Assembly: GCA_964012805.1 (NCBI GenBank)
Contig: CAXGUD010000003.1
Location: 101,740 to 165,739 of the forward strand
DNA: 64,000 bases
DNA from: an uncultured Bacteriovoracaceae bacterium
GTDB taxonomy: Bacteria; Bdellovibrionota; Bacteriovoracia; Bacteriovoracales; Bacteriovoracaceae
Direction of reading: 5' to 3'
The position numbers and the translations under genes are program-made. The notes beneath the pieces were generated by a model that had not been told where the DNA came from, searched no databases, and worked only from the letters and a program-made list of their open reading frames with translations. Of this stretch, positions 1 through 64,000 are shown one piece after another. Each line of letters opens with the position of its first letter. The stretch's first letter is position 1.

Positions 1-145
1 AAAAATTACTAAGAAAACTCAAAAAATCATTGTAGAAAGTACCTTTTGAGGGTTCCTATCCTATTTTTTTTACCTGAATTAATGTATAGTCGACGCATTT
101 TATCATAATTATATTTTAAAGATTTCTAAAGTGAGGAACTTCCTT

Positions 146-1612
146 ATGACGCATAATATCATTGACACATTTTTGACCTATGACGATGTTCTATTAAGAC
201 CAGGCTTTTCTGAAGTTCTTCCTCATGAAACTGAATGCGGAACTTTTTTTTCTAAAAATATTCGGATGAATATTCCCCTTATTTCAGCAGCAATGGACAC
301 AGTCACTGAGGCACCAACTGCTATCGTCATGGCACAGCAAGGTGGAATGGGAGTTATTCATAAAAACCTCAACCCTAGAGAACAGGCCAAAGAGGTTACT
401 AGAGTCAAAAAATATGAATCAGGTATTATTAGCTCTCCTATAACTGTTGGACCTGAGAGTAGGCTTAGGGATGTATTGGAGTTAAAAGATAAATATAAAA
501 TTACGGGCGTTCCTGTTGTTGATGAGTCGGGTAAACTAGTTGGAATTTTAACTAGCCGGGATATGCAATTTGAGGAAGATTTAGATCTCAGGATAAAAGA
601 CATAATGACTCCAAAAGAGAAATTAGTAACTGCTTCCATTGGTATAAAAATGGAAGATGCGAAAAAAACATTGCATAAACATAGAATTGAGAAGTTACCT
701 GTTGTTGATAGTGAAGGAGAGTTAAAGGGTCTTATCACGATTAAAGATATTACAAAAACGATTCATTTTCCTTTCGCAAATAAGGACCAGCATGGTCAAT
801 TAAGAGTTGCTGCTGCTATTGGAGTTGGAGATAACGAGTTTGAGAGGGCCAAACTACTAGCGGAAGCTCATGTTGATGCTCTTGTGGTTGATACAGCTCA
901 TGGCCACTCTAAAGGCGTCATCGAGATGGTGAAAAGATTGAAAACGACTTTTAAAGGAATTGATGTTGTTGCAGGAAATGTGGCCACAGGAAAAGCTTGC
1001 TTGGACTTAATCAAAGCTGGTGTGGATGGTGTAAAGGTTGGTATTGGTCCAGGATCAATTTGTACAACGAGAGTTATTGCAGGTGTGGGTGTACCCCAAA
1101 TGAGTGCTATTTTTGAAGCTGTAGAAGCATGCAAAAAAGAAGGGGTTCCAGTTATTGCTGATGGTGGGGTTAAGTTTTCAGGTGATGTTGTTAAGGCATT
1201 AGCAGCTGGCGCCAGCTCAATTATGCTAGGATCCCTTTTAGCTGGAACAGAAGAAACCCCTGGTGAGATGGTTCTTTATAAGGGACGGTCATACAAGGTT
1301 TATAGAGGGATGGGTTCTTTGGGTGCCATGAAACAAGGGTCTAAAGACCGTTATGGACAAGCTTCTGTTGTTGATATGGGAAAGTTAGTTCCTGAGGGGA
1401 TAGAAGGGCAGGTGCCTTATAAGGGACCTTTAAGCACTACAATTTATCAACTCGTTGGAGGACTTCGTTCTGGTATGGGATATGTTGGGGCCAAGAATTT
1501 AATTGAACTTAAAGAAAAAGCCGAATTTATAAAAATTACTTCAGCTTCTCTTAAAGAAGGTCATCCTCACGATGTCATGGTGACGAAGGAAGCTCCTAAT
1601 TATTCTCTATAA
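146..1612 (+). CDS. guaB: IMP dehydrogenase with CBS pair
   Basis: LTYDDVLL, SAAMDTVTE, catalytic GIGPGSICTT, YRGMGS, EGIEG. ATG at 146 follows GAGGA (ORF track starts at GTG 131). Confidence 0.97.
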   Translation: MTHNIIDTFLTYDDVLLRPGFSEVLPHETECGTFFSKNIRMNIPLISAAMDTVTEAPTAIVMAQQGGMGVIHKNLNPREQAKEVTRVKKYESGIISSPITVGPESRLRDVLELKDKYKITGVPVVDESGKLVGILTSRDMQFEEDLDLRIKDIMTPKEKLVTASIGIKMEDAKKTLHKHRIEKLPVVDSEGELKGLITIKDITKTIHFPFANKDQHGQLRVAAAIGVGDNEFERAKLLAEAHVDALVVDTAHGHSKGVIEMVKRLKTTFKGIDVVAGNVATGKACLDLIKAGVDGVKVGIGPGSICTTRVIAGVGVPQMSAIFEAVEACKKEGVPVIADGGVKFSGDVVKALAAGASSIMLGSLLAGTEETPGEMVLYKGRSYKVYRGMGSLGAMKQGSKDRYGQASVVDMGKLVPEGIEGQVPYKGPLSTTIYQLVGGLRSGMGYVGAKNLIELKEKAEFIKITSASLKEGHPHDVMVTKEAPNYSL

Positions 1613-1653
1613 TATTGAAGTAAAACGAAGAAGGTTATTGGGGTTATTTTGTT

Positions 1654-3216
1654 ATGGAAAAGAAAAAGGTTTGGATTGCTGATTTTGGATCACAATATAC
1701 TCAGCTTATAACGAGAAAGGTTCGGGAGTTAGGATACTCTTGCAGGCTTTATTCTATAGACGAAGTTGAAGCCTCATTTAAAAAACAAATTTATCCCGAG
1801 GCCCTTATTTTATCGGGAGGTCCTCATTCTATTTTTGAAGATGAAAGAGACTATAGCTTTCTTTTTGAAAAAAAAGATCTACCACTTTTGGGGATATGTT
1901 ATGGGATGCAGCTTATAGGGCAGCATTTCGGAGGTAAAGTTGAGAGGGGATTACAAGGTGAATATGGACATTCCAATGTAGAAATTCAGGAAGGGTTTGA
2001 TATACCAGGTTGTCCCAAATCTTTTAGTGCCTGGATGAGCCACTCTGACCATGTAAGTGAAGTACCTGAAGGTTTTGCTGTCCTCATGGAAAGTCAGAAT
2101 AATTTTATAGCAGGCCTTCACCACAAGAAGTATCCGATTATGGCGCTTCAATTTCATCCAGAAGTCGAGCATACGGCCTTTGGTTTAAAAGTTTTAGACT
2201 CATTTTTAAAGAAGACGGCTTGGCTTACACCTGATTGGAGTAGCCAGGCCATGGTTGAAGATGCTCTTCAAGCTTTTAATAAAGTTGATAAGGCTTCTAA
2301 AGATAGAATTCTTTGTGCTTTTAGCGGTGGGGTTGACTCCTTGGTAGCGGCTTGTCTTGCTGAAAAGGCCCTTCCTGGAAAAGTTTCCTGCTTTTTTGTT
2401 GATAATGGACTTTTAAGACCTCAAGACTATGGCCATATGGAGACACTTCAAAAAGAAACGACACTTGATATACAAATCATTGATGCAAAAGACTTTTTTC
2501 TATCCAACCTAAGTGGTGTTAATGATCCTGAGGAAAAGCGAAAAATAATTGGAAGAACATTTATTGAAGTGTTTGAAAAGAAAGTTCATGAGTACGAAAA
2601 TGAAAAAGGAATTCACTTCCGTTATCTTCTTCAAGGTACCTTGTATCCCGATATTATTGAATCGATTAGTCCTCATGGAAAGGATGGGCCTTCCGTGACT
2701 ATAAAGTCCCATCATAATGTTGGAGGACTTCCTGAAAAAATGAACCTAGACCTTATTGAACCTTTAAGTTCTCTTTTCAAAGATGAAGTCCGTTTGATTG
2801 GAGAAGAGCTTGGAGTTAAAAGGGAGTGGACCCACCGTCATCCGTTTCCAGGGCCTGGCATTGGTATAAGAGTCCTAGGTGAACTTGATGCTGATTCAAT
2901 TAAGAAGGTTCAGCACTCTGACCAAATCCTTTTTGAAGAATTGAAAAATGAGAACCTCTATACATCAGTCTGGCAGGCTTTTACTGTCCTTCTACCCGTT
3001 TTTACTGTAGGAGTTAAAGGTGATCAAAGGGCCTATGAACAAGTTATTTGTCTGAGAATCGTTAATAGCTCTGATGGAATGACGGCTGTTTGGTCAGACC
3101 TTCCTTCTGGTTTTTTAAGAAAAGTTTCAAATAGGATTACAAATGAAGTTCCTGGAATAACAAGAGTTGTTTACGATGTAACGAGTAAACCTCCAGGAAC
3201 AATTGAGTGGGAGTAA
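1654..3216 (+). CDS. guaA: GMP synthase (glutamine-hydrolysing)
   Basis: DFGSQYTQLI, GICYGMQ, QFHPEV, SGGVDS, IKSHHNVGG, C-terminal KPPGTIEWE; follows guaB. Confidence 0.97.
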   Translation: MEKKKVWIADFGSQYTQLITRKVRELGYSCRLYSIDEVEASFKKQIYPEALILSGGPHSIFEDERDYSFLFEKKDLPLLGICYGMQLIGQHFGGKVERGLQGEYGHSNVEIQEGFDIPGCPKSFSAWMSHSDHVSEVPEGFAVLMESQNNFIAGLHHKKYPIMALQFHPEVEHTAFGLKVLDSFLKKTAWLTPDWSSQAMVEDALQAFNKVDKASKDRILCAFSGGVDSLVAACLAEKALPGKVSCFFVDNGLLRPQDYGHMETLQKETTLDIQIIDAKDFFLSNLSGVNDPEEKRKIIGRTFIEVFEKKVHEYENEKGIHFRYLLQGTLYPDIIESISPHGKDGPSVTIKSHHNVGGLPEKMNLDLIEPLSSLFKDEVRLIGEELGVKREWTHRHPFPGPGIGIRVLGELDADSIKKVQHSDQILFEELKNENLYTSVWQAFTVLLPVFTVGVKGDQRAYEQVICLRIVNSSDGMTAVWSDLPSGFLRKVSNRITNEVPGITRVVYDVTSKPPGTIEWE

Positions 3217-3388
3217 ATTTCTTAGTGCTTTGAACTGTAAATACCTAGCAATGGATGAAATTAGGGAATCTTTGTCGAGATAGATTACAAGATCTTAATT
3301 GATCATTGTTTGATATTTTGATTTTTAAAAAGGGTTCTTATTTTTGTTTTCCTTCTTTTTATTCCCCCATTCTTTTTATAATACTTAT

Positions 3389-4489
3389 ATGAAAAAACTA
3401 CTTCTCATTTTGGTATTATCAGCAATTACAAATACTCTACCTAGTTCTTTTTCTGCCGAAAAACTATTCGATGTTGTGACTAAAGAACCCTCTTTTGACA
3501 AACGCGCGGTTGCTTTTGTCGATACTGTTACAGGTAAAAATCGTATTGTAGAAGTGAACATGTCTGGAAAGGTAGTTTGGGAGTGGAAGTTTCCAAGTCA
3601 CCTTATTGGAAAACGGAAAAGAAGTATTTGCAAAGGTGCAGATATAAAATATCTGAAATCAAATGATGAAATATTATTCATCATTCCTGGGGTTGGTGCT
3701 TATATAGTCAACCGAAAGGGGGATTTGAAAAAAGTAATTAAAGACAAAAAAATTAGTCACGATATTGATCTATTGCCTAATGGTAACTTTATCTATGTGC
3801 GTGGTTGGGCTGATAAAGGTGAGGATGAAGTAGGTGAAATAAACCAATCAGGCGAAATTGTATGGAAATGGTCGCATGCAGATTATTTTCCAAATAGGGA
3901 CGAGTTTCTTTCAAAAATTCCTAAAAAGATAAAAATGAGATGGAAAGGCAAAATGGGAAGGAGAAAAACCTTAAAATCAGACGGTATTGATTGGGCCCAT
4001 GTAAACGGTGTAGACAGGCTGAAAAATGGAGATACGCTTATCTCTCTTCGAAACTTCATGATGTTTGTTATCGTTGGATCCGATGGAAAACCTAAACAAA
4101 AGTTTCAAGACATATGGTTAGTCCATGAGCCCCATAAGACAGCTTTTGGTTATATTGCTGCGGATAGATTTGTTGAGGGAGGAAGGCTTCTCCACTCGAT
4201 TGTAAAAATATCCAATAATGGAGAACGGACGAATCTTTTAACAGGTCAATTTATGACAGTTCGTGGTATAGAAATGTTGCCCAATAAAAGATTCAATATC
4301 ACATCAATTGGCAACGTGTTAGAAATTGACTCGAATGGAAAAATATTGCACCGAATGCACTTGAATATTCAGAGTGAAGATGCCAAGCGCAACCTCTCTA
4401 AAAGAAGGAGGCCGGGCATGGTCATGAGTGAGGGAAGGTGTGCCCACAAAAACCTCTATAAAGTAGCAAAAACTAAAGTCTATAAGTGA
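3389..4489 (+). CDS. Secreted arylsulfotransferase (ASST)-like beta-propeller protein
   Basis: Signal peptide MKKLLLILVLSA; repeated E-x(3)-G-x-V-VW-x-W blades; SHDIDLLPNGN; DWAHVNGVDRLKNGDTLISLRN. ATG 3389 preferred to TTG 3344. Confidence 0.6.
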   Translation: MKKLLLILVLSAITNTLPSSFSAEKLFDVVTKEPSFDKRAVAFVDTVTGKNRIVEVNMSGKVVWEWKFPSHLIGKRKRSICKGADIKYLKSNDEILFIIPGVGAYIVNRKGDLKKVIKDKKISHDIDLLPNGNFIYVRGWADKGEDEVGEINQSGEIVWKWSHADYFPNRDEFLSKIPKKIKMRWKGKMGRRKTLKSDGIDWAHVNGVDRLKNGDTLISLRNFMMFVIVGSDGKPKQKFQDIWLVHEPHKTAFGYIAADRFVEGGRLLHSIVKISNNGERTNLLTGQFMTVRGIEMLPNKRFNITSIGNVLEIDSNGKILHRMHLNIQSEDAKRNLSKRRRPGMVMSEGRCAHKNLYKVAKTKVYK

Positions 4490-4727
4490 AAAAACTCCTC
4501 TTGGCCTCTGCCATTTCATCCAATTTCTGCTATACTCACGCCCACTTAAATGGTCATTGATACTTTTTTGACTTGACGCATTTTTTTACAAAAAAAATGC
4601 CTGAGTGGCTATTGATTTACTTTGGTCCCTGTTGATTCAAACTAGATTCAAAGTTAACTTAAGTTCACAAAATGAAGTGACCGTCTGAGGCTTGCTAATT
4701 GGAATAGGTATGGAAGGAGTTTATAAC

Positions 4728-7700
4728 ATGGAAAGTGAGGCCGAAAAAGAAACAGAAAATAGGCCTGAATCCTTCGTCCACCTCCACGTGCATACCGAGT
4801 ATTCACTTCTAGACAGTTCGATCAGAATTCCAACGCTTTTAAAGAAGGCCAAAGAGTTTGGTATGAAAAGCCTTGCCATGACTGATCATGGTAATATGTT
4901 TGGTGCCATAGATTTTTATACAGCTGCTCACAAACAAGGTATCAAGCCCATTCTGGGTGCGACCATTTATACAACGGCTGGAAAATTAGAGGAGAGGAAC
5001 GAGCCAGTTAATTGCCCAAGGGCCTTCTCTAATGATGACCAGGAAATTAAGCACGATATTTTTCATCTTGTTATTCTTTGTAAAAATAATGTCGGTTATA
5101 AAAACCTTTGTAAAATTATATCTGAGTCTTGGCTTGATGGCTTTCACCACAGGGCCAGGGCCGATTTTGATCTTTTGGAAAAGTACAAAGAAGGGCTTAT
5201 TGTAACGTCAGCTTTTTTAAACGGTGAAATTGGTTACTCTTTTTTTAGTTCCCAAGATGATAGGGCCGAGAAAGTTGCCTTAAGGCTAAAATCTATTTTT
5301 AAGGAAGATTTTTATTTAGAAATTCAAAACCATAATGTTCCCGAAGAAGAAAGTGTGAGAGACAAAATGATTGCACTTTCTAAAAAGCATTCTATTCCCC
5401 TCCTTGCGACGAATGATTGCCACTATCTTGAACAAGATGAGCATCAGGCCCAAGAAGTTCTTATGTGTGCTCAAACAAAAGTCACACTGAATGAAGAAAA
5501 TAGAATGGATTTTAAGGCCCCTGAGTTTTATTTCAAATCGCCTAGTGATATGGAAGAGCTTTTCAAGGAGACCCCAACCGCTCTTTCTAATTCATTAAAA
5601 ATCGCCGAACAATGCCATGTAGAACTTAAATGGGAAGATGATGATGGTAAGCAGATTTATCATCTTCCTGACTTCCACATCGAAACGAATGAAACTCAAG
5701 ATGAGTTTTTTAGGCGCATGAGTTATGAGGGATTGGAAAAAAGATTTCAAGGACCTCATTTTATAAACCTCATTAAAGAGGATAATTGGGAAACTGAACT
5801 AAGACCTCAGTATGAAGCCAGGTTGAAATCTGAGCTCGATATGATTATTGAGATGGGCTTTCCAGGTTACTTTCTTATTGTCGCTGACTTCATTCAGTGG
5901 GCGAAAGACAAAAAGATTTCGGTTGGCCCTGGAAGGGGTTCTGGGGCAGGTTCAATTGTCGCTTATGCGCTTTCAATTACAAACATTAATCCTCTCCCTT
6001 TTAACCTTCTTTTTGAAAGATTTATTAACCCTGAAAGAATTTCTATGCCTGACTTCGATGTTGACTTTTGCCAACAGAGAAGAGGTGAGGTTATTGATTA
6101 TGTGACCGAAAAATATGGAAAGGAGAGGGTCGGTCAAATTGTTACTTTTGGAAAGCTTCAGGCAAAAGCAGCGATTAGAGATGTCAGCCGTGTTTTCTCT
6201 CTTCCTTACGCTGAAGCCGATATGCTTAGTAAGCTTGTTCCAGAAGAGTTAGGGATCACTCTTGATAAGGCTTTAGAGGTCGAACCTAAGTTTAAAGAGC
6301 TTATGGATTCTGACCCAAAGATTAAAAAAATTATAGAAGTTTCTCAAAAGGTTGAGGGCCTTAACCGTCACGCCTCGATTCACGCGGCGGGGGTTATTAT
6401 AACAAGTGAGCCTTTGGTAGATTATTGTCCTCTTTTATTAGGGGCCAAGGGTGAACAGGTTATTCAATTTGATAAAAACTTTTCTGAACTTATTGGGCTT
6501 GTTAAGTTTGACTTCCTTGGGCTTAAAACTTTAACAGTTATTGAGTATGCCAGTGAATTTATTCGAAGAGGTTACGATTCAAGCTTTGATATTGAAGAAA
6601 TCGACCTTGAAGATAAAAAAGTTTACGACTTTATTAGTAATGGGGAAACAATAGGTGTTTTCCAGCTTGAATCTTCCGGGATGATAGACCTTTGTAAGCG
6701 TATTAAGCCGGACTGTCTCGATGATATTACGGCCATTAACGCTCTTTATAGACCAGGTCCTATGGAATCTGGGATGGTCGATGATTTTGTTGATATTAAA
6801 AATGGAAAAAAAGAGCCAACATTCCCTTTCCCAGATCTGGAGCCGGTTTTAAAAGATACCTTGGGTGTTATTGTTTATCAAGAGCAGGTTATGAACATTG
6901 CTCGTATTGTGGCAGGTTACTCACTTGGACAAGCAGATATGCTTAGAAGGGCCATGGGTAAAAAGAAAGTGTCTGAGATGGAAAGGCATAAAGAAATCTT
7001 TAGGAAGGGGGCCGTAGAAAAAGGCTTTAATGAAAAAGCGGCCATAGAGCTTTTTGAAAAGATGGCCAACTTTGCAGCTTACGGTTTTAATAAATCCCAC
7101 GCAGTCGCCTATGCTCTGATTGCTTATCAAACAGCATTTTTAAAACATTATTATCCAGCTTGTTTTTTTGCAGGACTCTTAAGTACTGAACTTAATAATA
7201 CTGATAAGGTTACCAATTACATAAATGATTTGAAGACCTATGATATTAAGGTCTTCCCTCCTGACGTTAATGAATCTCTTTGGCTTTTTAATGTTGTAGA
7301 TGGGCATATAAGATTTGCTATGGGAGCCGTTAAAAATGTTGGTGAAGCTGCGGTTCAGGAAATAAAGAGAGAAAGGGAAGAGGGAGGACCTTTTAAGAGC
7401 TTTATTGACTTTTGTGAAAGATGTGACCTTAGAATTGTAAATAAAAGGGCGATCGAGTCCCTAATTAAAGTTGGTGGGTTTGACCAATGTGAAGAAATGA
7501 ACCGTCAAACACTTTTAAAGTGTATGGAAAAGGTAATGGCCCATGGTAATAAAATCACAGAAGAAAAAGAGCTTGGGCAGGTAAGTCTTTTCAATATAGG
7601 GAGCGCCTCAAACAGTGGTGAGGGATCAGTTGACGAAGTCTTAGATATAAAAAAAATGTTGGCGATTGAGGAATTTGAAGAATTTGATGAAAAAGAAAAA

Positions 7701-8414
7701 CTGGGGTTCGAATTCCAACTTATGGGTATTTATGTCTCTGGACACCCTTTGGACCGTTACGCAGAGTCTCTGAAAGAGTTTTCTTCCATGCCTTTAGCTG
7801 AAGTGCAAAAATTATCTATGGATGCCTCTTCTTCTCACGGTCACTATAGTGGAGGTTCTGGGAAAGGAAGGTTTTCCAGGGAGCGTTCTCGAAAGGAATG
7901 TTATTTGGGCGGAGTTTTTAATTCGACGAGGGTTATCCTAACCAAGAAAGGTGATAAGATGTGCTTTGCGTTACTTGAGGACCTGTCTGGGAAAATAGAA
8001 TGTATTGTTTTCCCTAAGGTGTTTGCTGAGTATGAGGATATCCTCAAGACAGATGAGCCAGTTTTAATGGAAGGCTATGTTAATTTAGAAGAGACGCCTA
8101 AGAAGTTTTTCCCTGAGAAAATAGAATTGCTGGAAGAGCATTCTGAAGAGCGGGTTGGCGCTGTGACAGTAGCCGTTCCTCTTGAGTCATTGACGTTAGA
8201 TGACTTGGAGCGTTTTAAAAACCTTATTCTCGCTTTTAAGGGAGATATTCCTGTTAAAATTATTTTCAAGGAAGCGGTTGGTAAGGCGAGAATGGCATTG
8301 GGCAAGGATTTTAAAGTGAGACCATCTTCAAAATGGGTGGGAAAAGTCCATGACATATTTGGTGAAAATTGTGTTAAATTTATTACTAATAATAAGATGG
8401 ATGAGGTCCCTTAG
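4728..8414 (+). CDS. dnaE: DNA polymerase III alpha subunit
   Basis: PHP motifs HLHVHTEYSLLD and TDHGNMFG, GPGRGSGAGS, catalytic PDFDVDF, YGFNKSHA, C-terminal OB fold. ATG 4728 follows GGAAGGAG (track start 4692). Confidence 0.97.
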   Translation: MESEAEKETENRPESFVHLHVHTEYSLLDSSIRIPTLLKKAKEFGMKSLAMTDHGNMFGAIDFYTAAHKQGIKPILGATIYTTAGKLEERNEPVNCPRAFSNDDQEIKHDIFHLVILCKNNVGYKNLCKIISESWLDGFHHRARADFDLLEKYKEGLIVTSAFLNGEIGYSFFSSQDDRAEKVALRLKSIFKEDFYLEIQNHNVPEEESVRDKMIALSKKHSIPLLATNDCHYLEQDEHQAQEVLMCAQTKVTLNEENRMDFKAPEFYFKSPSDMEELFKETPTALSNSLKIAEQCHVELKWEDDDGKQIYHLPDFHIETNETQDEFFRRMSYEGLEKRFQGPHFINLIKEDNWETELRPQYEARLKSELDMIIEMGFPGYFLIVADFIQWAKDKKISVGPGRGSGAGSIVAYALSITNINPLPFNLLFERFINPERISMPDFDVDFCQQRRGEVIDYVTEKYGKERVGQIVTFGKLQAKAAIRDVSRVFSLPYAEADMLSKLVPEELGITLDKALEVEPKFKELMDSDPKIKKIIEVSQKVEGLNRHASIHAAGVIITSEPLVDYCPLLLGAKGEQVIQFDKNFSELIGLVKFDFLGLKTLTVIEYASEFIRRGYDSSFDIEEIDLEDKKVYDFISNGETIGVFQLESSGMIDLCKRIKPDCLDDITAINALYRPGPMESGMVDDFVDIKNGKKEPTFPFPDLEPVLKDTLGVIVYQEQVMNIARIVAGYSLGQADMLRRAMGKKKVSEMERHKEIFRKGAVEKGFNEKAAIELFEKMANFAAYGFNKSHAVAYALIAYQTAFLKHYYPACFFAGLLSTELNNTDKVTNYINDLKTYDIKVFPPDVNESLWLFNVVDGHIRFAMGAVKNVGEAAVQEIKREREEGGPFKSFIDFCERCDLRIVNKRAIESLIKVGGFDQCEEMNRQTLLKCMEKVMAHGNKITEEKELGQVSLFNIGSASNSGEGSVDEVLDIKKMLAIEEFEEFDEKEKLGFEFQLMGIYVSGHPLDRYAESLKEFSSMPLAEVQKLSMDASSSHGHYSGGSGKGRFSRERSRKECYLGGVFNSTRVILTKKGDKMCFALLEDLSGKIECIVFPKVFAEYEDILKTDEPVLMEGYVNLEETPKKFFPEKIELLEEHSEERVGAVTVAVPLESLTLDDLERFKNLILAFKGDIPVKIIFKEAVGKARMALGKDFKVRPSSKWVGKVHDIFGENCVKFITNNKMDEVP

Positions 8415-8445
8415 TTAAAGGGCTTCGATTAAGGAAAGTGAGACT

Positions 8446-9834
8446 ATGAAAAAAGGATTTTGTTTTCGAGTAACTATTTCTGTGGCTTTTCTCCTTTTAT
8501 TTTTGGGTGTAGGAAGTTCCGCTTATGCCGAAAAGAAGTTCATTAAAGGAGAAGCAAGGTTTTATTCTCAAGATGAGGATCCTCTAAATTTTGTTAAGAG
8601 CCAATTATTAGAAAAATCTTTTCGAAACGTCATTACTAAGGAAATGAATCGTCTTGGGTTTAATAGCGAAAGTTTTTGGAGGACCTTTGATGAAAAATTT
8701 GAAGAGCACTTTAAACCGATGCAGGAGAGTTTAGAGGAAAAGTTTCAAGATCCAGAAACAGAAAAAATGGAGGCTGAGGATCGGGAAAAATATCAAAAAG
8801 CTTTAAGGGTAAGAAGACTGAAGGAATTGAAAAAGTTTGGAAAACTTTCTCATGTTATCAAGTCTTACGTAATAAAAAGGATGAAAAGGTCAGTTAAATA
8901 TCCAAACTCTCGCTATATGAGGCTGATGGCCGTAGTGGATCATAACCGCTTGAGATCGCTTTATTCTCGATATATTAACATCGGTGGAAAAAAAGAGTTT
9001 AATACTCTCTTCCTTGATGTTGATTTCGAACTTCAGGGGTTGACTTGGAAAGATCTTGGAGTTCAAGTCAAAACTGATTTTACAGAAGTCATTAAGACTC
9101 ACTGGCTTAACTGGTTCAATTCCAAATTAGGAGATTCAGTTAAAAAATTCTCTATTATTGAAAGAAACTCCAAAGACAAAGTGGAAGCCTATCTGCATTC
9201 TTACAAGTCTGAAAACGAGCGCGATGAAATATTCCAAGATGGATTGCTTGCAAAGGTAAAATTCAAGATTAAAAAGAATAGTGAAGATGGGGTTCAAAAA
9301 ATGAGAGGCTTTTCATTTAAAGGACAATACTTACTATTAGACTTGGATACTCAAGAGCCTCTCGATTATTTTGATTTTCCAAAGACGACTCACTCCTATT
9401 CGACAGTTGATGATCATTCTTTAAGCTCTCAAGTCGCAAGCTATTTGTATAGAGTCCCTATTCCGAGGTTTGAAAAATCTAAAAATAAACTAAATAGAAT
9501 TATGAAAAAGAAGGGATCTTATCAGCTTGAGGTGGAGAATGTTCTTTCTATTCAGGAAGTAATGGAGTTGATGGGTCTTTTAAAAGAAAAAGGCATTGTT
9601 CAACGACTTCAACCAAAAGTGAAGCTTTTTGACCAGGGGAGGGCCCTCATCGAATTGGATTATTATAGTGATTATGAAGCATTAAAAAAAGTTATCCTTA
9701 AACTTCAAAGTAGAAACCTGCTAAATGGGCGTTCTATTTATGTAAAGAAGAATGATCATGGGTATTATGTTTTATTAGGTGGTGAAGCTATCCAATCAAA
9801 AAAGCAAGAAGCACAAAAGATTGAAAGATTGTAA
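8446..9834 (+). CDS. Exported hypothetical protein
   Basis: 462-aa ORF with a signal peptide ending in AYA, closely spaced after dnaE. Confidence 0.75.
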   Translation: MKKGFCFRVTISVAFLLLFLGVGSSAYAEKKFIKGEARFYSQDEDPLNFVKSQLLEKSFRNVITKEMNRLGFNSESFWRTFDEKFEEHFKPMQESLEEKFQDPETEKMEAEDREKYQKALRVRRLKELKKFGKLSHVIKSYVIKRMKRSVKYPNSRYMRLMAVVDHNRLRSLYSRYINIGGKKEFNTLFLDVDFELQGLTWKDLGVQVKTDFTEVIKTHWLNWFNSKLGDSVKKFSIIERNSKDKVEAYLHSYKSENERDEIFQDGLLAKVKFKIKKNSEDGVQKMRGFSFKGQYLLLDLDTQEPLDYFDFPKTTHSYSTVDDHSLSSQVASYLYRVPIPRFEKSKNKLNRIMKKKGSYQLEVENVLSIQEVMELMGLLKEKGIVQRLQPKVKLFDQGRALIELDYYSDYEALKKVILKLQSRNLLNGRSIYVKKNDHGYYVLLGGEAIQSKKQEAQKIERL

Positions 9835-9845
9835 CCTTTAGGGAA

Positions 9846-10784
9846 ATGGGGAGTCACTTCATGAGAGCTTCGGTAAGCATTGTATTTTTGATTATCTTTT
9901 TTGTTTCTTCTTGTTCTAAGAACGTTATTAAGAGAACAAATAAAGGGAGGCGCCCCAGAATGACGGAGCCTCTTCAAAGTTTGGATGTACGAAAAAAAGT
10001 AGCTCTTTTAAGTTTTTTCAACGAATCACCTTTTGGAGGTCGAGATTTAGGCGTGACTGCTACTGAAGAGTTGAGAGAGGAGCTGTCTCGTGGTGGGGAG
10101 TTTATTGTAGATGGAGTCGCAAATAGACTTTTTGGATCTTCCAAAGAGATCTACTCGGGAGGAGGCGTAAAACTTGTCCAAATAGCCAGAAAGGCCAAAC
10201 TCTCGGGGATTAACCTTGTGATTTATGGGCGTGTTATTGATGCCAGAGTAAAGGAGAAGTCTGACGAAATTGGAATTGTAAGGAAGCTAAACTCCTTCAC
10301 TTCGTCAAAAATCGAGATTAGAGTTTTCGATGTCAACTCCAATAAAGAAGTCTATAGCCAAATTCTCAAGGGCTATGCGGACGATAGTACTTACCGCTTT
10401 TTTAGAACAAATAGAGAATCAAAATTGGCGTATAGGCAAGACCTTCTTAGGTATGCTGTCAGAGTAGCTGTTAGAAGAGGGATTCAAGAACTTTTAGATG
10501 TATCCGCTAAAATGGATTGGACTGGGCGAGTGGCCAAGATTATTGGGAACAAAATCTATGTTAATGCTGGTAGAGAAAGTGGCCTTAACATAGGAGATAT
10601 TCTAAAAGTCCTCACAGAAGGTAATGAAATTTATGATCCAGAATCAGGTGCTCTTATAGGTTTATCGAAGGGTGAAATTAAAGGAACGATTGAGGTAATA
10701 GACTTTTTTGGTCCTGATGGTTCAATCGCAATAATACACTCTGGGAGCTCTGTCTTGGAAGGGGACTTTGTTCAACTCTATTAG
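9846..10784 (+). CDS. Lipoprotein with CsgG/FlgT-like alpha/beta domain and FlgT_C-like domain
   Basis: Lipobox-like FVSSC; KKVALLSFFN; C-terminal GRVAKIIGNKIYVNAGRESGLNIGD...IYDPESGALIG. Confidence 0.6.
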   Translation: MGSHFMRASVSIVFLIIFFVSSCSKNVIKRTNKGRRPRMTEPLQSLDVRKKVALLSFFNESPFGGRDLGVTATEELREELSRGGEFIVDGVANRLFGSSKEIYSGGGVKLVQIARKAKLSGINLVIYGRVIDARVKEKSDEIGIVRKLNSFTSSKIEIRVFDVNSNKEVYSQILKGYADDSTYRFFRTNRESKLAYRQDLLRYAVRVAVRRGIQELLDVSAKMDWTGRVAKIIGNKIYVNAGRESGLNIGDILKVLTEGNEIYDPESGALIGLSKGEIKGTIEVIDFFGPDGSIAIIHSGSSVLEGDFVQLY

Positions 10785-10822
10785 ATAAAGATAAATACCC
10801 TTAACCTAAAAGGCCGAAAGTT

Positions 10823-11899
10823 TTGAAATTATTGTATCCACTATTTAAGAAGATTGCTTTTTCTTTTGATCCAGAAGTTATTCATGAATATTCTATTAGA
10901 GTTTTATCTGACTATCCTCTCTTAAGCGAACTTTTTGACCAGAAAGTTTCAGTTTCTGAAAATGATAAATATAAAGTTTCTCTTAATGGACCTTCTTGGT
11001 CTTTCCCTGTTGGTCTTGCAGCAGGTTTAGATAAGAATGCTTTGGCCTTGGACTTTTTTTCAAGACTTTACTTTGGTGCAATTGAGGTTGGCACCGTTAC
11101 TCCTAAGCCTCAGGATGGAAACCCTAAGCCTCGTCTATTCCGTTATCCTGAGACTGAATCTCTCAGAAATAAAATGGGTTTTAATAATGGTGGGGCAGAA
11201 AAAGTTCTTTCTCACCTCTTAAGTTCTACAAAAAATAATAAAGTATTAGGAGTTAATTTAGGCAAAAATAAAATAACTCCAATTGATAAGGCTTGGGAAG
11301 ATTACAATATCCTATACCGGAACTTTTCAAAGATAAGCGATTATTTGGTCATTAATGTCTCTTCGCCAAATACACCTGGCTTAAGAGGTTTACAGGAGAG
11401 TGATGCTCTCGAAGAAATTTTATCTTCTCTGGGACAAATAAGGAGTGAGGACCCTTGTCCACTCTACTTAAAAATTTCTCCTGATATTGATAAAACACAT
11501 GCCTCTGCAATTATCAACCTCGCAAAAAAGTATTCTTTAACTGGAATAATTGCAACCAACACAACGATTATGAAAGAGAAAGGGGAGGGAGGAATATCCG
11601 GTAAGCTTTGCTTAGAAAAATCAAGGAATGTTAGAAAGTGGATCTTGGATGAAGCGAGAGAGTGTCCAGATTTAGACGTTATAGGTGTTGGAGGAATATC
11701 TTCCTTTAAAGATCTTTGGGACTTTTGGCTAGCTGGAGGGAAAGCAGTTCAGATATATACCGCTTTCATCTACCAAGGACCTAATATCTTAAATCAGATA
11801 AAAGATGGAATAGACGACGTCTTGACTTCTAATGGAATAAAAAGTGTTAACGAGCTTCTAGAAAACTTAGAAAAGGTCAAAAATCCTTTTAAAAAGTAA
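10823..11899 (+). CDS. pyrD: Quinone-dependent dihydroorotate dehydrogenase (class 2)
   Basis: GLAAGLDKN, GTVTPKPQDGNPKPRLFR, INVSSPNTPGLR, KISPD, GVGGI. Confidence 0.95.
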   Translation: MKLLYPLFKKIAFSFDPEVIHEYSIRVLSDYPLLSELFDQKVSVSENDKYKVSLNGPSWSFPVGLAAGLDKNALALDFFSRLYFGAIEVGTVTPKPQDGNPKPRLFRYPETESLRNKMGFNNGGAEKVLSHLLSSTKNNKVLGVNLGKNKITPIDKAWEDYNILYRNFSKISDYLVINVSSPNTPGLRGLQESDALEEILSSLGQIRSEDPCPLYLKISPDIDKTHASAIINLAKKYSLTGIIATNTTIMKEKGEGGISGKLCLEKSRNVRKWILDEARECPDLDVIGVGGISSFKDLWDFWLAGGKAVQIYTAFIYQGPNILNQIKDGIDDVLTSNGIKSVNELLENLEKVKNPFKK

Positions 11900-11922
11900 A
11901 GTCAATTTTCTTTCTTCTTCCT

Positions 11923-12117
11923 TTAAATAATAATTGTGTAGTACCTTATATCATTTTCATCAATGATATTTGTACCATCTTCATTAAAGGAAAAAACTCT
12001 ATCCTGAGATTCTCCGCAAGTGACTATTGCACCCTCAGTGTAATCGGTACAAGCCAAGGAGTGACTACTAAAAACAAGAGTTAATAAGAGCAGAAATGCG
12101 GCTATTAGCTTTTTCAC
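11923..12117 (-). CDS. Small secreted hypothetical protein (64 aa)
   Basis: GGGAGG RBS before the GTG start; signal peptide ending in SHSLA; two Cys in the mature part. Confidence 0.6.
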   Translation of the reverse strand: MKKLIAAFLLLLTLVFSSHSLACTDYTEGAIVTCGESQDRVFSFNEDGTNIIDENDIRYYTIII

Positions 12118-12719
12118 AATATGCCTCCCTAAATTAAAGTAGGAAAAATAAAGAACAAAAAAAAGACTTTTATTTGAATCTTAGTTTTTAGAAACCCCGA
12201 CTCAGTTATAGTTAAGTTCTTTTCCTCTGATCTTTCCCCTTTTTCCTTTAAACCCTATCTATTAGGTTCTTTAATAAATCTACGCATAAGTGAAAACTAA
12301 AATTTCAATAAAAACATTTTAATTATACTTTTAAATTCTTTTTTTTGAGTATTTTCCAATTAAATTTATTTCTATTAACTAAAGAAATAATGATAAATTT
12401 TATGAAGATTCCTTAATAAAGTGTCAATAAGTTGATTTTATTGAGGACAATTTATTTTTTGAGTGAAAAAAAAAAACAGTTTTTTTATTTCGATAATCCA
12501 AGTTTTTACAAAAAATATTGGCCATATATGTCAGTTAGGAGTTCTATGACACAAAAAAGTGTCAAAAACTTGAAATTGTTAAGATTTTGTAATGAAAGCT
12601 ATTTTTTGTTCCGATCCCTTTTTATGAGCAGGATAATAAAAATAGGAATTTTTTTAACATAGGTTACTATTATAGAATCCCCTTAGTGGTGGAATTAATT
12701 AAGAGTAAGGAGGAGGCAT

Positions 12720-14099
12720 ATGCCTTCTACTCGATATTCGGATATTCGACAAATTATTGATCTTTTTAGCAATGCTTTGAAAAGCCTTGATTATGATGTG
12801 TCTCCCGATGTAATAGAAAAATGGTCCCTCCTCGTTCATAGAGCTATGGATGGAGGTGGTAGGAGCTATCACGGCCCATATCATATCCTCCACCTGGCCC
12901 ATGGAAGTAAGCCAATTGTTGCTCTATCCGCAATTTACCATGATATTGTGCAGGTTTCTGTTGATCATGGTGCTCCTCCTGAAATTTCGAATGTATTTGA
13001 TAGCTTTGTAAGCATTGAAAATGGCGATTATATTCTTAAAGAAATTGATGTTACAAAAGACAGACTCTTTTATTTTTCATCATTAATTTTTGGTGTTGAT
13101 AAAGATAGTAAATTGAACCCTTTTGAAGGAAGAAATGAATTTTTAAGTTCATTAGTTTGTATTGATCAACTAAGTGGTCATATTAAAGAGAAAGATATAT
13201 TGAAAATATGTGTTTGTATTGAAGCAACAATACCGTTTAGAGGCATTGGAAGTGATGGAAAAGATCCACTTCAAACTGTTAGAGATAGACTATCACAATT
13301 AAATAGGAATTATGCTGTAGGTTTTTCTGAAGATGAAATAGATCAAACGATCTATAGAGCAACTGAATTAGCAAATAAGGATGTAGACAATTTTTCTGAA
13401 GTTCTAGTAGAGAACTTTATCGAGAACACTTGGAATATATTACCTGAAAGTAGCCCTGCAATGAGGTATCCGAATACCTTGAGGATCAAAGATTTTAGAA
13501 AAGCTTTACAGGGAATGGAGGGATTTCTTTCCAATTTAAAGACTGAAAGAGTATATTCTTCATATAAAGGGTATCCACCTCAGAGTGAAATGGATTCTTT
13601 ACTTGAAAGAACAAACAGTAACGTTTGTGTTGCCATCCGCTATCTTAGAATAAGAATTTTTGCTATTGCCATTCTTGAGGCGATTGCTGAATTAACTGGT
13701 GGAGATACTTCCCTTTCTCTGTTTCTTGGAGATATGTCAAACCAAAGGGGCACAGTCAGCTTAGATGATTTTCTTCCTCTGGAGGATGAGTTACAAAACA
13801 AAAAGAATTTGGATCCACTAATACTTAGATTTTTATCAATGGGCCATAGAGGTCATTTAAAATATGAAATGAACTCGTGTCTTTACACATCAATTGTATA
13901 CAGAGTGACTGGGGAAGATAGAATTCAAAAAGACTTCTTTTTAGTCAAAGATTATTTTCAAAATGATTTATCAGCAAAAGACTTTTTAAAAAATCAGGAT
14001 AAATTTCTTATGTCTTCCCTTATTGATTCTTTATTAGAATTGGTATCAACAAGGGAAGATAAGCTTAAAGAATTAAAAAATATGGTAAATCAGGAATAA
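12720..14099 (+). CDS. Hypothetical protein with HD-like metal-binding motifs
   Basis: Strong AGGAGG RBS; RSYHGPYHI and AIYHDIVQ motifs, then IEATIPFR and ANKDVDNF. Confidence 0.7.
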   Translation: MPSTRYSDIRQIIDLFSNALKSLDYDVSPDVIEKWSLLVHRAMDGGGRSYHGPYHILHLAHGSKPIVALSAIYHDIVQVSVDHGAPPEISNVFDSFVSIENGDYILKEIDVTKDRLFYFSSLIFGVDKDSKLNPFEGRNEFLSSLVCIDQLSGHIKEKDILKICVCIEATIPFRGIGSDGKDPLQTVRDRLSQLNRNYAVGFSEDEIDQTIYRATELANKDVDNFSEVLVENFIENTWNILPESSPAMRYPNTLRIKDFRKALQGMEGFLSNLKTERVYSSYKGYPPQSEMDSLLERTNSNVCVAIRYLRIRIFAIAILEAIAELTGGDTSLSLFLGDMSNQRGTVSLDDFLPLEDELQNKKNLDPLILRFLSMGHRGHLKYEMNSCLYTSIVYRVTGEDRIQKDFFLVKDYFQNDLSAKDFLKNQDKFLMSSLIDSLLELVSTREDKLKELKNMVNQE

Positions 14100-14147
14100 A
14101 AGAAGTCCATCGGTAAAAGATATATAATCAAATGATTTTCTTTTCAA

Positions 14148-15440
14148 TTATTCAATTTGAGATCTGTAGAGAGTTGTTCCTCTAGCGACTTGGAAGGCTA
14201 TAATTGAAGAAATTGTTGAAGAAAAGCCTATATTTGATCCAAAAATTTCAGCGCCCATAACTGCTGCTGACATAGGAACATTCATACTAGCAGAAAGAAT
14301 ACCGCTCATACCAGCGGCCATAAAGCTATAATAGGTGCCTGAAGATGGGGGAATATTCAATAAATGTCCAAAAGCAGCTCCTATCATGAGGCCCATAATA
14401 ACGCTTGGACCTGCAAAACCAGCACTATAACCAGTTCCTACTGTTAGACAATTAGTGATTCCTTTAAGGCTTGCTAAAATGATGAGAGCAATAAAAATGA
14501 AATAGCGACCTTTTACATATTCAGGTAAATCAGGAAGTTCTCCATTGACCAGACTTTTGAACATATTAAGACTTGTACCGAGTAAACCTTCTCCAAATAA
14601 GTAGGCTATAACGATAACTATTATTGCTCCCAAAACTTTGGAGCTAAAATTAAGTTGCTTCCTTTCAGAAACTGTGGAGACCCAGTGATAAAAATTAACA
14701 TAAAGGATGGAAAAGTAACCACTGAAAAAACCAATTAATATGATCCATACAAGGTTTTTTAAGGGAAAAGTTTCAGTAGTTGACTGGAAGGGAAAGATTG
14801 ATGTGAGGTCTAATCCTTTTGCAACAGCTGTTGTAAAGCAAGCTGCAAGTATGGAAGGAAATAAGTCGAGGTATTTCATATTGGCCCTTTTTAATATTTC
14901 AACAGCAAAAAGGCCTGAACTTAATGGTGCATGGAAGACGGAAGCTACTATAGCTGAAGCTCCACAGATGACAAATGTTCTTTTGTCATCGTCATCAATT
15001 TTAAATTTTTTTATTAATTTTTGCCTACCTATAAATGAGGCAATACCACTATTAACTCTAACAAGAGGGGCTACGATTCCTCCACTTAGATTAGTACCTA
15101 AGGTGACAAGGGCAGCGATGAATTTGAAGAAAGTAACTTTAATAGGGAGGTATCCAAATTTATCGTTGACACTATTTAGATAGGAAAGAACACCCTCTTC
15201 AGATGATTCCGGGGAAAAATAGTAAGCTAAATATTTACAAAGGAAAGGTGCAAGAAAAGGAAGAAGTATAAAATAAGAATTAGTTTGCGTTGTAAAAAGA
15301 TATATTTTATCTAACAGATAGACAAAAAGGTAAGTTATGGAAAGCCCTGTAACAGAAGCAATTGCAGAAAAAATAATCCACTTTAGAATATAGTTTGCAG
15401 AGACTTTATTCAAACAAACCTTCTTGACCGTTATTAACAT
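14148..15440 (-). CDS. ClC-family chloride channel/antiporter (divergent)
   Basis: Multi-TM protein with CGASAIVASVFHAPLSSGLFAVEI, GFAGPSVIMG and PMSAAVMGAEIFG. The canonical GSGIP and GREGP motifs read EEGVL and GIVAP. Confidence 0.8.
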   Translation of the reverse strand: MLITVKKVCLNKVSANYILKWIIFSAIASVTGLSITYLFVYLLDKIYLFTTQTNSYFILLPFLAPFLCKYLAYYFSPESSEEGVLSYLNSVNDKFGYLPIKVTFFKFIAALVTLGTNLSGGIVAPLVRVNSGIASFIGRQKLIKKFKIDDDDKRTFVICGASAIVASVFHAPLSSGLFAVEILKRANMKYLDLFPSILAACFTTAVAKGLDLTSIFPFQSTTETFPLKNLVWIILIGFFSGYFSILYVNFYHWVSTVSERKQLNFSSKVLGAIIVIVIAYLFGEGLLGTSLNMFKSLVNGELPDLPEYVKGRYFIFIALIILASLKGITNCLTVGTGYSAGFAGPSVIMGLMIGAAFGHLLNIPPSSGTYYSFMAAGMSGILSASMNVPMSAAVMGAEIFGSNIGFSSTISSIIAFQVARGTTLYRSQIE

Positions 15441-15500
15441 ATATATTTTCGGTCAAAAAAGGTTTAGTTTTATAGCTCAATAGATTTATTTACATTTTTT

Positions 15501-18500
15501 TTAATGGATTATAATAGGCAGGTTACCCAAAAAGATACTTTTTCCAGTCGAATTTTTTACTTTTAAAAAAATGCTCACACTATGATTATGATCCCAATTT
15601 TTAAAGAAGCCCTGCTCAAAATTAATTTTATTGTGTCCAGGTCTTAAAGTTGTTGGTACCGATAAAGGGGGCTGCTCATTTTTGAATTTTAAAGACATAA
15701 TAAAAGGTTTTTCATGATTGGACTTTTTAAATGAGTCGAAGAAACGGCAATGAAATTGGATTGAAGTAGCTTCCTTTAATATTTCGGCCGAAGCCTTATG
15801 TTCTGGTTTGTCCTCATTAGTTTTTAAGTTTGAAAAGGTCTTTCCCCACTTCGTATGTAAAACCTTTTCGTCCTTATTTTTGAATGAATAAAGGCAGCCT
15901 TCTCTTTGGTAGGACCACTCTTCTGGATACAATGGTTTTATATCTATTGTGTAGTATCCTTTTTTTTCGAAATTAAAGGGAGAAGTTAGTGTTAATTCAT
16001 TGTCTCCTGTAAAAGAAACATACTTTTCTTTAATAAACTCCTCTTTGGAATGTAATAAAATATCTCCCCTGATTATTTCCCTGTTTGATGAGGAAAGGAA
16101 AATTTGTTCTTTTCCTTTAATGAGAGCTTTTGAGCTTAGCTCTATTTTGATTGGTGTTATTTTAATATTTATTTTAGATGGCCTCGAAGTCCCCTTTAAT
16201 CTAAAAAGACCAAGCTGGTAGTGGCCACCTTTTGTTGTTTTGAAAACAACTTGTGTATCCTCTTTAATATATTGAGATCCAGATTTTACTCCCTCAGGAC
16301 CATAAAGTTTAAAGCCAACTCTTCCAGGAAAACTTTGATGCAGTTCGGACTTAAGTGTTAAGGCTTTAACCGATGGCGGAATATGAAAATGGAGCCTCTT
16401 GCCTTCTTCAGCCCTTAATTGCATATTCCACTCCATTTTATTTATTAAGGGAATATCATGAATTAAAGTTATAGGAATCACTTTCAAGATTTGTCCACTT
16501 TTCTCCTCTAAAATTTTGATTTCTCCAAAAAGCTCATAGGTTGTTATGCTTTCAGGATTTGATTTAAACTCCTTAAGAAGTTTTTCAAGATCTATGCCTA
16601 TTGAAATAAATGAACTACCGGAGCTGATAAAGCTTCTTTTTGGTCCTTCAATCCATGGATGAGAATATTCGACTTTGATAGGTACTAAAAGTTCTGATTT
16701 TTTCGAGTCTAAAACACTTTTACTAGGAATACCCTTCAAGAGAATGCGGGATTCAATATATGTCGAATCAAGCTCGGATGTTTTTAAAAGAAGACCTTTT
16801 TTTAAGTATCCGTTACTCGCCCTCAAATTATGTTTAATTTCATTAAAGAGCTCCCCGCTTAAAAAACGCTTATATATCGAAATGGCTTTTTCAATTTTGG
16901 GTAAACCGTAGCCTTGAGCTAAGAAGGGCGTATTTTTTAGTGGTGTAGCGCTTAACTTTAAAGCTTCAACGACACTTTTAACTTCTACAGGGAGGTTTAA
17001 TTGTTTTAGGGAGGAGATGAGAACTGCAGCAAGCCCTCCAATTGCCGGGCTGGCAGAGCTTGTCCCACTAAAGGCCCTAAATCCCATGTCACTTGTTGAG
17101 TAGGTAAGAGACGCGAGGGGAGAGATAAGACTTGGTCCTAGTCCTCCTGATGGGCCTGGTCCTCGACTAGAGTAATAGGGGAGAAGGCCTTGCTCTGGTA
17201 AACCATCAACGCCGTGAACTCTTTCATAGAGGTCTTTTCCAGCAAACGCACCCACCACCAAAGAGTTTGGTGTGTAAAGACTTCTTCGGTTAAGACTTTT
17301 AAGGCCTGGTCCGTTGTTACCCGCTGAAAAGCATAGCACAAAATTATATTTTTCAATTAGTTTATCAAGGGCTTCTTGCATGAAAAGCTGATTTTTTTCA
17401 GATAAAAAATACAGGCTGTAACTAATATTAACGACATGGGCACCTTTTTCTCCAAGAAGATCTAAGGCATTTAAAAAAGTAGAAAATGTATAGAAAGACT
17501 CTGATTTATCATGCGATGGTTCACCTAGGTCGTAATCAATTATTTGGCTTCCCGGTGCAACTCCATCAAACTGATCGGCAATTTTATGTCCGGCCATAAC
17601 CGATGCAACACCCTCTCCATGAGAATCTCCTCTACTTTCTCCTTCGTTAACCTTAAGAGTATTATTTTCAGGATTAAACTCTGCTAAGAGGGCCACTTGT
17701 TTCTTTTTATCCCAGAAACCGTAATCCCCGGTATCATTAAATGGTGAGAAACATTCATCCTCTTCTTTTTTTTGATTAACGTTGGTATCTATACAAATTT
17801 TAAAAGGCTCTTTATTTTTTTCAAAAACCCAAACTTTAATTTTATCCTTTAACTTATTTCGGTTTAGGTCCGTGAAAAGATGATGAGATAGTAGTTTCTT
17901 TTCTTCATCAATAATCCCTTTCCAATACCTAGTGACATTACTTTCATAAAGTTCTTCAGTTTCTGTATTGAAATCTGAAGGAATAAGAGCAAACTGAAGT
18001 CCTGTTGAATTTGAAAAGTGGCCTATTATTTTTCTCAGACCAGTCGTTGTTTTTTGAAAGCCTTTTGCATGTGGTGAAATCCCATCATCAATGACTCCAA
18101 CAATGACTCCTCTTCCATCCATCTCTGGATTCTTTTTCCAAAAAGAAGGCAAATTAAAGTCTTTTTTAGCGAGGAAAAAAGCGTCTTTTTTATGAGAGGT
18201 AGTGCTTGTTTTAGGTTTTTCAATAAATAGAGGGAAGTCATTTCCTAAAATTGATTCATCTGTGAAGGATTTTGTTGAGTTCAGCTCTTCCCATTTTTTT
18301 TCGAAACAACCTAGGGTTTTTGTAGTGCCTTCAACAATTGTGACAAAGTTTCCTTTTAAAGACGTTTCGCAATGGGAGCTTATTTTTTTGAGGTAGGTCA
18401 TAAGGTTGGAGTTAACACCGACAAAAATGCGCTTCTTTCTGAATGCTTCAGAAGAAGTGTAAGTTGTTTGACTTAGCGAGTAATTTTGAAAAAGGACAAT

Positions 18501-18545
18501 AGATAATACTAAAAATATTTTTAAAGATAGGTTCAATTTTTTCAT
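15501..18545 (-). CDS. Secreted S8 subtilase, tripeptidyl-peptidase II-like
   Basis: Catalytic motifs GVIDDG, SHGEGVASVMAG and GTSSASP; oxyanion SAGNNGP; signal peptide from ATG 18545 (track start 18647). Confidence 0.85.
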   Translation of the reverse strand: MKKLNLSLKIFLVLSIVLFQNYSLSQTTYTSSEAFRKKRIFVGVNSNLMTYLKKISSHCETSLKGNFVTIVEGTTKTLGCFEKKWEELNSTKSFTDESILGNDFPLFIEKPKTSTTSHKKDAFFLAKKDFNLPSFWKKNPEMDGRGVIVGVIDDGISPHAKGFQKTTTGLRKIIGHFSNSTGLQFALIPSDFNTETEELYESNVTRYWKGIIDEEKKLLSHHLFTDLNRNKLKDKIKVWVFEKNKEPFKICIDTNVNQKKEEDECFSPFNDTGDYGFWDKKKQVALLAEFNPENNTLKVNEGESRGDSHGEGVASVMAGHKIADQFDGVAPGSQIIDYDLGEPSHDKSESFYTFSTFLNALDLLGEKGAHVVNISYSLYFLSEKNQLFMQEALDKLIEKYNFVLCFSAGNNGPGLKSLNRRSLYTPNSLVVGAFAGKDLYERVHGVDGLPEQGLLPYYSSRGPGPSGGLGPSLISPLASLTYSTSDMGFRAFSGTSSASPAIGGLAAVLISSLKQLNLPVEVKSVVEALKLSATPLKNTPFLAQGYGLPKIEKAISIYKRFLSGELFNEIKHNLRASNGYLKKGLLLKTSELDSTYIESRILLKGIPSKSVLDSKKSELLVPIKVEYSHPWIEGPKRSFISSGSSFISIGIDLEKLLKEFKSNPESITTYELFGEIKILEEKSGQILKVIPITLIHDIPLINKMEWNMQLRAEEGKRLHFHIPPSVKALTLKSELHQSFPGRVGFKLYGPEGVKSGSQYIKEDTQVVFKTTKGGHYQLGLFRLKGTSRPSKINIKITPIKIELSSKALIKGKEQIFLSSSNREIIRGDILLHSKEEFIKEKYVSFTGDNELTLTSPFNFEKKGYYTIDIKPLYPEEWSYQREGCLYSFKNKDEKVLHTKWGKTFSNLKTNEDKPEHKASAEILKEATSIQFHCRFFDSFKKSNHEKPFIMSLKFKNEQPPLSVPTTLRPGHNKINFEQGFFKNWDHNHSVSIFLKVKNSTGKSIFLGNLPIIIH

Positions 18546-18825
18546 CAGTTCTTTCCTTAATAATTGATAGAAAAACTTAAAGCTGTTTTGTGCGTTAAAA
18601 ACGCATTTTTTTCTTTTTTTTTGCTTGGTGCAAGGTGATGTGCACAAAGAGCTTTTTACGCATAGATAAAGTCTAATAAAAATTTCTTTTTTTCAAGGCA
18701 CAATAAGTTGTTATTGGCTGGCCCTTTTGCGAGAATGAGCCATCTTTATGGATGTTATTTCCTGTTTTTTATTATAAAAATAGGCATTTAATTTGTGTAG
18801 TAAAGTATCCAGAGGTTTGAAGAAA

Positions 18826-20250
18826 ATGTTGATTAAGTCCAAAGAAAAAATAACCAAAAAATATGATGTCATTATTGTAGGGAGTGGTTTAGCGGGAATG
18901 ACTGCTGCTAATAAGTTAGGTCGAAATGGAAGGAAAGTTCTTCTATTAGAGTCCCACAATAAGTTAGGAGGCTTCGCTACATGGTTTAAAAGGAGAGATG
19001 GCGATCACGTATTTGACGTTTCTCTCCACGGTTTTCCAGTTGGAATGATTAAAACTTGTAAACGCTACTGGAGCAAGGAGATTGCCAGCGCTATTGTTCA
19101 ATTAAAAAAGGTTCGGTTTATAAATCCAATGTATGATCTTGAGACCGAGTTTACAAAAGATGACTTCAAGAGAAAGTTAAAAGACTTTTTTAAAATCGAT
19201 GAAGAGAGCATTGAAGGTTTTTTTTCTGAGCTTGAATCTATGAACTTTTATGACCCACCAAAGCTTAATAATGGGGAATTATTTGAAAAGTTTTTTCCAG
19301 GTAGGAAGGATGTTGTTAGGTTCCTTTTAGAGCCGATTACTTATGCAAATGGTTCAAATTTGGAGGATCCTGCTATCACTTACGGAATAGTTTTTTCAAA
19401 CTTTATGAGTAAGGGAGTTTTTACTTTTAAAGGGGGAACTGATGTTTTAATAGGAAAAATGAAAGATGAGCTTCTCTCAAATGGTGTCGATATAAAAATG
19501 CATGCTAAGGTTAGTGATATCGTTGTTGAGGATGGAAAGGTAAAAGGCGTAAAGTTAGGTGATGACTTTATTGCCTCTAAAGCAGTTCTTTCAAACTCTA
19601 ATATCATGTCAACAATTTTTAAACTTGTTGGTGAAGATCATTTTTCTGAGAACTATATAAAAGCATCGAGAAAAGTCAGACTTAATACGAGTAGTTGCCA
19701 AGTCTATATGGGGATACGTGAGGGGGAAAGTATTCCAGATGTTGGAGACCTTCTTTTTTATTCGGAGGATTCAGAGTATAAGTCTGATTGGATACTCTCT
19801 CCAAAGGTTGGAAGCCAGACTTTTTCAATTTATTACCCTGAATGCAGGCCTCATCTCAATAACAGGTACGCTGTTGTTTCTTCTTCAAATGCTCGTTACG
19901 AAGATTGGAAAGGTCTCTCCGATGAAGAGTATAAAAAACAAAAAAAATATATTGAGGAAAAGGCTTTAACCGCTATTGAGAAGCTTATTCCTGGAATAAG
20001 TCAAAAAATTGATTTCGTTGATTCTGCTACTCCTCTAACAGTAGAGAAATATACTTTGCATGATAAAGGATCTTCCTTTGGTACAAAATTTGAGGGTCTT
20101 GATATAAGCATGAACATGCATAAAGAAATTGATGGTTTATTTCATAGTGGCTCTGTTGGAATCATTATGTCTGGATGGCTTGGAGCAGCCAATTATGGTG
20201 TCATTCAATCTCATGAAGTAGAGGCATTTTTAGAAAAAGGTATGCAATAA
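18826..20250 (+). CDS. Phytoene desaturase-family FAD/NAD(P)-dependent oxidoreductase
   Basis: YDVIIVGSGLAGMTAA dinucleotide fold, LLLESHNKLGG, GGTDVLI, SATPLTVEKYT. ATG 18826 (track start 18793). Confidence 0.85.
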   Translation: MLIKSKEKITKKYDVIIVGSGLAGMTAANKLGRNGRKVLLLESHNKLGGFATWFKRRDGDHVFDVSLHGFPVGMIKTCKRYWSKEIASAIVQLKKVRFINPMYDLETEFTKDDFKRKLKDFFKIDEESIEGFFSELESMNFYDPPKLNNGELFEKFFPGRKDVVRFLLEPITYANGSNLEDPAITYGIVFSNFMSKGVFTFKGGTDVLIGKMKDELLSNGVDIKMHAKVSDIVVEDGKVKGVKLGDDFIASKAVLSNSNIMSTIFKLVGEDHFSENYIKASRKVRLNTSSCQVYMGIREGESIPDVGDLLFYSEDSEYKSDWILSPKVGSQTFSIYYPECRPHLNNRYAVVSSSNARYEDWKGLSDEEYKKQKKYIEEKALTAIEKLIPGISQKIDFVDSATPLTVEKYTLHDKGSSFGTKFEGLDISMNMHKEIDGLFHSGSVGIIMSGWLGAANYGVIQSHEVEAFLEKGMQ

Positions 20251-20300
20251 AAATTTAAGTGATTTTAGAGATTAAAACGTTGTAGATAAGGATAAAAATT

Positions 20301-21047
20301 ATGTTCAAATTCCAAAATCAAAGAATCATTATTACTGGAGGAACTAGGGGGATTGGAAGAGGCTTAAGTGAAGCTTTTTTAGAAGCCGGTGGAGAAGTTA
20401 TAGCGACTTACACTAGTAATGATGAGGCAGCTGAAAAATTTAAGTGGGAAATGGAAAATAAATTCCCTAAATCTCATATGGCGATCAGAAAATTTGATGT
20501 AAGCCGGAATGATGAGGTTGAAAGCTTTTTTTCATGGATAGACGAAAATTATTCTTCAATAGAGGTTTTGATTAATAATTCAGGCATTCGTAAGGATAAT
20601 GTTGGTGCCCTCATGAGTGAAGAAGATTGGAAAAGGGTACTAGAAATTAATCTGGATGGAACTTTTTATATGTCCAAGCAAGCGATTTTGCGGTTTATGA
20701 GAAAGCGCTATGGACGTATTATTAATCTAAGTTCTGTCGGAGGCAAGATAGGTTTGCCAGGTCAGGCTAACTATACAGCTTCTAAAGCGGCTCAAATCGC
20801 CCTGGCCAAGTCCCTTTCCAAAGAGGTTGCTAAAAAAGGGATAACTATTAATAGTATTTGTCCAGGCTTTATTGAAACAGAATTAATAAGCGATCTACCT
20901 GAAGATCAAATCTCAGCTTATAAAAAACAGGTACCTTTAAAAAGATTTGGAACAGTTGATGAAGTTGCTCACGGAGTTCTTTTTCTTGCCTCAAGAGAAG
21001 CTTCTTATATTACGGGGACCTCTCTCGATATTTCTGGAGGGTTATAA
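20301..21047 (+). CDS. fabG: 3-oxoacyl-ACP reductase (SDR)
   Basis: TGGTRGIG, NNSGI, GQANYTASK, PGFIETE, PLKRFG. Confidence 0.85.
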   Translation: MFKFQNQRIIITGGTRGIGRGLSEAFLEAGGEVIATYTSNDEAAEKFKWEMENKFPKSHMAIRKFDVSRNDEVESFFSWIDENYSSIEVLINNSGIRKDNVGALMSEEDWKRVLEINLDGTFYMSKQAILRFMRKRYGRIINLSSVGGKIGLPGQANYTASKAAQIALAKSLSKEVAKKGITINSICPGFIETELISDLPEDQISAYKKQVPLKRFGTVDEVAHGVLFLASREASYITGTSLDISGGL

Positions 21048-21049
21048 TT

Positions 21050-21463
21050 ATGATGCCTGAGATTTTAGATAGGATTCCTCAGAGGGCCCCCTTCTTATTT
21101 TTGGATAGAATTATAGAACTGGGTGAGGGCACCATTTGGGCACAAAAAGATGTAACTGGGGAAGAGGATTTTTTTAAAGGGCATTTTCCTGAAAATCCAA
21201 TCATGCCAGGTGTTTTACTGCAAGAGGCAGCTTTCCAGGCCGGAGCTTTTCTTATGGGTGGGCAATCTGATGGACAAGTTGGTGTTGTTACTCGTGTTGA
21301 TAAAGTTAAATTTCGTGGGCTTGTAAAGCCTGGTGAAACTCTTGATATTAAAGTTGAAAAAACAGATGCTTTATCGAATGCTGTTTTTTTCAAGGGAAAA
21401 CTTTTTGTAAAAGAAAAATGCGTTCTTTCCTTGGAGTTTTCTTGTGCTTTGGTAAATACATAA
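21050..21463 (+). CDS. fabZ: 3-hydroxyacyl-ACP dehydratase, FabZ family
   Basis: IPQRAPFLFLDRI, FFKGHFPENPIMPGVLLQEA, VKFRGLVKPG. Confidence 0.85.
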   Translation: MMPEILDRIPQRAPFLFLDRIIELGEGTIWAQKDVTGEEDFFKGHFPENPIMPGVLLQEAAFQAGAFLMGGQSDGQVGVVTRVDKVKFRGLVKPGETLDIKVEKTDALSNAVFFKGKLFVKEKCVLSLEFSCALVNT

Positions 21464-21473
21464 GGGGGCAGGA

Positions 21474-22265
21474 ATGAGTTTTTTAAAATTGGAAGGAAAG
21501 TCTTTTCTCATAACAGGAGTGGCCAACAAGAAAAGCGTTGCTTGTCATGTTGCCAAGACTCTTATAGAAAATGGTGCAGAAGTTTTTTTCTCTGTTCAAA
21601 ACGAGCCCAATTACGAAAAAGTTAAAAAACTTTTTCCTAATAATAAAATTTTTATTTGTGATGTTGAAAATGAAGATTCCATTGAAAAATTAAGGTTAGG
21701 GTTAGGGGAAAAAACTTTATCTGGTTTTCTTCACTCTATTGCTTTTGCAAATTATTCAGAGGGAATTAAGCCTTTTCATGAAACAAATGTAAAAGATTAT
21801 TTACAGGCAACAAATATCTCATGCTTTTCATTGGTATCTCTGGCCAATGGGTTAAAGAAAAACCTGGCCGAAGATGCTTCCGTGGTTACTATTTCAATTT
21901 CAAATACAAAGGCAACATCTTATGGTTATATGGGACCTATCAAAGCTTCATTAGATGCAACGGTACCTTTTTTGGCCAAAAGCTTTTCAGATTTTTCCAG
22001 AATAAGGTTTAATGCTGTTTGTGCAGGACCTCTAAAAACTTCTGCCTCAGCTGGTATTCCTGGGTATATTAATAACTATATATATTCTGAGCAATTAATG
22101 CTTAGAAAAAAGGCCCTTCATACTTCAGAAGTAGCAGACACTGCGGCTTTTCTTCTTAGTTCAAGGTCAAGTGGGATAAACGGAGAACGCATCGTTGTTG
22201 ATGGTGGTATGAGTTGCAATTATTTCGATCAAAAAGTCGTTAATCTTTTGGCCGATCATATTTAA
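21474..22265 (+). CDS. fabI: Enoyl-ACP reductase, FabI-like
   Basis: TGVANKKSVA, HSIAFA, YGYMGPIKASL (YxxMxxxK), GPLKTSASAGI. Confidence 0.8.
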   Translation: MSFLKLEGKSFLITGVANKKSVACHVAKTLIENGAEVFFSVQNEPNYEKVKKLFPNNKIFICDVENEDSIEKLRLGLGEKTLSGFLHSIAFANYSEGIKPFHETNVKDYLQATNISCFSLVSLANGLKKNLAEDASVVTISISNTKATSYGYMGPIKASLDATVPFLAKSFSDFSRIRFNAVCAGPLKTSASAGIPGYINNYIYSEQLMLRKKALHTSEVADTAAFLLSSRSSGINGERIVVDGGMSCNYFDQKVVNLLADHI

Positions 22266-22343
22266 AAATTATTTTTTTTTGAAGAAGAGAGAGGATATCC
22301 CCTAATAGTCCTCTCCCTCCCTATAAACTCCGGTCCTTATTTT

Positions 22344-22814
22344 TTAGTAAGGGCCGTAAGTAAAACCTGGTCTGTGAATTTCACATCTTACCATTCCATA
22401 AGAAGGCATGATATTTCTACCTCTAAAACCTTGACGACATTTCCTCATGGCTTTTCTACATGCTTTCCTTCTTGCATGCCTAAAATTTTCACCTCTCGCT
22501 TTTCCCCTAAATGAGGTGATGACTTTTCTACCCATAACGAGGTCAGCTCGGCAATGGGCCTTTCTTCGTGGGTGTCTTGGGTAGTACCCACGATCATAAT
22601 CGTCATCCCATCTGCCATCATAATAGTTATCATCCCAGTCATTAGAAGGATCTTGCCAACCGTCGTTACGGTCATCCCAGCCACTATCCCAGCCATCGTG
22701 ATCCCAAGATCTTTCAATTTCATTGTCAATAGGTTCAAGAGAGATTGAGTCTGTTGCATTTGAAAAAGAAGACATCGAAAACATAACTAGCAGGATAAAA
22801 AAATTTTTCTTCAT
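22344..22814 (-). CDS. Secreted protein with Trp/Asp-rich repeats and a basic Cys-containing C-terminus
   Basis: AGGAG RBS, signal peptide, recurring WD(D) motifs, Arg-rich domain with 4 Cys. Confidence 0.75.
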   Translation of the reverse strand: MKKNFFILLVMFSMSSFSNATDSISLEPIDNEIERSWDHDGWDSGWDDRNDGWQDPSNDWDDNYYDGRWDDDYDRGYYPRHPRRKAHCRADLVMGRKVITSFRGKARGENFRHARRKACRKAMRKCRQGFRGRNIMPSYGMVRCEIHRPGFTYGPY

Positions 22815-23048
22815 TACTTTCTCCTGTTTTAAAGTACCTACAAAGCGCCTTTTATAGCTTTTAAGAGGTCCAAAAGGAAGAAAATAAACCTTACATAATG
22901 TTGATAAAAGAACTTGCTTTTAGGGCCATATTGACCTGTTTACTCAAAGATTTTATCAACAACAATTAGGTATAAATTTTTAACTGTAAACAAATTTATG
23001 GAGTTATAATAAATAAGTTAGGTTTTAATTTCAAAAAGGAATAATTAA

Positions 23049-24446
23049 ATGGCTTCTCAGAAAGTGGAAGACGGAGGAAAAATTTTAATCGTTGAGGACG
23101 AAGAGAGTGTCGCAGACGTCATGGAAATGTATATTGAAACTGAATTCGATAATGAAATTATTTTTGCCAAATCTGGAAATGAAGCTATTGAAATATTAAA
23201 AAAAGACCATGATATTGTTCTTGTTCTCTCCGACTATACTATGGAAGATGGAAATGGAAGAGTCTTATATAGATTTTTAAAGGAGTCCTCTCTAGACCCT
23301 GCTTTTATTTTAGTATGTGCCGAAGACAATATAGATCCAGCTGATATGCCGGAATTTATGGAACTTTTTGAAAATAGAAGTGAATTGCCCTTTTTGACAA
23401 AACCATTTAACAAAGAAGAATTGGTAAAAATCGTCTCTGATTTTTTAAAAACAAAAATAGAACTTTTAAGTGAGAGCTATTCTCCAATTTCAGCTGACCG
23501 CTTTTTAATCTTTAAAGAGATGCCTGTACAGGCCTTTATGAAAATGACAGGGCTTGGAAAATACCTCCCGGTTTTTAATAAAGGAGCCGAAGTTCATGAA
23601 GAAGATTTCAAAAAGTATATTGATAAAGGTATTCAGTATCTTTTTATAAAAAAAGAAGAGTACGAGGATTTTATTAAGGTTTCAAATGAACACTTAGGTT
23701 TAAAGCTAGGTGTTGAAGCTTCAGATAGTGAAGAAAACAAGAGTAAGTTAGAAGAACAGGTTTTTCTTCAATTCCACAGTATTGAAGGAATTCACAGGGC
23801 ATTAAGGGATTTAGGAATAAAAGAAACGACTATAGAGCTAGCTGATCGTTTTTATAAAACTATCTTGAGTAATTTAAAGAGAAGTCCAAAGATGGCTTCC
23901 ATATTAGGAAAATTGGTTACAAAAAAAAATTACCTTTACCAACTTGGAATATTAACATCCTATTTAAGTGTTGCAATCTTAGAAAAAACAGAGATAAATA
24001 ATAATGAAAATAGTGAAAGGTTAGTAACGGCCTCAATTTGTCAGGACATTTCTCTTGATAATACAGAACTGGCCAAAATTGTAGATATTGAAAACCAGAG
24101 TTTTAAAGACCTTCCATTTGATACAAAAGAACAGGTTTTAACTCACCCGATTCGCTCTGCTCAGCTATTAGTTGATCAAGGTATTTTTTCTAGCGAAACT
24201 GCAAATATTATTAGAGAACATCACGAAAGGCCTGACGGTACTGGTTTCCCAAGGAATCTGGATAGTTCAAATTTGGGGGAGCTTTCCTGCATTTTTATTA
24301 TTGCTCATCACTTTTCTCATAGGCTTTTAACAGAACCTTTAAGTGCAGATACTTTAGGATCCATTAATAATGAGCTTAAAGAAAAGTTTTCTCAAGGAAA
24401 TTTTGAAAAACCTTATGAGGGTTTTATTCAATCTTTTAAGTCATAG
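23049..24446 (+). CDS. Response regulator receiver plus degenerate HD-GYP domain
   Basis: ILIVEDE, LSDYTM and KPF in the receiver; HPIRSA and HHERPDGTGFP; the HD dyad position reads QD. Confidence 0.85.
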   Translation: MASQKVEDGGKILIVEDEESVADVMEMYIETEFDNEIIFAKSGNEAIEILKKDHDIVLVLSDYTMEDGNGRVLYRFLKESSLDPAFILVCAEDNIDPADMPEFMELFENRSELPFLTKPFNKEELVKIVSDFLKTKIELLSESYSPISADRFLIFKEMPVQAFMKMTGLGKYLPVFNKGAEVHEEDFKKYIDKGIQYLFIKKEEYEDFIKVSNEHLGLKLGVEASDSEENKSKLEEQVFLQFHSIEGIHRALRDLGIKETTIELADRFYKTILSNLKRSPKMASILGKLVTKKNYLYQLGILTSYLSVAILEKTEINNNENSERLVTASICQDISLDNTELAKIVDIENQSFKDLPFDTKEQVLTHPIRSAQLLVDQGIFSSETANIIREHHERPDGTGFPRNLDSSNLGELSCIFIIAHHFSHRLLTEPLSADTLGSINNELKEKFSQGNFEKPYEGFIQSFKS

Positions 24447-24575
24447 TTTATGAAAGAAACAAAATATTTTACTTTAACTACTTTTTTTACTGTTTTTTCA
24501 TTAAATTTATTGAAAAATTATATTCTAAGAATCAAATGAAATTTTTGAAAGATATCCTTTAAGTAAGGAGCGAAG

Positions 24576-25565
24576 ATGGACTCTCTGGTCAAATTAGAGG
24601 AAGAGCTCAGATATATTAATAAGACAGAACTGGGAAGGCGCGCTTTCCTAGGTTCCCTTCCGATTCTATTAGCTTCTTGCGCGACATCTAGACATAGGCA
24701 GCGAGAAGGAGATAATTCCGGACAAGCGACGTCTCTTTCAGTTGAAGATGAAAAGAGAATGACTCAGCAATATATTCCAAAAATGAGAAAGGACTATCCG
24801 CCCTTAAAGAATGATAAAGTCCAGCGTTATATAGCCAGTCTTGGAAGAAAGATTGCTTCAAAAAATGGACTAGAGGGAAAGCCTTATAATTACAACTTTT
24901 CAGTTGTGGATACAAAAATGGTTAATGCTTTCGCCTTGCCAGCGGGCACGATCTATGTGACCGCACCTCTGATTGAAATGGCCGAAACGGAGTCTGAGTT
25001 GGCCGGAGTTATTGGTCATGAAATCGGTCACGTAAAGGCCAGGCATACTGCTGAAAGAATAGATAAGGCAAAAAAAGAACAGAAAAAGAGCATTTTATAT
25101 GGGTTAGGTGGAGCCATCCTTGGTGGCTTAGCTGGTTATGGGCTCGGAAAGTTAGTGTGCAGCCGCCAGGATAGAGAGTGCTTGAGGAGGATGGCGAAGT
25201 ATGGTTCCATGGCGGGAGCAGGGGGGGCCCTTTTAATTCAAAAGTATGCCTTCATGGCGAACTCCAGAGAAGATGAAATGGAAGCTGATAGGATTGGCTT
25301 TAGGACAAGTGTTGGAGCAGGGTACCATTCCAATCACGTAGGACTTTTTTATAAAAAATTACTAGAAATGGAAAAAAAGTATAATAAGAATACAAATTCA
25401 ATTCTTGCTTCCTTTGCAGATGCTATGAGCACCCATCCTCCAAGTGAAGAAAGAGTTGTCCAGATGGATAAAATGTCGAGGAAATGGCCCTCTTCAAAGA
25501 AGGCGATTGTTTCGACAAAAGAGTTTGAAGAAGTCAAAAAAATTATAAAAAAGTCAAAAAGTTAA
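24576..25565 (+). CDS. M48-family zinc metallopeptidase, probable Tat lipoprotein
   Basis: NAFALPAG, HEIGH, SREDEMEAD, STHP; N-terminal GRRAFL plus lipobox LASC. Confidence 0.9.
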   Translation: MDSLVKLEEELRYINKTELGRRAFLGSLPILLASCATSRHRQREGDNSGQATSLSVEDEKRMTQQYIPKMRKDYPPLKNDKVQRYIASLGRKIASKNGLEGKPYNYNFSVVDTKMVNAFALPAGTIYVTAPLIEMAETESELAGVIGHEIGHVKARHTAERIDKAKKEQKKSILYGLGGAILGGLAGYGLGKLVCSRQDRECLRRMAKYGSMAGAGGALLIQKYAFMANSREDEMEADRIGFRTSVGAGYHSNHVGLFYKKLLEMEKKYNKNTNSILASFADAMSTHPPSEERVVQMDKMSRKWPSSKKAIVSTKEFEEVKKIIKKSKS

Positions 25566-25576
25566 GGTGACTGAAT

Positions 25577-26605
25577 ATGATTGATTTAAGATCTGATACC
25601 GTGACAAAGCCAACTGAAAAAATGAAAGAATCGATGATGAAAGCAAAAGTTGGTGACGATGTTTTTGGGGAAGACCCAACCGTTAATGAGTTACAAAAGC
25701 AAATGGCGGATATGTTAGGAAAGGAGGCCGCTCTTTTTGTACCTTCAGGGACAATGGCCAACCAGCTTGGCATTGGCTCTTTAACTCAGCCAGGTGATGA
25801 ATTACTTTGCCATAGCTCTTATCATGTTTATCAATGGGAAGGAGGAGGACTTGCAAGATTATGGGGTGTTACGACTAGAACCATTGAAAAGGAAGAAGGC
25901 TTTTTAGATGTAGAGGACCTTCAAAATAAAGTAAGGCCTTTAGATTCACATTACGCGAAAACATCAATTATATCTCTTGAAAATACTCTTAATAGGATGG
26001 GCGGTAGAGTTTTTCCCTTAGATAAGATAAAAAAAATAGCTTTTTGGGCCAGAAACAACGGCCTAAAGATGCATTTAGATGGGGCCAGACTTTTTAATGC
26101 GTCTATTGCTTCAGATGTCCCACTCAAAGAATGGGGAAAGTACTTTGATACAATATCAGTTTGCTTTTCAAAAGGTTTGGGAGCTCCTTTAGGGTCTATT
26201 TTAGTGGGAAATAAGGGTGAAATAGAAAAGGCCCACCGTCTAAGAAAATTTATGGGTGGTGGAATGAGACAAGCTGGGATAGCAGCAGCATCGGCACTGT
26301 ACGCAATAAAAAATAATGTAGAACGTTTAAAAGTAGATCATACAAATGCGAAAGTTTTAGCTAATTCAATTGTAGAAATTGATGGTCTTGAGCTCGAGTT
26401 TTCAAAAGTTGAAACAAATATTGTGTGGATTAAGGTGGACCCAAAAAAGGCCAAAGCTCCAGAGCTTATAAATTCATTGAAGGAAAAGGGAATACTAGTC
26501 ACTGGGGGGCCAGACAACTTGATAAGGGCCGTGACCCACTTAGATGTCAACGAGAATGATATCCAAAAAGTTTCAGCGGTACTTTTAGATTTAATGGGAT
26601 CTTAG
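25577..26605 (+). CDS. ltaE: Low-specificity L-threonine aldolase
   Basis: IDLRSDTVT, GDDVFGEDPT, SGTMANQ, HLDGARLFNA, PLP lysine in CFSKGLGAP. Confidence 0.93.
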   Translation: MIDLRSDTVTKPTEKMKESMMKAKVGDDVFGEDPTVNELQKQMADMLGKEAALFVPSGTMANQLGIGSLTQPGDELLCHSSYHVYQWEGGGLARLWGVTTRTIEKEEGFLDVEDLQNKVRPLDSHYAKTSIISLENTLNRMGGRVFPLDKIKKIAFWARNNGLKMHLDGARLFNASIASDVPLKEWGKYFDTISVCFSKGLGAPLGSILVGNKGEIEKAHRLRKFMGGGMRQAGIAAASALYAIKNNVERLKVDHTNAKVLANSIVEIDGLELEFSKVETNIVWIKVDPKKAKAPELINSLKEKGILVTGGPDNLIRAVTHLDVNENDIQKVSAVLLDLMGS

Positions 26606-26624
26606 AGAAAAGTTGTTTTTAGAG

Positions 26625-27845
26625 TTAGCTTGCGATTTTGAAGTATAAATTAAAAGTTGTTCCAGAATCCTCAGTATTCTCACTTTTTACCTTACTTAGA
26701 ACTTCTATTCTCCCTTCATAAAGGTCCATATAGCTTTTTACAATTGGCATCCCAAATCCTGTACCAGGTTCTCCTTCTGTCCCGGGGCGGCTTGTCTTAG
26801 CTTCATCATCAAAGAGTTTTGTTAGGATATTTTCAGGAATTCCAATACCATTGTCACTCATTGTAAGCAGGATTTGGTCATTCGACCTTTTGGCAACGAT
26901 CTCTATCGATCCATTGTTATCACAAAACTTTATTGAATTTGATATAATGTTGTTAACAACATTGTTTGAAAGGGATACCTTTTCTGCAAGGATACTTTCA
27001 CCATCTAGATAATTACTAAAAGTGAAATTAATATTTTTATTTTCCATCTTTGATTCGAAAGTAAAACGCGCATTCTCTATAACTTCTTCAAGAACAACTG
27101 GTCCTAGTTTAACTTTAATTTTTCCGGATTTTACAGCTTCCAATTCTTTGATTTGATTAAGGATATCAACAATATTGATGGTTGCTTTACCGATTGCAGA
27201 AATTTTCTTAATTATTTTTTCTTCATTTCCTTTGTGATCAGATTCGATGAATTTATTTGTCAATTTTATAGAGTTTCGAATAACTGTTAGAGGATTTGCA
27301 ATATCGTGGAAGACAATTCTTAATAGCGTTTTATTTTTGCTCAATTCATTTTTAAGTCGAGCAATTTCTAAAGGAAGGTTTTTCTGGTCACTTTGAATCA
27401 TCGAAGAGGCAGTAGATAGATCCTCAATATCCACAATCATTTTGTTAAACTGGTCAAAGATTATATTTATATCGTGAGATATTTGGTCAATTTCATCCCA
27501 GTTTTTTACCTTAGGGTTAAGGTTGAGTTTATTTTTTGTGTAGTTCTCTCTTTGTGAATAAAGGTTTTGAAGAATATAACTTAGTCTGTTTTCAAAATAG
27601 TTTTTTATTCTATTTTGAAAAAATTTGTAAGCAATAATATCTCCAATAAAAATGATAAGAAACCAAATACCGATTTTTAATGGTGTTTTAGAAGATGGGG
27701 TTAAAAAGTATTCAAGTCCTATAAGCAGTACAAGAGAGACAATAGACAAAAGAGCGAGTGCCACTGAAAATTTTTTCAAGATGCCATCGCTTAGTTTTTT
27801 TGGCGTTTCTAACTTATCCAGTTCTTCCATGAAGTTCAAGCCCAT
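26625..27845 (-). CDS. Membrane sensor histidine kinase
   Basis: Two TM helices; H-box HDIANPL, N-box NIISNSIKF, DNGIG, GTGFG. Confidence 0.9.
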   Translation of the reverse strand: MGLNFMEELDKLETPKKLSDGILKKFSVALALLSIVSLVLLIGLEYFLTPSSKTPLKIGIWFLIIFIGDIIAYKFFQNRIKNYFENRLSYILQNLYSQRENYTKNKLNLNPKVKNWDEIDQISHDINIIFDQFNKMIVDIEDLSTASSMIQSDQKNLPLEIARLKNELSKNKTLLRIVFHDIANPLTVIRNSIKLTNKFIESDHKGNEEKIIKKISAIGKATINIVDILNQIKELEAVKSGKIKVKLGPVVLEEVIENARFTFESKMENKNINFTFSNYLDGESILAEKVSLSNNVVNNIISNSIKFCDNNGSIEIVAKRSNDQILLTMSDNGIGIPENILTKLFDDEAKTSRPGTEGEPGTGFGMPIVKSYMDLYEGRIEVLSKVKSENTEDSGTTFNLYFKIAS

Positions 27846-27962
27846 CTCAGTATCTGTAAATTCCTCCGGATTCTAGACCATTATCGCTGATACAACTAAA
27901 AAAGATCAATGGGTCAAAAAAGTATTCTCTATAAAAAAATTGGAGAGCGATAGTGTCTATTA

Positions 27963-28304
27963 TTACTTGATATCCTTTTTCCACTGGGGGCCTTTGCCCT
28001 TTTCCAGAAGTTCCCATTCTTTAAGTATTTGATCGATGTAGTCAAAATCTTCTAAGATTTCTTCAAGTTCTTTTAAGATTTTTTCCTTGTTGGAGGTTAA
28101 GATTAAGCCTCCGGTGTAATGTTTTAAGCTTTGGTCTTCTTTTTTAGATATTATAAAAAGTGAATAGAAATTGAATTCCCCGTTTTTTAAGTCATCTAAT
28201 GTATAATCACTATTAAGAGGAGCCTTTTGTTGCGGTTTAAAGTCAGGGTCTTCTCTTAATTCAACGTAGAAGGCAATGTCCTCTAATTTGAATTTAAACT
28301 CCAT
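27963..28304 (-). CDS. Hypothetical protein
   Basis: 113-aa ORF with an AAGGA RBS; no recognisable motif. Confidence 0.65.
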   Translation of the reverse strand: MEFKFKLEDIAFYVELREDPDFKPQQKAPLNSDYTLDDLKNGEFNFYSLFIISKKEDQSLKHYTGGLILTSNKEKILKELEEILEDFDYIDQILKEWELLEKGKGPQWKKDIK

Positions 28305-28398
28305 AAAGTTTCCTTTTTTGACAAGCTTTAGCCTCTTTTTTTGTGGTAACCTCTAACAGCAAAGTATTTTTATTAGTTTTCATATCGTGTTAAATTTT

Positions 28399-29442
28399 AT
28401 GGCCGTAGAAAATCATTCTGATAAAGCTTCAGACTCAATCGTTTTAACAGGATCCAGCGAGGATTTAAAGGTCCTTTTGATAAAAAGAAAAAATGATCCG
28501 TATAAAGGTTTATGGGCTTTTCCTGGTGGGTTTATTGATGATGAAGAGGAGGCTTATACCGCTTCTAAACGGGAGCTTTTTGAGGAAACGGGGCTAGACC
28601 TTAAGGGATGGAAGGGAGTCCCCTTATCCAGGAGAAAGAAAAAAGGAAGAGACCCCAGAGGAGAAATTGAGTCCTTTCCTTTTTTATTTTATAGGGAAGG
28701 TCTCGAAAAGTTAAAAATTGAGGGGAGAGATGATGCTCTAGAAGCAAAATGGTTCAGTTTACGAGAAATTCGTGAGTTGGCCTTTGATCATGGTGCAATT
28801 CTTTGCGAAGCACTTGGGTATTTTTGGGGAGACTTTTTTGGAATAGGGGGAGCCGAAGATCTTAAAAGTATTGTATTACCTTCATTTTTAGAAAAAGGGC
28901 GCTCTTTATCAGGAGATTTTTCTGGTCGTGTTACATTTTTTGGGGGAAGTTTTAATCCATGGCATAAGGGGCACAGGGCTTGCTTAGAGTTGTGTCCTGA
29001 AAAAGATATCATCGTTATTCCAGATACAAACCCTTTCAAGTTGAATGAAGCAGGCTTTGAATATAAGACTTGTTTTTGGAAAATATTTAAACAAATGGCA
29101 CTTGAGATGGAAGAAGCTCCTTACGGTTTTTTTCCAGGCTTTTTTGGAAAAGAAGAAGTCAATCCAACTGCTCGATGGCTCTCAAAAGTACCCTTCTCTC
29201 AGAAGGGTCTTCTTATGGGAGACGACAGCTTTGTTGAATTGGAATCATGGGCCGATTTTAGAGGTTTGCTTTCTTCTTTGAATCATATTTATGTTGCACC
29301 TAGGAATTTTTCTCAAGATGAGTTAAAAAACAATGCGCTTAAGTTGGGTAGTGCTTTTCCTGAGGTTGATATTATTATTCTACCAAACCATGACTTTCAA
29401 AGTGAATCATCAACAGCTTTAAGGAAAAATGTACAAAGCTAG
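28399..29442 (+). CDS. Nudix hydrolase fused to NadD-like nucleotidyltransferase
   Basis: Nudix box GGFIDDEEEAYTASKRELFEETGL, RDPRG, LAFDH; then GGSFNPWHKGH, MGDDSF...W and SSTALR. Start is ATG 28399 or GTG 28387. Confidence 0.8.
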   Translation: MAVENHSDKASDSIVLTGSSEDLKVLLIKRKNDPYKGLWAFPGGFIDDEEEAYTASKRELFEETGLDLKGWKGVPLSRRKKKGRDPRGEIESFPFLFYREGLEKLKIEGRDDALEAKWFSLREIRELAFDHGAILCEALGYFWGDFFGIGGAEDLKSIVLPSFLEKGRSLSGDFSGRVTFFGGSFNPWHKGHRACLELCPEKDIIVIPDTNPFKLNEAGFEYKTCFWKIFKQMALEMEEAPYGFFPGFFGKEEVNPTARWLSKVPFSQKGLLMGDDSFVELESWADFRGLLSSLNHIYVAPRNFSQDELKNNALKLGSAFPEVDIIILPNHDFQSESSTALRKNVQS

Positions 29443-29461
29443 CCTTAAGGCTTTTTTTTGC

Positions 29462-29495
29462 AAAAAAAAACCTTCGACAAGTGCGAAGGTTTTTT
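29462..29495. terminator. Bidirectional intrinsic terminator
   Basis: A9-CCTTCG-acaagtg-CGAAGG-T6 between the convergent Nudix-NadD gene and rpsD. Confidence 0.85.
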
Positions 29496-29526
29496 AGTTT
29501 TTTTAATTTTAGAAGTTCTGGAGGGA

Positions 29527-30159
29527 CTAGATTCTCCAGAAATATTCCGTTACAAGCTGATCTTCAAAAGCAAATGGAATATCGTCTTTGATAGGATAGT
29601 CTACTAAAGAAGCCTTTACTTTATTAGCTCCGTCTTTTTCCGTATTGTAACAAGCTGGAACAGTTGGGATACGAGGGCTTTTTTGAGATTGCATGTAAAG
29701 GACTGAGTTATAGGCTTTGTCAGAAAGCGTAATAACATCACCTTTTTCAATAAGGTATCCAGAAACCGTCACTTTTTTACCGTTAACAAAAACGTGACCG
29801 TGTCTTACCATTTGAGACGCTGCAGCCATGCTGGGGGCAAAGTTCAGTCTAAAAACAGCGTTATTAAGTCTTCTTTCAAGAGTAATAAGAAGTGTCTCCA
29901 TCCAAGCTCTAGATCTATCCTTCTTAGATTTACGAACGTAATTTACAAGTTGTTTTTCTCTAAGAGCATAGTGGTACTTTAGCTTTTGTTTTTCTTTGAG
30001 ACGCATAGAGTAGTCAGAAATCTTTTTTCTTTCGTTACCGTGTTGTCCCGGTGGGTATGGTTTTCTTTCCAAAGCGCCTGGTTTTCCAAGACCAGGTAGT
30101 TCTATACCTAGACTTCTTTGCAGTTTGAAAGCGCTCCTCTTAAACGTACTCTTTGCCAT
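29527..30159 (-). CDS. rpsD: 30S ribosomal protein S4 (stand-alone, no Zn-ribbon cysteines)
   Basis: YPPGQHG, SDYSMRLKEKQKLK, LERRLNNAVFRL, QMVRHGHVFVNG. Confidence 0.93.
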   Translation of the reverse strand: MAKSTFKRSAFKLQRSLGIELPGLGKPGALERKPYPPGQHGNERKKISDYSMRLKEKQKLKYHYALREKQLVNYVRKSKKDRSRAWMETLLITLERRLNNAVFRLNFAPSMAAASQMVRHGHVFVNGKKVTVSGYLIEKGDVITLSDKAYNSVLYMQSQKSPRIPTVPACYNTEKDGANKVKASLVDYPIKDDIPFAFEDQLVTEYFWRI

Positions 30160-30289
30160 TTGTGCTTCCTTTTCCTTTTTCTAATGTTGAAAAATGTTCT
30201 TTTTTTATTATGTTTTTATCTAAATAAATTCAATTTATACTATTGTTTAAAGGCAACTAAGGCTTTCAAAAATTGAATTTTGAGCTAAT

Positions 30290-30318
30290 GTCTTACTACC
30301 TGTTTGGGTGGCTGTCAA
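30290..30318 (-). promoter_or_regulatory. Candidate sigma70 promoter for rpsD
   Basis: Minus strand TTGACA-N17-TAAGAC, about 130 nt upstream of the ATG. Confidence 0.5.
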
Positions 30319-30354
30319 ACATTAACAGGTAATGGCATCGAAAAGGTTGATTAG

Positions 30355-31260
30355 TTATAAACCTTCAACAGTCCTTTTGACAAAATCAGAATAGAGGGAG
30401 TGTAATTTGACGGTTAATGGGCCGACTGTACCAGTTCCAATGGGAGAATTGTCAATCTGCGTCACAGGGACAATCTCTTTCATAGTACTTGTTAGGAAGC
30501 ACTCATCAGCATTTATAAGCTCTTCAGCTGTGAAATTGACCTGCTCTATTTTAAGTGAATCATCGCTTTTGGCTAGCTGCAAGAGAGTTTTTCGCGTAAT
30601 TCCTTCTAGAATACCGGCTTGGAGGGGTGGAGTTTTAATTGTATTGTCTTTAACAATCCAAACATTACTTGTTGTTCCTTGCGTTACATGCCCCTTGTGA
30701 TTAAGCATTATTGAGTCAAAAGCTTTTTCCCGTTTTGCCTGCATAAAGGCCATAACGTTGTTAAGATAATTACCAGACTTTACATTGGGATCAACCGATT
30801 CTTTAGAAACACGGACAACATTCGTGATTACGACATGCACACCGTTTTCATACCATGAGCTTGGAAAGGGAAGGTGTTCTTGTGCGATTATGATGAGGTT
30901 ATTTTTAACTCCCTCGCCTGGGTCTAAGGAAATAGGGCCTTCTCCTCTTGTTAAAATAATTCTAAAATAAGCCTCTTCTACTCCAAGCTCGGCCAAAGCT
31001 TTATTCACCTCTGCACTTACATCGTTTTGTGAGACAGTGAGGAGCATTTCAAGCCTGGAAGCAGATTTCCATAGACGGTCTAAGTGTTCTTGAAGGAGAA
31101 AGGGAATGCCCTGATATGTTTTTGCTACCTCATAGACGGAGTCACCAAAAAGGAAGCCTCTGTCAAAAACTGAAATTTTAGCATCTTCAGGCTTACAAAT
31201 TTCTCCATTTATGTTGATTATTGTCTTCTTTGAATTTTCAGGGATTGGAGGTGTTTGCAT
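30355..31260 (-). CDS. Class IV PLP aminotransferase (IlvE/Dat/PabC family)
   Basis: DRGFLFGDSVYE, HLDRL, PLP lysine in KSGNYLNN, LEGITR, ADECFLTST. Confidence 0.9.
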   Translation of the reverse strand: MQTPPIPENSKKTIININGEICKPEDAKISVFDRGFLFGDSVYEVAKTYQGIPFLLQEHLDRLWKSASRLEMLLTVSQNDVSAEVNKALAELGVEEAYFRIILTRGEGPISLDPGEGVKNNLIIIAQEHLPFPSSWYENGVHVVITNVVRVSKESVDPNVKSGNYLNNVMAFMQAKREKAFDSIMLNHKGHVTQGTTSNVWIVKDNTIKTPPLQAGILEGITRKTLLQLAKSDDSLKIEQVNFTAEELINADECFLTSTMKEIVPVTQIDNSPIGTGTVGPLTVKLHSLYSDFVKRTVEGL

Positions 31261-31555
31261 GAGCAGTCCTTATTCATTCCTGGTTTGTTTTACATATATC
31301 CTATTATGACCTCTTTTGGACAAATTTTCTATGGATTTGGGTGGTTGGTAAAAATTTGTTTTTTTGTTCAAGTATTCTGCTTGAGCTTTATTTCTTGTAT
31401 CCAAAAGTTTAAAATTTCTATCAAGAAAAGAGTGTGTTCTTTTCTTGAAAAAATTTTTGAAAATATTAAGTTATTTCAAAAAATAAATGCTTGGGAAGAG
31501 GGCCTCCTTTTAAAACTATGGGCAACAAAAAAATAATAAAAGACCCGTAAGGATA

Positions 31556-32929
31556 ATGATGAAATACCTAATTTTTTTAAATTTTCTAGCGTTATTTTTT
31601 TTCGGTTTATTGCCCAAAATTGGTTATACCCAGTCAGTAACTCTTGCAAATATTACGACCCCTGTGATTGGAGGGGGACCGACTTGCTCGGATGCGGCTA
31701 CGTCGAATTGTAAAGACCTTGTGACCGATGTTAATGATGGAAGTTCAGATAGTCCTCATATCGTCTATATTCCAATATATAACGAGAACTCAGATGCGGG
31801 TCCTGGAGGTAATCACTTTTATTCTTTACTTTGGGGGGGATCTGGTGATGCAACCAGTGATATGCCTTCTTATGATGATTCAAGTTCTGCCAACTCAGGC
31901 AATATTGTTACTCAGTTGACTATTAATTCAGGTAGCTCTCAAAGCTCTCAAATTTTGTACGCTGGAATTTTAAATGAGGATGGCAATAAGTTTGTCGTCT
32001 ATGACAATAATTCAGCCGGGGACAATGATGGCTTTATTTCTTATGCCTCTTCTGAGTCTGTCAATGTAAACGTAACTTTGAACATAAATAAGCTTTGTTC
32101 AGACACCTTTGGAGATACTTGTACTGCTAAGTTGAGGGCATCTGTTACTCCCACCAATGATGCTGAAGTAACTATTTTGTACTTTTTTTCTGAAAATAAT
32201 TATAAGTCAACAAGTACAGAGCAGGACTTATCCTCACAAAATGGTGTTTTGGTAAAATACAGGTTTAGCAATAAAGTCTATCACGAAGATGACAGGGTTA
32301 CGTCATTCTCCTTAAAAAAGGGCGACCTGAGGATTACTGCAGATTACGCTTTGGATCTCATTACTGAACCATATAAATTGATAGCGCTTAGGCAGACGGG
32401 ATCATTTAGTGGGGGAACTTACTCCACGGCCTCAAGTGACGTGCTATCGACAGATTTTTCACCTGGAGAAGGGGGAGAATTGGACATTTTCCCTTTAGTT
32501 AACGGCACTGATTATCATATAACTTTGGGCTATGTGGATAAGTGGCAATTTGTATCAAAATTACCAGGATCCAAGAAAGAAAAGCCAGAAAGTATCATCA
32601 ACTTTCTGGAAAAAGAATCTTGTTACTTTATTTCAGCAGGCTTTAAGGAGAAGCATTACATTCTTGAGTACTTTAGGCAGTTTAGAGATCACTTTCTTTT
32701 GAAGTTTTCCTTAGGACAAGCTTTTGTAAATTTTTACTACGAAACGGCACCGTATTACGCACTTAAATATATTTACCCGAGTGAAACCTTGAGTTTTCTA
32801 GTCAAGTCATTTGCTTACATTATATATTTTTTCATGACTCGGATATGGTACTTTGTTGCAGCTTTTTTCCTTATCACGATTTACTCCGTGGCCAAAAAAA
32901 GAAGCTGGAAAAAAATGACTTCTTGGTAA
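31556..32929 (+). CDS. Surface protein with CFI-box-CTERM-like C-terminal domain
   Basis: Signal peptide; Ser/Asp/Asn-rich body; SCYFISAGF...FRQFRDHFL...GQAFVNFYYETAP followed by a TM helix and basic tail. Confidence 0.75.
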   Translation: MMKYLIFLNFLALFFFGLLPKIGYTQSVTLANITTPVIGGGPTCSDAATSNCKDLVTDVNDGSSDSPHIVYIPIYNENSDAGPGGNHFYSLLWGGSGDATSDMPSYDDSSSANSGNIVTQLTINSGSSQSSQILYAGILNEDGNKFVVYDNNSAGDNDGFISYASSESVNVNVTLNINKLCSDTFGDTCTAKLRASVTPTNDAEVTILYFFSENNYKSTSTEQDLSSQNGVLVKYRFSNKVYHEDDRVTSFSLKKGDLRITADYALDLITEPYKLIALRQTGSFSGGTYSTASSDVLSTDFSPGEGGELDIFPLVNGTDYHITLGYVDKWQFVSKLPGSKKEKPESIINFLEKESCYFISAGFKEKHYILEYFRQFRDHFLLKFSLGQAFVNFYYETAPYYALKYIYPSETLSFLVKSFAYIIYFFMTRIWYFVAAFFLITIYSVAKKRSWKKMTSW

Positions 32930-32992
32930 TTTGTTAATCTCTTCCTAAAATGGAATGAGCGTTTGTGCATTTTTTTTCGGAGGAATAATCCT

Positions 32993-33376
32993 ATGCCAAA
33001 AAAAGAGGATATTACGGTTCTTCTTGCTGACGATGAACCAGATATATTGGAGCTTGTTGAAGAAGAGTTTAGCTTCGAAGGCTACAAAACTCTAACGGCA
33101 ACATGTGGAAATGATGGAGCTGAGTTAGTAAAAGAGAATCAAATTGATGTTGTCATTTCGGACTATAAAATGCCAAATGGCGATGGTATGACGATTCTTC
33201 AGGAAGTGAATAAAATAGAAGAAGGTAAAAGACCTCTATTTTTCTTTGTTTCTGGGCAATCTGATGTGAGCCCTGAACAATGTCTTGCTTCTGGTGCCAA
33301 GAAGTTTTACACAAAGCCCTTTGACATCGAGGAATTGGTGGGAGAAATAGCTAGGCACCTCGGTGTAGAGGAGTAA
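32993..33376 (+). CDS. Single-domain response regulator
   Basis: VLLADDE, ISDYKMPNGDG, KPFD; ATG 32993 follows GGAGG. Confidence 0.9.
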   Translation: MPKKEDITVLLADDEPDILELVEEEFSFEGYKTLTATCGNDGAELVKENQIDVVISDYKMPNGDGMTILQEVNKIEEGKRPLFFFVSGQSDVSPEQCLASGAKKFYTKPFDIEELVGEIARHLGVEE

Positions 33377-33411
33377 ATTTTTTAAAAAAGAATTTCTCTG
33401 AGTAGCTATTT

Positions 33412-34137
33412 TTGAAAAACTTTTCTTTAAGCATCATAATTCCTATTGGTCCAGGCGATCAGTCATGGCATCCTCTTTTGGAGGATCTAAAGACTATTTT
33501 TCGCAATAAGTTGATCCCATTTCAAGCGGATATTATTCTTTGTTATTGTAAGGAAGATGAAGAGGTATTTCTTAAAGAATTAAATTCTTTTAAAAGGGAA
33601 GAAACTCTTACGATCAAGCTAGTTGCTTCTCATAGAGGGCGTTCAATTCAGCAGAATAAAGGTGCAGAGAATGCAGAAGGGGACTTTCTGTGGTTTCTCC
33701 ATGCCGACTCTAAAATAGAGGCATCAACTCTTATAAAGCTTTATCAAAGCATTATAGATGAACCCAATGCACTTCATTATTTTAACTTGGCTTTTTTAGC
33801 AGATGGACCTTTTTTAATCTTTCTGAATGAGTGGGGCGCCAGGCTGCGCTCAGAAGTTTTTAAAATGCCTTTTGGAGATCAGGGGTTCTGTATTAAAAGA
33901 GAAACTTTTTGGCTTCTGGGAGGGTTTTTGGTTGGAGGAGAAAAAAAAGGTGGAGAGGATCACCTCTTTGTTTGGGAAATAAGAAAAAAGGGATTCAGGT
34001 TAAGGAATACTGGTGGTCAGTTGGTGACCAGCGCAAGAAAATATAGTAAAAATGGTTGGTTAAAGACTACAGCTTACCATATCTATCTTACCTATAAGGT
34101 AGCTTTTCGAAAGTACTTTGGCTTTTCAGAGCTTTAA
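33412..34137 (+). CDS. GT2 glycosyltransferase, TIGR04283-like
   Basis: SIIIP, GRSIQQNKGA, FLHADS, PFGDQG, ED, TSARKY. Confidence 0.75.
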   Translation: MKNFSLSIIIPIGPGDQSWHPLLEDLKTIFRNKLIPFQADIILCYCKEDEEVFLKELNSFKREETLTIKLVASHRGRSIQQNKGAENAEGDFLWFLHADSKIEASTLIKLYQSIIDEPNALHYFNLAFLADGPFLIFLNEWGARLRSEVFKMPFGDQGFCIKRETFWLLGGFLVGGEKKGGEDHLFVWEIRKKGFRLRNTGGQLVTSARKYSKNGWLKTTAYHIYLTYKVAFRKYFGFSEL

Positions 34138-34254
34138 AATCAGATGTTAATTACTGGCATTTTTTGTTAGGATCCAGTTTCCTTTAACGGTGTAGAGCGT
34201 GCTTAAAAAGCTTTTTTTAGAAAGCATAGTTTTTATTTTTAATTGGAGGGGATA

Positions 34255-34983
34255 ATGGCCGGTCATAGTAAATTTGCTAATATTAAGCATAGAAAAGGGG
34301 CCCAGGACCTGAAAAGAGGAAAGATTTTTACGAAGCTTCAAAAAGAAATTACTGTTGCGGTTAAAACTGGTGGAGGAGGTGATCCTACGATGAATCCTCG
34401 TTTGAGGCTTGCTCTTGCCAACGCAAGAGGCGCAAACATGCCAAAGGACAATATCGACCGTGCTATAAAAAAAGCAGAGGGTGGCTCAGGTGAGAATATA
34501 GTTGAGGTGACTTTTGAGGGTTATGGGCCAGATGGAACGGCTATCTATGTTGAGTGTGCAACCGACAATAATACAAGAACTGTCTCTAATATAAGGTCTT
34601 ATTTTAATAAGTATGGTGGCAGCCTTGGCAAAGATGGATGCCTGGAGTTTATTTTTAGTAGGAAAGGAATCTTCCTTCTTCAAAGCGAAGGTTTGGAAGA
34701 AGAAGAATTTACTATGGAGATGATTGATTTTGGAGCAGAAGATGTCGAATTTGAAGGTGATACTGTTTTTATAATTTGTGAAATGGAAGACTTTGGGAAT
34801 ATTTCGAAAAGACTTCAAGAGATGGAATTAGAACCTAAGGAAGCCGGTCTCAAAAGAATACCCATTACAACAAAGGAAATTAATCAAAAGGATTACCCAA
34901 AATTTGAAAAACTTATCGATGTTATTGAAGATGATGATGATGTTCAGAAAGTTTATCATAATGTAGTAATGAAGGAAGATTAA
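34255..34983 (+). CDS. yebC: YebC/PmpR family protein
   Basis: MAGHSKFANIKHRKG, NPRLR, EGYGPDG, TDNNTRT, DDDDVQKVYHN. Confidence 0.95.
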   Translation: MAGHSKFANIKHRKGAQDLKRGKIFTKLQKEITVAVKTGGGGDPTMNPRLRLALANARGANMPKDNIDRAIKKAEGGSGENIVEVTFEGYGPDGTAIYVECATDNNTRTVSNIRSYFNKYGGSLGKDGCLEFIFSRKGIFLLQSEGLEEEEFTMEMIDFGAEDVEFEGDTVFIICEMEDFGNISKRLQEMELEPKEAGLKRIPITTKEINQKDYPKFEKLIDVIEDDDDVQKVYHNVVMKED

Positions 34984-34998
34984 GATTCCTTCATTACT
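34965..34998. terminator. 13-bp perfect hairpin across the yebC stop, probable terminator
   Basis: AGTAATGAAGGAA-gattaaga-TTCCTTCATTACT between the convergent yebC and grxD. Confidence 0.7.
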
Positions 34999-35016
34999 GT
35001 TTATTATTGGAAGAGT

Positions 35017-35415
35017 CTACTCTGGCATAAGCTCTTTAAGCATCTTAAGAAGTTCACCAGTTTCATAAAGCTCCATAATAATATCATTGCCGCCAACAAA
35101 TTGCCCTTTTATGTAAAGTTGAGGAATTGTAGGCCAGTTTGAGTATTCTTTAATTCCCTGTCTCATGTCCATGTCTGAAAGAACATTAAAGGTCTTATAG
35201 GGAACCCCAAAAGAGTTAAGAACTGCACAAGTATTAGCCGAGAAACCACATTGAGGAGCTTCAGGAGAACCTTTCATGAATAAAAATAAATCTGAAGAAT
35301 CAATGAGACTTTTGATTCTTTCGCTGATTTCAGCAGATTGGTTTTCTTCTTTCTGTTCTTGTCCTGATGTTGGAGGATGGCTTTGATCTCCTAATATATT
35401 AAATGGATTACTCAT
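35017..35415 (-). CDS. grxD: Monothiol glutaredoxin Grx4
   Basis: FMKGSPEAPQCGFS, WPTIPQLY, GGNDI. Confidence 0.93.
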   Translation of the reverse strand: MSNPFNILGDQSHPPTSGQEQKEENQSAEISERIKSLIDSSDLFLFMKGSPEAPQCGFSANTCAVLNSFGVPYKTFNVLSDMDMRQGIKEYSNWPTIPQLYIKGQFVGGNDIIMELYETGELLKMLKELMPE

Positions 35416-35475
35416 TGATGACTCCTTTTTTTAACTTAAAGATTGATACTTTTTATATTTTTTATTCTCTATGAT

Positions 35476-35703
35476 CTAGTTTTTAACTATTGTTTTTATT
35501 TTGACAGCATGCAGGTCTTCTTTGAGGTCATCCTTAAGGATGTCCATAACCATTCTATGTTGTTCAATAAGCATTTTTCCTTTAAAATGCTGGCTTGATA
35601 TTACAAGACCTAAGTGATCCCGTGTTCCCGTAAGATCAGTTACTTCTACGTCAGCATCGTCTATTTGGCTTTTTATAAGTTCCTTAATTTTTTCAAAATC
35701 CAT
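35476..35703 (-). CDS. BolA/IbaG family protein
   Basis: DH...S..F.GK...QHRMV...LHA pattern; lies directly upstream of grxD. Confidence 0.9.
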   Translation of the reverse strand: MDFEKIKELIKSQIDDADVEVTDLTGTRDHLGLVISSQHFKGKMLIEQHRMVMDILKDDLKEDLHAVKIKTIVKN

Positions 35704-35760
35704 TCAGTGGCCTCTTTTTAATTTGGTTTTTAAATATTTTGTTTAGGTTTTATTATTTTT

Positions 35761-36156
35761 TTAGTCAGCAACTGCAAAAAAACTTGTAATAAAGGTTAGC
35801 GTTCTCATGAGAAGGGTTAAAAGCCCGAGCTTCTTGTGTAACCCCAGTATATCACGGTTACCTTTGAGTACCTTTTTTCCTGTCAATATCATAAGGACGT
35901 AAAGAACAACGGCTGATACTGCCAAGGAAACATGTATATTTAGAATATTCGTGTTGGATGTAACCTTGGACGCTTTTTCAATAGCTCCCCTACTCAATTC
36001 AATTTGAAGAACAAGAATAATGTCCCAAACAATTGCAAGAAGCATTGTTTTCACATGAAGATCTCTATTCTTCTTTTTTAAAATGACCCACGTGCCAAAA
36101 AAAAGTAGGGAGAGGATGATAAACGATTGTGTTTGAAATATTAAAGAACTCTTCAT
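35761..36156 (-). CDS. Small four-TM membrane protein (DUF420-like)
   Basis: Four hydrophobic helices with His in HVKTM, IHVSLA and LHKKLG. Confidence 0.6.
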   Translation of the reverse strand: MKSSLIFQTQSFIILSLLFFGTWVILKKKNRDLHVKTMLLAIVWDIILVLQIELSRGAIEKASKVTSNTNILNIHVSLAVSAVVLYVLMILTGKKVLKGNRDILGLHKKLGLLTLLMRTLTFITSFFAVAD

Positions 36157-36348
36157 AATATCCCCGAAAAAGCCTATATAAGAGGCGCTAGATTAAACTA
36201 TGTTGCTTTGGTTTTCAATATGGTTCTGAGCGAAAATTGAAATGTGGAAGAAATGATCAAGAACTGGGTATGTTTATCATAAGTTCTTGATTTAATTAGT
36301 GAATTATTTTTTTTATATAGAGTTGATTTTTAAAAGAGGACAAAACTT

Positions 36349-39339
36349 ATGGAAAGTTGGGGGAAAAAGCTTGGAAAGTGGGCCCTTATCGATATTGAGA
36401 CTTCAGGCGTCAACTCTGAGGAGGACTCGATTATAGATGTAGGGTATCTTCAATTTGAGGGGACAAAGCTTGTTAAGAAGTTTTCTTCTCTCGTCAGGTT
36501 TCCTCCAGAGGATGGTTTCTATGAATCTCCTCCAAAGTTGTCGCATTTTATTCAGAAACTCACGGGAATTAAGGAAAAAGACTTAAGACGGGCTCCTCTT
36601 TGGCAAGATGTCCGCCTTGAAGTTCAAGACTTGTATGGACATCACTTGGTGGCCCATAACGCATCTTTCGAAAAAAGTTTCTTGGGTCCGGACTTTGAAG
36701 ATATCGATGATGGTTCGAAAAGAGAGGTCTACGAAGATAGCCTTCTCTATTTGTCATTTTTATTTCCTCAGCGTTCTACGTTGAAATTAGAGGAGTTTAT
36801 TTGTGATTGGAAGCTTGCAGACAAGGAGACCCACCGTGGGTTTGAGGATTCTGTAGATCTTCTTAAAGTGCTTCTATTGGGAACTTATGCCTTAAGAAAA
36901 AAAGCGCCACTTTTTACGCATTATCAAATGCTTCTCAACCAATATGAAATGAAGGATTGGTGGTATAGCACCTTTTTCCAACTTGAATTAGATGAACTAT
37001 TGACCTTGAGTGGAGCGATAGACTTTGATCTCCAGGGAGCTTTTGACAATCTAACGGATGAGGACTTTTTTTCTGACAGTTCTGCCATAGAGCTTTCGGG
37101 TTTAGAGGGTCAATCTTCTAGAGAAAAGCTGTTTCCGTTGGAGTTTTCGGGACAAAATATAGAAGGCCTTCTTAAAGGTGAGGAAAATATTAGAAAAAAA
37201 GTTCCCAATTATAAATTTAGGGACTCCCAATTGCGCTTGGCCCTCAAAACTGGGCAAGCTTTTAAAAATGATGTTCATGCTATTGTTCAGGCACCTACAG
37301 GAACGGGAAAGACGCTAGGCTATCTTTTGCCTTCAACTCTTTATTCTCATTCAGAAGGTGAACAAATTCTTGTCGCTACGGGAACAAAAACGTTGCAGCA
37401 CCAAGCGATGACTAAAGATGTTCCCCAATTAAGGCACCTTTTGGGCCTAGATGACCATGAATTTAAAGTTCGTTATTTAGTCGGTTCCCAAAATCATTTA
37501 TGTGAACTCCTCTTTAGGCAAGATGGACAAGAGGGTCATTCACTTGATTTTGGTAGTGAGGATTTTTCAGAGAAGTTCACAAAACTTTTTTTTGAGGTAG
37601 TTTTTCTTTACAACTCACTTGGTGAAGAAGTTTTAGGAAGGAAAAATCCTATTTTACGGGGCGGGTTGCCTTACGTTTTGAAGAGGAAAATAGAGACTTT
37701 TGCTAAAAAAGAAAAAGAAGTTGCTGTCGACTTTCGTTCTTGCACTGGAAGTCGTTGCCCCTTTAAGGGGAACTGTACTTATATCCAAGGCCTAAGAGAG
37801 GCGAAGGAAGCCAATGTAATTATTGGAAATCATGCTTTAATGTTTTCCTGGCCAAGGGGTCTCCCAAGGCCTTCTCGAATTGTGGTTGATGAGGCCCACA
37901 AAATTGAAGATGAGGCAACGAAAGCCTTTTCTGTTGAGGTCGGTCAAGAGCAGTTAGAAGGTTTTCAAAATCAAATTCATCATATGCAGGGGATGGGGTC
38001 ATTATTTTATTTGTTGGCCCAGACAGAGTCGTCGACTGGGGAGAGTAGCCCTGTTATAAAAAAGCTAAAAACGAAAGCTGAGGATTTAGGTGAGGTTTTA
38101 GGAGACCACCTTCCTCTCCTATCCGAAAAGGTTGAGCGTTACTTTAAAAAAATGCCAAGGTACACTGATATTTATTGGAACGAGTTCCCTATGATTAAGA
38201 AAGAGGGGGTATCCGATCCTCTTTCTGTTTCCATCTTAAATCATTTAGAGTCTCTTCACTTTGCTCTTGGCCTTCTTCTTAAAGACTTATCTCATTACCC
38301 CTCTCTTTTTGAAGAAATGAATTTAAAAGAGGATGCGATGGTAACAGCTTTAACAAGGTTTAAGACCTTCTTGGGAATACTTGAAGACCTATTTAGTGGT
38401 CTTGCTGGTGTTCTTGAGTTGAAGGAAGGGATGAGCCACTCTATGAAATACCATCATGATAAAGGCTACCTCTTTCTTTCCGCACCAATTGATATTGGTA
38501 AGTTTCTTCACGAAGGTTTGTTAAAAGACTCCTCTTCTGTTGTTTTCACGTCAGCAACTCTTGCTAATGCAAGCGGTGATAAGGGGGCCCGAGGAATTGA
38601 ATGGGCGACAGGATATTCCTACCTTGAACCTAAAAAAAGGTTTCAAAAAGGTTTTTTCCTGCCTGCTGTTTTTGACTATAAATCAAATACTAAGGTTTTT
38701 CTATGTGATGACACTCTTCCTTTTTTTCACGTTGATTTTGTTAAAGACACGATAGAGCGGTTGTATGGTCTTCTTTCAGATATTGAAGGAGGAGCACTTT
38801 TTCTTTTTTCTTCCAGAAGAAGGTTTGAAGTTGCCAGTGAAATTCTTCTTGAAAAATTTGAAGGCGAGTTGCCTGTTTTTATTCAAGGGATGGGTAATCA
38901 GGTTGTCGATGAATTCAAAAAAGAAGTGAGGAAATACAATAAGGGAATTCTCATTGGAATGGAAAGTTTTGGAGAAGGAATTGATATTCCTGGTAAGGAC
39001 CTTCAATTTATTTTTATTGATAAAATTCCTGATGTAAGAATGGACCATGTCATTAAAGAGAGGAGAGATTTTTACGACAAACATATCGGCAACGAATTCA
39101 CAGACTATTACCTTTCTCATAGAACCCGGTCCTTACACCAAAAACTTGGTCGTTTGCTGCGGACTGAAAGTGATCGAGGAGGAGTTATTATCGTTGATTC
39201 ACGAGTTAAAAAGTGGAAAGGACCAACAATGGATAAAGTGAAAAAGTTGATGGAGCCTTACGAATTAGAAAGAGTTTCGTTAAAAGAAGCCTGTGAAGAT
39301 GTGAAGTCTTTTCTTACTCAGAGTCCGAAAGGTTGTTGA
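36349..39339 (+). CDS. dinG: DEDDh exonuclease-DinG family helicase fusion
   Basis: IDIETSG, AHNASFE, HRGFED; APTGTGKT, four Fe-S-type Cys, DEAH, TSATL, EGIDIPG, GRLLRT. Confidence 0.88.
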   Translation: MESWGKKLGKWALIDIETSGVNSEEDSIIDVGYLQFEGTKLVKKFSSLVRFPPEDGFYESPPKLSHFIQKLTGIKEKDLRRAPLWQDVRLEVQDLYGHHLVAHNASFEKSFLGPDFEDIDDGSKREVYEDSLLYLSFLFPQRSTLKLEEFICDWKLADKETHRGFEDSVDLLKVLLLGTYALRKKAPLFTHYQMLLNQYEMKDWWYSTFFQLELDELLTLSGAIDFDLQGAFDNLTDEDFFSDSSAIELSGLEGQSSREKLFPLEFSGQNIEGLLKGEENIRKKVPNYKFRDSQLRLALKTGQAFKNDVHAIVQAPTGTGKTLGYLLPSTLYSHSEGEQILVATGTKTLQHQAMTKDVPQLRHLLGLDDHEFKVRYLVGSQNHLCELLFRQDGQEGHSLDFGSEDFSEKFTKLFFEVVFLYNSLGEEVLGRKNPILRGGLPYVLKRKIETFAKKEKEVAVDFRSCTGSRCPFKGNCTYIQGLREAKEANVIIGNHALMFSWPRGLPRPSRIVVDEAHKIEDEATKAFSVEVGQEQLEGFQNQIHHMQGMGSLFYLLAQTESSTGESSPVIKKLKTKAEDLGEVLGDHLPLLSEKVERYFKKMPRYTDIYWNEFPMIKKEGVSDPLSVSILNHLESLHFALGLLLKDLSHYPSLFEEMNLKEDAMVTALTRFKTFLGILEDLFSGLAGVLELKEGMSHSMKYHHDKGYLFLSAPIDIGKFLHEGLLKDSSSVVFTSATLANASGDKGARGIEWATGYSYLEPKKRFQKGFFLPAVFDYKSNTKVFLCDDTLPFFHVDFVKDTIERLYGLLSDIEGGALFLFSSRRRFEVASEILLEKFEGELPVFIQGMGNQVVDEFKKEVRKYNKGILIGMESFGEGIDIPGKDLQFIFIDKIPDVRMDHVIKERRDFYDKHIGNEFTDYYLSHRTRSLHQKLGRLLRTESDRGGVIIVDSRVKKWKGPTMDKVKKLMEPYELERVSLKEACEDVKSFLTQSPKGC

Positions 39340-40066
39340 GGTATTTGACTTTGTAGAAAAGACCACTACCTGTATCAACGATATAAGGGATTGCCATGTA
39401 TTTACTTAAATAAATTTTAAGTGTGGGTGGGGCATCGTCCTTTTTTTTCTTTTTCTTATTGAAGTTATAATTAGTTTTTTCTTGCCAAAGTTTATAGTGG
39501 ATGGCCTCCACTGTTGCTCCACCTATTGGTATCATTTCTGTTGTTGAACTAATCTTTTGAAGCATTGCGTTTTTGACAGATGGAGGCTCAACATAGTCCC
39601 AGTGATTTTCGCAAGATATAATATTATAAAAATTTGTTGCTGTTGAATTGAACTTTTTGGATAAGATAAAAAGAATACTGGAAGATATGCATGGAGTCGA
39701 AATATGGAAAGTATGCTTTGTATGCATGTTATGTGTTTGAGACCCCTCTTTAGTTATAAAGTGGTAGGTAAGTAGGTTCTCATTCAAGTCATAATCGTAA
39801 CGCTCTTGGACTCTATCATTACCCATGGCCTTATCGATAATTGCGGAAATAGGGACAAATTTAAAATTAATGATGTATTCTATATTGATAATAAGAAACT
39901 CGCCCGTGACAACACGGCTGTTAATCTCTGAAACAAAGTGAAATACCTCGCGCTTGTTATTTCTGAAGACTTCGAACTCTTCTTCTCCGAAGATTGTGTC
40001 TCCCTGAAAATATTGATAGGCACCGCGGTATATCTTGTCGCCTTTTTTTCTTCCTTTTCTGGCCAT
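39314..40066 (-). CDS. Hypothetical protein
   Basis: 250-aa ORF whose 3' end overlaps the dinG 3' end; includes a short poly-Lys stretch. Confidence 0.7.
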   Translation of the reverse strand: MARKGRKKGDKIYRGAYQYFQGDTIFGEEEFEVFRNNKREVFHFVSEINSRVVTGEFLIINIEYIINFKFVPISAIIDKAMGNDRVQERYDYDLNENLLTYHFITKEGSQTHNMHTKHTFHISTPCISSSILFILSKKFNSTATNFYNIISCENHWDYVEPPSVKNAMLQKISSTTEMIPIGGATVEAIHYKLWQEKTNYNFNKKKKKKDDAPPTLKIYLSKYMAIPYIVDTGSGLFYKVKYLNNLSDSE

Positions 40067-40176
40067 AGGCTTCTTATTTTATGACTCTTTTGGATAAAAT
40101 CCAAGGCTCCTAAGAGTCGGTATGGACATTTTTACTTTTTCGGGTTAGCCCTTATATCAGGGTTAAAGGAGTTTTT

Positions 40177-40533
40177 ATGTTTTCTTATCAAGTTTATAAA
40201 CTTATTCATCTTGCTTCCGTGTTTATGTTTTTATCAACGATGGGTGCCAGCTTTTTTCTCAATGAGAAGGCAAAATTGATAAAAGTACTTGCAGGTATTT
40301 CAAGTTTTCTTATCCTAGTCGGTGGAATGGGACTGTTGGCGAGACTCGGGGTTTCCCATGGTGAGCCATTTCCTTTTTGGGTTGCTTCTAAAATTGGAAT
40401 TTGGCTGGGGTTAGCTATCTTGGCACCTGTTTTGGCCAAGAGGCTTAAAACCATGAGACACTTGGCATTTGTTGGGCTTTGGTTCTTAGCTGCAGTGGCA
40501 GCCTACTTTGCAATTTATAAGCCTGGCTTCTAA
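40177..40533 (+). CDS. Small four-TM membrane protein (SirB2-like)
   Basis: AAGGAG RBS; YKLIHL, LILVGGMGLL, WVASKI. Confidence 0.6.
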   Translation: MFSYQVYKLIHLASVFMFLSTMGASFFLNEKAKLIKVLAGISSFLILVGGMGLLARLGVSHGEPFPFWVASKIGIWLGLAILAPVLAKRLKTMRHLAFVGLWFLAAVAAYFAIYKPGF

Positions 40534-40562
40534 AAATGTGATGGGAAGGAAATGTTTTGAAA

Positions 40563-41888
40563 ATGGGAGAGAAAGAGTCAGGCGAAGATTTAACTCTTAA
40601 AGGGCTTCTTCTCTTCTCACTTCCTTCTATAGCTTCTTCGGTTCTTGAGCCTCTGGCTTCCGTTGTTGATACAGCGATGGTAGGTCACATAGAGACACCA
40701 CTCGTTGGAATTCTCGCAATTGCTACAACCATTCTGAGTTCTTTTACTTGGATGTTTAATTTTCTTGTCCATGCTTCTACGAAAAATGTTTCTCATTACT
40801 ATGCTAAGAAAGAAGACAAGGCCTTAGCCGCTACAATAAGATCTGGTCTAAAAACGGCTTTTCTGATTGGTTTATTAAGTGCGTTATGTCTCTATTTACT
40901 TAGGTACCCTTTGTACGAGCTTGCTTCTATGCCGGAAGAGCTTTCAAAGGGAGTAGACAAATATTTCTCTATCCGTTTGATTGGACATCCTTTTTTGATT
41001 CTTTCTGTCACACTTCTCTCTATACTTAGAGGATTTGGTCAGGTTAATTTATCTTTTTATATTGTTTTGGGGACAACTGCTCTCAATATTCTTGTGACAG
41101 GTCTTCTCCTTTTTGTTTTTAACTGGGGTATTGAAGGAGCAAGTTACGGCACAGTTTGTTCTCAGGTTATAGGCTTTGTTTTTTCAGCATACTATGTTTT
41201 TCGTGATAAAAAGTTAAGGACTTTAGTATTTGGGGGCGGCTTAAGCTCATCCGAAGTAAAAATAGAGTTTGGTAAGGACTCTTTGGCCCTTTTTGGAAGA
41301 AGCTTTGTTCTTACTTCCGTTTTCTTTTTGAGTACTCGTTTAGCAGCTAATTTGGGTGTTAATGCTCTTGCTTGCCATCAAATTCTTCTTCAAATTTGGC
41401 TTTTTGTTTCTTTTTTTGTGGACGGGATTGCCATGACCGCCAATATACTGGGAGCAAAGTTCTACGCCAAAAAGGAAATTGCTAAGTTGAAAGAGATGTT
41501 TGCTAACCTTCTCTGGCTTGGTGGTATCATTGGAGGGCTCTTCCTCATTTTATACTTACTTCTACCATCTCTGGTCTGGTCACTTTTTACTTTTGATAAA
41601 CAGGTCATTGAACTTCTCTCAAAAATTTGGCCACTCATTGTTTGGTCTCAAGTAATTAATTGCCTCTCCTTTGTTTATGATGGACTTCTTTTTGGTTTAG
41701 GAGAGTTTAGGTTTTTACGCCGTCATATGTTTTTGGGCTCAGTTTTAACTTTTCTTCCCTTGGGTTTATGGAGTTATAGCAGCAAAAGTTTAGCGGCCAT
41801 TTGGTTAGGACTGATCTCGCTCAACGTTTATCGATACGCTTCAGGTTATTTCCGAACGAAGAGAATAGTGAATGCTGCGGAACTGTAA
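40563..41888 (+). CDS. MATE family efflux transporter (DinF-like)
   Basis: EPLASVVDTAMVGH, LRGFG, GIEGASYGT, ACHQI; about 12 TM helices. Confidence 0.9.
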   Translation: MGEKESGEDLTLKGLLLFSLPSIASSVLEPLASVVDTAMVGHIETPLVGILAIATTILSSFTWMFNFLVHASTKNVSHYYAKKEDKALAATIRSGLKTAFLIGLLSALCLYLLRYPLYELASMPEELSKGVDKYFSIRLIGHPFLILSVTLLSILRGFGQVNLSFYIVLGTTALNILVTGLLLFVFNWGIEGASYGTVCSQVIGFVFSAYYVFRDKKLRTLVFGGGLSSSEVKIEFGKDSLALFGRSFVLTSVFFLSTRLAANLGVNALACHQILLQIWLFVSFFVDGIAMTANILGAKFYAKKEIAKLKEMFANLLWLGGIIGGLFLILYLLLPSLVWSLFTFDKQVIELLSKIWPLIVWSQVINCLSFVYDGLLFGLGEFRFLRRHMFLGSVLTFLPLGLWSYSSKSLAAIWLGLISLNVYRYASGYFRTKRIVNAAEL

Positions 41889-42023
41889 AGAAGATTAGGC
41901 GAGTTCTTTATTGCCGTATTTTTCAAAAAGTGATAAGGGTTTTTCTCGGCTTTGTTTTTTAGTGGCTTTTAAAGAATTTAAAATAAGTTTAACCTGAACC
42001 GATTACGGAGAGATTTGGTCTTT

Positions 42024-42497
42024 ATGGAAACCTGCCCTTGTCAGTCTGGCTTGTATTACGAAGAATGCTGCGGTTCTATACATAAAGATTTTAAGAAAGC
42101 TACAGGCCCTGAAAGTTTAATGAGGGCCCGTTATTCTGCCTATGTTAAAAATGATATTAACTTCATAATAAAAACCCATCATCCCGAAAAAGTTGACGGT
42201 TTTGATCAAACCGAAGCCGAGGATTGGGCTAGTGAGTCAGAGTGGCTAGGCTTAAGAATTTTAGAGTCATCTGAGCAAAAAAATGAAGGTGAAGTTCTCT
42301 TTGAGTGTACTTATGAATTGGATGATAAGACCCACCTTCATAGAGAAAGAAGTACCTTTAAGAAATGGAAAGGGGATTGGTATTTTTTTGATGGTAGGCT
42401 CGAATCTACTTCTAAGAAAAGAGGCGGCCCTAAGATTGGAAGAAACGACCCATGCCCATGTGGGAGTGGAAAAAAGTTTAAAAAGTGTTGCCATTAG
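42024..42497 (+). CDS. ychJ: YchJ family protein with SEC-C motifs
   Basis: CPCQSG...[36 protein letters not shown]. Confidence 0.9.
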
Positions 42498-42565
42498 GAA
42501 ACAATTTTTAGACGGCTTTATTTATAGGGCAGAAAAATTTAGAGCATAGAGAAAAAATATTAAAA

Positions 42566-42590
42566 CTAGACTAGACTAGAATAGAATAGA
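42566..42590. repeat. Pentamer tandem repeat (CTAGA)3(ATAGA)2
   Basis: Read directly from the sequence, about 40 nt upstream of nqrA. Confidence 0.8.
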
Positions 42591-42629
42591 AAAAAATAAT
42601 AAAAAATTTCAACAGGGTTTGAAAGTATT

Positions 42630-43973
42630 ATGACAAAAATTAGAAAAGGGTTAACCCTTCCTATTAAGGGGCAGCCTAAACCTGAGGTAGATAGAAATAA
42701 AAGCATAAAGTCTGTTGCCATTCTGGGTTCTGATTACCAAGGCATGAAGCCAACTATGTTGGTCAAAGAGGGTGATGAGGTTAAGGTAGGACAAACTTTG
42801 TTCGAATGTAAAAGGCAAGTTGGAGTCAAGTATACTGCTCCCGCAGCTGGAAAGGTTGTGTCCATTAACCGTGGTCCTAAGAGGGTATTTGAATCTTTGG
42901 TAATCCAAGTCGCTTCAAGTGAGGAGCAAGTTGAGTTTACCCATTATAAAAAAAGTGACCTGGATAAGATAGATTTTGAAAAGGTGAAAAACCTTCTGCA
43001 AGAGTCTGGCTTGTGGACTGCAATAAGAATGAGACCTTTTTCAAAAAATCCAGCTCCAGAATCAAGGCCGAAGGCTTTTTTTATAACGGCCATGGATACG
43101 AATCCTCTTTCTGGAAATCCAGCTTCTGTAATCAATAACTACAAAGAGGACTTTAAAAATGGTGTTAAAGTTCTCTCTAAGTTAACTGAAGGAAAAACTT
43201 ATGTTTGCCATGCCAAGGGCGAAAGTCTTCCGGCTGATTCTTCCGGTAATGTAGTCCTTCACGGCTTTGAAGGACCCCATCCAGCTGGAAATGTTGGAAC
43301 CCATATTCACTTTCTTGACCCGGCTCATACAGACAAACCAGTCTGGTATATTGGTTATCAGGACGTTATTGCTGTAGGAAAACTTTTCTCCACAGGAAAG
43401 CTTTGGACTGAAAGGGTTGTAGCACTTGGTGGACCCCAAGCAAGAAACCCAAGACATTTAGTTGCAAGAATTGGAGCAAGTTTAGACGACCTTTTAAAGA
43501 ATGAGCTTGAAGGAAAAGATATTAGAGTTATTTCAGGTTCTGTTTTTAATGGGCACCACGCTAAGAATACTTTTAATTACTTAGGAAGGTACCACAACCA
43601 AATAAGTCTTCTAAAAGAGGGTAAAGAACGAGAGCTTCTAGGGTGGGGCGGACCTGGCTTGGAAAAGTTTTCAGTTAAACCTTCTTTTCTTTCAAAATTG
43701 TTACCTGCAAAATTGTTTGATATTACAACTTCAACCCATGGAAGTCCTAGAGCGATGGTCCCAACGGGTAACTATGAAGACGTTATGCCAATGGATATAT
43801 TGGCGACTCAGCTCTTGAGGTCTCTCATAACGAAGCAAACTGACCTTGCTCAGAAATTGGGTTGTATGGAGCTTGATGAAGAAGACTTGGCCCTTTGTAC
43901 CTTTGTCGACCATGGCAAAGTCGATTATGGAACAATATTAAGAGACAATTTAACTATTATTGAGAAGGAATGA
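42630..43973 (+). CDS. nqrA: Na+-NQR subunit A
   Basis: [46 protein letters not shown]. Confidence 0.96.
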
Positions 43974-43975
43974 TA

Positions 43976-45181
43976 ATGAAAGCACTTAGAGATTTCCTTG
44001 ATCAGATTCATCCAACTTTTTCTAAGGGCGGTAAATTAGAAAAGCTTTACCCTCTCTATGAAGCCTTGGATACCTTTGCTTATACTCCTGGAGAGGTTAC
44101 CGAAGGGAAAACCCATGTAAGAGATGGGATGGACCTAAAGCGGTTGATGGTGACAGTTGTGATAGCTCTTATACCCGTGACTTTGATGGCCATGTGGAAC
44201 ACTGGTTATCAGGCAAACCTCGTCTTAGCTTCAAAGGGACTTACTACAGTTGAAGATTGGAGAGGAGCCGCAATGGCAGCAATGGGGTTAGCTTTTGATC
44301 CCAACAGCTTTTTGAGCAACTTTGTTTATGGAGCTTTGTTTTTTCTACCAGTCTACATAGTGACGATGACTGCGGGAGGAATAGTTGAAGGCATCTTTGC
44401 TACGGTAAGAAAACACGAGATCAACGAAGGGTTTTTAGTTAGTGGGCTCCTTTATCCACTAACTCTTCCTGCAACCATTCCCTTGTGGCAAGTGGCCCTG
44501 GGAATTATTTTCGGTGTTATTTTCGCGAAAGAAGTGTTTGGAGGAACCGGAAAAAACTTCTTAAACGTTGCTCTGTGTTCAAGAGCTTTTCTTTATTTTG
44601 CCTACCCCGCTGAGATTTCAGGTGATGCTGTTTGGGTAGCGGTTGATGGTTATACCGCCGCAACTTCTTTAGGTTTAGCCGCTGCCGAAGGAGTAAGCGC
44701 CATTCCCTTTACTTTAAATCAGGCATTCATGGGAAATATTACAGGCTCAATGGGGGAGACTTCTGTTTTAGCTTCTCTGATAGGAGCCGTTATTTTGATC
44801 GTGACCAAAACTGGTTCTTGGCGGATTATGTTAGGTGTGGTGGTCTCAGCAGTCCTAACGGCACTTCTTTTTAATCAGATAGGCTCGACGACAAACCCTA
44901 TGTTTGGAGTGGGTCCTCTCTGGCATCTCTGTTTGGGTGGTTTTGCTTTCGGTACAGTTTTTATGGCAACAGACCCAGTGAGTGCCTCTATGACGTCTAC
45001 TGGTAAATATTTTTATGGAGCGCTTATCGGCGTGATGACAATACTAGTAAGAGTTGTGAACCCTGCGTACCCTGAAGGGATTATGCTAGCGATTCTTTTT
45101 GCCAATTTGTTTGCACCTCTCATCGATTACTTCGTTGTTGAGGCCAATATCAAAAGGAGGGCCCTAAGACATGAACATTAA
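43976..45181 (+). CDS. nqrB: Na+-NQR subunit B
   Basis: [50 protein letters not shown]. Start is 43970 or 43976. Confidence 0.96.
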
Positions 45182-45950
45182 TTCTTGGAAGGGGACAGTT
45201 GCTGTTGCAGCAATTCTATGTGGTGTTTGCTCAGTGGTCGTTTCACTCTCGGCCATTAGCTTAAGACCCATGCAGGAAGAAAATAAAATTCTTGATGTTA
45301 AGAAAAACCTTCTTCTCTCAGCTGGGCTTTTAAAGAACGCAAAAGCATCTAAAGAAGAAATTTTAAAGATTTTTGAAAATATTGAAACAAAGTTAGTTGA
45401 CCTAAAAACTGGGCAATTTGTAACTGATATTAAACCAGAGTCCTATGACTCTCGGGCCGCCGCTAAAGACCCCAAAAGGAATATTCAAATTCCGTCTAAT
45501 TTGGATCTAGGCAAAAATAAGATGAGAGCAAAATACGGCAAAGTTTATTTTGTGAAAAAGGATGGAAAGGTTACATCCCTTGTTCTGCCAGTTCATGGAA
45601 AAGGTCTCTGGTCGACTCTTTACGGCTTTTTGGCTTTGGACAAAGATACGAGAACAGTGAAAGGCTTTGGGTTTTATGAGCATGCTGAAACTCCAGGTTT
45701 AGGGGGAGAAGTTGATAACCCAAATTGGAAAGCGCAATGGATAGGAAAGATTGTCTCTGATAAAAATTTTAAGCCTTTTGTTCAAGTTAAGAAAAATGTT
45801 GATCCGAAGAGTGAAGAAGGAAAGAGAACAGTTGATGGAATTTCCGGTTCTACTATTACGGGCCGAGGTGTACAAAACCTTCTTAACTACTGGCTTGGTA
45901 ACCACGGTTACGGGCCATTTTTGGCTCAGTTTAGAAAGGGAGGAGCTTAA
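45171..45950 (+). CDS. nqrC: Na+-NQR subunit C
   Basis: [27 protein letters not shown] site [10 protein letters not shown]. Confidence 0.96.
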
Positions 45951-45952
45951 AA

Positions 45953-46573
45953 ATGAGCAGTATAAAAGAAACCCTTTTTGATCCTGTATTTAAAAATAAT
46001 CCCATTGCCCTTCAAATTCTGGGTATCTGTTCTGCCTTAGCAGTTACGACCAAAATGGAAGCCGTAATTGTTATGTCTTTGGCGGTTATCTTTGTTATGG
46101 GCTTCTCCAGCTTGATTGTCAGCTTGATTAGAAATTATGTCCCTTCAAGTATTAGGATCATTGTTCAAATGACTGTTATTGCTTCGATGGTTATTTTAGC
46201 GGATCAAATCTTGAAAGCTTTTGTCTACGATATTTCTAAGGGTATTTCAGTATACGTGGGTTTGATTATAACCAACTGTATTGTTATGGGTCGTGCTGAG
46301 GGTTATGCTATGAAGAATGGCCCGTTTATGAGTGTTCTTGATGGCATTGGAAATGGCTTCGGTTACAGCCTTGTTTTAATCTTTGTTGGAGTCCTAAGAG
46401 AGGTCTTTGGGAGCGGCAAGTTTTTTGGTTACTCTGTTTTACCTCTTACGAGTGAAGGTGGATGGTATCAGGGTAACGGCTTAATGCTACTTGCTCCAAG
46501 TGCTTTTTTCTTAATAGGAGTTTTCATCTGGATTTTAAGAACTTTTAAACCAGATCAAGTTGAAAAGGATTAA
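45953..46573 (+). CDS. nqrD: Na+-NQR subunit D
   Basis: [31 protein letters not shown]. Confidence 0.96.
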
Positions 46574-46576
46574 TCT

Positions 46577-47197
46577 ATGTTGGAACAATATATTAGCATA
46601 TTTATAAAAGCCGTCTTTGTTGAAAACATGGCCCTCGGATTTTTCCTAGGGATGTGTACATTTTTGGCCGTTTCAAAACAGGTGAAAACCTCTATTGGTT
46701 TGGGGATTGCAGTTATTGTTGTTCAAACAATTACAGTTCCGGCCAATAACCTTATTTACGTTTACCTTTTGAAGCCTGGGGCTTTAGCGTGGACCGGTAA
46801 CCCGGACCTTGCCTCAATGGACCTCAGCTTTTTGGGGTTGATTAGTTATATTGGCGTTATTGCAGCAATGGTTCAAATTCTAGAAATGACATTGGATAAG
46901 TTTTTTCCTGCCCTCTACGGAGCTCTAGGAATCTTTCTTCCTCTTATCACCGTAAACTGTGCCATTTTAGGTGGCTCTCTTTTTATGGTTGAAAGGGATT
47001 ACAACTTTTCTGAAAGTGTTGTTTTTGGTTTAGGAACAGGAGTTGGATGGGCACTTGCTATTATGGCCCTTGCAGGAATTAGAGAAAAGTTAACTTATAG
47101 TGATATTCCGGAAGGCTTAAGAGGCCTTGGGATTACATTTATAACAGTAGGGTTAATGTCCCTTGGGTTTTTAGCTTTTTCTGGGATTCAACTATAA
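46577..47197 (+). CDS. nqrE: Na+-NQR subunit E
   Basis: [32 protein letters not shown]. Confidence 0.96.
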
Positions 47198-47250
47198 AAA
47201 AGAGAAGTTTAAGTTTAATGATTTAATGAAATCATAAAAGAGAGCTTGTT

Positions 47251-48474
47251 ATGGAAATTCTCATTGCATCATCTGTTTTTGTGGCCATAGTTTTAGCTTT
47301 GGTCGCAATTATTTTATTTGCTAAATCTAAGCTTGTTAACTCCGGCGATGTTGTCATCAACATCAATGGTCAAAAGGATGTCACGGTTTCAGCCGGTGGA
47401 AAACTTTTAAATGTTCTTGCCGATGAGAAGCTCTATGTTTCCTCAGCCTGTGGAGGTGGTGGAACCTGCGGGCAGTGTAAAGTAGACGTTCTTGATGGCG
47501 GTGGAGAAATCTTGACGACAGAACTATCCCATATGACTAAGAAAGAAGTTAAGGAAGGATGCCGTCTTTCGTGCCAAGTTGCTGTTAAGTCAAACATGAA
47601 GGTCAATGTGCCAGAAGAGGTTTTTGGAGTTAAGAAGTGGAAGTGTAAAGTGCGTTCAAATGACAACGTGGCCACTTTTATTAAGAACCTCATCCTAGAA
47701 ATTCCTGACGGAGAGTCTGTACCTTTTAGAGCAGGTGGATATATTCAAATAGAGCGTCCTCCTGGAATTACAGTAGATTATAAAAACTTCGATATTCCTG
47801 AGCTTTATAGAGGAACCTGGGACCATTTTAAAATTTGGGATAACGTTTCTCATACTGATGAAACGGTTATAAGGGCCTATTCAATGGCCAATTACCCTGA
47901 AGAACATGGAATTATAATGCTAAATGTAAGGGTAGCAAGTCCACCCCCGGGTGCTCCTAAACATATTCCTCCAGGGAAAATGTCTTCTTGGATCTTTGGA
48001 CTTAAACCAGGCGATGATGTCACTATTTCGGGACCTTTCGGTGAGTTTTATGCCAGAGAAACAAAGAAAGAAATGGTTTTTGTTGGTGGAGGGGCCGGTA
48101 TGGCGCCCATGAGGTCTCATATTTTTGATCAACTTAGAAGAATTAAAACTGATAGAAAAATGACTTTTTGGTATGGTGCAAGATCAAAGGCCGAAATGTT
48201 TTTTGTTGAGGACTTTGATGAACTTCAAGCTGAGAATGAAAACTTTGAGTGGCACTGTGCCCTTTCAGATGCTCTTCCAGAAGACGACTGGAAAGGTTAC
48301 ACAGGCTTCATTCATAATGTCTTGCATGATGAATACTTAAAGGATCACCCCGCTCCTGAAGATTGTGAGTACTACCTTTGTGGGCCTCCCATTATGAATA
48401 AGTGTGTCATTGACATGCTCCTTGACTTAGGAGTTGAGCGAGACGATATTATGCTCGACGACTTTGGGGGCTAG
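47251..48474 (+). CDS. nqrF: Na+-NQR subunit F
   Basis: 2Fe-2S motif [41 protein letters not shown]. Confidence 0.97.
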
Positions 48475-48485
48475 GTTATCTAGAA

Positions 48486-49589
48486 ATGAATCATCTAAAC
48501 AGAGTAATACTAGAAAGCCTAAGGAAATCCTTAGGCTTTTTTTTTATACGTATTTTAATCCTTTCTTTAGTGCTCTCTTTTTTAGGGTGTAAAAAAGAGG
48601 CGCAAAAGCCTCTAGGCCTTTTTGGTAAAACAATGGGCACAACCTACACAATTAGGTATTTTCCCGAAGATTTAAAGGGAGGAAAAGGGCCACAGGAAGT
48701 CAAAGTTCTCATTGATGATCTTTTGAAAAAGATTAACGAAGAGATGTCTACCTATATACCGAACTCCGAGCTATCTCTTATTAACTCCTCCAACAAATTT
48801 GAAACCTGGCACAACCTTTCTCCACGTTTATTTAAAGTCCTAAAAGAGGCAAAAGGTATTTACCAAATGACTGATGGTGCTTTTGATGTGACCGTTGGTC
48901 CCCTTGTCAACCTATGGGGGTTTGGCCCTAAGGGAGAAAGAAAAGTCCCTTCCAAGCAAGCCTTAAAAAAGGTTCGGAAAAGTGTTGGTTACCACCATGT
49001 GCAAATGAAGGATTCTGAAAAAACTCTGAAGAGTAAGGAAGGAGTTTATATAGACCTTTCAGCGATAGCCAAAGGTTTTGCCGTTGATGAAGTGAGTTCT
49101 CTTCTTACTAGGTTAGGTTTCAAAGATCATATGGTTGAAATTGGAGGGGAAATAAAGACGAGTGGAAATAAAAGAGGACAGCTCTGGCGCCTTGCTATAA
49201 GCAACCCCTCAGCCATTGGCCAGTCCATTCATAAGGTTATTGGGGTTAAGTCTCTTTCAATGGCGACCTCTGGGAATTATAGGAACTATTTTACTTCCAA
49301 AGGAAAGTTTTTTTCCCATACTATAGACCCAAAAACAGGTTATCCAGTTAAACACCGTTTGGTTTCAGTCACGGTCTTTGATAGCTTTTCTTGTATGAAA
49401 GCAGATGCCTTAGCAACTGCACTTATGGTGATGGGCCATAAAAAAGGGGTCCAATTTGCTGAAAAACATGGTCTTTTGGCCTATTTTATTGCTGCTCCTG
49501 AGAATGAGACTGATAATGGGAAGAGAGGAGCTCTTGTTAAGAAGGCTTCCACCCAATTAAAATTATTGCTAAGTGATTACTTTAACTAA
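48486..49589 (+). CDS. apbE: FAD:protein FMN transferase lipoprotein
   Basis: FLGC lipobox, TMGTTY, FDVTVGPLVNLWGFG, DLSAIAKG, ATSGNYR, HTIDP, ADALATA. Confidence 0.94.
   Translation: MNHLNRVILESLRKSLGFFFIRILILSLVLSFLGCKKEAQKPLGLFGKTMGTTYTIRYFPEDLKGGKGPQEVKVLIDDLLKKINEEMSTYIPNSELSLINSSNKFETWHNLSPRLFKVLKEAKGIYQMTDGAFDVTVGPLVNLWGFGPKGERKVPSKQALKKVRKSVGYHHVQMKDSEKTLKSKEGVYIDLSAIAKGFAVDEVSSLLTRLGFKDHMVEIGGEIKTSGNKRGQLWRLAISNPSAIGQSIHKVIGVKSLSMATSGNYRNYFTSKGKFFSHTIDPKTGYPVKHRLVSVTVFDSFSCMKADALATALMVMGHKKGVQFAEKHGLLAYFIAAPENETDNGKRGALVKKASTQLKLLLSDYFN
48514..48545 (+). terminator. Intrinsic terminator after nqrF, inside the apbE 5' codons
   Basis: AAAGCCTAAGG-aaat-CCTTAGGC followed by T9. Confidence 0.8.
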
Positions 49590-49652
49590 TTGCTTTAAAA
49601 GAGATACAATGAGTGTTTTTTAAAGCTTTATCTTGTGGGGTATAATATCGAT

Positions 49653-49868
49653 ATGAAGCTTTTCTTGATTACTTTAGGAGTGATGTTATTGACCATCGTT
49701 GGAATGGCAGTAGGGGTTATATTTAGCAATAAAAAGCTAAAGGGAAGTTGTGGAGGGCTTAATAATGTTTTGGGTGAAGACTGTATGTTCTGTGAAAAGA
49801 AAGATCAGTGCAGTGATGAAAAAAAAGCAAAATGTGAAGGCCCGACACCAGACCTCTTAAAGTTTTAA
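49653..49868 (+). CDS. nqrM: Na+-NQR maturation factor NqrM
   Basis: GMAVGVIF...LKGSCGGL with further Cys; follows apbE. ATG 49653 (track start 49635). Confidence 0.88.
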   Translation: MKLFLITLGVMLLTIVGMAVGVIFSNKKLKGSCGGLNNVLGEDCMFCEKKDQCSDEKKAKCEGPTPDLLKF

Positions 49869-49879
49869 TGCCTCTTGCT

Positions 49880-50374
49880 TTAAGACGCCTTCTTATGTAA
49901 TTCATTTTTCAATTCTTGTACCTCATGAGAGAGGTTATTAATAATTCCATTGGCGGACTTGAGCCTTTGAGTCACCATTCTGGTCACATTTAAAACCATA
50001 AGGGCAAAAACTTTTGGATTATCTTTGTAAAATGAGTAAAAGTTTTCATAACTTATAATGAGGATATTAGTTTCTTCTTTGGCTACAATATCAGCGGTCC
50101 TTTTCGTTTCATTTATTAAGACAAGTTCTCCAAATAGGTCCCCTTTTACAAGTTGGGTTATAACTTTCATTTTTCCAAATTGGTCTTTAATAATGACGTC
50201 AGCACAGCCATCTAAAATGATAGCTATATCAGAGCTTTCCTCACCCTGATGAATAATATGCTCACCTCTTTTAAAGGTAGCGACTTCACAGGCCTGAATA
50301 ACTTCTTCCACCTCTTCATCATAGATCTCTAAAAAGAGGGGGCAACCTTTTACTAGATTGGCAAGAAAGCTCAT
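49880..50374 (-). CDS. Stand-alone cyclic-nucleotide-binding protein
   Basis: GEHIIHQGE; phosphate-binding cassette GDLFGELVLINETKRTADIVA; C-terminal helix; no HTH. Confidence 0.9.
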   Translation of the reverse strand: MSFLANLVKGCPLFLEIYDEEVEEVIQACEVATFKRGEHIIHQGEESSDIAIILDGCADVIIKDQFGKMKVITQLVKGDLFGELVLINETKRTADIVAKEETNILIISYENFYSFYKDNPKVFALMVLNVTRMVTQRLKSANGIINNLSHEVQELKNELHKKAS

Positions 50375-50412
50375 ATCAAAACCCCTATTTTTTATTTAAC
50401 TATTTATCAATT

Positions 50413-51354
50413 TCAAGATGCTTTATTTTGGTCTTCTATGTAACTATTGATTCTTTTAACTTCATTTAAAAGGCCTGGTAAGGACTCCTGTAAAGAAGCT
50501 TCAATAGACTTAGAGCCGTGGATAGCATTCCAAATTTCTTCAAAGCTTGTCGATAGTTTCTTGAACGTTTTTTCTCTCAGGCCTCCCACAGGGGCCATTG
50601 TGTTTAAAACTGTCGTAATAAGTGAAAAAAGAATACCTGCGATGGAGGTTTTCATCGCAAAAGCAATATTAAGAACGAATTCTTGAAGGATAGTTCCAGA
50701 AGCTTCAATATTTGAAAAGTCAATGGCAGCAATTTTAGGGAGTGCCATGCTGATCCCAATAAACGTTCCAAAAATTCCAAATACAACGAAAAGTCCGGGG
50801 AGGATATCATTAAGCCTTGAAATAGGTGCTACTGGGAAAAAATTAAGAAGTTTATTCCAATTAGGGTCTTTTTCAAGAATTCTATCTGTTAAGTCATCAA
50901 AGTTTGGTGGATACTTTGATTTGAAAATACTTGATTCACCTTTGATTGAATGAAAAAGACTTTTTTCACCATGAACAAAGTCTCTAAGAGAGACGGTCTT
51001 TCTATGGCGAGCTATAGATTTTGCTGCTGACTTGTTTATCTTGTCTTTATCTCTCTCTTCTTTTTTTCTGCTAAAATTCCCGTAACGAACACTTCTTGTA
51101 GGGAGTTTGTCAGAGACTTGTTTTAAGATAGTGTCAAGAAATTGATCGACATCCTCCACTTCCTCTTTATCGTTAGTCGAAGCTGAAAGAGCTTTTTCAA
51201 CTTCGCTAATAAAAGAAGAAAAATAAGCATCTTCTCTCTTACTTAATTTATAAGAAGCGGCCCTAAAAATGAGACCTAGAACAAGAAGAACTCCCATCAC
51301 CTCAATGAGGTAACTGGAGAAAAAATTTAGGGCAATGCCAACTAAGTCATTCAT
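50413..51354 (-). CDS. MotA/TolQ/ExbB (ZorA-like) ion-channel subunit
   Basis: N-terminal TM, then LPGLFVVFGIFGTFIGISMAL and AFAMKTSIAGILFSL; short C-terminal tail. Confidence 0.75.
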   Translation of the reverse strand: MNDLVGIALNFFSSYLIEVMGVLLVLGLIFRAASYKLSKREDAYFSSFISEVEKALSASTNDKEEVEDVDQFLDTILKQVSDKLPTRSVRYGNFSRKKEERDKDKINKSAAKSIARHRKTVSLRDFVHGEKSLFHSIKGESSIFKSKYPPNFDDLTDRILEKDPNWNKLLNFFPVAPISRLNDILPGLFVVFGIFGTFIGISMALPKIAAIDFSNIEASGTILQEFVLNIAFAMKTSIAGILFSLITTVLNTMAPVGGLREKTFKKLSTSFEEIWNAIHGSKSIEASLQESLPGLLNEVKRINSYIEDQNKAS

Positions 51355-51357
51355 TAT

Positions 51358-53817
51358 TTAATCCTTGTGGAGAAAATTTAGTTTTTTATAAAACCTCGGA
51401 TTATCTTTCATTGTAAATTTAATTTCGACTCTTCTTGAAAGTTTACAGTTGTAAACTCCACAAGTCGGATCTTTTTTAGAGCCAGGCTTTAGCTTAATTG
51501 GTTCAGAAAAGCTTTTTCCCATGACTGATATTTTTTCTCTTAAAACATTCTTATATTTAAATCCGCCAAATTGTTGGCTGAAAATGAACTTTACAATTTC
51601 TTTGGCCCTAGCAGTACTTAAGTCTAAATTGTAATTGTAAGCTACAGTGTTTTTGCCAAGAGGGTCCGTAAATTTTCTTTTATAGCGAGGACTAGCATGA
51701 CCGATAATATTGACTTGGTCGATATTATCTCTGATCTTTTTGGATTTAAAAATTTCGGATGTATAGATCGGTATTATTTTTCTCAGAGTTGATTTGGCAA
51801 CATTAGTTAAGACTGATTGATTTCTTTTAAAAAGAAAAGCTCCATCCAGTCTAAGAGTGATATTACCTGTCTTCTTATCCATTTCAGTTTGAACATTATA
51901 TCTTGCCATTTTTTGTGCAATATTATTTCCTAAATCTTTTCTAAAATCATCTTGTGCTTTGAATGGGTTCCTTTTTGTCAGCTTGTCGTAATCTTTCCTT
52001 AAATTATCAATTTTTGCCAGAAGAACATCATTTTTTTGTTTGAGGTCGAGAACTTTCTTCTTACTTTCATTATCTTTATTGTTAGATTCAGTTTTTAAGT
52101 TAGCGATCTCTCTTTTAAAATCATCACCAGAGTCCTCAAGTGAAGCAATCTTATTTTTAAGTTTATTATTTTCTTTTTTAATTTTATCGATTTCTTTTAG
52201 AGCAGTTTTATTATTTTCTTTAAGATTCTGATACTTATCATTCAGCTGTCTGTTTGTATTCTTGATTTTGTTGTTATTTTCATTTTCGAATTGAATTTGA
52301 CGGTTTTTATCTACGATCAATTTATCTTTTTTATGACTATCAACCTCACACTTTTTAATGCTGGAACTTAATGCTGCAATATTTTTTTGTTGCATTCCAT
52401 TGCTTTTATTAAGTCCAGATATTTTATTTTTGAAACCCTCTATCGTCCCTTTCATACTATTAATAGTACCTCTCAACTTATCATTTTTCCCTTTGGAATT
52501 GGCAAGCTGGCCCATTGCTGAAGCAAGACTTGATTGCAAATCAGATTGCGCACTTTTGGAAGATGAGACTTGACTTTCCAGGCCCTTAATAACGGAATTA
52601 AGACTTCCTATTTTTGATTGAGCATTTTCAAGATCGCTATTTTTCGAAGCGAGTTGTTGGTTAAAAGATTGTTTTCCCTTTAACATTTGATCATTGAGGC
52701 TCTTCATTCTATCTTCAAAGTCTTTGATTTTACCTTTTAGTTTATCATTAGACTTTGTGGATGCTAAGAACCTTCCTTGTACTTTCACCGTTTTACTTTT
52801 TTGTGTACTGAGGTCTTTTTTAAGAGAACTAAGGTTTGTTGTTATCTTTTTGAGGTTACTTGTCAGTAGCTTAATCTTAGACTTTAAAGATTCCTCTCTC
52901 TTTTGACTTTTTAGAAGATTATTTTGGGTTCTTTCCATATTATTTTGTGACTTTTTGGATAATGCTTTTGCCATTTCCATATTAACTTTAATAGAGTCAA
53001 TTTCTTTTTTCTTTTTCTGAACTTCTTTTTCGAATAAACTAACGGACTTTTTAAGATCAATTATTTTTGAAGATTTCTCTTGGTTTTTAAGTTTAAGAAA
53101 TTTTACCGACTTTTGGTAGCTCAAAAGGCTTTTCTTTTCTTTGTTAATCTGCTGTTTTAATTTAGAAACTTCTTTTGTATTTTCATTTTTTATTTTTTCG
53201 ATGGTCTTTTTTATATCGGCGATTCTTTTTTGTTTATCTTTCACATCTCTTTTTAAATTTTTATTTTCTTTATTTATATTCTTAATATTTTGAATTTTTC
53301 TATTTAGGTCGACTGTTTTCTTATCTAAGATTTTATCAAGGTTAACCAAGTTTTCATTAAGCTTCTTTATCTCTTCATTTTTTTTGTTTACCTTTGTATT
53401 CATAAATTTAAGAGATTCATCTTTTATAGTTTGATCTTTAAGTAATTTTTCAATATCGACTTTATGACTTGCCATTTTTTTACTGAATTTATTTAACTCT
53501 TTCATTTTCTTTGAAATAACATCATCAAAATCTTTCATTTCATTAACAGCAAGCTTTAATCGACTTTTCCTTTCCTCATTTTCTTTTCGAGTCTTTTCTG
53601 AAACTTTACCTTCGTAATACTCTTTTTGCTCTTTAGTTTCCTTTATGGCCTTTAAGCTCATCACACTTGTTCTTAAGAGAGCAAAAACAAACATTACAAG
53701 GAAGATTATTGCGACAGCAGTAAAAAGATCACTATAAGAAGTCCAAATTGAACCCTTGTCGTCGTTTTTAACTTTGATCCGTTTTTTTCTTTCTACAGTC
53801 ACTTCTTTTTCCCTCAA
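51358..53817 (-). CDS. MotB/ZorB-like protein with long coiled coil and OmpA-like C-terminal domain
   Basis: IWTSYSDLFT plus TM; about 570 Lys-rich, heptad-like residues; IIGHAS, YNLDLSTARA, SRRVEIKF. Probable true start is GTG 53802 after GAGGGA. Confidence 0.8.
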   Translation of the reverse strand: MREKEVTVERKKRIKVKNDDKGSIWTSYSDLFTAVAIIFLVMFVFALLRTSVMSLKAIKETKEQKEYYEGKVSEKTRKENEERKSRLKLAVNEMKDFDDVISKKMKELNKFSKKMASHKVDIEKLLKDQTIKDESLKFMNTKVNKKNEEIKKLNENLVNLDKILDKKTVDLNRKIQNIKNINKENKNLKRDVKDKQKRIADIKKTIEKIKNENTKEVSKLKQQINKEKKSLLSYQKSVKFLKLKNQEKSSKIIDLKKSVSLFEKEVQKKKKEIDSIKVNMEMAKALSKKSQNNMERTQNNLLKSQKREESLKSKIKLLTSNLKKITTNLSSLKKDLSTQKSKTVKVQGRFLASTKSNDKLKGKIKDFEDRMKSLNDQMLKGKQSFNQQLASKNSDLENAQSKIGSLNSVIKGLESQVSSSKSAQSDLQSSLASAMGQLANSKGKNDKLRGTINSMKGTIEGFKNKISGLNKSNGMQQKNIAALSSSIKKCEVDSHKKDKLIVDKNRQIQFENENNNKIKNTNRQLNDKYQNLKENNKTALKEIDKIKKENNKLKNKIASLEDSGDDFKREIANLKTESNNKDNESKKKVLDLKQKNDVLLAKIDNLRKDYDKLTKRNPFKAQDDFRKDLGNNIAQKMARYNVQTEMDKKTGNITLRLDGAFLFKRNQSVLTNVAKSTLRKIIPIYTSEIFKSKKIRDNIDQVNIIGHASPRYKRKFTDPLGKNTVAYNYNLDLSTARAKEIVKFIFSQQFGGFKYKNVLREKISVMGKSFSEPIKLKPGSKKDPTCGVYNCKLSRRVEIKFTMKDNPRFYKKLNFLHKD

Positions 53818-53836
53818 AAGGATTAGGCGTCATGCT

Positions 53837-53863
53837 TTGTCGGGTATTTAAAGAAATACCTTA
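53837..53863 (-). promoter_or_regulatory. Candidate sigma28-type promoter
   Basis: Minus strand TAAG-N15-CCCGACAA, against consensus TAAA-N15-GCCGATAA. Confidence 0.4.
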
Positions 53864-53970
53864 ATGAAAAAATCAACCTTTTTTTAAGTAACTGAAATTA
53901 TGGTAAAAACTGATTTGGTCTCAAGGAGCATTTATTGAGCTTAATTTGGCGGTTTAAATAAAATATTTTT

Positions 53971-54963
53971 TTAGGATGTTAGATCAAACAAACGTTCTTT
54001 TTTTCCAAGAATACTATCGAACTCCTGGATTCTCTTCTTTTTTATTTTTCTAAGATAGGACTCGCTTTTTTCAAAAGATTTTTCCAAAAGATCCCAATCT
54101 TTGAGGAAGCCTTTCCACTCTTCCTTAAACATTAGAAAGAGTTTTAAAGACTCATCATGACCTTCTGACATTTGAACTGATGTGATTGTATTTTTAATAA
54201 CGCTTAAAAGAGGAAAAAGGAGGACAGGACTGCAAAAAAGAATTCTATGTGAAAGAGCTTCTTGAAAAAGTTCAGACCCTTCTTGTTGAATGAAGCTAAA
54301 AATACTGTCACTCGGGAGGAGTAGACAAATAAAATCTAAACTTTCCAGTTCAGAGTCATAAGCTTTTTTCCTCATTTCTCTCATATGATTTCTTATATCT
54401 TTAATGAATTGTTTGTAAACAATAGAGTTTTTATTTTGTTTCTCTTCCCATATTTTTTGGTAATTGCTGAAAGGGAATTTGCAATCGACAATAAGCTTTT
54501 TTTCTTTTGGTAAATAGAATATGAAGTCAGGCCTTTTTCCACTTTTAAGTGAAAATTGTCTTTCAAAGTGAATGCCTTCAATAAACCCTATTCCTGTAAT
54601 CATTTTTAATATAACTTCTTCACCAAAAAGACCTCTTTGGTGATTATTATAAAAAAGACCTTGCCATTTTTGTGTTTGATTAAAGAGGTTTTCAGTTGTT
54701 TTAAATGTTTCTTGAAGAAGGTGGTAAACTTCGCCATGCCGTTTTACCGATTCATTATTGAGAGTGGCCATAATTTTTTCTAAATTATCTCTAGTAGAGT
54801 TACTGATTCCAGTTTGAATTGTTTCTTTTAGAATAGGCATATCTTGCTCTCTTAATTGAGAGATTTGGAGGTTTTTTTCTTTTAATAGCCTTTGAAAAAA
54901 AAAGAAGCAAAGAAAGAGACCTAAAATGAGGCCTAATATAAAAGTTAAGACTTGAGGGTGCAT
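53971..54963 (-). CDS. rmuC: DNA recombination protein RmuC family
   Basis: N-terminal TM, RGLFGEEVI, RPDFIFYLP, IVDCKFP, SLDFICLLLPSDS. Confidence 0.85.
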   Translation of the reverse strand: MHPQVLTFILGLILGLFLCFFFFQRLLKEKNLQISQLREQDMPILKETIQTGISNSTRDNLEKIMATLNNESVKRHGEVYHLLQETFKTTENLFNQTQKWQGLFYNNHQRGLFGEEVILKMITGIGFIEGIHFERQFSLKSGKRPDFIFYLPKEKKLIVDCKFPFSNYQKIWEEKQNKNSIVYKQFIKDIRNHMREMRKKAYDSELESLDFICLLLPSDSIFSFIQQEGSELFQEALSHRILFCSPVLLFPLLSVIKNTITSVQMSEGHDESLKLFLMFKEEWKGFLKDWDLLEKSFEKSESYLRKIKKKRIQEFDSILGKKERLFDLTS

Positions 54964-55165
54964 AAAACTAGTTCCTTAAGTAAAAGCGATATCTAAAGGA
55001 TAGATCTTTGTGCTTTGCATTGTAAGCTGTGAGTGTTTTTTCCTTGTTAAATTGATCAAGTATTGAGGGGCTTAAATGGCATTTTATAACTTTTTTTTTG
55101 TTGCGCCGCTTGAAAGGTATAATAAAAACGAAAAATAGTTTTTAAAAAGTCATCGTGGAGGAAAA

Positions 55166-56875
55166 ATGGAAGGTTTTTTGTTTTTGAATAATAGGATGGT
55201 TAAGCAGTTCACTTTATTTTTTTCCGTTTTTATTCCATGTGTTTTTCCTCAATATAGTTTGGCAAATCAATTGGTTCTTTTACACACAAATGATCATCAT
55301 GGTCACTATATTCAAGACCCCAAGCAGAGAATTTTTGGGATGGCCGCTCGAAAAACACTTATAGATAAATTAAGAGCAACTGCAAAAGTTAAGGGAAAGA
55401 GTATTTTATTATTATCAGGAGGAGATATAAATACAGGAACTCCAGAATCTGATTTTTTTGATGCAGAACCTGACTTTCGTGCAATGAATATGATGGGATA
55501 CGATGCTATGAGTATTGGTAATCATGAATTTGATAACCCTTTTAAGACTCTTCTTAAGCAGCAAAGTTGGAGTAAGTTTCCATTTTTAGCAGCAAATATA
55601 TATTACTCAAAGGGAAAGAAAAAGTTTAACCCTTCTACTCATGGTGATAAGGATCGGCCCTTTAAGCCTTACATTGTTAAAATAGTTGGAGATAAAAAAG
55701 TTCTCATTGTTGGTTTTACAACTGAAGAAACTGCTAAATTTACTAAAGTTAAGGAAGTACTTTTTAGACCTGCTTTAGAAGAAGCAAAAAGAATCTTACC
55801 AAAGCTTAATCGTGAAATTAAGCCAGACTTAACAATCGCTTTAACTCATTTAGGATATTTTGTTGCAGGAATGCATCGGGGATTTCCTGCAGATTATTCT
55901 CTTGCTAAAGAGCTTGGTAAAAAACACTTAGATATTATTGTCGGCGGTCATACTCAAAAGGCACTTGTTGAGCCCCATATTGTAAATGGAGTAGCTATTG
56001 TGCAAGCAGGTGAGTGGGGGAAATACCTGGGAAAAATGGAAGTTGAAATTTTAGGAAAGAGAAAATATAAAATTCGTTCTTATGATCTTCTCGGAGTAAA
56101 TTACAAAGCTGTAAGTACTGATTTTGCAAGAAGAGAGGATGTTAAAAATATTGGGAAAGTAAAAAAATTGATTGTGAAAGAGGACCGGACAGTAAGTACT
56201 TATTTACGAGATTTTTATAAGAGGTACCCCGCTAAGTTAGATGAGGCATTTGCTACTATTGATTCAAATTTCGATGGAAGGGGGAGAGGTCGCGGAAAGG
56301 AAACTAATTTAGGAAGGCTTATATCACACTCTATTTGTTATATTACTCACGGTGATATTTGTTTTTTCAATAATGGTGGATTAAGGATAGACCTTGATAA
56401 AGGCACAATCACCAGGCGTGATATACTCGCACTCATGCCTTTTAATAATGAACTTTGCCACGTTAAGATTAAGACAAAAGAACTCGTAGATTATTTAGAA
56501 AAAATTTATAAGGCAACAAAGTATAGGTCGACTCATTTTAGTGGAGTCCGCTTTACGGTCGAAGGTTATAAGATTAAAGACCTTTATGTGAACATAGAAA
56601 AAGGAAACCCATCACTTATTCCGAATAACTCACTAAAAAAAGTTTATTCAAATGGAAAGGTTCTTAAAGACAAAGTGTTTGATGTTGCTTCGACATGCTT
56701 TTTAACGAGAGGGAGAGATGGTTACCCCAATATGGAAAAAGTTAAAACTCATGAAAAATATGGGATTAACGAAGGGATAGAGTATAAAGACTCCTTAGTT
56801 TTTATTGATTTTCTCAAACAGAAAAAAAAGGTTACAGGAAAGGAGTATTCCGTAGAAACAGTTCAATCCAAATAG
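55166..56875 (+). CDS. Exported 5'-nucleotidase/UDP-sugar hydrolase (UshA-like)
   Basis: LHTNDHHGH, GGDINTG, GNHEFD, LTH, GGHTQ, NNGGLR, MPFNN. Confidence 0.9.
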   Translation: MEGFLFLNNRMVKQFTLFFSVFIPCVFPQYSLANQLVLLHTNDHHGHYIQDPKQRIFGMAARKTLIDKLRATAKVKGKSILLLSGGDINTGTPESDFFDAEPDFRAMNMMGYDAMSIGNHEFDNPFKTLLKQQSWSKFPFLAANIYYSKGKKKFNPSTHGDKDRPFKPYIVKIVGDKKVLIVGFTTEETAKFTKVKEVLFRPALEEAKRILPKLNREIKPDLTIALTHLGYFVAGMHRGFPADYSLAKELGKKHLDIIVGGHTQKALVEPHIVNGVAIVQAGEWGKYLGKMEVEILGKRKYKIRSYDLLGVNYKAVSTDFARREDVKNIGKVKKLIVKEDRTVSTYLRDFYKRYPAKLDEAFATIDSNFDGRGRGRGKETNLGRLISHSICYITHGDICFFNNGGLRIDLDKGTITRRDILALMPFNNELCHVKIKTKELVDYLEKIYKATKYRSTHFSGVRFTVEGYKIKDLYVNIEKGNPSLIPNNSLKKVYSNGKVLKDKVFDVASTCFLTRGRDGYPNMEKVKTHEKYGINEGIEYKDSLVFIDFLKQKKKVTGKEYSVETVQSK

Positions 56876-56919
56876 TCATAAAGATTAAAATGATTAATCA
56901 AGGCTTTACCTAAAAGAAA

Positions 56920-57474
56920 TTAGTCTTCAAGGTCCTTTAAAAGTGCAGCTTTTTGTTCTTCTTTTAGAGGGCTCTCAATATTTAAGTCTTCGTGGTCACA
57001 ACCAATCTTTACTGGGCTTTGAGCATCACAATTAAATTTTAGGTATTGGACGGATGAGAGACGGTTTTCTCCAACCTGTCTGGAGTCAAATTCAGCATAG
57101 GTTCTTTTTCCATTTTCTAAAATAAGGTAAATGTGCTTTGGAAGAGAAAGCCATTTTTTAAGTAATAAATCTCTTTGTTCACTATCACTTATCTCAATAA
57201 GGAGTGTACAGCCAAGACCTCCTTTCTCTCCAAGAAGTTCGTTATATGTTTTTATTTCATGGAGTATGTCAGACTCTCGAACAATCCTCTCCGTTCTAAC
57301 CATTTCTTGAATTTGATATTTAATGGTATCTGTATTTTCAAATAAAAAAGTGAGGTGCTCTCCAAGATGAATCCTTCGATCTTTTTTTATTGAAAGTGCA
57401 TTCTTTCTCACATCATTTCGAGTGTCTTCGTAAGTCATAAAATCTAGAATATCTTCTCTTTGTACTCTTTTCAT
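56920..57474 (-). CDS. DUF3501 family protein
   Basis: RRIHLG, FENTDTIKYQIQEMVRTE, TLLIE, SSVQYLKF; sits after rubrerythrin and the Fe-S oxidoreductase. Track start 57498. Confidence 0.88.
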   Translation of the reverse strand: MKRVQREDILDFMTYEDTRNDVRKNALSIKKDRRIHLGEHLTFLFENTDTIKYQIQEMVRTERIVRESDILHEIKTYNELLGEKGGLGCTLLIEISDSEQRDLLLKKWLSLPKHIYLILENGKRTYAEFDSRQVGENRLSSVQYLKFNCDAQSPVKIGCDHEDLNIESPLKEEQKAALLKDLED

Positions 57475-57527
57475 ATTTAGTCCGTTTTTTAAATACATAA
57501 TGAAATCCTATTTAAACCTTTTTCTCT

Positions 57528-58886
57528 TTATTTATCATCATCTTTTTTAATTTTTGTTTGAAAGCCATTTTCTCGGTAAGCTTTTGCCAAAATACTCATG
57601 GGATGCAAGGGTTTAACTCCTGCGTGTTGGGAAAATTGAAGTGCTGCTAAAGGGCATTCTGTGGACCACACTTCACTTTCGGCTTCTTTCATACCCTCAA
57701 ATGACTTTTTACCTACTTTTATACTGGCCTCAAAAGTTTCTTTTTTCATCGCAAATGTCCCATCATGACCGCAGCATTCCATAACGCTTTTTGGGGTGAC
57801 ACCAGGTATTTTTCTAAGGAGGTCACGCCCCTTAAAGCCGACAGCTTGTGCTCTCAAGTGGCAAGGTGAATGGTAGGCCACAGAGTTTCCTGGTGTTGAT
57901 TTAAATTCCGTGTTAAATCTTTCTTCTTTTCGAATAGACCATAAAAACTCACTCGTCTCCATAACTGCTTCAGCACATTTCTTGGCCTGTTCTCGGTCTT
58001 CTTTGGCGACAAGTCCGGGGTATTCATTACGGAGCATCATGGTGCAGGTGGGGTTAATTCCAATAATTTTTGCACCTTTTTCCACATAAGGAGTTAATTT
58101 ATCCAAGTTTATTTTGGCATTTTTTCTTAGCGTCTCAAGGTCTCCATGTTCCCACGAAGGCATCCCACAACAGGCGAGGCCTTCAACGCAAGCAATATTG
58201 ACTTTATTTTTTTCAAAAACATCTAAAGTATCTCTTCCTATCTGAGGCTCATTATTTTGAACGTAGCATGTTTGAAAGAGCACCACTTCAATTTCAGGGT
58301 CAGGTTTTTTTATTTTATTTAATTTTTTAGCAAGCTTTTCAAAAGTTGTTTTTGCGAACTCGGGGAGCAATTTATCTCTGTGAATACCCATTAACTTCTC
58401 AAGAAAAATTCTGTGTACTTTGACCCTATTCATAACGTTGGCCATTCCAAGGCTCAGTCTGGAAAATAAGCCCGCCTGATCAGCGTTAGAAATTATTCTA
58501 TCTTTGAAAGGAACACCTTCTTTTTTCGTTTTAATGGCCCTATAACGGTGAACTAATTTTGGAAAATCCAATAGGAATTCGTGTTTATCTCTGGGTGTGT
58601 AAGGGCATTGAACTTCGCAAAGTTTGCATTGAAAACAATTATCCATAACATTTTGGGTTTCTAAAACTGATAGTTCAGTTACATCTCCATCATGATTTTC
58701 GTCGATGAATTTAAAAAGATTGGGGAAAGAGTCGCAGTACTTGAAACACATGCGGCAGCCATGACAAATCTCGAAGGCCCTGGTGATTTCTTTTTGGAGG
58801 GCTTCTTCACTCCAATACTTTTCATCTTCAGGATCATAAGTAAGGCCATCGGTTGGCAAATAAGAAATGGGTCCCTTTTTACTCAT
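57528..58886 (-). CDS. Rubrerythrin-associated Fe-S oxidoreductase (GlpC/HdrD-like)
   Basis: CHGCRMCFKYC, CFQCKLCEVQCPY, two CCG domains (CCGMP and CCGHDG). Confidence 0.9.
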   Translation of the reverse strand: MSKKGPISYLPTDGLTYDPEDEKYWSEEALQKEITRAFEICHGCRMCFKYCDSFPNLFKFIDENHDGDVTELSVLETQNVMDNCFQCKLCEVQCPYTPRDKHEFLLDFPKLVHRYRAIKTKKEGVPFKDRIISNADQAGLFSRLSLGMANVMNRVKVHRIFLEKLMGIHRDKLLPEFAKTTFEKLAKKLNKIKKPDPEIEVVLFQTCYVQNNEPQIGRDTLDVFEKNKVNIACVEGLACCGMPSWEHGDLETLRKNAKINLDKLTPYVEKGAKIIGINPTCTMMLRNEYPGLVAKEDREQAKKCAEAVMETSEFLWSIRKEERFNTEFKSTPGNSVAYHSPCHLRAQAVGFKGRDLLRKIPGVTPKSVMECCGHDGTFAMKKETFEASIKVGKKSFEGMKEAESEVWSTECPLAALQFSQHAGVKPLHPMSILAKAYRENGFQTKIKKDDDK

Positions 58887-58930
58887 TACCTTACTCCTAG
58901 ATTTTCACTTTGTCTGTAGCAGATCAACGT

Positions 58931-58989
58931 AGAAACTAAAAGAAGCAAACCCATCGATATTCTCTTAAAGTATTAGATAGATTTGCTTC
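58931..58989 (-). terminator. Long hairpin with U-rich tail between rubrerythrin and the Fe-S oxidoreductase
   Basis: On the mRNA strand GAAGCAAAUCUAUC pairs with GAUGGGUUUGCUUC (14 bp, 2 G-U), followed by UUUUAGUUUC. Confidence 0.55.
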
Positions 58990-59039
58990 CGTTAAAGGTA
59001 TTAAATAAAACTAGTTCAAAATCTTGAGAAACAAACTAA

Positions 59040-59459
59040 TTAATCTATTGTTTCTAGCATCTTTTGGAATCTGCCTGCATGTGACTTTTCAGCTTTTGCC
59101 AGCGTTTCAAACCAGTCAGCAATTTCTTCAAAACCTTCGTCTCTAGCAGTTTTGGCCATTCCCGGATACATATCAGTATATTCGTGAGTTTCACCTTCAA
59201 CTGCAGCTTTTAAGTTAAGAGTAGAGTCTCCAATTGGTAACCCTGTTGCTGGATCACCAACTTTTTTGAGATAATCCAGATGTCCGTGAGCGTGACCTGT
59301 TTCACCCTCAGCCGTGTCTCTGAAGTTTGCCGCAATTTCTGGATAACCTTCAACGTCTGCAACCTTAGCAAAGTAGAGGTAGCGTCTGTTTGCTTGAGAT
59401 TCTCCAGCAAAGGCATCCTTTAAATTTTGATGGGTCTTAGTACCCTTCAATTCAGCCAT
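59040..59459 (-). CDS. rbr: Rubrerythrin (short type, no rubredoxin domain)
   Basis: [37 protein letters not shown]. Confidence 0.93.
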
Positions 59460-59523
59460 GTTTTGCCCCCTTTTTTGTTTAAACTATTTTTAATAGTTTA
59501 TTTTCCCATAATACCGCTAAAGC

Positions 59524-59546
59524 TAATATCGATAAATTCGATATTA
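59524..59546. promoter_or_regulatory. Perfect inverted repeat, candidate OxyR/LysR operator
   Basis: TAATATCGA-taaat-TCGATATTA (ATCG-N7-CGAT, fits T-N11-A) between the divergent rbr and oxyR. Confidence 0.6.
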
Positions 59547-59588
59547 ATGATACAATCATAGACAAAATCTAATATAGGAATGAAGCCT

Positions 59589-60545
59589 ATGACCCTAACT
59601 CAGCTAGAATATGTAATTGCTATCAATAAACATAGAAACTTCAAAAAGGCTGCGGAGTCCTGTCATATTACTCAGCCTACTCTAAGTATGCAGGTTCAAA
59701 GGCTAGAAGAAGAACTTGGGCTCATTATTTTTGACCGCGGTAAAGTTCCCTTAAAGATTACATTAAAGGGAAAATTGTTCATAGATCAAGCTAAAGTTGT
59801 TTTGGGTGAAGCAAGTAAGCTTAAAGACATTGCATCTAAAACCCTCAACCCTCTCAAGGGTGAGCTAAAAGTTGGAGTTATACCAACATTGGCGCCTTAT
59901 TTAATTCCTCTTTTTTTGGATTCTTTTCTAAATGAATATCCTTCTATTGACCTTATCATTAATGAGCATCAAACTCATGAAATTATTGACCTTCTTGAAA
60001 ATGACAAATTGGATCTAGGACTTCTTGTTACGCCATTGGAGAAAAATCAATTCTTTGAAAGGGTTCTTTTTTATGAGCCTTTTTTGGCTTACTTATCCTC
60101 AACAAACCCGCTTTTAAAAAGGAAAAAAATAGATCAGGATGATTTAAGCGGACAGACCCTTTGGGTTTTAACTGAAGGGCATTGCTTTAGAGATCAGACA
60201 CTTAACATCTGCTCTCCTGATTCAAAAAAAGGAAAGAAGGAAGAAAGAGGAAAAAATATTACTTTTGAAGGTGGACAATTAGAGACCCTGAAGAACCTTG
60301 TTAAAAGAAATGAAGGACTTACCCTCGTTCCTTTTCTGTCTACCCTTTATGATAAATCAAAGCAGGAGAAGTCTTTAACTAGGTCTTTTTCCGGTCAAGT
60401 ACCAACACGAGAGGTTTCTATCGTCCTCAGTCGTTTTTTTCATAAGGAGGAGATGGTAGATGCCTTAGAGGAAGAAATTTTAAAGGCTTTACCAGAAGGA
60501 ATAATTTCCAAAAAATCAAAAAAAATAAAAGTCATAGAATTTTAA
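59589..60545 (+). CDS. oxyR: OxyR-type LysR regulator
   Basis: HTH NFKKAAESCHITQPTLS, GVIPTLAPYL, redox Cys pair in EGHCFRDQTLNIC. Start is 59589 or 59580. Confidence 0.88.
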   Translation: MTLTQLEYVIAINKHRNFKKAAESCHITQPTLSMQVQRLEEELGLIIFDRGKVPLKITLKGKLFIDQAKVVLGEASKLKDIASKTLNPLKGELKVGVIPTLAPYLIPLFLDSFLNEYPSIDLIINEHQTHEIIDLLENDKLDLGLLVTPLEKNQFFERVLFYEPFLAYLSSTNPLLKRKKIDQDDLSGQTLWVLTEGHCFRDQTLNICSPDSKKGKKEERGKNITFEGGQLETLKNLVKRNEGLTLVPFLSTLYDKSKQEKSLTRSFSGQVPTREVSIVLSRFFHKEEMVDALEEEILKALPEGIISKKSKKIKVIEF

Positions 60546-60684
60546 TTCAAAAAATAGCACAAAATGTAGGCATGTTTGTTTACCCCATAGAAATTTTTTT
60601 AGGTTCAAATTTTTTTTAGATACCTTGGTAAAAATGTTTGATAAAACCTACAAATTTTTGATTAGGGGTACGAATTACTTTAAT

Positions 60685-61401
60685 TTAAAGATAGTTTGGT
60701 CTTTTATGATAAGGTAGCGGGTCTTCAACGTTTGCTAATTGAAAAGCTTTCAATCTTAAAGCACATGAGTCGCAGACGCCGCAGGCTTTATCTTCGCTGG
60801 AGTAGCAAGACCATGTTAACTCTAAGGGTGCTTTTAATGAAAGGGCTTTTTTAACGATATCTGATTTTTTCAATTCTATAACAGGCGTGACAACCTCAAT
60901 ATCACCATCTTTTGTTCCTTCTTTAACAAGAGCATTAAGTGCTTTGTAATATGAAGGTCGGCAATCGGGGTAACCAGATGAGTCTTCTGCAACAGCACCG
61001 ATATAGATTTTTTTTGCGCCAATAACTTCGGCCCAACTCACGGCCATGGCAACAATATGGGTGTTTCTAAAAGGTACATAGCTAGTAGGAATCTCTTCGC
61101 TATCACCCTGATAGGAAGTAACATCCATTTTATTATCCGTTAAAGAACTTCCTCCAATTTGGCTAAGAAAGGTAACATCTATGACTTTTCTCTTTTCTTC
61201 TGGAACTTTGTAAAAATCGGCAATATTTCTAAAGCTTTTAAGTTCTCTTTCTTCCGTTTTCTGACCGTAATTAAGGTGTAAAAAGGCCAGCTGATTATGG
61301 TTTTCATTCGCCATGGCCGCTGAGACAAGTGAATCCATTCCACCGCTTACTAGAGCAATTGCCAATTCATTTGATTTTTCGTTTGATTTTTTCTGAATCA
61401 T
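60685..61401 (-). CDS. queC: 7-cyano-7-deazaguanine synthase
   Basis: SGGMDS, YGQK, YVPFRN, YPDCRP, TWSCY, CGVCDSCALR. Confidence 0.95.
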   Translation of the reverse strand: MIQKKSNEKSNELAIALVSGGMDSLVSAAMANENHNQLAFLHLNYGQKTEERELKSFRNIADFYKVPEEKRKVIDVTFLSQIGGSSLTDNKMDVTSYQGDSEEIPTSYVPFRNTHIVAMAVSWAEVIGAKKIYIGAVAEDSSGYPDCRPSYYKALNALVKEGTKDGDIEVVTPVIELKKSDIVKKALSLKAPLELTWSCYSSEDKACGVCDSCALRLKAFQLANVEDPLPYHKRPNYL

Positions 61402-61466
61402 TCTCAGGGAACCTCAATTTTAATTGTCACTTTATCTTTATTTTAATTATAAATGACAGTTTTTTT

Positions 61467-63245
61467 TTAAGCGAGCTCTGCTTGGTTTTTAATGAACTCA
61501 AGTATTTTTTCTATTCTATTTTCGGCGGACTTTTTCTTTTCTTCAAGCGTACCCATGTTTTCACTAATCATGATATAAAATTTAATCTTCGGCTCTGTTC
61601 CCGAGGGTCTTATGCAAATTCTGGCCTTAGAATTGAGGTTATAACAGAGAACATTGCTGGAAGGAAAATCAAATTTCTGAGAAGACCTCGTTTTAAAGTT
61701 GTACAGTTCGCCTTTTTCATAATCTTCTATGGACTCGATGGGCTCATCTTGAAATTTTTCTTTTATTGTTTCACGAAACCTTTCCATAATTCGGTTAATT
61801 TTTTCAGCTCCTTCTTTTCCATAATAATTGAGGCAAAGAAGGTTTTCTTTCGAATATCCAAATTTTTCATAGATCTCATCGAGAGCATCAATTAGGTTCA
61901 TTCCTTTTGATTTATACCAAAGGGCAATTTCGGCCATTAGGGCGACAGATGCAACACCGTCTTTATCTCTAACGTGGCTATGGTTCATATAACCGAAGGA
62001 TTCCTCCGTAGAAAAGACAAAATTTCTATGAGGTTCAGTTTCTTCAATTTGTTTTATTTTCGAACAAATCCATTTAAAGCCCGTTAGTGTGCACTCAGTG
62101 TCTACACCATATTTTTCAGCAATAACTTTTTGAAGAGGAGTTGTGACAATTGTATTGATGAAATAAGGATTTTCAGGCAGCTCATTTTTTTCCTTTTTAG
62201 TCTCGAGGATGTAGTTGAGCATGAGAAGGCCAATCTGGTTGCCATTTGGATAAACGATCTCGCCTTTGTAGGGAAGGGCTATGCCTAATCTATCAGTATC
62301 AGGGTCTGTTCCAAAAACTATATCGGCATTTTCCTTTTCCATAAGGGAAACGGCTTTTTCAAGGGCCTCAGGGTTTTCTGGATTTGGGCTTTTAACAGTG
62401 GGGAAGTTTTCGTCAGGTTCAGCTTGGTCCGGCACAACCATAAAGTTTGTTAACCCCATATTATTTAAAACCCGAGAGCAAGGGATAAGACCCGTCCCAT
62501 GGATAGGTGTAAAAATAATTTTGAGCTCTTTTCCCTTTTCTTTACAAAACTCAGGACGCAGGCAATTAGTTTCGGTGATTTTAAAATAGGCATCTTCAAC
62601 ATCTTGTCCTACCCAATGAATGAGTCCCTCTTCAAGGCCTCTTTCAAAGTCAATATGACTAATTGTAGAGAAGTCTTTTATGTCATAGTAGTTTTTGATA
62701 ATGTTTTGGTCATTCGGTGGCGTTACCTGAGCTCCATCGCTCCAATAAACTTTATAACCATTATATTCAGGAGGGTTGTGGCTTGCAGTAACCATAACAC
62801 CTGCATGAGCTTCATGATACCTAACGGAAAAGGAGAGAAGAGGGACGGGGTTAAGCCTTTCATAAATATAAGAATGAATGCCGTTAGCCGCGAAGACTCC
62901 AGCAGCTTCTTTTGCAAAATCAAAAGAAAAGCGTCGATTATCGTAAGAAATGGCCACTTTGTATTTTCCATCAATAGGATCTTGGTTTTTAATCGTTTCT
63001 GCGAGAGCTTGCGTAGCTTTTCTAACAGTATATTTATTAATCCTATTGAGTCCCTGACCGATAATGCTTCTTATACCCCCAGTTCCAAAAGAGAGGTCTT
63101 TGTAAAACCTTTCTGTAAGTTCTTTTTCATCCTTGGAGTCAATAAGGTCTTGAATTTCTTTCTTTGATGCTGAGTCAAAATAATCGTTTTTTACCCAGGC
63201 TTTCGCTTTTTCCATTATACTTTGTTTCATTTTTTTATCCTTCAA
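61467..63245 (-). CDS. Phosphoglucomutase/phosphomannomutase
   Basis: FGTGGIR, TASHNP, DPDTDR, TGFKW, EESFG, RPSGTEPKIK. Start may be 63230. Confidence 0.93.
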   Translation of the reverse strand: MKDKKMKQSIMEKAKAWVKNDYFDSASKKEIQDLIDSKDEKELTERFYKDLSFGTGGIRSIIGQGLNRINKYTVRKATQALAETIKNQDPIDGKYKVAISYDNRRFSFDFAKEAAGVFAANGIHSYIYERLNPVPLLSFSVRYHEAHAGVMVTASHNPPEYNGYKVYWSDGAQVTPPNDQNIIKNYYDIKDFSTISHIDFERGLEEGLIHWVGQDVEDAYFKITETNCLRPEFCKEKGKELKIIFTPIHGTGLIPCSRVLNNMGLTNFMVVPDQAEPDENFPTVKSPNPENPEALEKAVSLMEKENADIVFGTDPDTDRLGIALPYKGEIVYPNGNQIGLLMLNYILETKKEKNELPENPYFINTIVTTPLQKVIAEKYGVDTECTLTGFKWICSKIKQIEETEPHRNFVFSTEESFGYMNHSHVRDKDGVASVALMAEIALWYKSKGMNLIDALDEIYEKFGYSKENLLCLNYYGKEGAEKINRIMERFRETIKEKFQDEPIESIEDYEKGELYNFKTRSSQKFDFPSSNVLCYNLNSKARICIRPSGTEPKIKFYIMISENMGTLEEKKKSAENRIEKILEFIKNQAELA

Positions 63246-63632
63246 ACCAGCTCTAGTGGCAAAGTCATCTAAACGGGGATGAGCAAACTAATACTAAACT
63301 TACTTTTGGACAGAAAACATCGTATTCTGACAAATTGGCACTAAAAAAGCAACTTTGGGACCCTTGTTTAAGGGGCTCAATAATAAGACTTTCCAAACAA
63401 GCTAAGTAAATTAAGCAAAGTATAAATAGCTTTTATCGGTATGGCTTAAGGATTATTTTTGAAAAACCTGACCTTAATGATATTATAAGGATGCTAAAGG
63501 GGTTGAATTCCTGGGGGAAAATCTTTATAAAAAGAATGTTTTTTAAACTACTGAAAGGGTTTCGGTCGTGACGTGTGGCAGCTATAGACCATCTTAGACC
63601 CAAGGCATATAACATTTTTAAAGGAGCATAAA

Positions 63633-63881
63633 GTGGCCAATCCAAATATGAAACACTCCCAAAATATACCAGGTCCTTGGTATTGTACTGACCCAGATGA
63701 TGACGATGGGGAAGGATGCATTGCCTGTAACGTTTGTTATACCGGAGCTCCAGATTTTTTCGCAGAAGATGATGATGGAAATGCTTACGTTAAAAAGCAG
63801 CCAGAATCGGAAGAAGATATAGAGCTTTGCCAAGAACAATTAGATGCTTGCCCGGTCGCTTCTATTGGAACTGACGGCTGA
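63633..63881 (+). CDS. Single-cluster [4Fe-4S] ferredoxin
   Basis: AAGGAG RBS; CIACNVC...CPVASI; very acidic. Confidence 0.9.
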   Translation: MANPNMKHSQNIPGPWYCTDPDDDDGEGCIACNVCYTGAPDFFAEDDDGNAYVKKQPESEEDIELCQEQLDACPVASIGTDG

Positions 63882-63923
63882 TCCTCAGTTACTTAATTAC
63901 TAAATCAAAAATTTCTTAGATGA

Positions 63924-63955
63924 AAAAGCTTCCTAAATTGGAAGCTTTTCTTTTT
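63924..63955 (+). terminator. Intrinsic terminator after the ferredoxin
   Basis: AAAAGCTTCC-taaatt-GGAAGCTTTT followed by a T-rich run. Confidence 0.8.
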
Positions 63956-64000
63956 CTTTTTCTTTTTCTTTTTCTTTTTCTTTTTCTTTTTCTTTTTCTT
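63950..64000. repeat. Hexamer microsatellite (CTTTTT)n, at least 8.5 units, running off the window
   Basis: Read directly from the sequence. Confidence 0.95.

Follow-up and report, generated by a model that had tools for sequence, protein, structure and literature searches.

Locus organisation

The window, a stretch of 64,000 nucleotides from an uncultured Bacteriovoracaceae bacterium, holds three co-directional genes on its minus strand, in the order B subunit, A subunit and cyclic-nucleotide (cNMP) binding protein, separated by 3 and 38 nt, as originally described. Their features are as follows.

51358..53817, minus strand: B gene, ZorB-like, 819 aa, TTG start; basic N-terminus, TM helix, coiled coil and C-terminal OmpA/ZorB-type domain
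53674..53745, minus strand: WTSYSD motif and TM helix of B, residues 25-48, with the predicted ion-binding Asp30
51973..53637, minus strand: coiled-coil rod of B, residues 61-615 (~565 aa), putatively periplasmic
51361..51972, minus strand: peptidoglycan-binding domain of B, residues 616-819 (PF00691, E 2e-6)
50413..51354, minus strand: A gene, ZorA-like, 313 aa, three TM segments, ~150-aa cytoplasmic domain
49880..50374, minus strand: gene for a stand-alone cNMP-binding protein, 164 aa

All the motifs that the original prediction listed for the two subunits are present in the translated ORFs: WTSYSD (including Asp30), GHAS, YNLDLSTARA and SRRVEIKF in B, together with PGLFVVFGIFGTFIG and TSIAGILFS. 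By hydropathy, B has a single TM segment (residues 30-48) and A has three TM regions, whereas the cNMP protein has none. The rmuC gene adjoins the locus upstream, while nqrM/apbE and NQR-type genes lie downstream in convergent orientation. A promoter and terminator scan was uninformative (20 sites versus 13.9 expected). Metatranscriptome contigs from four runs contain short, near-identical pieces across all three genes, although such contigs cannot show transcription. One piece also falls within rmuC.

A ZorAB-like subunit pair

The pair has two sequence features of the 5:2 motor superfamily, namely a B subunit with one TM helix and a conserved Asp, and an A subunit with a ring of polar Thr/Ser residues on its pore helices. 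It had been predicted to be a ZorAB/MotAB-type motor, which profile and fold searches of both subunits refine to a specifically ZorAB-like one: both subunits are nearest to ZorA/ZorB. For A, hhalign gives a probability of 96.5% for type II ZorA, against 16% and 4.6% for the organism's own TolQ-like and MotA-like proteins. Residues P186, T197 and S237 of A align with P136, T147 and S184 of ZorA, and T197 and S237 are invariant (58/58). Foldseek matches the fold weakly to TolQ, ExbB and ZorA (three-TM TolQ/ExbB-type fold, E ~0.01). Past TM3, the structure model has a tail of ~57 aa ending in NKAS, close to the ~55 aa claimed earlier; across family members, A is mostly 280-450 aa long.

The B subunit matches the PADLOC ZorB model with an E of 1e-29, and the best PDB sequence matches of its WTSYSD/TM segment are the ZorB chains of 8qyd and 8vvi. 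Asp30 is invariant among relatives (65/65), and the ion-path residues as a set (Asp30 of B, Thr197 and Ser237 of A) are invariant in both clades of the family described below. For the wall-binding domain, a single-sequence PDB search returned no matches and a profile was required, which found 8vvi at E 4e-13; the top four Foldseek rows are ZorB. The B motifs align with Y151, N152, L155 and R159 of ZorB, and G706, S709, P710, N730, L733, S734, R737, C786 and C791 are invariant (78/78). The GHAS motif had been regarded as a variant of the usual GHTD. It is indeed present, but aligns with the GHTSS of type II ZorB, and because both subunits are nearest to ZorA/ZorB we read it as a ZorB-type motif rather than as decay. 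ZorA and ZorB are the best matches of the window pair everywhere, yet the scores fall far below the curated NCBIfam cut-offs (31 bits versus 100 or more for A, 35 versus 400 for the B domain). By sequence, profile and fold, A is closest to ZorA and B to ZorB, not to MotAB, TolQR or ExbBD, and these comparisons support a ZorAB ancestry of both subunits.

The long Lys-rich heptad rod proposed for B is borne out: residues 61-615 contain no proline and 22% Lys, and their hydrophobic periodicity at 3.5 residues (17.2) exceeds that of all 200 shuffles (5.2 +/- 0.9, maximum 8.8). Among 75 full-length relatives the rod varies from ~250 to 1520 aa. Indels within it are enriched for multiples of 7 (69/219, from pairs that are not independent). 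With regard to a folded-back rod, the indels give a mixed picture: two of 49 residues flank the rod's middle in one lineage pair and two events are central, but several single off-centre indels occur as well. Matches of B to SMC, Rad50, JetC, LmuB and MakE reflect coiled-coil bias. Topology, the wall-binding fold and the invariant Cys pair together place the rod, as had been suggested, probably on the periplasmic side.

The cyclic-nucleotide-binding partner

The third protein has an intact cNMP domain (PF00027, E 1.7e-18) with only a C-helix beside it. No HTH was found in its 164 aa, so that it lacks the combination of cNMP domain and HTH that defines CRP/FNR regulators, in agreement with the original description. 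The predicted receptor has the G-E...R phosphate-binding cassette of cNMP receptors; G82, E83 and R92, as well as N129, R132 and R137 of the C-helix, are invariant (49/49), and the protein ends in KKAS.

Synteny identifies this gene as a conserved partner. It lies directly downstream of A in 53/58 clade-1 loci, a count that leaves out loci L161 and L168, whose A gene was dropped by the ORF filter. Of the five exceptions, one is at a contig end, one has an upstream copy and three show no such gene. An orthologue occurs in exactly 13 of 61 genomes, those that hold a clade-1 A, and in two copies where A has two. Small-residue C-termini, a pattern defined after inspection of the data, are found in 84/93 A and 36/51 cNMP proteins but 0/92 B, compared with 2.7% of the ORFs in genome G000; further loci gave 8/10 A, 3/3 cNMP proteins and 0/11 B.

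Distribution and evolution

The suggestion that such proteins are widespread but uncharacterised in Bdellovibrionota holds, with the family present in 100/251 genomes. It comprises two clades: clade 1, to which the window belongs, with the cNMP partner, and clade 2, with an FHA/coiled-coil/TM partner, which includes Bd1167-1169 of Bdellovibrio bacteriovorus. These are sister clades (SH-aLRT 100/100) in a quick tree built with no Zorya outgroup, from which no direction of evolution can therefore be read. A suspected B-A fusion in genome G317 was not confirmed.

This breadth, together with presence in 26/31 genomes of one family (f9), housekeeping neighbours and a full-length identity of 34-60% across clade 1, argues against a defence-like character. 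Other observations pull the opposite way. In the family of the window's organism (32/61 genomes), presence is patchy within genera (e.g. 1/4, 2/7 and 4/7), and distances of A correlate weakly with those of RecA (r 0.44, p 0.03 in one subclade and r -0.21 in the other; 2/27 rows had no RecA ORF and were left out, and two RecA were partial). Both resemble accessory or defence genes and count against the reading that we prefer below.

The sister operon in Bdellovibrio bacteriovorus

The clade-2 operon encodes three annotated proteins:

Bd1167, Q6MNS1: 'microtubule binding protein'
Bd1168, Q6MNS0: 'hypothetical'
Bd1169, Q6MNR9: 'large Ala/Glu-rich protein'

They share family, B-A order and invariant residues with the window genes, but differ in having a shorter rod (~280 aa) and the FHA/coiled-coil/TM protein in place of the cNMP partner; the A paralogue is ~22-25% identical to A of the window's clade. 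In the literature searched, Bd1167-1169 appear only as a crescentin-like cytoskeletal candidate, Bd1167 having been published under that description, and the supplements searched for PMC11025332 contain no rows for them. Bd1169 combines an FHA domain and a coiled coil with a single TM and a domain on the periplasmic side, and for this last domain the ESM Atlas gave no result. The N-terminal part of Bd1169 matches GltG (E 1e-10).

All expression and mutant data come from this clade-2 paralogue, not from the window's clade, which weighs against our preferred reading. The three genes form one transcription unit, with RNA 26-55-fold higher in attack than in growth phase (source columns partly unlabelled), an expression pattern resembling that of pilA and motA. 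All three proteins are detected in the proteome and reach a minimum at 3-4 h of predation. Insertions in any of the three genes gave no predation defect in Tn-seq (W 1.5-2.0, like most neighbours), which weakens the idea of an essential role in prey contact or predation; aglS and pilT mutants collapse (W ~0.01 and 0.001). An apparent fitness gain of the operon's mutants (W ~1.8) was discounted, as most neighbouring genes are similar (53 rows).

Possible functions

We tentatively favour, at somewhat short of an even chance, a life-cycle-regulated, cNMP-gated envelope motor/sensor, a predicted proton-driven A5B2 rotary motor derived from the ZorAB core of Zorya. It would act as a wall-anchored sensor/motor of the free-swimming attack-phase cell. 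A B dimer would grip peptidoglycan via its rod, which would measure ~85 nm if straight and, being far longer than the ~9-nm gap between membrane and wall, may lie along the periplasm or fold back. When the wall and the inner membrane are strained or shifted against each other, the rod would be pulled and the channel opened, so that A turns around B. Since the extended tail of ZorA is missing from A, an output or brake may sit on the cytoplasmic face of A, docked by the cNMP protein in clade 1 or by the FHA/coiled-coil/TM protein in clade 2. Second-messenger receptors such as YcgR and MotI dock on flagellar stators in this way. The ssrA-like C-termini of A and the cNMP protein could further allow turnover across the life cycle, although in the sister operon A dips no more than B (~0.9 versus ~1.2 units), a poor fit with selective fast degradation of A.

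A non-canonical anti-phage system is a less probable alternative. Here the ZorAB-like complex would either detect a breach of the envelope while the attack-phase cell is exposed, or be opened via the cNMP protein in response to a cyclic-nucleotide alarm, leading to depolarisation or to recruitment of an effector encoded elsewhere. Among characterised proteins, both subunits have their nearest relatives in Zorya, and patchy presence, paralogue turnover within the family, loss at no fitness cost in phage-free predation assays and attack-phase expression would all fit; the cNMP protein also matches Pycsar effector models (E 2e-16), though CRP better (7e-20). Yet neither a long ZorA tail nor a ZorB without linker is present, near-universality in f9 fits poorly, and the loci read show no nuclease-effector, cyclase or defence-island context beside them. 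The original observation that Zor effectors are lacking stands for the window, where neither zorC/zorD (type I) nor zorE (type II) adjoins, the search having covered the partners of these two types. A ZorE model that was positive in two control genomes found none in G000, G011 and G023; the searches for ZorC across whole genomes lacked a positive control.

Somewhat more doubtful still is an SiiAB- or AglRQS-like force generator, which would drive a surface structure for adhesion, gliding or secretion, with the rod fixing the stator and the third protein passing torque to an unlinked envelope machine. The B-before-A order and OmpA-like B recall SiiAB, and the architecture of Bd1169, its GltG match and its pilA- and motA-like expression point the same way. 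Against this, the partner in clade 1 is a small soluble protein, a search of G000 found no Bd1169-like C-terminal domain (best E 0.017), G000 has separate MotA-, TolQ-, ExbB- and AglR-like genes (labels from sequence and context), and the sister operon does not share the collapse of aglS and pilT mutants. The least likely explanation, in our view an improbable one, is a structural periskeleton of rods polymerised along the wall as a crescentin- or CrvA-like scaffold, the membrane part serving only as anchor. Long, length-variable heptad rods would suit it, as would the crescentin-like label of Bd1167 and a protein signal ~2 units above that of Bd1168, but invariant ion-path Asp, Thr and Ser residues and a fixed A partner are ill-suited to a passive scaffold, and curvature of B. 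bacteriovorus has been assigned to Bd1075.

Extending the envelope motor/sensor reading, we speculate that predators use a domesticated Zorya motor, or a retained ancestor of it from before its defence role, as a mechanosensor of the hunting stage, combining a proton motor, a 40-225-nm periplasmic tether, interchangeable cytoplasmic readers (a cyclic-nucleotide receptor or a phosphothreonine-reading FHA protein) and clearance by C-terminal degrons. This fuller picture is rather unlikely to hold in its entirety. We know of no other second-messenger-gated 5:2 motor outside the flagellum; if true, this would be the first, and Bd1167 would be a stator rather than a cytoskeletal filament. More broadly, the family offers a direct test of what a ZorAB-type motor does without nuclease effectors, and clean mutants are feasible because the sister operon lies in a genetically tractable predator, is strongly expressed in attack phase and is non-essential. 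It would re-annotate Bd1167-1168 as a motor pair, would give the 5:2 family a possible input through cyclic nucleotides or phosphorylation, and bears on a possible origin of Zorya defence from a housekeeping envelope sensor.

Comparison with known systems

MotAB and PomAB share the 5:2 superfamily, the TM Asp and an OmpA-like B domain with the window pair, but have four TM segments against three in the window's A, to which the MotA-like hhalign probability is just the 4.6% given above; the window has no flagellar neighbours. TolQR, ExbBD and AglRQS share the three-TM A fold, but the window's B carries an OmpA/ZorB domain and a rod in place of a short ExbD/TolR-type domain, and no TonB/TolA-type gene is adjacent at the window locus. 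The reversed gene order was correctly noted but is not unique, as it recurs in Salmonella siiA-siiB and at locus L119. By description SiiA-SiiB is alike in its MotB-like gene preceding a MotA-like one and in OmpA-like wall binding, and its proton flux depends on a TM Asp (bioRxiv 10.1101/641415). However, SiiA has 210 aa and a linker of only ~40 aa, and its role is in type I secretion; the window locus has no linked secretion system of that type.

The closest relative is the ZorA5B2 complex of Zorya types I and II (PDB 8QYD, 8VVI and 8VVN; PMC11946911, PMC11890865), which shares the TM2-TM3 Pro/Thr/Ser motifs and three-TM A, as well as the W-x-S-x-x-D motif, the GHxS and YN-x-x-LS-x-x-R wall-binding motifs and the periplasmic-domain fold of B. 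Zorya requires a long ZorA tail and a linker-less ZorB. In the window, the order is B-A, the A tail measures ~57 aa rather than hundreds, a ~565-aa rod (250-1520 aa in relatives) stands between TM and wall-binding domain, and the partner is a cNMP protein (FHA in clade 2) in place of ZorC/D/E. Since it combines a short A tail and a long B linker with no effector nearby, the window system is, on its sequence features, not Zorya.

The three-gene locus

Re-reading the sequence bore out the three ORFs, their gaps and their motifs as first described. The locus and its surroundings are as follows.

Upstream neighbour: rmuC
51358-53817, minus strand: B, 819 aa
50413-51354, minus strand: A, 313 aa
49880-50374, minus strand: cNMP protein, 164 aa
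49653-49868, plus strand: small NqrM gene (PF04400), after apbE
Downstream side, converging on the locus: nqrM, apbE and NQR-type genes

The stops of the NqrM gene and the converging cNMP gene lie 11 nt apart. A, B and cNMP genes each occur once in this genome (G000). B has one TM region (30-48), A three and the cNMP protein none. The predicted coiled coil of B (the rod, residues 61-615) contains no proline and has a hydrophobic period of 3.5 residues (17.2 vs 5.2 +/- 0.9 in 200 shuffles). The region's GC is low (0.29); a Lys/Asn-rich rod would yield such a value, and on its own it is probably no mark of foreign DNA.

Relationship to ZorA and ZorB

Pfam scarcely detects A and B. Among NCBIfam and PADLOC models, A matches ZorA only (E about 1e-7, far under the cut-offs) and B matches ZorB (E 1e-29). 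In family-profile searches of the PDB, 6/6 natural matches of A are ZorA chains; the B C-terminal domain retrieves type II ZorB 8vvi at E 4e-13 (next match 1e-4), and the B N-terminus has ZorB 8qyd and 8vvi as its top matches. ZorB also fills the first four Foldseek rows for the B-domain model (pLDDT 88), and the A model (pLDDT 80) weakly matches TolQ, ExbB and ZorA (E about 0.01). Profile-profile comparison of A gave 96.5% for type II ZorA, 16% for the TolQ-like and 4.6% for the MotA-like protein of G000. In HMM, PADLOC, PDB and profile searches A is thus closest to ZorA and B to ZorB.

Functional residues are conserved. The TM Asp of B (Asp30) is kept in 65/65 proteins, and P186, T197 and S237 of A in 58/58; the latter align to P136, T147 and S184 of ZorA, described as ion-filter residues in the available part of PMC11946911. 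B residues N730, L733 and R737 correspond to wall-binding N152, L155 and R159 of ZorB, and the Cys pair of the B domain, kept in 78/78, fits a periplasmic location. The GHAS motif of B is present, but is no deviation from GHTD, since it corresponds to ZorB GHTS. The His and Ser of the ZorB II motif are reported to be needed for wall binding (PMC11890865, in part), and those of GHAS, mapped by motif, appear to be the same residues.

Distribution, partners and rod length

The homologue search returned 417 homologues, and a profile search of 1.84 billion representatives returned 124 at E 1e-30 and 232 at 1e-10. It had been suggested that similar proteins may be widespread in Bdellovibrionota, and the A profile is indeed found in 100/251 sampled genomes, including 26/31 in one family (f9) and 32/61 in the window's own. 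A clade-2 query matched 132/201 genomes of one class, about five weakly. In a quick tree, the 92 A proteins included fall into two clades (SH-aLRT 100 each): clade 1, with the window A and cNMP partners, and clade 2, with FHA partners.

In clade 1, B lies immediately upstream of A in 57/58 loci (one truncated). The anticipated synteny of the cNMP partner holds in relatives: its gene is directly downstream in 53/58 loci (51 on the same strand, 2 opposite), upstream in one, beyond the contig end in one and not seen in three. Among 61 relatives, whose kinship makes them non-independent, the cNMP orthologue (E < 1e-18) is present in all 13 genomes that have a clade-1 A and in no other, with two copies where A has two. 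The second clade-1 copy in one genome (G030, L088:6087-7925) has its B gene split into two ORFs, by frameshift or assembly error, with A and cNMP intact. Clade-1 operons also occur in records titled Gammaproteobacteria, Sulfitobacter or Deltaproteobacteria (L096, L098, L056, L103). For L056, nearly identical to one Halobacteriovorax locus, mis-binning is probable; L096 and L098 have a branch to themselves in the A tree, and these two may reflect genuine transfer.

In 21/36 clade-2 loci the pair is followed by an FHA protein, which combines an extended coiled coil with a periplasmic domain and, as a rule, a single TM. Bd1169 (P0276, L159:8233-10617) carries a conserved periplasmic domain of ~160 aa after its TM, with no match in Pfam, NCBIfam, PADLOC or Atlas. 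Elsewhere in the window's genome, L185 (G000:C4:84760-87945) holds four tandem short MotA-N-like genes (130-160 aa) with a DIPS motif at the start; three match PF01618, and the tandem adjoins a response regulator.

Among full-length B proteins, the rod measures about 250-1520 aa in clade 1 (44 proteins) and 260-545 aa in clade 2 (31 proteins), or 40-225 nm if straight; the membrane-to-wall distance in E. coli is about 9 nm (PMC11946911, in part). An indel test of rod geometry gave a mixed outcome. The B proteins of L080:2660-7957 and L105:2680-7956 (1758-1765 aa) have rods of ~1520 aa with 10% Gly.

C-termini of A and the cNMP protein

A ends in AA, AS, VA, VS, VG, GA, AG or TG in 50/57 clade-1 and 34/36 clade-2 proteins. 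Such ends, a pattern picked after data inspection, occur in 36/51 cNMP proteins, 0/92 B, 0/21 FHA partners and 84/3079 G000 ORFs. Later-fetched loci, excluding two repeats, one uncalled A and one masked A, show them in 8/10 A, 3/3 cNMP and 0/11 B. The G000 tmRNA tag ends MAA. We infer that these C-termini could be ClpXP-type degrons. In the clade-2 operon, the available proteome data show A declining no faster than B. Genome-wide, about 1.7-2.7% of G000 ORFs have K-x-AS/AA/VA/VG-like tails, with window instances at 50413-50424, 49880-49891 and 26625-26640; several of these G000 ORFs resemble response regulators, chemoreceptors or an HD-GYP protein by N-terminus. These tails suggest a putative wider ssrA-like degron regulon in Bdellovibrionota, on which our literature search found no paper.

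The sister operon in Bdellovibrio bacteriovorus

Expression, proteome and Tn-seq data all come from clade 2; the window pair belongs to clade 1. Q6MNS1/CAE79080 has the same sequence as P0265 of clade 2, and CAE79081 and CAE79082 match the neighbours of P0265 exactly; the accessible part of PMC12546842 lists the three as Bd1167, Bd1168 and Bd1169. Bd1167 was named a crescentin-like protein, and after 30 min of predation both it and Bd1168 show a level of about 0.6-fold (PMC2797640, in part). The three genes form a single operon without a FliA site, with RPKM of 932/1354/527 vs 35/23/14 (PMC3627812, in part), columns that we take as attack vs growth phase under a partly blank header. Their proteins (41, 16 and 52 unique peptides) reach minima at 3-4 h and are back by 6-7 h (PMC12546842, in part). 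Expression of the operon is stage-specific in the data available. In the accessible Tn-seq table, where we located the genes by annotation and order, each of the three has a W of 1.5-2.0 with either prey, a range shared by most neighbours, and the W of aglS and of pilT drops to 0.01 or less (PMC6561027); the operon is thus dispensable for laboratory predation.

Possible functions

ZorAB ancestry, a conserved ion path and wall-binding site, the rod and a fixed partner are shown by the data for this family. We propose that A and B would form a predicted A5B2 assembly carrying proton flux, that the rod would lie laterally or folded, that envelope strain would open the motor, and that the partner on the cytoplasmic face of A would gate it. 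As a whole this reading is tentative, its chances a little below even. Patchy presence within genera, weak congruence between A and RecA, and the lack of a phenotype in the Tn-seq data for the sister operon all count against it, as does the exposure of those same attack-phase cells to phage. Non-canonical defence is a rather unlikely explanation, the supply of force to a surface machine slightly more doubtful, and a passive scaffold improbable.

Comparison with known systems

The family is a real, conserved variant of the ZorAB motor, apparently uncharacterised so far. Our literature search, with thin subscription coverage, found it nowhere described as a motor, including in the accessible parts of PMC12505986, PMC13689555, PMC8938487 and PMC11025332; by exact gene tag PMC2797640 was the only relevant paper, and a 2010 Ccrp paper may treat Bd1167. 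The family brings a new partner type to the ZorAB motor, and a ready experimental handle.

True Zorya II loci, ordered A-B-E, appear as distant matches and served as controls. ZorE was absent in searches of G000 and two further sampled genomes (G011, G023) and detected in two control genomes; ZorC searches ran without a positive control. The reversed gene order is real but not unique: siiA-siiB also places the B-type gene before the A-type (bioRxiv 10.1101/641415, in part). L119:7207-8702 of Ca. Marithrix is another reversed, effector-less pair: a ZorB2-like gene comes first, the ZorA2-like gene behind it is short and carries a fused Lcl C-terminal domain (PF07603), and the locus showed no ZorE-like ORF. 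The available part of PMC11946911 ties Zorya function to a ZorB that lacks a linker and a ZorA that has a long tail. Here that arrangement is inverted, with the linker on B and a short tail on A, and the window pair is therefore not Zorya.
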